A stretch of DNA of 25,262 bases, taken from the IMG/VR virus record IMGVR_UViG_3300044454_000244, positions 1 to 25,262 of that record, one strand, 5' to 3'. Source of the DNA: a virus. Lineage: Duplodnaviria > Caudoviricetes. The first letter of the stretch is position 1; each line of letters starts with the position of its first letter. A model generated the notes under the pieces. That model did no database searches. It saw only the letters and a program-made list of their open reading frames with translations, and was not told the DNA's origin. Below are positions 1 to 25,262 of the stretch, piece by piece. The position numbers and the translations under genes were made by a program.

Positions 1-742
1 CCGCGCTGGTCCAGCTCGGCGCGCCCATGCCGATCATCGTGCTGCTGATGTCCTGGCTGCTGCTGCCCGTGAACCGCAACACCACGGCACGGCTGGCCGA
101 AACGGCGTACTCGTAGACGATCTGCACCGCGTGGCCGGCGAATGCGGACGAGAACGTCACGACGTTGCCGGACAGGGTGTAATCGCTGCCCGGCGTCAGC
201 ATCGGCGGCGCACCCATGTCGCCGCTCGACCAGATTGCGCCCGCGGCGCCGTCCTGGATGCTGCGGATCGCCGTCGGTGTCACCGGCAGCGTGACGTTAT
301 AGGGCCCGGTGGACGGCACCGTCGCGGGATAAACCGCCGGATCGGTGCCGCTGATGTAATACGGCGCCGTCGTGACATTGCCGCTGCCGTCCAGCGTGAG
401 GGCCTGCTCGTTGAAGTAGACGGCCTCGATCGCATCGACCTCGCCGTGGGCGAGCGCGATCACCATCAGCAGGTGCTCTTTCTTCGAGCCGATGGTCTCG
501 GCGTAGATGAGCTGGCCGCCGATCGCCGTGCGTCCGTAGACCAGCGGGCGCGGATTGATCCCGCCCTTCACGAGGATGGTCTGATCGCGCAGGTTCGCGT
601 TGTAGTTGGCCAACGCGCGACGCTTCGCAGCGCGTTGCTCGGACGCGCCGATATAGGCGGCTGCGGCGATCGCAAGATAGGGCCCGACGTACGGGATGAA
701 CGACAGGGCGATCGGAACGACGCCCTTTACCCATGAGCCCAT
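1..742 (-). CDS. Tail tip / central fibre protein (gpJ-like), N-terminal part; runs off the window edge
   Basis: Absent from the ORF track because there is no stop in the window. Translated by hand from ATG 742: MGSWVKGVVPIALSFIPYVGPYLAIAAAAY...NPRPLVYGRTAIGGQLIY...HLLMVIALAHGEVDAIEAVYFNE. The PxxYG and hhGE motifs are typical of siphophage tail tip proteins. Follows the NlpC-like gene. Confidence 0.88.
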   Translation of the reverse strand, partial: MGSWVKGVVPIALSFIPYVGPYLAIAAAAYIGASEQRAAKRRALANYNANLRDQTILVKGGINPRPLVYGRTAIGGQLIYAETIGSKKEHLLMVIALAHGEVDAIEAVYFNEQALTLDGSGNVTTAPYYISGTDPAVYPATVPSTGPYNVTLPVTPTAIRSIQDGAAGAIWSSGDMGAPPMLTPGSDYTLSGNVVTFSSAFAGHAVQIVYEYAVSASRAVVLRFTGSSSQDISSTMIGMGAPSWTSA

Positions 743-1174
743 CTAGACCCGCCAGGCGGCATGCACCGCGAACATCGGCAGCAGCTCGAGCCCGACGGTG
801 CCGGGTCCGGCGGCGACATCCCCGGCGCAGACGCCAAGGCTCAGCCGCCCGCCGGTTTCGATCAGGACCAGGTCGCCACGCTGCGCATAGGCAGGTTCGA
901 CCGGGGTCAGGCAGCCCCAGCCGTTGACGATGGTCGCCAGGTCCCGCCCGCCCATCGCGTCCAGCGCCCCGGAGGCGCTGTCGTAGCCGAGCAGCGTAAA
1001 GAGATCCTCTGCCGGCTTGAGGTCCTCGCGGGCGAGCTCGATCCAGCCGATGGCGAAGGTCGCGCAGTCGTGCAGACCCCAGACGAACGGCTCGTTGCGG
1101 GCACGGTCGAGATAGATTTCGAGCAGCAGCGGCCAGTCCGGTCGCCTCCGACCGGAACCATTGAGTTTCTGCAT
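743..1174 (-). CDS. NlpC/P60-like tail tip assembly protein
   Basis: FVWGLHDCATFA and AQRGDLVL motifs; position between the hub and tail tip genes. Confidence 0.8.
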   Translation of the reverse strand: MQKLNGSGRRRPDWPLLLEIYLDRARNEPFVWGLHDCATFAIGWIELAREDLKPAEDLFTLLGYDSASGALDAMGGRDLATIVNGWGCLTPVEPAYAQRGDLVLIETGGRLSLGVCAGDVAAGPGTVGLELLPMFAVHAAWRV

Positions 1175-1175
1175 G

Positions 1176-1760
1176 TCAGCGGGCGAAGAAGGCAGCCGCA
1201 GGCCAGATCAGCGCGCGGTCGGTGAGCTGCTTGGCGAAGCGCAGGCCGGTGTCTCCCGGATACAGGCGCTGCTGATCCTCATCGGACCAGTAGAGCGCCG
1301 CCGGACGGTCAAAGTCGAAGAGCTCATTTTCGGCGGTGACGCGCACGGTGGCGGTGTCGGACTCGTCGACGATATCCATCGTGTCGATCAGACCGGACCA
1401 TTCGAGCACCGGGTCGGCCAAGATGGCGTGAGTCGGCAGCGCGAGGAATGCGGTGTAGACGTTGACCACGCGGCGCTGGTAACTGCCGGCGGCGCCCAGC
1501 GCGATCGCGATGGTGGACGACGGCACACCGGAAAGCGTGAACGCGAGGCCGGTGACCTCGCCGCTCTCGGTTTCCTTGACCTCTTCGATCGAACCGAGCT
1601 GGCCGGTGCCGATCCAGCTGTAGCCATTCCAGTCCATCGCATAGCCCGCGGAGCAGACGCGCAGCGGGTCGCTGTCGAAGAGCATCTCGACGAACTGCAC
1701 CATGCCAACGTTGGGTTGGGCGATGGCGCTGGCGACGCCCCCGGTGACGGTCCGCGTCAT
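1176..1760 (-). CDS. Minor tail / baseplate hub protein (lambda gpL position), 194 aa
   Basis: Start moved to ATG 1760 (MTRTVTGG), which overlaps the Dit stop as ATGA. Motifs WNGYSWIGTGQLGSI and DQQRLYPGDTGLRF. Confidence 0.8.
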   Translation of the reverse strand: MTRTVTGGVASAIAQPNVGMVQFVEMLFDSDPLRVCSAGYAMDWNGYSWIGTGQLGSIEEVKETESGEVTGLAFTLSGVPSSTIAIALGAAGSYQRRVVNVYTAFLALPTHAILADPVLEWSGLIDTMDIVDESDTATVRVTAENELFDFDRPAALYWSDEDQQRLYPGDTGLRFAKQLTDRALIWPAAAFFAR

Positions 1761-2371
1761 GCGAAGGCCTCGACGGCATCGATGGGCACATCGCCGAAGC
1801 GCGGCACGGTATAGCTCATGCGCCAGGACGACTCCGTCAGGCGAAACAATGCGGTCGGCTTGTCCCAGGCGATGCCGCTGCCGCTCGCGATGCTGGCGCG
1901 GGCGGGAGGCTCGAAGTCGAACGAGCCGACACCGGACCCGTTGAGCGTGACGCCGGTGATGGCCATCTTGAGCTCGCCGCCGATGTTGAACTTGTCGCCA
2001 ATGGCGATGGTGGTTCCCGCCTGGCCAACGCCCGCATTGACGGTGCAGCTGACGCCGCCGGCGGCGATGGTGCCGCTGGTGACCGGCGAGCCCCGCATCG
2101 TGCCGCGCGGCCGCGGGTTCATGAAATCGAACGCGGTAAAGCGGTTGGCGCGCCCGCGCATCTTGGCCATGAAGGCATTCATCGTCGCGCGCTCTTCGGC
2201 GTTGAGGCCCTGCAGCCGCAGCGCGAGCGCCCAGCGCGCGCCGGGGAATTCGACGGTGGTCACCTGGCCGCTCAGCAGCCCGGGAAAGGCACGGTCGTTC
2301 GGGTCCATGCCGAAGTGCCATTCGGTGAACGGCATCGGCCGCGTGAAACTCGGGAACACGTAAGTGGTCAT
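1757..2371 (-). CDS. Distal tail protein (Dit-like), 204 aa
   Basis: Start ATG 2371 overlaps the tape measure stop (ATGA). Motifs PGARWAL, MRGRANRF and FEPPARA; first gene after the tape measure. Confidence 0.75.
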   Translation of the reverse strand: MTTYVFPSFTRPMPFTEWHFGMDPNDRAFPGLLSGQVTTVEFPGARWALALRLQGLNAEERATMNAFMAKMRGRANRFTAFDFMNPRPRGTMRGSPVTSGTIAAGGVSCTVNAGVGQAGTTIAIGDKFNIGGELKMAITGVTLNGSGVGSFDFEPPARASIASGSGIAWDKPTALFRLTESSWRMSYTVPRFGDVPIDAVEAFA

Positions 2372-4119
2372 GCCAGCACCCCGCTGCCGCCGCGCCGCTG
2401 GCTGTCCCATGAGGCGGCGAGGCCGGAACGCACGCCAAGATCGACCAGCTGCGCGACCTTGGCGCGGTCGGAGCCGCTGTCGATGAAGTTGTTGACGGTG
2501 ATGCTCTGCGCGCCGGCGGCTGCGCCGCCCATGTAAGTGTCGAACGTGCCGCCGCCCGTGCCGGCGCCCGTTCCGCCGCCGAAGGAACCGCCGATGGCGC
2601 CGCCGATGAACTTGAACAGTCCGGAGAGAACGCTGGAGCCACCGCCGCCCGCGGTGCCCATGCTGCCGAGCCCGAACTCGCTGAAGATCTTCTGCAGTTC
2701 CGCCGCGAGCGGCTTGAGGATCAGCATCTGCGTGAGGATCTTGGCGATGTCCTGCCCGAGCGCTTTCCAGACGCTGCCGATGCGGCCGCCGGAGGTGATC
2801 ATCTCGCCCAGCGAACTCGCCATCGTGAGCCCGAGCTGTTCGGCGAGATCGGCCTGGCGCTTCATGCCTTCCTCGGCTTCGCTCTTGAGGCCGAACACCT
2901 TGGAAATGCCACGGTCGTACTCACCCGCGGCAATGGCGCCGGAGAAAAAGGCCTCGTCGAGCGCGGCCATGTCCTCGATCTGCTGCTTGACGACGCTGCG
3001 GCCGGTGAGTTCGTTCAGCCGGTCCTCGCGGCGCTGCTTTTCGCGCTGGGCGGCCTCTTCCTGCTCGTCATCGAAGCGCTTGCGCGCATTGCGGATGCGC
3101 TGGACGTCGGCGAACTCCTTGGCGTAGGCGTTGCTCGATTCACTGGTCGCCGCGCTCTTCTTCTTGCTGGCGTCGGTGGCGGCGAGGTCGGCGGCGACCT
3201 TGTCGCGGATGGCCTGGGCATTCTGCAGAGCGGCGCGGCCTTCGTTGCTGTAGGCGCCCTCCCCCAGCTTCAGTGCCTCGGCCACCTGTTGCTGACGCGC
3301 CTGTATCGGACCCAGCTGGCGGCTCAAGTTGGCCACTGCGCCGAGAGCTCCTCCAGGACCCGAGCCGAGGAACGACCCGGCGATGGACTTGAAGTCAAGC
3401 TTTCGCGAGGTCTCGATCACCTCGTTGATGGCCGGAACAACGACGCCGGCGAGTGCGTAACCGAGCCTCCGGCTGTTGGCCTCCAGCGTGTTGAACTCGG
3501 CCTGTAGCTTTACGGCCTGGCGCGCGGTTTCTTCCGTCAGCCCGGCCATCTTTTCGAGCGCACCGGAGCCCTGGTTCAACAGGGGAATGAGCCGCGCCGC
3601 CCCTTTGCCGAAGACGTCCACCGCAAGCGCACTCTTGGCCGGACCATCCTCCATGCGGGCAAAGGCATCCGCGAGCTCGCGCAGCACTTCCGTGGTCGGG
3701 CGGAGACTGCCGGCGGCGTCTTTGACGTTGATGCCGAGGGCCCGAAAGAGCGCCGAGGCCTCGCGATTGCCAGCGGCGGCGTCGGACAACTTGACGTTCA
3801 GCCGGGTGATGGCTGTATCGAACTGCTCGACGCCAATGCCGGCCTGGCCGGCCACGATGCGCATATTGGCCAGTTCCGACGCCGTCGTGCCGAGCGACTG
3901 CGCGGTCTGATCGAGCTCGTCGATCGCGCCGACCATGTTGCGCACGCCGACGACGATGGCGCCGCCGACCAGCGACCCCCACAGGGCCTGCACCTGCACC
4001 AACGGCGCAGCGAGCCGGGCGAACGAGGTCTGTGCGCTCTCTACCGTCGATCCGAGGCGGCGGATAACATCGCTCGCGCGGTCCTCGGCGCTGAATATGA
4101 CTTTGGCTTCGGTGGTCAT
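2368..4119 (-). CDS. Tail tape measure protein, 583 aa
   Basis: N-terminal IFSAEDRAS, Ala-rich helical body, LFRALGI...VFGKG...LIPLLNQG motif and Gly-rich C-terminus; follows the chaperone pair. Confidence 0.9.
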   Translation of the reverse strand: MTTEAKVIFSAEDRASDVIRRLGSTVESAQTSFARLAAPLVQVQALWGSLVGGAIVVGVRNMVGAIDELDQTAQSLGTTASELANMRIVAGQAGIGVEQFDTAITRLNVKLSDAAAGNREASALFRALGINVKDAAGSLRPTTEVLRELADAFARMEDGPAKSALAVDVFGKGAARLIPLLNQGSGALEKMAGLTEETARQAVKLQAEFNTLEANSRRLGYALAGVVVPAINEVIETSRKLDFKSIAGSFLGSGPGGALGAVANLSRQLGPIQARQQQVAEALKLGEGAYSNEGRAALQNAQAIRDKVAADLAATDASKKKSAATSESSNAYAKEFADVQRIRNARKRFDDEQEEAAQREKQRREDRLNELTGRSVVKQQIEDMAALDEAFFSGAIAAGEYDRGISKVFGLKSEAEEGMKRQADLAEQLGLTMASSLGEMITSGGRIGSVWKALGQDIAKILTQMLILKPLAAELQKIFSEFGLGSMGTAGGGGSSVLSGLFKFIGGAIGGSFGGGTGAGTGGGTFDTYMGGAAAGAQSITVNNFIDSGSDRAKVAQLVDLGVRSGLAASWDSQRRGGSGVLA

Positions 4120-4382
4120 CGCTGGCGCGGCGGCAGGTGGTCGTCGATCACGGCAAAGAGAGCAGTCACCATTTCCCAGTCGTCCAGGCCGTGGACGGCG
4201 GCATAGAGCGGCACGAGTTCAACGCGGCCGCCCTGGCAGAACGTGTACGCATGCACCGCCTGCGCCGCCAGCGGCGGCATGTCTGGCGGCGGTGCCTCTT
4301 CTTCGAACAGGCCCTCGGTGCCGGGGATCAGCCGCGGCTGCACCTCGCCCCGGCCCTTGAGCCAGTCGAGGTGCGCGGTCAG
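4116..4382 (-). CDS. Tail chaperone frameshift extension (gpT-like part of gpGT)
   Basis: The -1 frame is open from the slippery site: LTAHLDWLKGRGEVQPRLIPG...HLPPRQR*. Its stop overlaps the tape measure start. Confidence 0.8.
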   Translation of the reverse strand: MTAHLDWLKGRGEVQPRLIPGTEGLFEEEAPPPDMPPLAAQAVHAYTFCQGGRVELVPLYAAVHGLDDWEMVTALFAVIDDHLPPRQR

Positions 4383-4747
4383 TTTCCCGCGGCGGCCTCG
4401 AGCTGCTTGCGGCGCGCCTCGACGCGCTTGCTCACGACGTCAGCGAGCGCCTCTTCCCAGTCCGGGCGCTCGTTGAGCAGGACTTCGGCCATCTCGGGCG
4501 AGAACGGCAGCGGTTCCGCGGCGAGTTCCAGTTCGGGCAGGCGCAGATCCTCCGCGACGACGCCGCTCCAACCGCGCAGCGCCGCCAGCACCACCTGCCG
4601 CTGCACGCGGGTGAAGGTGCGCTTTTCCTCGCTGATGAGGTTGACGGCAAACTGCGACGGGGTCACGAGATCGAAGCGGCGGCCGCCAAGCTCGTGGCTG
4701 AACCGCCGCGCCCGCTCCGCGGCGGCCTTCAGTTGCTCGAGATCCAT
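4379..4747 (-). CDS. Tail assembly chaperone (gpG-like), 122 aa
   Basis: Start ATG 4747 overlaps the tail tube stop (TGATG). Contains LRGWSGV and ends GCG GGA AAC TGA. Confidence 0.85.
   Translation of the reverse strand: MDLEQLKAAAERARRFSHELGGRRFDLVTPSQFAVNLISEEKRTFTRVQRQVVLAALRGWSGVVAEDLRLPELELAAEPLPFSPEMAEVLLNERPDWEEALADVVSKRVEARRKQLEAAAGN
4382..4388 (-). other. Programmed -1 frameshift slippery heptamer G GGA AAC
   Basis: X XXY YYZ in the correct phase immediately before the chaperone stop; lambda G/T uses GGGAAAG. Confidence 0.88.
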
Positions 4748-5409
4748 CAGGTCGAGTACGCCGTGACGTAGGCCGGATTCAGCGCGATGCTGACGGTGCG
4801 GCGGACGTTGGTGTTGCTGGCGAACTGCGGCGCGACGCCGATCGAGAACACGCCGGCGCCATACCACTTGGCCCCGGTGCGTGCCGTGAAGCGGAACGGC
4901 GTCACGACGTGCGAGTAAGCCAGCGTCTGGAGCAGGATCTGTCCGGCCGAGGCGATATCGTCGTCGATGTTGAACTGGATCCGACCCGCGGAGAGGAAGG
5001 TGGGCTCCTCATTGGCGACGTCCTGGTCGAGGTACTGGTAGGTGCTGTACTGCTGCTCGCCGCCGCTCGACTGGAACGAATCGCCGAGGATCTGGCCGAT
5101 GTTCGTCCAGGTGGCCACCTCGCGCACGGTGCCGGCGCCCGTTGCTGTCGGGTAATCCGTCGTGCTCTGGGTGTCGAAACTCTCGAGCGTCACGTCGTTG
5201 GTGGCGACGTTGCTGGCGCGGAACACGCGGCCAACCGCGCGCGGCCATCCGGATGTGACGATCTGCACGATGTCGCTGACGACGACGCCGTGCGAGGCTT
5301 CGAGGGTCGCCACGGCGCTGGCGGCATTGGTGATCGCCGACATGCTCTTGGTGGCGCCAAAGGTGGCCGCAACTGCGACCACCAGTCCATTTACTGGGGT
5401 ACGTGCCAT
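4747..5409 (-). CDS. Major tail (tube) protein, 220 aa
   Basis: AITNAASAVAT, SGWP and SSGGEQQY motifs; AGGAG upstream; synteny. Confidence 0.88.
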   Translation of the reverse strand: MARTPVNGLVVAVAATFGATKSMSAITNAASAVATLEASHGVVVSDIVQIVTSGWPRAVGRVFRASNVATNDVTLESFDTQSTTDYPTATGAGTVREVATWTNIGQILGDSFQSSGGEQQYSTYQYLDQDVANEEPTFLSAGRIQFNIDDDIASAGQILLQTLAYSHVVTPFRFTARTGAKWYGAGVFSIGVAPQFASNTNVRRTVSIALNPAYVTAYST

Positions 5410-5441
5410 TTCCTAACTCCTGGTGGTGGACGTGCGGGTGC

Positions 5442-5891
5442 TCAATCGAGCAGGGTGTCTGGCGTCACCGCCAGGGTGTAAAGTGAACGAACGGTGTAGG
5501 TCATGGCGCGACGCGCGACGGGCTGGTCGCTACCGCCGTCCATCGCCAACGCCTCGACGAGCGTGGGCTGCACCTGCACCGCCTTGCCGCCGATACTGGC
5601 CAGGCCGCACAGGGCTCCGGCCACTTCGGTGGCGATATCATCGAGCAGCGCGCCGAGATCGCCGGTGCCCTTGGCGATCGCGGTGACAGTGAGGTCCACA
5701 TCCCAGCGCAGCACCAGCTCGCCGTCCATGTAGTCAGCCTCGGGCGCGCAGGCGGTGCCCACCAGCAATGCGGGCAGGGTTGCCTCCGGCCATGGATACG
5801 CCTCCTGGACGTACACACGGGCGCCGGTGCTCGGCAAGCCGTTCAACGCTGCGACTGCGGCCACGCGCACCTGGGTGAGGACGTGGGGCAT
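5442..5891 (-). CDS. Tail terminator protein (gpU-like), 149 aa
   Basis: HxxTQVR and LDDIATEV pattern; position just before the tail tube gene. Confidence 0.72.
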   Translation of the reverse strand: MPHVLTQVRVAAVAALNGLPSTGARVYVQEAYPWPEATLPALLVGTACAPEADYMDGELVLRWDVDLTVTAIAKGTGDLGALLDDIATEVAGALCGLASIGGKAVQVQPTLVEALAMDGGSDQPVARRAMTYTVRSLYTLAVTPDTLLD

Positions 5892-5893
5892 GA

Positions 5894-6169
5894 CTACTGG
5901 CGCTCCAGTATGAGGCGCTTTTCGAGTTCGTCGGGCGCCACCGGCTCGATCACGCGCACGACGTAGGTGGTCGCTCCACGCAGGACCGTGGCGCCGACCG
6001 CGATTGACGCCGCATCGGATGTCCGCACCCGCAGCGAGGGCGCTGTGCCCTGCACGGCCAGCGCATCGGCATAGCCGCCGTCGAAGATCGCAGTCAAAGG
6101 GGCCGCGGCGATCGTGACCGGTTCGCCGAAGGTGGCGTAGATCAGCGCGAGCGAGGGCGCGAAGTCCAT
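5894..6169 (-). CDS. Head closure / head-tail joining protein (gpFII-like), 91 aa
   Basis: Start ATG 6169 overlaps the upstream stop (TGATG). FGEPVT...TAIFD...YVVRVIEP beta-barrel pattern. Confidence 0.78.
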   Translation of the reverse strand: MDFAPSLALIYATFGEPVTIAAAPLTAIFDGGYADALAVQGTAPSLRVRTSDAASIAVGATVLRGATTYVVRVIEPVAPDELEKRLILERQ

Positions 6170-7716
6170 CAGGCGGCCCTCTTCGTGAGCAGCCCCTGCG
6201 ACGTCAGGTAATCGACGATCAGATCGGCGATCGGTTCCGGCCGGGCCATTGCCTGGCACGCACTCGCATGCGTGACCGTGTCGCGCGCGCAGAACGCGAA
6301 GTCCGCCCCGTGCACGCGATGACAGGGATGGCAGGCGAGCTGCGCCGGCTCGATGCTCGCGGTGTTGATCCAGTCTCGCGTGAGGTTTTCCACGCTGCTG
6401 TGGCTCAGCGTCACCACCTTGAGCATCGGCTCGAACGCCACGGCGTTGGCCACCACGCTTTCGGTGGCGACCACCGCGTCGGCCTGGAGCGCGTAGGCGA
6501 GCGCAATGCGCAGCGGCCATTGCATGCCGACGACGTGGCCGTACTTCTCGACCCCCTCGATCGAGTCGTCGCGGATATCGCCTATCGCGACGGTGTGCAC
6601 GCCGTGCTCGGCCAGCAGTTCCATCAGCCGCTGCGTATGCGGCCAATACTTGACGGGGCCGCTGCCGGACGGATTGACGACGACCACGGGCCCGTCGAGC
6701 ACCTTGCGCAGTTCCGCTGCCGCCTGCACCTCGACGGCGCTCGGGTAGAACTTCTGGCGCGGCGGCTTGCCATCGAGGCCGGCCCATTCGTGCACGGTGT
6801 CGAGGTAGTTGCGGTTCATCAGCCGGTGGCGCAGCGCATGCGGCAGGAAGAACCGGACCTCGTTCGGATGCGGCAGCAGGTTGCCCTCGACCGAGCCGAT
6901 GAGGTTGGCAAAGCGGTCGAACTTCGGCGCCAGATAGGCATAGAAGCGCAGCAGCTCGTCATCCGTCAGTGTGCGGTCGCGCAGCGTGATGATGCGGTCG
7001 ATGTTCGGATCGTGGCGCAGCACTTCGGCCCCGCCGGCGACGGTGTAGATGGTGACGTGGTGGCCCTCGTCCTTCAGGTGGGCGCAGACGCTGCTGGCCC
7101 AGAGCGCATCCCCGTGGCCACCGAGGCGGACCACGCCGGCGCATTTGTCCGGACGTTCGAACACTTGCACCTTCTGGCTGTGGCCCGCGAGTTCCTTGCG
7201 GAATACCAGCAGGAAGCTGTATTCGCGGTCGGCGTCGCGCACCTGGTTCTCGAGCAGCGTCCAGTCGGGCGCCACGTCGCACATCATGGCGATGATGTCG
7301 TGCGGCGCGAAGTCGTGCTTGTAGTCGGGGTTGGCGCCCGGCTCGCCCCGGCGGGGATACAGGTCCCGGTGCGGCAGGTAAAGCGCGAGGTAGCCGCCGA
7401 TGCGGACCAGGCGCCACCATTCCGCGAGCGCCGCATGGGCGTCGGCGATGTGCTCGAGCGTGTGGCTGCTGAACACGCAGTCGAACGCATCCGAACCAAA
7501 GATTGGCAGGCGGGCAGCGTCGGCCACCACCATGTCGGGCTTCATCGGGATGCCGAAGAGCGCGGTCTCGCGCATCGAGTCGACGCCGATGGCATGCGGC
7601 CAGAGCTTGTTGGGACCGCAGCCAATATCCAACAAGCTGCCCATCGTGTACGGCAGGACGTCGAAGCGCACCTTGGCAGCTTCGTTGCCCTGCGGGTCTT
7701 CCGCTCTCCAGACCAT
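6169..7716 (-). CDS. Class I SAM methyltransferase fused to a GT9 (heptosyltransferase-like) glycosyltransferase, 515 aa
   Basis: N-domain: LLDIGCG, FDCVFSSHTLEH, EWWRLVRIGGYL. C-domain: VVRLGGHGDALW, LRHDPNIDRII, NPSGSGPVKYWP, ADAVVATES, ACHPCH...C...C. Confidence 0.88.
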   Translation of the reverse strand: MVWRAEDPQGNEAAKVRFDVLPYTMGSLLDIGCGPNKLWPHAIGVDSMRETALFGIPMKPDMVVADAARLPIFGSDAFDCVFSSHTLEHIADAHAALAEWWRLVRIGGYLALYLPHRDLYPRRGEPGANPDYKHDFAPHDIIAMMCDVAPDWTLLENQVRDADREYSFLLVFRKELAGHSQKVQVFERPDKCAGVVRLGGHGDALWASSVCAHLKDEGHHVTIYTVAGGAEVLRHDPNIDRIITLRDRTLTDDELLRFYAYLAPKFDRFANLIGSVEGNLLPHPNEVRFFLPHALRHRLMNRNYLDTVHEWAGLDGKPPRQKFYPSAVEVQAAAELRKVLDGPVVVVNPSGSGPVKYWPHTQRLMELLAEHGVHTVAIGDIRDDSIEGVEKYGHVVGMQWPLRIALAYALQADAVVATESVVANAVAFEPMLKVVTLSHSSVENLTRDWINTASIEPAQLACHPCHRVHGADFAFCARDTVTHASACQAMARPEPIADLIVDYLTSQGLLTKRAA

Positions 7717-7743
7717 GAATGCTCCGAAATTCCCTCGTCGAGG

Positions 7744-7797
7744 TTGCGCGGCAGGCCGGGAGGGGCCGGCTTTTCGGTGGCGACCCTAGCCGCGCAA
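7744..7797 (-). ncRNA. Candidate small three-way-junction RNA element in the 5' leader of the MTase-GT9 gene
   Basis: Minus strand: UUGCGCGGC-UAG-GGU(CGCC)ACC-GAAAA-GCCGG(CCCCUC)CCGGC-CU-GCCGCGCAA, i.e. a perfect 9-bp closing stem with two internal hairpins. Confidence 0.5.
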
Positions 7798-7823
7798 TGA
7801 AAAAGGGCGCCCGAGGCGCCCTT
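7797..7823 (-). terminator. Intrinsic terminator after the capsid gene
   Basis: AAGGGCGCC-TCG-GGCGCCC followed by TTTTTCATT, 20 nt after the capsid stop. Confidence 0.88.
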
Positions 7824-7843
7824 CGCGTCGCAGCGAACTGCGA

Positions 7844-9763
7844 TTAAGCGGCCAGGATGTCCTTGCGCACGACGAATGCGCTCGGCTGCCGGACCGTGTA
7901 GTCCCAGAACTGGTTGAGCGTGATCCGCACCTGGCCGGTGTCGGCCTTGGTGTACGGATCGACCGTCACGTCGACGCCGCCGAAGAAACCGAGAACCGCC
8001 ATGCTCCAGTCACTGGAGAATGTCAGCGCGGAGGCGATGGTGGTCGAGGTGCCCTTCGTCAGGTTGGACGGGACGTTGTTCGTCACTGCGGCGCGATACC
8101 CGTTGAGCGGGAAACCGCCGTTCTCCCAGATGAACGGGAGGTTGGTGCCGCGCTGGACCTTCTTTGCCTTGCCGCGAGTCTGGGTGTTGATGAGGTAACC
8201 GGACAGCCGGTCGGGCTCCGCGTTGGCGGTGGCCGCGGCCGTTTCGATGTCGACCAGGTGATCCCACAGCAGGGCGGTGCCGTTGGTCTGCTCCGAGACG
8301 GTACCGAGGCCGGAGCGGTAGATGATGCCGGTGCCGTTGGCCGCGGACGAACCCTGAATCATGTAATTCTCGATCTGCACCGCGGCGCCGGTGACCAGGT
8401 CGTCACGGATCATGCCTTCCAGCGCGATCGCGCTCTGGATGATCGCCTGCTTCGACGGCTCGACGTAGGCGCCGACGCGCTTGGGCGTCAGGGTCAGTTT
8501 GCCAGTGGCGGGCGCCGTCTCGCTGGCCGAGCCGATTTCCGCCAGGCCCGCCAGTGCCGACTGCGTGACCTTGCGGGGGATGTCGATGTTGCCGGTGAGG
8601 CCGGTGAGCACCCGCACGCCGAGCTGCGGGATGACCATCGCGGCACGCAGGGCGTCGACGTAGAGGTCGGTGCGCAGGTCGGTCGGGACCAGGTTGCCGG
8701 CTTCCGACGAGGTGCCGACGTTGAAGTCGCGTCGCATGATCTCGTAGGGCACGAAGACGCCCTCTGGGGTGACGCCGAGCATCTGCGCCATGGCGCGCGA
8801 GCACTCGAGCTCGAAGCCGATCTCCTTCATCACCGACGGATCGTCGTGCTTGAGGGTGAGGGCACGGATCAGCTTGCCGAAGGAGTAGCGGTGCGCTTCC
8901 TTCTTCGTCAGGCCGAGGTCGAGCGCGCGGGTGTCGGTGTGCGTGCTCTGCTGCTTGTCGACGATCTGCTCGAGGAACTGCTCGACGCTGCGGCCGTCGC
9001 GGATGGCGTCGGCCACATCGCGCTGGCTGACGTACTTGCTGTACTGCGCGCCGAGCTCAGCGAGCTTGGCGATGCGGGCGGCGTTGCCGTCCTTCACTTC
9101 TTCGGTCATTTTTCGGGGCTCCGTAATGACGATGGGAGAGGGTGCTGCTTCGGGCGCCGGCGGTGCGCTGTCCTGCGCCCTGCCCTTGCCCACCGTGGTG
9201 TCCGCAGGCACGGGGACGACCGATGCCTCGAACGGGGTCCACCGCGTCACGGTGTAGACGGGTGGTTTGTCGTCAGCCTTGCCGCGCTCCCCCTCACCGA
9301 GGGCACGGGCGAAGCCTTCGCCGTGCTGCGAGCGCATTTCGCGCTCGAATTCTTCGCCGCTCAGCGTGCGCAGCTGCGACACGCCGTCGACGGACTTTTC
9401 TTCCTGCATCTGGTCGACGAAGTAGCCGACCGAGACGAGCTGGCGGATGTTGTCTTCGACGTCCTGCTTGATCTCCTGCCCGAGAGCGGAGCGCGAGAAC
9501 CGCGCGCGCACGCGCAACTTTCCGCCATCGACCCAGGCGCGCTCGACGACGCCGATCTGGCGGTCGGCATCGTGGTTCAGCAGCAGCGGATGGCGGCCGT
9601 CGCCGAGCCGTTCGAGATTGACGGAGTCGGCGGAGTGCGACAGCACCTCGATGCCGAACCAGCGCTCCACCGGCGCCTCGGAGGAGAGCGCGAACTCGTA
9701 GATGTCGGCGGATTCGGGAGACTTCACGGCCTCGACCGTGACGGTGCGTTGATAGCTCTTCAT
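7844..9763 (-). CDS. Prohead protease - scaffold - major capsid fusion (HK97 fold), 639 aa
   Basis: Start ATG 9763 with AGGAGG SD. Protease motifs PLLLNHD, VSVGY and FEASVVPVPAD; capsid motifs AGNLVPTD, LTLTPKRVGA, VTNNVP and VDPYT. Confidence 0.93.
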   Translation of the reverse strand: MKSYQRTVTVEAVKSPESADIYEFALSSEAPVERWFGIEVLSHSADSVNLERLGDGRHPLLLNHDADRQIGVVERAWVDGGKLRVRARFSRSALGQEIKQDVEDNIRQLVSVGYFVDQMQEEKSVDGVSQLRTLSGEEFEREMRSQHGEGFARALGEGERGKADDKPPVYTVTRWTPFEASVVPVPADTTVGKGRAQDSAPPAPEAAPSPIVITEPRKMTEEVKDGNAARIAKLAELGAQYSKYVSQRDVADAIRDGRSVEQFLEQIVDKQQSTHTDTRALDLGLTKKEAHRYSFGKLIRALTLKHDDPSVMKEIGFELECSRAMAQMLGVTPEGVFVPYEIMRRDFNVGTSSEAGNLVPTDLRTDLYVDALRAAMVIPQLGVRVLTGLTGNIDIPRKVTQSALAGLAEIGSASETAPATGKLTLTPKRVGAYVEPSKQAIIQSAIALEGMIRDDLVTGAAVQIENYMIQGSSAANGTGIIYRSGLGTVSEQTNGTALLWDHLVDIETAAATANAEPDRLSGYLINTQTRGKAKKVQRGTNLPFIWENGGFPLNGYRAAVTNNVPSNLTKGTSTTIASALTFSSDWSMAVLGFFGGVDVTVDPYTKADTGQVRITLNQFWDYTVRQPSAFVVRKDILAA

Positions 9764-9771
9764 GCAACCTC

Positions 9772-10374
9772 CTAGTGCCATCGCGTCGCGACGAGCGCGG
9801 CGACGGCGTCCTGGTTTCGTTTCCACCGCGGCCGCCGTGGCCGCAGGATGATCGGTGATCCGCCCGAGGCGACTTCGGGTTCCGTCGGCGATCCTTCGCC
9901 GCCGGATAATGTGGCTTCGGCATCCGCCCCGGCGACTGCATCGCCGGCAAGTTCGATGCCGATGTCGAGGTGGCCGTCGCCTGTGGCTCCAGCCATCGCG
10001 TCGCCGGTGAGGCCAACGCCAACGCCGACATCCAGCTGCCCATCTCCGGCGGCTCCGCCGGCGGCACCTCCCTGCAACTCGACGCCGACCTTGAGATCGC
10101 CGGTCGAACTCGCGGACGCCGTCGCGGCGCCAGCCAGATCGATGCCGGCCTTCAGATCACCGGAGGCGGTGGCCCCCGCCGTCGCGGTCCCAACAAGTTC
10201 GACATGGCCGCCGGCCTGCGCCGCGGGTCGGATGCCCCACTGCGTCGGGAAGCACGAAATCTGAGGCGCGGCTGCGACCTGCTCGCGCAGCCAGATATCG
10301 AAATCGGCCGCATCGACGCCGACCGACAGGTCAGGACCTGCGGCGACCTGGATCCGCAGGCCGATATCAGCCAT
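9772..10374 (-). CDS. Putative head-fibre/anchor protein with five 20-aa Gly/Ala repeats and a basic C-terminus, 200 aa
   Basis: Repeats of hxLxGxAxAxAxxxGxL; tail LRPRRPRWKR. The function is inferred. Confidence 0.7.
   Translation of the reverse strand: MADIGLRIQVAAGPDLSVGVDAADFDIWLREQVAAAPQISCFPTQWGIRPAAQAGGHVELVGTATAGATASGDLKAGIDLAGAATASASSTGDLKVGVELQGGAAGGAAGDGQLDVGVGVGLTGDAMAGATGDGHLDIGIELAGDAVAGADAEATLSGGEGSPTEPEVASGGSPIILRPRRPRWKRNQDAVAALVATRWH
9898..10203 (-). repeat. Five tandem ~20-aa protein repeats
   Basis: VELVGTATAGATASGDLKAG / IDLAGAATASASSTGDLKVG / VELQGGAAGGAAGDGQLDVGVG / VGLTGDAMAGATGDGHLDIG / IELAGDAVAGADAEATLSGG. Confidence 0.85.
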
Positions 10375-10377
10375 GAC

Positions 10378-10905
10378 CTAGGCCGGCAGCAGCGAGGTCT
10401 TCGTCGCTCCGGCGAGCGACCCGTCGCCGTTGTGGATCACCAGGAAGTGCGCGTCGCTGTAGGGCGTGGTCGCGAAATACAGCCCGGTGTCGTCGCTGGT
10501 GACCTTGGCGACCTGTTCCTCGGTGGACGTGCGATAGCACCTCACGGTGCAGCCACCGAGCGGGCTTCCGTATTGGTCGCGCGTGTACCCGACGAAGCCA
10601 AGGCGGCCATTGGCGCCGCGCTCGGTGCGGGGCTGCTTCCAGCGCGGGCTCTTGTTCTGGAAGAAGTCGCCATCCTGGCCGCCGCCCCAGCCCCCCAGGA
10701 TCTGGCCACTGCGCGGCCACCAGCGCGTGTGATAGATGAATGAATCATTGGCATTGTCCGCAACCCGCATTTCGGTCGCGAGCAGCAATTGATCCGGGGC
10801 GCGGCTGCGCTTGCCGAAATAGAGCGAGTCACAGGCACGGTAGTCGTTCGATTCCCGAATCCCGCCCGCCTGCAGCCCGCCGCCGCCGCCGGCGAACATG
10901 CTCAT
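10378..10905 (-). CDS. Hypothetical virion protein with a C-terminal prealbumin/carboxypeptidase-regulatory-like beta-sandwich, 175 aa
   Basis: GYTRDQYGSPLGGCTVRCY...VTSDDTGLYF matches the GxVxDxxGxPLxGAxV...TDxxGxY pattern; ATGA overlap. Confidence 0.7.
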   Translation of the reverse strand: MSMFAGGGGGLQAGGIRESNDYRACDSLYFGKRSRAPDQLLLATEMRVADNANDSFIYHTRWWPRSGQILGGWGGGQDGDFFQNKSPRWKQPRTERGANGRLGFVGYTRDQYGSPLGGCTVRCYRTSTEEQVAKVTSDDTGLYFATTPYSDAHFLVIHNGDGSLAGATKTSLLPA

Positions 10906-11171
10906 GGATCGCCCCGCTCATGGGCCGGGACATAGCCCAGGTCCTTGACCGGCAGCACCGGAGCGATCTGGACCTCGCTGCCGGGAATGACGATGGCCCT
11001 GTACTCAGGGATCTGGCGCTTGATGGCGTCGCGGGCCTGCTCGAGCAGGTGCAGCGCCATCTTCTTGTCCGCGATCGTGCCGGATGTACTGATCGTGCCG
11101 TTCGAGTGCAAGCGCACCGTAACCCACTGCAGGGTGTCCAGCGGTTGCGGCGGGACCTGTAGGCTGTTCAT
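10902..11171 (-). CDS. Hypothetical protein, 89 aa
   Basis: Start moved to ATG 11171 (MNSLQVPP); ATGA overlaps at both ends. Confidence 0.7.
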   Translation of the reverse strand: MNSLQVPPQPLDTLQWVTVRLHSNGTISTSGTIADKKMALHLLEQARDAIKRQIPEYRAIVIPGSEVQIAPVLPVKDLGYVPAHERGDP

Positions 11172-11596
11172 TCGTCGATCGCGAAATTGACGTCCGCCAC
11201 CGATGACGCCGTGATGTTGAAGCACACCAGCGAGGCGGAGACCGGGACGACCAGGCCGGCCGGGAACGTCCAGACGATGCCGACGCCGACAGTCGTCGCG
11301 ATGTTCACCCTGCGGTGGTAATTGGTCGGCGCTGTCGGGCTCGTGCCCCAGGTCAGGCTCGCCGTGGTCACGCAGGCGGGGTCGCCGCTGTCGTCGCGCT
11401 GGAACGTGCTGGTCGTGGCCGGCGTCACGCCCTGGGCCGCGGGTCGTCCCAGTCCGTAGGAGGCCGCGGCCGCGCCAGCCGAGACGAGCGAGAACTCGAG
11501 CACACGGCACTTGACGCCGGCGGTCGTGCGCAGCTCGACGTTCGCGTTGCTGATGGTGACGTTGCTGGTGCGAAGTGCAAGCGATGCGAGGCTCAT
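11168..11596 (-). CDS. Hypothetical beta-rich (jelly-roll-like) virion protein, 142 aa
   Basis: Thr/Val/Ser-rich alternating strands; directly after the portal; coupled to the next gene. Confidence 0.7.
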   Translation of the reverse strand: MSLASLALRTSNVTISNANVELRTTAGVKCRVLEFSLVSAGAAAASYGLGRPAAQGVTPATTSTFQRDDSGDPACVTTASLTWGTSPTAPTNYHRRVNIATTVGVGIVWTFPAGLVVPVSASLVCFNITASSVADVNFAIDE

Positions 11597-11614
11597 GGCG
11601 ACTCTTTCTCGGGT

Positions 11615-11950
11615 TCAGTGATACTCGGTCGTGCTCTTGTTGAGCTCGCCCAGGTTGTTGTACTCATGCACGGTCGTGCTGTCGCGCGTCGCGAGGTTCG
11701 CCTCGACCGTGACCTTGGGCGCCACGTTGACGACGACGTCGGGCGGGGTGACCTGAACGATCGGCGCCTCGGCGCGCACGGTGACCTCGGCCGGCTGGAT
11801 CGTGGCCTCGAGCGTGACCGGGGTCGGCTCGATGTGGTTGTTGATGACCGGCGGGGCCACGTTGACCACCATCGGCTCGACCCGCACCTGCGCCGGTGCG
11901 ACGTTCACCGCGGGCGCCGCGGCCGGCATCACGTTGACGATGGCGGGCGG
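11615..11950 (-). repeat. Val/Pro-rich VxVxP repeats at the portal C-terminus
   Basis: IVNVMP, AVNVAP, VRVEP, VVNVAPP, IVQVTPP, VVVNVAP. Confidence 0.75.
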
Positions 11951-13537
11951 GCGCTCCGCCTGGCGCTCCAGCGCGGTGATGTAGCGGGACTTGATCTGCT
12001 GGTCCTGCGCCGCCAGGTCGGCGGCGTCGGCGGCATCCTGCGCGTTGGGCTTGGTGGCCTTGTCCGGAGCGGGGTCGAGTCCGACGGCCTCCATCATCGC
12101 TTCCTCTTCGGCCAGTTCCGCAATGACGTCTTCGATGGAGCGACCCTGCGCCGCGGCGATCTGGCGGCGGCTGGAGAGACGCGCATCGATCAGCGCCTGG
12201 CTGGCCTGCGCATCCTTGAGCGGATCGACCCAGTCCCAACGACGGCCCTGAAAGGTGGCGGAGTCCGTGAACTTCTGCAGCCGCTCCGCGGGCAGGGCGG
12301 CTCCGCTCGGGAAGGTGATCGCGCCCTTGGGAAGCGCGGCCGCGAGCCAATCCTGGTACAGCGGCATCAGGAAGCTGTCGATGAGCCACTCCTGCAGGGT
12401 CATCCACATCTCGCGCGTTTCGATGGACCCGGCGCGGATGCTGCTGTAGTTGACGCCTTCGAGATCATTGGCCAGGGTGCAGTAGTCGACGTCGAGGCCA
12501 CTGGCGATGCCTCGCAGGCAGGCCTTGACGAAACTGTCGAAATTCTCGTGCGGGTAGTCGGGGTTCCAGCTCTCCAGCTTCACGCCCGGATGCGCGGTCA
12601 GGTCGATGAACTCGCCGGGCTCGGCTGACATCGTTAGCTGGCCGGTGCTCGCATCTTCGTCGGCGAGATCGGTCTTGGGCACGGTATCGCCGTTCTCGGT
12701 GGCGGTGTAGACACCCATCTTCGAAGCGCCGACCCGAGCCGCGACGACCGCTGCCTCCTCGTAGCCCTGCAGCATGGAGCTGCGCATCAGGACGGCATGC
12801 ATCCATGTGTAGCCGCGCACCTGCTCGGCCCGTTCCGGCACGTAGAGGTGGTAGATCTGGTCGGCCGGCACGCGCTCGGTGTCGATCCTGCTGGTGCCGT
12901 TGTAGTTCTCTCCAGGGTGCCACGTCTTGAGCCAGTAGGCGACCGGCCGCAGCGTCGTGTCGATCTCCACGCCCATGCGGATCATGTTGCCGTTCATGAG
13001 CAGCTTGTTCAACGATTCGTCGAGGCGGTCGGCCTCGAGCATCTGCAGCCGAAGGCCGTAGGGGGCGCGCTTGTCGTATACCTTGCGAAACAGGGCTTCG
13101 CCATCGCGCGCCACGGCCTTGACGGCGACGCGCAGCAGCTGGTTGAGTGTCGCGCGGCCGGAGACATCGCATGTCTTGCCGAAGCGCGCCCAGTGAGTCT
13201 CAACCGCCCCATTGGCCGGCCTGTCCAGCACGGGCTGCGCACGCGGATTGGCGGGCAGGTTGGTGGCTCTCACCTGCAGCGTGGGCCCATAGGCGCCGAT
13301 CAGGTTGACGGAGACCATGCTGAGAAACCGGCGCCCGTATTCGTGGTTCGCGCAGAGGTTGCGGGCGCGCGCACGCAGGGTAGCGAGCGTGCCGTCGAGA
13401 TCCGAGTTGATGGACTTGCTGTAGCCGGGCAATTCGAGCGCGAGACGGCCCATCTGCGCGCCCGCGAAGCTGCGGCGTCCGACGAGGCGAGGCGCATGGC
13501 GAAAGGCCCGCCAGGCGCGCTGAAACCGTTCCAGCAT
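11615..13537 (-). CDS. Portal protein, lambda family, with a C-terminal repeat extension, 640 aa
   Basis: LRARARNL, ARDGE, LEADRL, IRMGVEID, EQVRGY, VNYSSIRAG and WDWVDPLKD motifs. Confidence 0.95.
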   Translation of the reverse strand: MLERFQRAWRAFRHAPRLVGRRSFAGAQMGRLALELPGYSKSINSDLDGTLATLRARARNLCANHEYGRRFLSMVSVNLIGAYGPTLQVRATNLPANPRAQPVLDRPANGAVETHWARFGKTCDVSGRATLNQLLRVAVKAVARDGEALFRKVYDKRAPYGLRLQMLEADRLDESLNKLLMNGNMIRMGVEIDTTLRPVAYWLKTWHPGENYNGTSRIDTERVPADQIYHLYVPERAEQVRGYTWMHAVLMRSSMLQGYEEAAVVAARVGASKMGVYTATENGDTVPKTDLADEDASTGQLTMSAEPGEFIDLTAHPGVKLESWNPDYPHENFDSFVKACLRGIASGLDVDYCTLANDLEGVNYSSIRAGSIETREMWMTLQEWLIDSFLMPLYQDWLAAALPKGAITFPSGAALPAERLQKFTDSATFQGRRWDWVDPLKDAQASQALIDARLSSRRQIAAAQGRSIEDVIAELAEEEAMMEAVGLDPAPDKATKPNAQDAADAADLAAQDQQIKSRYITALERQAERPPAIVNVMPAAAPAVNVAPAQVRVEPMVVNVAPPVINNHIEPTPVTLEATIQPAEVTVRAEAPIVQVTPPDVVVNVAPKVTVEANLATRDSTTVHEYNNLGELNKSTTEYH

Positions 13538-14139
13538 CAGAACCTCACTCGGATGGTGCGCCGGGTGGCAAGGCCGCGCGCGATGCGCGCCGCGTCGGTC
13601 TCACGTTCCAGATCCAGCTCGGCGGTGCGGATGGCCTTCAGCAGGCCTCCCATCGCGACGTCGAGGCTGTCGTACTTGACCATGCGGTCGCCGATGCGGT
13701 ACTCGACAGGCAGCCCGGCCGCGGCGGAATCCCGCGCGCGGACGGCCGCGTCAGCAAAGGCGGCCTTGAGATCCTCGAGCACCTTCTGCGCCTGGGTGCG
13801 ATTGTCGCTGCCCTGCTGCGCGGTGGCGGGATCGGGCAGGATCTGCAGCTGGCCGCGGCTCTGCAGGTCGTCCAGCACCTGGCGCGCGCCGCTCTTGTAG
13901 ACCCAGCGTGCCCAGTTGTACGCGCCGGGTGCCCACCCGGCGGTCTCGCTGGGACCGACGAGGAAGCTGTACTCCGCACCGTCCACCGCCCCGACGATCT
14001 CGATCGGCGCCTGAGCGGGGGCGGTGAAGCGCGGCGTGAAGCGGTACTTCATCGACCAGCCCTCTGCGGGCGGAAAATCGGCCACGCTGACGCGGAATTC
14101 GAGCGTGTCGCCGGCGTACAGTTGGTCGGGCACGTTCAT
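13537..14139 (-). CDS. Head-tail adaptor (gpW-like C-terminus with an N-terminal beta domain), 200 aa
   Basis: AGDT...GW...WAPGAY N-domain; EYRIGDRMVKY and terminal IRVRF; overlaps the portal start. Confidence 0.8.
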   Translation of the reverse strand: MNVPDQLYAGDTLEFRVSVADFPPAEGWSMKYRFTPRFTAPAQAPIEIVGAVDGAEYSFLVGPSETAGWAPGAYNWARWVYKSGARQVLDDLQSRGQLQILPDPATAQQGSDNRTQAQKVLEDLKAAFADAAVRARDSAAAGLPVEYRIGDRMVKYDSLDVAMGGLLKAIRTAELDLERETDAARIARGLATRRTIRVRF

Positions 14140-14639
14140 CCTGCGTCACTCCCTCCAATGCGACCGCTGGTGCCAGCCGTCACGTTGCCGCGCCCGACCC
14201 GGCGACGGTTCTTACCGATCGGCACGGCAGCCTCCGGCGCTCCGGTGGTCAGGATGCCAGCGCCGATCGCGCTCGCGAGTGCGTCGGCGCTCAGCAATTC
14301 AAGAGTTGCGAGTGTCGCTGCGGCCTGCGCGCGCGCCGTAGCAGCACCACTGAGCAGCATGCCAACGCCTAGTGAGCCCGAACCGACAGCGCGACCAATG
14401 GCATCGCCTCGCATCGGGCCAGTCTGCTCCAGCGTGCCGCTGGCAGTCGCTCCAGCAACCGCTCCTCCGGAGAGACCGACGCCGATGACGATATTGAAAC
14501 TTCCGCTCACGCCCATGGCGGCAACCATCGTGATCGCCGGGGGAGCGGACAGTTCAAATGGCGCGCCCTCGCCCCAGGTCTGCGCCCAGTCGAGCGCTGC
14601 GCCGTCCCAGGTCTGGCGCCAGTCGAGAATCGCTGCCAT
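14136..14639 (-). CDS. Putative head-fibre/anchor protein with four 20-aa repeats, 167 aa
   Basis: Repeats at about 14241-14480; N-terminal duplicated LDWxQTW; basic tail KNRRRVGRG. Confidence 0.7.
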   Translation of the reverse strand: MAAILDWRQTWDGAALDWAQTWGEGAPFELSAPPAITMVAAMGVSGSFNIVIGVGLSGGAVAGATASGTLEQTGPMRGDAIGRAVGSGSLGVGMLLSGAATARAQAAATLATLELLSADALASAIGAGILTTGAPEAAVPIGKNRRRVGRGNVTAGTSGRIGGSDAG

Positions 14640-14644
14640 CGGCT

Positions 14645-15757
14645 CTAGATGGCGGTCAGTGTGGCTATCGACGGACCGCCGCGAATGCTCGTCGTCGCCG
14701 TGTTGTCGCTGTAGTTGTGCACGAAGCCGAACGCCTTGGTACCAACCGATCCAGCGCCAGGAAGGTCAGCATATCCACCAGCGACGACCGCAGTGCCCTG
14801 GGAGAGCAGCCCGTAGGTTGGGCTCGATCCGGACATCACGATGACATGCACCGAAGTGCCGTTCGGCGCGGTGGTGGGCACCCTCCACACCTGGGAGAAA
14901 GCCGTCAAGATGGCCGAGCCGACCGCCGCTCCAATGGCTGCGCCAGTCAGCGGCTTGTGCACGCTGAGGGCTCCGGAAGCAACCGCTCGCGCGACGGCGG
15001 CGGCGGCCATATTGTTGGTGATGGCGAGAGATCCTGCTCCGACCGCTGCACCGATCGCCCCCCCAGCTAGATTGATATTTCCGCTCGCAGCCTCCTTGAA
15101 TCCTGCGGCCGCGATAACCCACTGAGGCGCGCCACCAGCCGACAGACTCCAGCTCATCGTAACCGCGCCGGCCGACGCTGCGGCCTCGGTGGAGCACACC
15201 AGGCGACGATTCCCGGAGGCGGGAGTGATGACTCGGTTGCTGCGTTCAGTCTGTCCGGAGCCGACAGTGCACGTCAGGCTCGAGTCACGGCAATAAGCTC
15301 CGTCGACGACCCAGGAGTTGGGCGCCCCCGTCGTGACGTTCACGGTGATCGGGCCGGCCGGGCTGTAGTAGTCAGATGCGGCGGTGGCGGTTCCGTCGAG
15401 CGGGCTGGTCTGGTCGACTCCGTTAAGGCTGATGGCATCGCCGCAGACGTGGTAATCGCACGAACCGCCCCATGTGATGGCGAGTGTATTGGCGCCCGTG
15501 GCTGGAGCGATCAGATACCACAGCGAGGAGCACATCCATAGATCGGCGGAGTCTTGCGTCGATAGTTCGGCCGCCTTAGTCAGCGAAATGCCGTTGTAGG
15601 TGACGCTGGAGACCAATGTTGGCGCCTGCGAGCTGGCGCGTGCGCTGGCCATCACCGCCAGGAGGCGCTGGGATCCAGCGCAGGTATGCGACCACGAGCG
15701 GGTGCTCTGGCTATCCGCCGCCGCCGATCCGCTGTATGCGTCGAAGGTGATCGCCAT
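14645..15757 (-). CDS. Putative fibre/adhesin protein: beta-sandwich N-region, three 20-aa repeats and a C-terminal domain, 370 aa
   Basis: SWSHT...RLLAV...SVTYNG...LWYLIAP pattern seen in phage surface proteins; repeats at about 14897-15076. Confidence 0.7.
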   Translation of the reverse strand: MAITFDAYSGSAAADSQSTRSWSHTCAGSQRLLAVMASARASSQAPTLVSSVTYNGISLTKAAELSTQDSADLWMCSSLWYLIAPATGANTLAITWGGSCDYHVCGDAISLNGVDQTSPLDGTATAASDYYSPAGPITVNVTTGAPNSWVVDGAYCRDSSLTCTVGSGQTERSNRVITPASGNRRLVCSTEAAASAGAVTMSWSLSAGGAPQWVIAAAGFKEAASGNINLAGGAIGAAVGAGSLAITNNMAAAAVARAVASGALSVHKPLTGAAIGAAVGSAILTAFSQVWRVPTTAPNGTSVHVIVMSGSSPTYGLLSQGTAVVAGGYADLPGAGSVGTKAFGFVHNYSDNTATTSIRGGPSIATLTAI

Positions 15758-18604
15758 CTAGCGCACCCGGTAGGCCCAAAGAGAGTTGTTTCCAGGTAGC
15801 GGCGGATATTGCCCGCTCGAACTGGTGCGCGGCGATGTCGTGATTCCCATCAACACCTCTCCGCTATCGGGCAGAGCGACCCAGCTCGACGCGGAAAAGT
15901 TCTGCGCCGGAGCATCCGTGCAAAGCGAAAACCTGCGGGTGTCCTGATCGAATACTGCGACCTTGGTCCCGGTGAAGTTACCTGGGCCGCCGGTATTGAT
16001 GACGCCATCGTATGAACAGATCAGCACGACCTTGCGATCGACGGCGACCACCCCGCAGTGCTCTTGCCATTTCGCGGTGGCGAAGATGCCATTGTCTCCC
16101 GCCTCTTCCCACTCGCCGAGCGGCCAATGGCCGAGTGTGACGCCGTCGTCCAGCAGCCATTGTCCCGGCGACAGCGAGAAGGGTAGGTCGTAGATCTCGA
16201 AATTCGCCGCGGTCTCGGGAATATTTCCCCCGTTAGCCACGGCAAGCGCATTCTTCACATTGATGCGGACCATCACACTGCGTCGCTTGCCGCTCACGGA
16301 TTCGCGGACGCGGCCAATGAAGTAACACCAATCGTCAACGTTGGCAACGTAAGAGGTCGAGCAGTCCCACAGGCTGTAGACCAGCGTCGTTGGAAACTTG
16401 CGGTACTCGTAGGTAACGCCCGCGGGCTTGAAGATGACGATGGCTTGCGTGTCGGAACAGGCGCCGACGATCACATCGTTCGCGACGTTGCGGCCCCATG
16501 AACCGAGTCGCTCATTGGCGTAAACGCTCTCCAGCCGCCCTCCGTTGTAATTCCACCCGCCTGCGACCGACTTTGGCGCGACAAATGCGTTCGAGGACTC
16601 GAGCGTCCACGTTCCGGCGCCGCCGTTGGCGCTGGGCGTCCACGACCAGGTCCCCGACGGTTCATTGGGCGCCGGGCCATAGAGAGTGCCGGTGGCCCAT
16701 TCGTCCTGCCCGTAGAGGTTGTACCCACGGACGATGCTGGCGATCGCCCAAAACTTGCCCCGGACCTCGTCCCATACGAGAGATTGCTGGCAGTTGGTGG
16801 GTGGCCGAGTTTCGCGCGATCCGGACAGGTTGCGTGGCAGATACGGGTGCTCAAGTCGCCATGTTGCATCGCCAGCCGCATAGGGATCGATGGAATACAT
16901 GTCGTTTCGATACGACGAGTCCATCGTGTACGACTGCGCCCCGCTCGGCGCGTTGGTGGTGAAGCTGGCGCCCGAGTTCACCTGGGCGTCGGTGCCTGCG
17001 CCGCCGTCGTAGCTGAACGGCGAGTTGTAGCAGGAAAAGTCACCGCCCCACGTGTAGATGCGCTTCTTCACGGGGTGGTAGGCCCAAAAAACATGCTTCC
17101 CGGCGTTGTAGTCCGGCTGATCTGCCGAATATGTGTCGATGAATGGGTTGTTCGAGGCCGTCATCGGAATTTGCCGCCAGCGGTTGCCCGCCGACGGCGT
17201 CTCGAAGCCGATTCGGTGCCATCTCACTGAGGCCGCAGCGGACGGCGCGGTTTCCGGCCACCCCCCGCGGAAGTAGATTCCGTCGAGGTCGGGGTGGTAG
17301 TCGCCGTAAACGCTGATGTGGGGAATGAAGCCGGCCGGAGTGATGTTGACCCAGGCGGTCGGACTAGCCAGGTCATAGCGCTGCACGCTCGACCCGACGA
17401 ACACGAGGCAATTGCGCCGCGAGTCGTACTTCATCAGCTTGTAGTAGTACGGCTGGTCGCCGCTGTCGCTCAGCGTTCCGGGCATCTGGGTCGCGGTGGT
17501 GGGGTCGCGAACGTCGAGGCGCCACAGCTGATTGCCCGGATAGGCGAGCATGTAAACGTATGGGCCCACCGCGGCGATACAGTTGCGCAACTGATGCTGC
17601 CCCCCAGGCATCGAGGCGGGCCATGACACCTCAGTAATGCTGAACTTCTGCGGTCCGCCAGGCTTGCGCGCCATGATGAAGTGGCGCTTGTCCTGCTCCG
17701 CATTCCCGCTGCCAGAGGCTTCGATGCCCGCCCTCAAATATCCCACGTCCAACGCCGGACACCATATGGCCGCGGCGTTGTAATACCAGCCGGACGAACC
17801 GCCAAACCAGTACTGAACGGAGGAATTGCCGTCAACGTATTCGTTCCACACCGCCGTGCCACTGGCGATCGGCGCCCGGTTGCTATAAAGCCAGCCGGCC
17901 TCTGGCCTTGTGCCGGCGTCGTAACCAACAGTCAGGTCATAGACGCAGATACCACCATGGCCAAATTGGACGAAGGCATTCTCGGACGGGATGTAAATCT
18001 GAGGCCGATTGTCTTGCTGCGAGTAGTAGTACGAAATGTTGTCGTCGGATGCGGCAGTCTGCCAGTCCATCGTGGTGGGAAAGCGCTCCCACCCGATGAA
18101 AGCTGCGCGCGTCGTACCAGTGGCATCGTTCTTCGGCACCGGATAGGGATTGAACCCACGCACGTGATTGTCGGTCTCGGTGTGGTCCCCGGTGTTCGCG
18201 CCGATAAACATGCCCTCATTCGTTAGCAAGGCAGCCCCATAGTGAAGAACACTAGGGTTGCTTGGAGTCGATCCGACTCCGCCCGCATATGAATCGACGT
18301 CGGTTCCGATATTCGTAACGAACGACGTAGCCGACGAAGAGACCGCCAACGAGGCCCCACTATAGGCACCGGCGATCGCAGCGCCGGTTAGGCGCAACCC
18401 GCGCAGCAATGCCGCTGTCGCCTGCGCGCTCGCCACCGAACCACCGGCAAGGTTCAATCCTTTCAGCAGCGCCGCCGCCCCGACGGCACGCCCGGTGGCG
18501 TCTCCGGCGAGCTGGTTCAGCCCGGCGACGCCGACGTTTCCATCGATGGCGAGAATGCTGGAGAGACGCAGGCGGACGGGCCCGCGTAACTTGAATTCAG
18601 GCAT
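15758..18604 (-). CDS. Large putative receptor-binding protein: three 20-aa repeats then probable beta-propeller regions, 948 aa
   Basis: Repeats at about 18338-18517; blade-like motifs LWRLD, MKYDSRRNCLVFVG, YHPVKKRIYTWGG, LVWDEVRGKFW and VFDQDTRRF; W/Y/G-rich. Confidence 0.75.
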   Translation of the reverse strand: MPEFKLRGPVRLRLSSILAIDGNVGVAGLNQLAGDATGRAVGAAALLKGLNLAGGSVASAQATAALLRGLRLTGAAIAGAYSGASLAVSSSATSFVTNIGTDVDSYAGGVGSTPSNPSVLHYGAALLTNEGMFIGANTGDHTETDNHVRGFNPYPVPKNDATGTTRAAFIGWERFPTTMDWQTAASDDNISYYYSQQDNRPQIYIPSENAFVQFGHGGICVYDLTVGYDAGTRPEAGWLYSNRAPIASGTAVWNEYVDGNSSVQYWFGGSSGWYYNAAAIWCPALDVGYLRAGIEASGSGNAEQDKRHFIMARKPGGPQKFSITEVSWPASMPGGQHQLRNCIAAVGPYVYMLAYPGNQLWRLDVRDPTTATQMPGTLSDSGDQPYYYKLMKYDSRRNCLVFVGSSVQRYDLASPTAWVNITPAGFIPHISVYGDYHPDLDGIYFRGGWPETAPSAAASVRWHRIGFETPSAGNRWRQIPMTASNNPFIDTYSADQPDYNAGKHVFWAYHPVKKRIYTWGGDFSCYNSPFSYDGGAGTDAQVNSGASFTTNAPSGAQSYTMDSSYRNDMYSIDPYAAGDATWRLEHPYLPRNLSGSRETRPPTNCQQSLVWDEVRGKFWAIASIVRGYNLYGQDEWATGTLYGPAPNEPSGTWSWTPSANGGAGTWTLESSNAFVAPKSVAGGWNYNGGRLESVYANERLGSWGRNVANDVIVGACSDTQAIVIFKPAGVTYEYRKFPTTLVYSLWDCSTSYVANVDDWCYFIGRVRESVSGKRRSVMVRINVKNALAVANGGNIPETAANFEIYDLPFSLSPGQWLLDDGVTLGHWPLGEWEEAGDNGIFATAKWQEHCGVVAVDRKVVLICSYDGVINTGGPGNFTGTKVAVFDQDTRRFSLCTDAPAQNFSASSWVALPDSGEVLMGITTSPRTSSSGQYPPLPGNNSLWAYRVR

Positions 18605-18613
18605 CTCGAGGTG

Positions 18614-19018
18614 CTACACCATCACGATCGCGGCGGACAGTCCGGGGCAGGTAACTGAATCAGCCCCCGGCGGAATCACGTTGTCAGTCACAATCAGATC
18701 GGCGCCGCTGCCTGCGAGTCCGACGCTCCCGGCAATGAGTACAACATTGTTCCGGTCTCGCCATTGAAGCTTGGTGAACGTGCCAGCCGTTATGGTGCTG
18801 TCCGTGGCCACTGCGTTGGACTGAGCCTCTGCAACGCCACCACCTGGCGCGGTGGGAGTAGCGAAAGCAGGATTGGAAAAATTGAGCTGAGCGAGTTCGG
18901 CATCTGCGGCCGTGAGCAGCCGGCAGTCGCCGGTCGCATCAGCACTGCCGACATTCAGCTCCGACAGCGCACCGGCGAGAGCCGCGATGCGAACGCGGTC
19001 ATGGATGGTCAGGGACAT
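18614..19018 (-). CDS. Small beta-rich phage structural protein, 134 aa
   Basis: Start moved to ATG 19018 (GGAG SD). LAQLNFSNPAF...GTFT...GSVG..GSGADL pattern common in phage structural accessory genes. Confidence 0.75.
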   Translation of the reverse strand: MSLTIHDRVRIAALAGALSELNVGSADATGDCRLLTAADAELAQLNFSNPAFATPTAPGGGVAEAQSNAVATDSTITAGTFTKLQWRDRNNVVLIAGSVGLAGSGADLIVTDNVIPPGADSVTCPGLSAAIVMV

Positions 19019-19178
19019 GCGGAGGCTCCGGGTCTGGACGCTCAGCGATCGGGATCTCGAGCGGCACTGAGCCGCCGACGATCTCGACCTCCTTGATAAC
19101 GGAACCATCGGCCCCGCGAAACTGCAGGAGGCCGCGGATCGAAAACCGCGCCTCCAGGGCGGGAGAACCGAGGCTCAT
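18999..19178 (-). CDS. Hypothetical protein, 59 aa
   Basis: ATG 5 nt after the upstream stop; fills the gap; GLLQFRGADGSVIKEVEI beta-hairpin pattern. Confidence 0.6.
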   Translation of the reverse strand: MSLGSPALEARFSIRGLLQFRGADGSVIKEVEIVGGSVPLEIPIAERPDPEPPHVPDHP

Positions 19179-19183
19179 CTGCG

Positions 19184-19708
19184 CTACTGCAGCGTAATCG
19201 TCAGCGCACCGGCGGCGAACTGCACCGTGTTGCCGCTGGCAACCGTCTGTGAGGCGGTGAGCGCCGAGCAGAACAGCAAATTGCCTCCAGAGCTGGCATC
19301 GAGCAGGCCCCAATGCGTGACGGTGCCCGACCACGTGACGGTGCCCCAGCTGATGGCGTTATTGTTGCTGGTCTGGCCCCCGGTTCCGCTCGAGGCCGTG
19401 GTGCTGCCAGCGCTCTGCGTGCCGGCCCAATTCGCGAGGGAGCTGGCCACAGATTGGCGCGCGTAGTTACCACCAGAGGCCTCGGTGCCGCCGCCGGAAT
19501 CCGAACACGCCGCGGTGTAGAGCGCAACGTACGTGGTCGCCGGCGGCGTGAACGACTGGCCGCGCAGAAGCCAGTCGATGATCTTGTTCTCGAGGTAATC
19601 CGAAAACGCCTGGGCGTTCGCGGGTGCGGGCGCCAACGTGGCGCCGACCATCAGCGCCAGCAGGCAGGCGGCGTAGAGCCCCTTCATGCCTTGGAAAAGC
19701 TTCTTCAT
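19184..19708 (-). CDS. Small phage fibre-type structural protein with an apparent N-terminal signal peptide, 174 aa
   Basis: Start ATG 19708 with AGGAG SD. Mature part SDYLENKIIDW...YVALYTA...GGGTE.SGG.YAR...GTVTHWGLLDASSGGNLL is a recognisable phage motif set. Confidence 0.8.
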   Translation of the reverse strand: MKKLFQGMKGLYAACLLALMVGATLAPAPANAQAFSDYLENKIIDWLLRGQSFTPPATTYVALYTAACSDSGGGTEASGGNYARQSVASSLANWAGTQSAGSTTASSGTGGQTSNNNAISWGTVTWSGTVTHWGLLDASSGGNLLFCSALTASQTVASGNTVQFAAGALTITLQ

Positions 19709-19751
19709 GCGATTGCTCCTGGGTGTGTGCCGCTGGCGCGGCGGTGAAAAC

Positions 19752-21755
19752 TCAATTTCTCCAGCGCTGGGCAAAGCCCGGCCCCCGCAACTTCCGCCGC
19801 CGGTGCGGCGGAGCGGGTTCCGCTTGCTTCAGCGCAATGAATTCGTCTTGCGATGCGCGACCCTCGGCGGCGCCATCGAACATTTCCTTCTGCGGAGCAA
19901 GACCAAAAACACGTTCACGATCTCGCCATACGATTTCGGCATGGCGGCCGCTCATCAGGTACTGGAACGCGGCGTAGCCGTAGACCAGCAGGTCCCATGC
20001 CTCGTTGCGGGCCGCGCTCTTGACCCACCAGAGCGCCTTGTGGCCGGTGCGGTCACGCCGCCATTCGCGCCTTTCGGCCACCACCTGGTCGAAGTAGTCG
20101 GCCTCGTATCCGAGCGGGAAGTGCAAGAAACCGGGCCCGGCTGCCTGCAGGCCGCGTAAGCGGCTGTCGATCAGGTTCTTGATGCCCTGCGTGCCGACGT
20201 AGCGCAGCGTGACGCCTCCCGGCACGGGCTTGCCGCGCCATGTGAATTCGACGCTGCGTGGCTTGCCGAGGTGCGCGGCGTTGTACTGCGGCGCGCCCTG
20301 GATGGCGAACCAGTGTCGTCCGCGCAGCGCGGCGTCACGGCAAAAGGCCTTGACGTCCTCCGAATGATGACCGCCGATGTCGATCGCGCATGCATCGACA
20401 CGAATGAACTGGCCACTTTCGTGCTTGATAGGCGCCTCGAGCAGCTCCCGCAGTTTGACCCAGGTTTCCGGCGACGCTGGAGAACCGTAGATCTCGCCGT
20501 GGTGCAGGCCCCAGCTTTCCTCGCCGCGACCGTAGGCGCGGAGTTCGACAGCGAGACGGTTGTCCTGCACGTCGACCGCACCGACGACGATGAGACCGCG
20601 TGCAGGGCAGACCATGAGGGGATAGTTCTCTGCCCTTCCCCTCAGCCGTTCCGCATTGAATGAGCCCTTGAGCGTTTCCGCCCATACGTCGCCAAGCTCG
20701 TTGTTGGTGAAGGCCTTGAGGGACTCTTCATCACCCTGCGCGGCGATCCAGTCTGCAGCAAGTTGCGTCCACGGGCGCCATCCGATCGGGGCGCACATCG
20801 ATGGCAGATGCCAGCTCGCGACGCCTAGCTCGCCCTGCGCGGTGGCACGCCAGTGAGCGACGCCGCGGCGCGCGCATTCGTCCTCGCTCCAGGACTCATC
20901 CCGCACATAGTTGCGTGTCTTCCAGCCGTGCTCCGGATTCCCTGCGCCGCAGCCGATGCAGTGGTAGAGCGCAGTTTCCGGCTTCGCGTCCTCCCACTTC
21001 AGCTGCTTCCAGTCGAGGGGCTGGGCGTGGCCGCAATCGGGGCAGCAGAGATGCCACAGGCGCTGATCCCCGCGGCGGAACTGCTTGTCGATCGCGCTGC
21101 GGTCCTTGATCGTCGGCGTTCCGTCGCCGTAGATCTTCGCCTTGCGTCCGAAGTTGCTGGTGCGCTTTTTCGCCAAGGTAATCGGATCGCCCTGGTCGCC
21201 GATGTCCAGCGCGTATTCGTCGGGCTCTTCGAACTTGACGTAGCGAATTGTCGATGACTTGAGCCCGCCGACCCGATTGGCGCTCACCAGGCGCATCACC
21301 CCGCCGGGGTACTTCTTCCTCAGCTTGGTGTTGTTGCTGCCACTTCGGTCGGCATCACGGACGCGACGGCGTAACTCGCGCGTGCTTTTGCGCATCTCCT
21401 CGAATCGCGTGAGCTCCCATTGTTTCGCGTCCTCCAGAGTCGCGAAGACCGCGAGCATCGAACCAGCGGCCGCGCAGATCGCGTGCCCGATGAAGTTCTC
21501 GCCGATCGCAGAGCCACCAACCTGGTGCCCCTTCTTGACCCATCCCTCCCGGTAGGGAGAACCGGGCGACATCGTGTTCTGGATGTCGATGCAGTATGGG
21601 GTGCGCAGGTTGCGCCATGGGCCAGGCTCTGGGGTATCGACGGGCAGCACGCGATTGCGCACTGCCCACTCGGAGATCGTGACCCTGTCGTCCGGCCGTA
21701 TCGCTGCGGAAAGCGACCGCAGGTACTTGGCGGCCGCTCCCGCGCTTGCGTTCAT
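19752..21755 (-). CDS. terL: Terminase large subunit, lambda gpA family, 667 aa
   Basis: Start moved to ATG 21755 (ATGA overlap with the TerS stop). ISEWA, PGPW..RTPY, GDPI.LA.KRT.NF, TPTI, GDQR, CPDCG/CIGCG, VDVQDNR and NEAWD motifs. Confidence 0.96.
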   Translation of the reverse strand: MNASAGAAAKYLRSLSAAIRPDDRVTISEWAVRNRVLPVDTPEPGPWRNLRTPYCIDIQNTMSPGSPYREGWVKKGHQVGGSAIGENFIGHAICAAAGSMLAVFATLEDAKQWELTRFEEMRKSTRELRRRVRDADRSGSNNTKLRKKYPGGVMRLVSANRVGGLKSSTIRYVKFEEPDEYALDIGDQGDPITLAKKRTSNFGRKAKIYGDGTPTIKDRSAIDKQFRRGDQRLWHLCCPDCGHAQPLDWKQLKWEDAKPETALYHCIGCGAGNPEHGWKTRNYVRDESWSEDECARRGVAHWRATAQGELGVASWHLPSMCAPIGWRPWTQLAADWIAAQGDEESLKAFTNNELGDVWAETLKGSFNAERLRGRAENYPLMVCPARGLIVVGAVDVQDNRLAVELRAYGRGEESWGLHHGEIYGSPASPETWVKLRELLEAPIKHESGQFIRVDACAIDIGGHHSEDVKAFCRDAALRGRHWFAIQGAPQYNAAHLGKPRSVEFTWRGKPVPGGVTLRYVGTQGIKNLIDSRLRGLQAAGPGFLHFPLGYEADYFDQVVAERREWRRDRTGHKALWWVKSAARNEAWDLLVYGYAAFQYLMSGRHAEIVWRDRERVFGLAPQKEMFDGAAEGRASQDEFIALKQAEPAPPHRRRKLRGPGFAQRWRN

Positions 21756-22312
21756 TCCTCGTCTTCGTCGTCCCGTTCGTGAACCGCCGAGGCGACGTCG
21801 AATGACGACAACACGGAGGCAATCTCGTTGCCGATGATCTGTTCGGCCCGAAAAGCGTCGTTCTCCGCGGCGACCTGGTCCTTGATGCGCGGCGCGACGT
21901 TCTCTAGCGCGTCGCGCAAACCGCGAAAGGCAGTGAAGGCCATCCGCGACGCTTCGTCGACGTCGATCAGCTTGCCCCGCAGCTGCTCCAGCTCGAGCGC
22001 CTCGCGCTGCGCCCGCGTTTTCTCGCGCTCCGCGCGGGCCCGCCGATAGTCGGCAGTGTCGCCAGGCTGCGGTGCATCGTCCGGCTCTGCAGGAGATGGC
22101 TGCTCCGCGTGAATTGGTTGGCCCGCAACGTCCGGACGTTCGGACGAGTCGGGCCGATCGATCCTGCCTTCGACCGTTCTGGAGACATCGTGGGTCCGCG
22201 AGCGCCATTCGCGTGCTGCATCGACCGAGATCGCCGGCATTCCGGCTTGGAGATCTCTTCCCACCTGAGACTTTGAGACTCCGAGGGCCCGAGCCAGTCC
22301 GCGCACACTCAT
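21752..22312 (-). CDS. terS: Terminase small subunit (Nu1-like); start uncertain (22312 or 22342)
   Basis: N-terminal HTH MSVRGLARALGVSKSQV...GMP; coiled coil YRRARAERE...LELEQLRGKLID; directly upstream of TerL. Confidence 0.88.
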   Translation of the reverse strand: MSVRGLARALGVSKSQVGRDLQAGMPAISVDAAREWRSRTHDVSRTVEGRIDRPDSSERPDVAGQPIHAEQPSPAEPDDAPQPGDTADYRRARAEREKTRAQREALELEQLRGKLIDVDEASRMAFTAFRGLRDALENVAPRIKDQVAAENDAFRAEQIIGNEIASVLSSFDVASAVHERDDEDEE

Positions 22313-22320
22313 GCGCGGCG

Positions 22321-22434
22321 CCGTCCCCTCTCCGTGTCCCATGTCCCCTCTACCGTCCCCCAAGTTACAAACGTCCACCAAATCCGCGCGACGCGGTCCG
22401 AATTACCCGCGGGCCAAGTAGCCGGGAAGGACCC
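22321..22434 (-). other. cos packaging site: cosQ-like, cosN-like and cosB-like elements
   Basis: Minus-strand GGGTCCT at 22428-22434 is identical to lambda cosQ. Dyad CGCGG-GTAATTCGGA-CCGCG at 22392-22411. GTCCCC repeats (+ strand) at 22323, 22343 and 22355 upstream of terS. Confidence 0.75.
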
Positions 22435-22471
22435 GAGGAATCAATGAGTTGCATGTGCATCGAAGCGCTGG

Positions 22472-23245
22472 TCATCGGACGTCGCGAGCAGCCAGGCGCG
22501 CGGCACTGGCGTCGTAGGCGCGGTCGAACTCGCGCTGCAGATGCTCGGCCTGGACGCGGCGTCCGATGTCGAACAACCGAAGTCGAGTCCGGTAGGCGGG
22601 CTTGCCCACTACGATCTTGAGCACCATCTCAGTCGTCCACCCTCCGCTGCTCCGCGTGCGGCGATAGATGCCACGCGGCAGCCCGCCGCCCGGACGCGGA
22701 ACGAAATACGTTCCTCGCTTTGCGACCGTGCGCCGGCTGCGCGCGCTGTCAGTCTTGTTGGACGAGTAACCCTGCCCTGCGCTGCCCGATGCTTTCAGCT
22801 GCGAAAGTATGGTGCGCACGATGCCGACGGGGAGGTTGCCATTGGCATCGAGGGGCATCGCTTTTGCAGGTACCGTGAACTCGTTCGAGCGCAGCGCACC
22901 TACCCTCAGCAATGCTGTCTCGTAGGCCTTACGGCCGCGCGCTACCCCAAAGACCTCGGGGTAGAGATAGTGGCTATCCCTCGTCTGGGGCCCTCCAGGT
23001 CTATCCTTGAGCCAGACGGAGGCAGCGAGCCGATCCTTGTCTGCCGGCTGCAGATAGGTGGAGTTCAGTGCCCACCGCGTCGGTCTGTCGAATACTCTGC
23101 CGATTTCCTTGACCACTTCGCCCTGGGCGATCTTCGCGGTGCGAGTCAGCGCCGTCGCAATCGTGCTGCGGTAGCGTCGGTCGCTGAAGCCGTCCAGCAA
23201 CGATCGCAACCCGCGCAGATCGACGTCTGTCTTGATCGTCAGCAT
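22472..23245 (-). CDS. Basic phage protein, probable tail-completion (gpZ-like), 257 aa
   Basis: ALTRTA...VFDRPTRWALNS motif; Arg-rich. No gene lies between the gpFII-like and gpU-like genes, where gpZ normally sits. Confidence 0.6.
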   Translation of the reverse strand: MLTIKTDVDLRGLRSLLDGFSDRRYRSTIATALTRTAKIAQGEVVKEIGRVFDRPTRWALNSTYLQPADKDRLAASVWLKDRPGGPQTRDSHYLYPEVFGVARGRKAYETALLRVGALRSNEFTVPAKAMPLDANGNLPVGIVRTILSQLKASGSAGQGYSSNKTDSARSRRTVAKRGTYFVPRPGGGLPRGIYRRTRSSGGWTTEMVLKIVVGKPAYRTRLRLFDIGRRVQAEHLQREFDRAYDASAARLAARDVR

Positions 23246-23246
23246 C

Positions 23247-23278
23247 GGAAAGAACCGCCCCGCAGGCGGGCGGGGCGG
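23247..23278 (-). terminator. tR'-like intrinsic terminator in the late leader
   Basis: CCGCCCCGC-CCGCCT-GCGGGGCGG followed by TTCTTT, just before the first late gene and downstream of the Q-like gene. Confidence 0.7.
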
Positions 23279-23355
23279 CAGGCGGAGGAGAGTCGACGGC
23301 TTCGCAGCGTTGCGGGTGCAGCTCTGCCAAGCCTGCTAGATTCAAACACAGAATC

Positions 23356-23377
23356 GGAAAGTCTCGAAATTCTTTCC
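23356..23377. promoter_or_regulatory. Inverted repeat in the putative late promoter region
   Basis: GGAAAG-N10-CTTTCC in an AT-richer patch immediately after the Q-like stop. No clear -10/-35 could be assigned. Confidence 0.4.
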
Positions 23378-23378
23378 A

Positions 23379-23768
23379 CTATCTCGGCACGGGTGCCAAC
23401 GAGCTCCGTGCGGCTTGAGCCTTGGCGTCTCTCGCCTGGTGCCACTGATTCAGCCTCAAGTCAGCGTGGCATAGACGGCTGTGCAAGGTCCGCTCGCTGA
23501 TGTGCAATCGGCAGGCGATCCCCGCCCTGCTGTTTCCGATCCCATCGAGGTAGCTGGCGCGTACGGCCGCTTTCAGCTGCGGCGGGAGTGCGGCGACGGC
23601 CTGGTCCGTGAGGATGGCCTCGTCGTTGATTTCCGGGGTCAGCGTGCCCCACTGCACGGCGCAGTCGACGCGCTCGAGGTAGATCGATGGCCTCGATCCG
23701 CCGGGCGCCGTGAAGACCCATAGCGCCCAGCGATTGAGGCGCTCATGCCAGTAGGAACTGCGCTGCAT
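23379..23768 (-). CDS. Antiterminator Q-like / late transcription regulator, 129 aa
   Basis: Start ATG 23768 (TGATG overlap). RLNRWALW, TDQAVAALP...Y and C-terminal HTH IACRLHISERTLHSRL; position before the late operon. Confidence 0.78.
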   Translation of the reverse strand: MQRSSYWHERLNRWALWVFTAPGGSRPSIYLERVDCAVQWGTLTPEINDEAILTDQAVAALPPQLKAAVRASYLDGIGNSRAGIACRLHISERTLHSRLCHADLRLNQWHQARDAKAQAARSSLAPVPR

Positions 23769-24016
23769 CAGTCGCCCACCCGTTGCCAGCGATCCGCGCG
23801 GATGACCTCGATCGGCTCGGGAGGCATTGGAGGTGGAGTTCCGATCTGCTGACCGCCCTCCTCTGCATAGAACCGGTGTGGCCATCCACGCAGCCCGGCT
23901 CGAATCGAGGCGTTGATCCCGTCCTCCCCGAACGCCTGCCGAAGGTCATCCACAAAAGCGGCCGTGAGGGGCATGCGATCGCGCAAATTGATTCTCGACT
24001 CGTTCTTTTCGGTCAT
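23768..24016 (-). CDS. Phage hypothetical protein, 82 aa
   Basis: MP.TAAFVDDLR.AFG...FYA.EGG..IGT; coupled to the Q-like gene. Confidence 0.75.
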   Translation of the reverse strand: MTEKNESRINLRDRMPLTAAFVDDLRQAFGEDGINASIRAGLRGWPHRFYAEEGGQQIGTPPPMPPEPIEVIRADRWQRVGD

Positions 24017-24026
24017 CTTTAAGTCC

Positions 24027-24276
24027 CGTCGCCAAGGGCCCCCCCTCCCCCCGTGAAAAACTCACGCGAGAAGGATCGTCGCCGTTAATCGCTCCACCAT
24101 GAACGCCTGCGCGTTCCCCCGGCCGTGGAGTCAAGGCCAGCCGCTCGAACGTTTGTGCTTGCGCACGGGAATTGCACCCCGTCGAGTACCGATTCACAGC
24201 CTCGGTTGGACTGGTCTTTTCTGCCGGGCGGGCGATGCAACCCCACGGACTCTGAGCGCGGCGGGCTCGGCTCGCG
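24027..24276 (-). ncRNA. Candidate highly structured ~250-nt RNA ending in a G6AG7 tract
   Basis: About twelve nested helices found by hand, many needing G-U pairs that form only on the minus strand; GCAA loops. It fills almost the whole gap between the TAA at 24277 and the ATG at 24016. Confidence 0.7.
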
Positions 24277-24441
24277 TTAGGTCATGGGTGCCTTCCAGTT
24301 GAGTACGGGGGCCACGATCGGCTTCCGCTTGAGGGAGGCCATCGATCTCGCCTTGGCCTTGCCGCCGCTGGAGTGGTGGCGGTGGAGGACCACCGACTGG
24401 CCGGGGCCCTTCCTCCCCTTGAAGTTCACCGGAGCAGTCAT
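24277..24441 (-). CDS. Small basic protein, 54 aa
   Basis: ATG 24441 overlaps the upstream stop (ATGA): MTAPVNFKGRKGPG...GGKAKARSMASLKRKP...WKAPMT. Confidence 0.55.
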   Translation of the reverse strand: MTAPVNFKGRKGPGQSVVLHRHHSSGGKAKARSMASLKRKPIVAPVLNWKAPMT

Positions 24442-24899
24442 GCGTGGAACTCGGACCCGAGCACAGCCCGAGCCCACAGGAGAATGTGCTGCGGCACGTA
24501 GTGGCCAAAACGGTGGCGATCGCGCTGCCTCATGGCCAGGGTGCGCGGAGAAATTGGTGGGCGATTGCCCATGCGTTCGAACAGTTCGACCAGCTGGCGC
24601 GCTATGTCATCCGGCATCGGTACGCCCCCTGCGGGGTCGGCCTCGCGCGTCTCGGCCTGCTGTGCGCGTCGCCGTGCGGCATACGCATCGCTGGCGCGCG
24701 TGACAATTTCGTCGATCGTCGGCATGCCCTTGGCCGTTGCCATCCAGTGCTCGAAGGCGTCGACCACGACATCGATGGGCAGCGCCTTGCATTTGCGCAG
24801 CCAGACCTTGACCGCAAGCTCGCTCGGAGCCTTGCGTCCGAAGAAGCTCGCGCATTCGGTGAGCGCGCCCTCGAGCGCGCGGATGTCGTAGATATTCAT
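24438..24899 (-). CDS. Putative helicase loader/inhibitor-like replication protein (lambda P position), 153 aa
   Basis: VW...LP...VVDAF..W....GMPTIDEI pattern resembling phage loader N-domains; coupled to the upstream replication gene. Confidence 0.6.
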   Translation of the reverse strand: MNIYDIRALEGALTECASFFGRKAPSELAVKVWLRKCKALPIDVVVDAFEHWMATAKGMPTIDEIVTRASDAYAARRRAQQAETREADPAGGVPMPDDIARQLVELFERMGNRPPISPRTLAMRQRDRHRFGHYVPQHILLWARAVLGSEFHA

Positions 24900-25216
24900 G
24901 CGAATGCCTCGGCGAGGCGGGCGAGGCGTGCTTCGGCATCCGCGCCAAAGCCGGGGAGCTCGTCCTCCCAGCGCCGACCGTTGAGCCAGGTCGAGGCATG
25001 CGGGATGCGCTCTGGATCACGCTCCGCCTGCCGCCAATAATTCACGTGAGCCTCGATGGCGGCGAGTGCCAGGGCGCGTTCCGGTGGCGGCAACTTGCGC
25101 CAGGCCTTGATGGCAGCCATGCGCGCAACCCGCCGCGGATAGAGCTTCCAGAAGGATTCGAACTCCGCTGGCGCCGGTTGGCGCACGCCAGGGAACAAGC
25201 GAACCTGAGCCGTCAC
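24896..25216 (-). CDS. Short replication protein resembling the C-terminal domain of phage initiators, 106 aa
   Basis: FESFWKLYPRRV.R..A.KAW.KL and IPHASTWLNGRRWEDE motifs; GTG start with AGGAGG SD and a GTGA overlap. Confidence 0.75.
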   Translation of the reverse strand: MTAQVRLFPGVRQPAPAEFESFWKLYPRRVARMAAIKAWRKLPPPERALALAAIEAHVNYWRQAERDPERIPHASTWLNGRRWEDELPGFGADAEARLARLAEAFA

Positions 25217-25262
25217 GCCACCTCCTGAAGTCGCATTGCGTCGATTCGATGGACTACGGGAT
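25213..25262 (-). CDS. 3' end of an upstream gene (partial)
   Basis: Open frame ...PVVHRIDAMRLQEVA* whose TGA overlaps the next GTG; only 50 nt are visible. Confidence 0.4.
   Translation of the reverse strand, partial: PVVHRIDAMRLQEVA

Follow-up and report, generated by a model that had tools for sequence, protein, structure and literature searches.

Introduction

Replication of ColE1 plasmids centres on RNA II, in which a G-run and a C-stretch take part in forming the persistent RNA-DNA hybrid. ColE1 has a dedicated promoter 550 nt upstream and control by RNA I, and encodes no initiator; in phage lambda, the origin lies inside the O gene (PMC5043065, PMC5703827). A sequence-only reading of the phage DNA studied here had likened a tract in it to human mitochondrial CSB II, of which G6AG7 is indeed the commonest human form (PMC5027508). 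According to that source, termination at CSB II depends also on a downstream T-tract, located ~16–23 nt downstream, which fixes and boosts termination and sets the 3′ ends. The hybrid quadruplex of CSB II, which links the RNA with the non-template strand, makes the primer harder to use in vitro (PMC3488243).

The window, meaning the entire stretch of DNA analysed here, is the whole 25,262-nt virus record of a lambda-like tailed phage, which is uncultured, derives from sediment metagenomes and is ~68% complete. Here we describe its G6AG7 tract, compare it with the systems above and with a recurring element found in other phages, and weigh what the tract may do.

Results

Gene neighbourhood of the tract

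Minus-strand genes of the window include those for the GpA terminase, portal, protease-capsid, tail and tape measure. Followed along the transcript, its right end encodes the 106-aa initiator-like protein, the 153-aa loader-like protein, ~420 nt without a supported gene, the 82-aa protein, the Q-like protein, a minor tail protein and terS (Table 1). The 153-aa protein has a 74% relative in Logan, four of the eight strain variants in the 82-aa gene are synonymous, and the Q-like role is suggested by the position of that gene before the late genes.

Table 1 Features of the tract and its surroundings, with positions in the window
Feature	Position	Strand	Basis or remark
106-aa initiator-like protein	24896..25216	-	phrog_270 positions 173-252 of 383, E 5.9e-18
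153-aa putative helicase loader/inhibitor	24438..24899	-	weak phrog_2289 match, E 0.0046
Direct repeat (15 nt, 87%) of the tract with CCC	24404..24418	-	368 nt upstream of the tract
Block, likely non-coding, common to two co-occurring strains	24024..24322	-	loose ends in X1 and X3
Predicted multi-hairpin core	24082..24200	-	MFE = centroid, frequency 0.23, z only -1.09
Pyrimidine anti-strand UCCUUCUC	24068..24075	-	predicted to pair with G3-G10, U opposite the tract's A
Inner hairpin of 5 bp, stacked against the tract	24052..24066	-	predicted; loop 24061-24057
G6AG7 tract	24039..24052	-	plus strand C7-T-C6
Short downstream hairpin	24024..24038	-	predicted; would mask the SD-like GGGA (24027-24024) ahead of the 82-aa gene
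82-aa gene, widespread phage family	23768..24016	-	461 relatives at E<=0.001
Q-like protein, sigma70 region-4 HTH	23379..23768	-	PF08281, E 7.8e-07

This arrangement resembles the lambda O/P module, as genes for an initiator-like and then a loader-like protein precede the Q-like gene and the GpA terminase, but differs from it in two respects: iterons were not seen in the window, and the similarity of the initiator-like ORF to phage replication initiators is confined to their C-terminal part, the ORF having its own Shine-Dalgarno sequence (AGGAGG, 4 nt before GTG). The nearest Atlas clusters to the 106-aa protein are viral proteins of 92–128 aa, and the ORF appears to encode a C-terminal domain on its own; at its N-terminus it carries QVRLF, which we take to resemble a sliding-clamp motif. 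Because the ORF is apparently C-terminal only, the default expectation of an origin inside O is removed within the window. However, since the incomplete record is cut 46 nt upstream of this gene, a conventional origin may lie outside it. The complete phage MW202674 has the same short C-terminal-only protein, and its annotation lists no primase, helicase or polymerase; we examined it for the tract-hairpin and found none, so that a coupling of C-terminal-only initiators to the G6AG7 element, looked for in this phage, was not found.

Two further features of the window were recorded. An int-alpA RNA (RF02996, 53.9 bits, above the gathering score) lies at 7732–7796 on the minus strand, directly after the capsid gene and before a 515-aa methyltransferase/glycosyltransferase-like ORF. 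A 948-aa ORF without a PHROGs match and with lower G+C occupies 15758–18604 (minus strand), between the terminase and portal modules.

Sequence and rarity of the tract

The run C7-T-C6 on the plus strand, giving G6AG7 in the transcript, was confirmed at 24039–24052. It is the single match to G6AG7 in the window at up to two mismatches, lies on the strand of the flanking genes, is separated by 22 nt from the ATG that starts the 82-aa gene and forms the top G4Hunter-type window of the contig. Dinucleotide shuffling yielded a G>=6/x/G>=6 run in 2 of 1000 cases and a G>=5/x/G>=5 run in 84 of 1000. Related phage DNA is richer in such G-runs than the shuffles, as G5xG5 runs number 19 over 428 kb of loci from related phages, duplicates included (~1 per 23 kb), and exact G6AG7 is estimated to occur in ~1600 IMG/VR stretches. 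The score of the 15-nt upstream repeat of the tract was reached by 3 of 200 shuffles.

The phage tract is identical over 14 nt to that of human CSB II and likewise stands on the non-template strand, and a 2-tier quadruplex is predicted in the phage RNA if quadruplexes are allowed. By contrast, the phage lacks a downstream poly-T tract (the longest T-run in the following 40 nt is 2), would be transcribed by a multi-subunit host polymerase rather than one of the POLRMT/T7 type, has a competing upstream anti-strand facing its tract, and shows no dedicated promoter. Specifically, no sigma70-like promoter was found in 23000–25262, although GC-rich hosts may use a weaker consensus, and no promoter-like site lies within 340 nt of the tract. 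Downstream of the tract the G-skew is 0.02, that is, none.

A shared block ending in the tract

The tract lies at the end of a ~300-nt block between the loader-like gene and the 82-aa gene, ~285 nt long up to the tract. Strain variants were drawn from three runs, in which the strains are 94–99% alike. In run X1, the sequences of two about equally abundant strains (by depth) part ways upstream of 24322, and the 15-nt repeat lies beyond this point of divergence of the second strain. The variants together with this divergence define 24322–24024 as a shared, likely non-coding block, and the divergence suggests a module-exchange boundary at its 5′ edge. Variant-strain contigs reaching across the tract (X1 record 1, X2 record 7) leave it unchanged, and a variant at 24068, which turns C into U in the RNA anti-strand, keeps its pair as G-U; the strains are too close for proof of selection.

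The block is likely non-coding. A frame of 111 codons spanning the tract is not taken to be a gene, because the variants bring a stop and mostly non-synonymous changes, and a 54-aa ORF at 24277–24441 was rejected likewise, having no relative and an earlier stop in the loose end of the second strain. No homologs of the upstream 250 nt were found in phages by blastn, or in viral contigs, GTDB genomes or metagenomes. Pattern scans for the block returned a single, unrelated match in viral contigs (L003), eight matches in GTDB genomes, none of them homologous upstream, and one chance 27-nt match in 401 genomes of one order. A blastn search against 72,556 plasmids gave no match (best E 0.4).

In its outline the block is like ColE1 RNA II, being the source of a potential RNA of a few hundred nucleotides with alternative pairings that ends at a G-rich site, and having an upstream repeat of the G-run. 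It differs in lacking similarity to RNA II or RNA I (no Rfam match, no plasmid match), in that its own promoter and an antisense RNA I were not found, and in the initiator-like and loader-like genes beside it, as ColE1 encodes no initiator (PMC5043065).

Predicted hairpin and RNA folding

Folding predictions bear out the earlier proposal that the tract can be sequestered by CCUUCUC (24074–24068), with a pairing probability of ~1.0 per base for G3–G8. The 35-nt hairpin, when tightly cut, has a z of −3.99; a hairpin of like grade arose in 89 of 1000 trials in which the 50 nt upstream were shuffled, and with 107 of 2000 random 50-mers of the window. Once quadruplexes are allowed in the folding, a 2-tier quadruplex is predicted to beat the hairpin, so that two states are computable. 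As to the proposed switch, the predictions put it firmly on the paired side unless the 2-tier quadruplex is allowed.

The premise that the tract ends a structured RNA gained little support: 24014–24280 has a z of 0.30, no better than shuffles, and its best-defined part, the core, reaches −1.09 (Table 1). The core is predicted to contain GCAA-tetraloop and T-loop-like hairpins. Neither the block nor the core matches Rfam, and tRNA remnants and a group I intron, both suggested by eye, gave no RF00005 or RF00028 match.

The pairing uses G-U wobble and is predicted at −18 kcal/mol, against −8.4 on the other strand. This argues against a DNA-level signal unrelated to RNA, such as a packaging or cos-adjacent site or a protein-binding G-tract, as does the location of the tract 1.7 kb, two genes, upstream of terS. 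Similar G-rich tracts near terminase-side regions in several sampled loci, which we presume to be cos-type, are in favour of such a signal, which we regard as highly improbable.

The downstream hairpin bears on another explanation, in which the RNA would be a leader that switches the 82-aa and Q-like genes. The anti-strand would hold G1–G10 while the CCC hairpin covers the SD-like GGGA, and release of the tract would either free GGGA or alter polymerase pausing before the Q-like gene. The 22-nt spacing, which rules out the tract itself as the Shine-Dalgarno sequence of the 82-aa gene, would suit such a leader, as would the predicted pairing of the first two bases of GGGA (0.7–0.9) and the overlap of the 82-aa stop with the Q-like start. 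However, two strain variants fall in the 3′ strand of this hairpin, one of them breaking a pair, relatives carry the same gene without such a leader, and a ligand, leader peptide or antisense partner was not found. We consider the leader switch unlikely, though clearly less so than the DNA-level signal.

A recurring phage element ending in G6AG7

An IMG/VR scan for G6AG7 revealed, among 121 sampled sites, a subset with one common layout: promoter, structured RNA, pyrimidine anti-strand, inner hairpin and G6AG7, all non-coding. Most of the sampled sites are of other kinds. A second class (L095, L104, L131, L161 and L202) lies antisense within long ORFs that have purine/pyrimidine-skewed repeats, one of these ORFs being an initiator gene (L095). 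A targeted scan returned 109 viral loci, 63 of them distinct; members fall into groups A (13), B (6), C (6), D (5) and E (2) and singles, and stand alongside ~20 unrelated matches. A sigma70-like promoter is typically found 80–300 nt upstream, and 19 of 28 members score at least 9 on a promoter score that is uncontrolled. Upstream helices covary with two-sided changes at 12 of 84 pairs in group C and 8 of 86 in group D. At 12 of 17 pairs the anti-strand varies between C and U against an invariant G, which indicates that the pairing is single-stranded and strand-specific; here the whole-structure shuffle control was exceeded no more than modestly (8–17 of 500).

In group A, an upstream copy of the tract plus its tail changes together with the downstream copy. 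Re-annealing of the 5′ RNA with the template at this site would produce such a pattern, and ColE1 provides the analogy. In L221, L228, L238, L119, L136 and other group A and B loci, the promoter-driven RNA is ~75–110 nt long and repeats the G-tract plus tail at its 5′ end, with concerted changes in both copies; if any R-loop here targets its own source, these loci are the likeliest to form it.

The tract is single-copy in nine of nine element records searched, and many or most members stand at divergent strand switches. GC skew in five whole element-bearing phage records is inconsistent as evidence for an origin: a minimum coincides with the element in one or two, with minima at or near it in G403 and G405, where they coincide with coding-strand switches, no switch in G406 and the opposite sign in G408. 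G408 encodes a full-length initiator and DnaB, and in G406 no initiator, primase or helicase appeared in 31 of 46 ORFs scanned at E<=1e-12, a search too strict and partial to count.

The element gave no Rfam match with 20 loci searched and no match among annotated phages, and our literature search found no description of it. The tract was not found in six supplementary files of PMC10690425, although that catalogue may hold the element.

The window compared with the element

The window shares with the element a pyrimidine strand, a purine bulge, an inner stem, AY-G6AG7 and a non-coding setting, and does so in the same register, with U opposite the tract's A, then four pyrimidines, a purine and C. 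It fits the pattern of AY-G6AG6-7, a U-Y4-R-C anti-strand and a stacked inner stem, shares CCTTCTCGC with L286, and its block of ~285 nt has the length found in groups C and D. An AY before the tract occurs in 14 of 16 element sites, which were picked by eye, against 3 of 100 other G6AG7 sites; the window's own prefix, AC, taken alone, occurs in 1 of 16 against 2 of 100. The window's pattern was found in none of 401 genomes of one order (centred on Comamonadaceae; reversed control 1), against 109 viral stretches.

Only 9 tract bases are predicted to pair in the window, against 11–13 in all 14 representatives, its upstream folding z is +0.4 against at most −1.0 in 13 of 14, it has neither a promoter nor upstream sequence homology, and it lies within an operon, as does L286, rather than at a divergent strand switch like most members. 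A covariance model, trained on AT-richer members and with groups C and D and most singles held out, gave the window 12.2 bits (E 0.22), against 19.6–47.1 for 14 members; this is in the range of unrelated G6AG7 sites, and some non-members reach 24. With the full model the window scored 16.7 bits, 29th of 78 matches. The upstream hairpin descriptor passes 13 of 110 G6AG7 sites, eight mirrored controls and 5–9% of random 50-mers. Given nine paired bases, no folding signal, no promoter and low model scores, we have not filed the window as a member. It is one of the weakest candidates for the element, and homology or a true analogy to it falls a little short of an even chance.

The same data bear on whether the tract is an incidental G-run in a spacer poorly constrained after a replication-module swap, with a hairpin arising by chance from a 14-nt purine tract. 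The frequency of G5xG5 runs in related loci, the prevalence of other kinds among the sampled G6AG7 sites, the chance rate of the hairpin, a region that folds like shuffles, a model score in the noise and strains too alike to reveal selection are all consistent with it. Against it, the tract, the anti-strand register, the AC prefix and the non-coding context coincide, and two strains keep the block yet diverge just upstream, which recombination explains equally. An incidental run is somewhat unlikely in itself and nearly as likely as a gated R-loop seed.

The slot upstream of the 82-aa gene

Conservation of the tract in homologous loci, which the sequence-only reading had put forward as a check, did not hold: in the viral loci compared, no exact G6AG7 lies within 330 nt upstream of the 82-aa relatives, and one relative has a shorter G4AG4 there. 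Instead, of 68 distinct viral loci with enough flank, 51 carry 8-mer repeats in at least three copies shortly before the 82-aa gene, against two in the downstream control. They are direct as well as inverted and phage-specific in sequence, and in loci L007–L084 they appear as 8–9-mer repeats with an RY-rich stretch 20–260 nt upstream of the gene. The window's block has no such iteron-like repeats. Among the 35 of 82 loci with full flank scanned for helicases, the upstream ORFs are VapE/DUF5906 (SF3) helicases in 30, and one more has AAA_25. By analogy the repeats may be origins, and repeats behind VapE/DUF5906 helicase genes are likely a conserved origin layout. The tract is not conserved with the 82-aa gene, yet it occupies this presumptive origin slot.

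It had been proposed that the locus is a transcription-primed replication origin. Spelled out for this locus, the ~300-nt RNA would form a persistent hybrid at the tract and be processed into a primer for the leading strand, with the C-terminal-only initiator and the loader assisting. The slot itself, the block free of iteron-like repeats, the 15-nt upstream repeat and the existence of a recurring element with the same anti-strand/G6AG7 ending are consistent with this proposal, and the initiator apparently lacks the N-terminal portion, where lambda O contains its origin (PMC5043065 places the lambda origin within O). The absence of G6AG7 upstream of the 82-aa relatives counts in part against the proposal. 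So do the truncated record, beyond which a conventional origin may lie, MW202674 with the same protein and no tract-hairpin, the full-length initiator and DnaB of the element-bearing G408, and the noise-level score of the window on held-out element models. Moreover, a promoter, antisense RNA, U-run, G-skew and plasmid or phage homolog were all not found, the proposed region 24000–25216 consists mostly of two protein genes, and the hybrid quadruplex of CSB II blocks primer use in vitro instead of favouring it (PMC3488243). We judge such an origin improbable, more so than the leader switch.

Discussion

Our preferred reading, held tentatively, is that the tract is a hairpin-gated, element-like G-tract that seeds an R-loop or a pause. 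An early transcript would run through the ~300-nt block, with G6AG7 at its end, and CCUUCUC would lock the tract into a strand-specific RNA hairpin. Were this pairing pre-empted, the free G-run could re-hybridise with the C-rich template or join the non-template G-strand, and might seed a short R-loop, so that RNA polymerase stalls beside the replication genes. The data establish the sequence, strand and position of the tract, its non-coding setting and a recurring phage element that ends in the same 3′ architecture, whereas transcription through the block, folding, gating and R-loop formation are inferred; the tract may act like those of the recurring phage element, CSB II and ColE1, by analogy with each, and we file it under none. 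That the R-loop primes or activates replication would be a further and less likely step.

A bolder extension of the hairpin-gated reading holds that the iteron origin of the relatives has been replaced by a ~300-nt RNA with a gated G6AG7 of mitochondrial type, that the C-terminal-only initiator and the loader would convert the R-loop into a fork, and that the window stands at the margin of an uncatalogued but widespread family of phage R-loop origins; we give this little credence.

The recurring element, with its promoter, covarying RNA, G6AG7 hairpin and the concerted repeats of group A, is better supported than the window. If the R-loop origin were true, the 14-nt signal of the human mitochondrial origin would also serve phages, there under the control of an RNA off-switch, and R-loop priming at G-tracts could be studied in a small bacterial system.

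Follow-up and report, generated by a model that had tools for sequence, protein, structure and literature searches.

At one end of a 25,262-base viral contig (the window, by which we mean the whole stretch of DNA that was analysed), a folded element predicted to be an RNA lies beside a gene encoding only the C-terminal domain of a replication initiator. Two protein families with no relation to each other both have elements of this kind next to their headless initiators, and none next to the full-length initiators that we sampled from them, which suggests that the RNA likely marks and opens the origin instead of the missing head. Our preferred reading of this arrangement, drawn from sequence comparisons and held at a probability of roughly 55%, is that a transcribed RNA would open the origin as an R-loop and that the headless domain would hand this origin over to a helicase loader.

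The virus record is linear, has an estimated completeness of 68% (CheckV) and carries lambda-like terminase, portal, capsid and tail genes on its minus strand. The module of interest sits at the contig end, ahead of a Q-like gene, and comprises the following features together with their neighbours, all on the minus strand.

25213..25260, minus strand: 3′ end of an upstream gene (...PVVHRIDAMRLQEVA, then the stop), cut by the contig end; its stop overlaps the initiator GTG
24896..25216, minus strand: headless initiator, 106 aa, a stand-alone FWxxYP...TWLNxxRWEDE C-terminal domain, assigned from phrog_270, strain variants and homologues
24438..24899, minus strand: predicted G39P-like helicase loader/adaptor, 153 aa, coupled to the initiator by ATGA
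24277..24441, minus strand: basic ORF, 54 aa from the ATG at 24441, ATGA-coupled, with 11 K/R and no D/E
24021..24272, minus strand: class A structured element, predicted RNA of about 250 nt with approximate ends, defined by profile and covariation
24167..24180, minus strand: T-loop-like hairpin GG-UGCAAnU-CC, whose outer pair covaries and whose inner letters are fixed by the search pattern
24166-24155, minus strand: GCAA-capped hairpin, next after the T-loop-like hairpin
24143-24116, minus strand: P3 hairpin, part of the predicted pseudoknot
24092..24143, minus strand: predicted pseudoknot of the P3 loop CUCCAC (24130-24125) with GUGGAG (24097-24092), across P4 (24116-24101)
24083-24077 and 24033-24027, minus strand: two direct repeats GGCGACG, flanking a pyrimidine strand and the G-tract
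24052-24039, minus strand: G6AG7 tract, between the direct repeats
24016-23768, minus strand: 82-aa orphan ORF, between the Q-like gene and the class A element
23379..23885, minus strand: Q-like gene (sigma-70 region 4; PF08281, E=1.4e-6), context only and outside the module

The 106-aa ORF (25216-24896) bears FWKLYP...HASTWLNGRRWEDE, and its match to phrog_270 (replication initiation protein) covers only positions 175-252 of 383 (E=6e-18). The first-pass annotation had described this ORF as the C-terminal part of an initiator and nothing more, with the caveat that a longer protein might be encoded, as the reading frame stays open for 15 further codons up to the window edge. We consider it a whole gene and not a fragment because the TGA of the other frame (ending ...DAMRLQEVA) overlaps the initiator GTG, because independent proteins of 106, 106 and 109 aa (87, 79 and 60% identity) share the common start MTAQV, and because four of the five strain variants in the gene fall at third codon positions. 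The stop overlap and the start of the homologues mark the GTG as the start codon, which answers the caveat, and the ORF is a predicted complete, stand-alone initiator C-terminal domain, as had been proposed. The strong Shine-Dalgarno sequence ascribed to it is present as AGGAGG at 25226-25221, but at a spacing of only 4 nt from the GTG, which is short; the database start call (P0001) is a TTG six codons later. The AF2 model of the 106-aa protein is all-helical with a pLDDT of 72.6, and an Atlas search returned unnamed viral clusters, with Phg_2220_C as a lead at 0.90. No N-terminal DNA-binding domain is present in the window gene together with the FWxxYP domain. The reported lack of iterons and of an AT-rich tract also stood up: no iteron array was found, any 9-mer occurring at most twice in the window gene, and every 100-nt segment between 23900 and 25249 is at least 58% GC. 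In the wider sample, at least three repeat copies were seen in 25 of 44 linkers of long initiators and in 11 of 47 short genes.

Coupled to the initiator is a 153-aa gene whose family profile (A5) matches PDB 1NO1, the N-terminal domain of SPP1 G39P, at E=6.8e-8, and 12 of the 24 family members match the helicase loader phrog_2289 (best E=9e-10). The gene resembles the SPP1 G39P loader and is a predicted loader itself, in agreement with the coupled loader-like gene proposed initially. In another genome, a headless phrog_678 domain and a loader-like protein share one open frame (G008:C1:15032-16003, minus strand), with a match to a further element class, E, 630 nt upstream (L472) and a class A element elsewhere in the same genome. 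The basic ORF that follows the loader gene has a GC3 of 0.89 and is probably coding. It had been counted as a fourth part of the module, an assignment that we do not retain: the peptide is a singleton without homologues among 5.8 billion proteins, a tblastn search with its 66-aa reading gave no match in 462 loci, and we regard it as a predicted passenger outside the conserved module.

A profile made from the window together with other loci matches the window element at E=1.5e-13. Neither this element nor 20 other class A members have a match in Rfam, RF02932 included, whose gathering cut-off is not reached in the window. Folded alone, positions 24017-24290 do no better than shuffles (z=0.26), and z ranged from -2.1 to 1.7 across 19 members of the class A family, so that folding energy was dropped as evidence; with lone folding and Rfam both uninformative, the reality of the element rests on covariation among homologues. 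Look-alikes of class A were first seen beside headless homologues and were then collected by a DNA-pattern scan blind to proteins. A first, stricter pattern had given zero matches; the scan yielded 104 viral loci in 54 clusters, and in genome contigs 58 pattern matches, of which only 16 scored as class A. By blastn against GenBank phages, two class A members had no match, and the window region matched only in short pieces outside the element. Among 52 aligned class A sequences, 92.9% of the cells pair and the covariation score exceeds that of 500 out of 500 shuffles and of all slid controls, the invariant letters, which are set by the search pattern, carrying no weight. The structured RNA of the first-pass annotation is thus confirmed as a covarying family, the RNA being a predicted one.

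Several parts of the structure could be followed across the family. The outer pair of the hairpin at 24167..24180, which we label a T-loop on its presumed likeness to those of tRNA, riboswitches and RNase P, is CG in 22, GC in 20, AU in 7 and GU in 1 of the 52 sequences. The pseudoknot pairing reaches at least 6 bp in 51 of 54 sequences, as against 6.7% of cross pairs, and a direct repeat of at least 6 nt occurs in 50 of 54, as against 20% of cross pairs, typically at a spacing of 44-55 nt. The shared repeat lacks a GGTGR consensus in 29 of 49 sequences; neither a nearby complement of the repeats (4/49 versus 10.5%) nor further copies of them are enriched in class A members. At 10-20 nt past the G-tract, A+T rises 24 points over background, a patch that may merely be the translation start of the next gene. 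GNRA loops make up 47 of 168 tetraloops on the sense strand and 2 of 177 on the antisense strand, the terminal helix swaps mainly between C-G and U-G, and in each of the five element classes described below the sense strand has more GGG than CCC runs. T-loops, GNRA loops and frequent G-U pairs are RNA-specific features, and we favour, on these signatures, a predicted transcript on the strand of the gene. Class A is likely an RNA family absent from Rfam. In two loci only (L303 and L341), hairpin P4 contains TTATCCACA, which we take to be the DnaA-box consensus.

Class A is one of five interchangeable structured elements, classes A-E, found in the same slot. Class B corresponds to the Rfam family RF02932 (Betaproteobacteria-1), and classes C, D and E were defined in this analysis; D and E mostly have the 5′ domain of class A joined to other 3′ domains. 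Class C was seen upstream of headless initiators at L005:101-322 and at about 958-1159 of L217, with no Rfam match. Classes D (L142, L127, L097, L107) and E (L089, L118, L207) lie 0.5-3.4 kb upstream of the headless gene, and Rfam gave no match for the class D loci L107, L142 and L145. In a complete phage genome (L542:1009-1198; GenBank MW202674.1), the gene for a 124-aa 'putative replication protein' is preceded, at a distance of 1.8 kb, by a class D element. Yet another locus, L104, carries a long imperfect hairpin about 330-240 nt upstream of its headless gene, with a complementary GAGTCGA segment and no Rfam match; it resembles c4/CI-type antisense immunity RNAs.

The association with headless initiators was measured in 240 FWxxYP loci fetched by protein similarity, comprising 144 headless genes (an in-frame stop at most 60 codons from the FW motif), 88 full-length genes (at least 90 codons ahead of the motif) and 8 unclassed ones that were left out, so that the headless form is common. 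The heads of long initiators were detected in 0 of the 144 short loci and in 62 of the 88 controls. A structured element of any of the five classes was present in the fetched flanks of 106/144 headless and 0/88 full-length genes, or of 14/21 headless and 0/44 full-length clusters at 70% identity, in a comparison that favours headless loci in so far as the profiles of classes B-E were seeded from them, and in which many long-initiator controls come from other host groups. All 141 element hits in the FWxxYP loci lie upstream of the gene and on its strand; in the window and in L289, L406, L421, L436 and L455 the element lies downstream of the headless gene. The class A core pattern was absent from 50 whole records with a full-length gene (19 of them at least 90% complete), with positive controls recovered in 3/3 cases, and RF02932 was likewise absent from the same 50 records, in a search with no positive control among them. 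Headless loci in which no element was found number 38/144, or 12/74 when at least 2.5 kb of upstream sequence was available.

On a tree of poor resolution, most headless FWxxYP genes group together (6 changes), and these counts are therefore not independent. Because of this clustering, and because of the seeding of the profiles by headless loci, the test was repeated in phrog_678, a family whose profile shows no similarity to that of FWxxYP. An element accompanied 26/42 headless and 0/26 full-length phrog_678 genes, after four weak opposite-strand hits (E ~8e-4; L475, L510, L525 and L526) had been dropped from an initial count of 30; 16/42 headless loci were without one. Leaving out six seed records, the figures are 20/36 and 0/26 (p=9e-7). 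The 26 hits divide into 14 of class B, 7 of A, 4 of E and 1 of D, and 19 of them thus belong to classes B, D and E, whose profiles were built only from FWxxYP loci. RF02932 by itself adjoins headless genes in 58/144 FWxxYP and 14/42 phrog_678 loci. For a third initiator family we obtained three new loci, all full-length and all without an element.

Starting from the RNA, 45 distinct class A loci included 17 with a headless domain (from four PHROG families), 9 with a primase or helicase, 3 with a full-length head and 16 with none of these. The 23 whole class A records comprise 10 with a headless domain, 4 with a primase or helicase, 5 with a full-length initiator from another family and 4 in which our profiles detected no initiator. 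The five full-length initiators sit 2.5-8 kb away from the element, which indicates that the RNA does not exclude a conventional initiator; in those records class A may serve a second origin or another job. The co-occurrence suggested by the first-pass annotation is accordingly borne out in both families, but it is not strict.

These five records are also what would be expected if the element were a cis-regulatory RNA of early operons, either a leader or a put-like antiterminator, linked to headless genes by shared phage ancestry. Its frequent position behind cro/cII-like genes or ahead of recombination genes, and often near the start of the early operon, as is usual for leaders, fits this explanation as well. 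Against it stands that the dependence on headlessness recurs in both of the protein families, which are unrelated, and that the RNA classes are interchanged between them; the genes downstream of the element are also highly varied. The largest cluster (L248) comprises 15 loci whose long flanking ORFs, one of them terminase-like, are on the opposite strand, which leaves no gene for the element to lead. Moreover, put and nut sites occur as a pair, whereas a single class A copy was found in 22/23 records. We regard a purely regulatory role as improbable.

The slot of the gene cut by the contig end bears on a second explanation, which we also think improbable, in which the initiator is split: a separate small winged-helix protein would be the missing head and would have its binding sites in the two direct repeats, acting as minimal iterons, while the element would be a DNA origin with an accessory RNA. 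In the syntenic loci L406 and L436/L289/L421 this slot, immediately ahead of the headless gene, is taken by small winged-helix genes; in L455 it is taken by an HTH-like gene for which Pfam gave no match. A separate HTH gene upstream, named at first pass as a finding that would speak against the proposal, is thus present at the loci closest to the window, in which the corresponding gene is itself truncated. An exact scan of viral contigs for sequence beyond this edge yielded no match, and one further contig extends 278 letters past it. The repeats, moreover, co-vary without a nearby complement, as binding sites would. Similar small wHTH genes, though, also precede full-length initiators (L270, L045, L073, L062), and four wHTH seed profiles, one of them mis-framed and all of low sensitivity, detected such a gene in 0/68 headless loci flanked by 1.5 kb or more on both sides and in 2/65 long loci. 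Iterons would be expected to be longer and more numerous than two repeats of 6-9 nt at a spacing of about 48 nt, the repeats show no correspondence with the initiator family, and a split initiator would leave the pseudoknot, the T-loop and the GNRA loops unexplained.

It is still less probable that the structure works as single-stranded DNA, as a primosome-assembly-type signal bound by the headless domain, given that the T-loop, the GNRA enrichment and the frequent G-U pairs are features of RNA, that the orientation always follows the gene and that the duplex would still need another opener. Primase or helicase genes adjoining 9/45 class A loci would fit such a signal, and covariation does not distinguish single-stranded DNA from RNA (PMC5737381, available text). 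Least probable of all, to our mind, is a headless protein that no longer initiates and acts in fork restart, recombination-dependent replication or helicase hijacking, with an unrelated role for the RNA, since this would be compatible with a domain for which no solved structure related by sequence was found and whose model reached a best Z of 5.4 in the fold search, but would leave unexplained the presence of the element beside headless genes as against 0/88 and 0/26 full-length ones.

In the RNA-opened origin that we prefer, the neighbouring folded element would recognise and open the origin in place of the lost head and iterons. Early rightward transcription would produce the RNA, its T-loop and pseudoknot core would keep it folded, and the G-tract at its 3′ end would anchor an RNA-DNA hybrid, comparable to that of mitochondrial CSB II. 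The first direct repeat, which lies inside the RNA, could then pair anew with the template strand where the second repeat stands, immediately beyond the G-tract and beside the short AT-richer stretch. The C-terminal domain of lambda O contacts its loader; the headless domain would similarly bind the opened DNA or the RNA and recruit the loader, which would bring in a DnaB-type helicase of the host. RNA classes and protein families mix freely, for which reason the RNA is a more likely seat of origin specificity than any fixed pairing of RNA and protein. A bolder version, which we put forward tentatively and consider unlikely as a whole, is an RNA-guided origin in which re-pairing of the 6-9-nt first repeat at the identical second repeat past the G-tract would let the RNA alone set position and specificity, phages having repeatedly dropped the heads of at least four initiator families, kept the helicase-recruiting tails and swapped at least five RNA folds.

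Compared with known systems, the locus shares with the lambda O/P-type and SPP1 G38P/G39P modules (phrog_270, phrog_678, phrog_2289; PDB 1NO1) an initiator C-terminal domain, a coupled loader-like gene and a location with the immunity region on one side and a Q-like gene on the other. It differs from them in having no N-terminal head and no iterons within the gene, with a separate structured element in their place, and it is not of the lambda O type, as head and iterons are missing. RF02932 is found in the corresponding place next to headless initiators from the two families, but the class A element of the window has a different sequence and fold and does not match it. The split G-run on the RNA strand, G6AG7 in the window, presumably resembles the CSB II sequence, a likeness that we use as an analogy only. 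CSB II forms a hybrid G-quadruplex R-loop (PMC3488243), although the motif string itself was not found in the available part of that text; unlike CSB II, the G-tract of the window can also pair with the pyrimidine strand inside the RNA.

According to the available part of PMC7157519, the ColE1 RNA II primer and the origins of non-RepA mycobacteriophage prophages depend on a non-coding transcript instead of an iteron-binding initiator; these origins have no initiator gene and serve maintenance in the plasmid state, whereas the window keeps a headless initiator and a loader. The predicted RNA of the window, about 250 nt with a T-loop and a pseudoknot, also differs from ColE1 in that no antisense RNA I was identified. 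The locus is not of the ColE1 type, as initiator tail and loader are kept; its mode of action is most likely that of an RNA-based origin combined with a loader path of the lambda type. Structured motifs of 220-350 nt with a proposed role in replication are found on plasmids (ARRPOF, GEBRO and PAGEV; PMC5737381, available text); class A, by contrast, has no Rfam match, occurs in phages and not plasmids, and is paired with headless initiators. Our literature search returned no account of a pairing between structured elements and headless initiators, and class A may already stand as a candidate in the supplement of PMC5737381 or in PMC10690425.

Many uncultured Betaproteobacteria phages have no recognisable origin-binding protein, and a short structured RNA beside a headless initiator offers a testable answer. 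The analysis also suggests what the orphan Rfam motif Betaproteobacteria-1 may do, and it delimits several RNA families not yet catalogued. If the RNA does open the origin, the locus would stand midway between the protein-initiated replication of lambda and the RNA-primed replication of ColE1, and would make up a replicon of some 1.3 kb in which a change of a few bases might suffice to alter the specificity.

The loci closest in synteny are Betaproteobacteria genome or MAG contigs (L406, Burkholderiaceae; L421, Alcaligenaceae; L436, Pusillimonas; L455, Pseudomonadota), and homologues of the Q-like gene come after the class A element in L406, L289 and L436. No sigma-70-type promoter was found at 23200-25262 on either strand. 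In roughly half of the 23 whole records, a GC-skew minimum falls close to the element; these minima were rejected as evidence for an origin because the element adjoins a switch in transcription direction, which confounds the signal. One record (G022:C1) contains two non-identical class A matches, at about 1992 and 56404 on the plus strand. Elsewhere in the window, the terminase-portal interval (14645-19774, minus strand) holds a Gp80-like gene and unannotated ORFs of 164, 948, 370 and 167 aa, and an Rfam int-alpA RNA (7732-7796, minus strand, 53.9 bits) is placed within the head-tail region, flanked by the capsid gene and by a 515-aa ORF with a methyltransferase domain (6169-7716).
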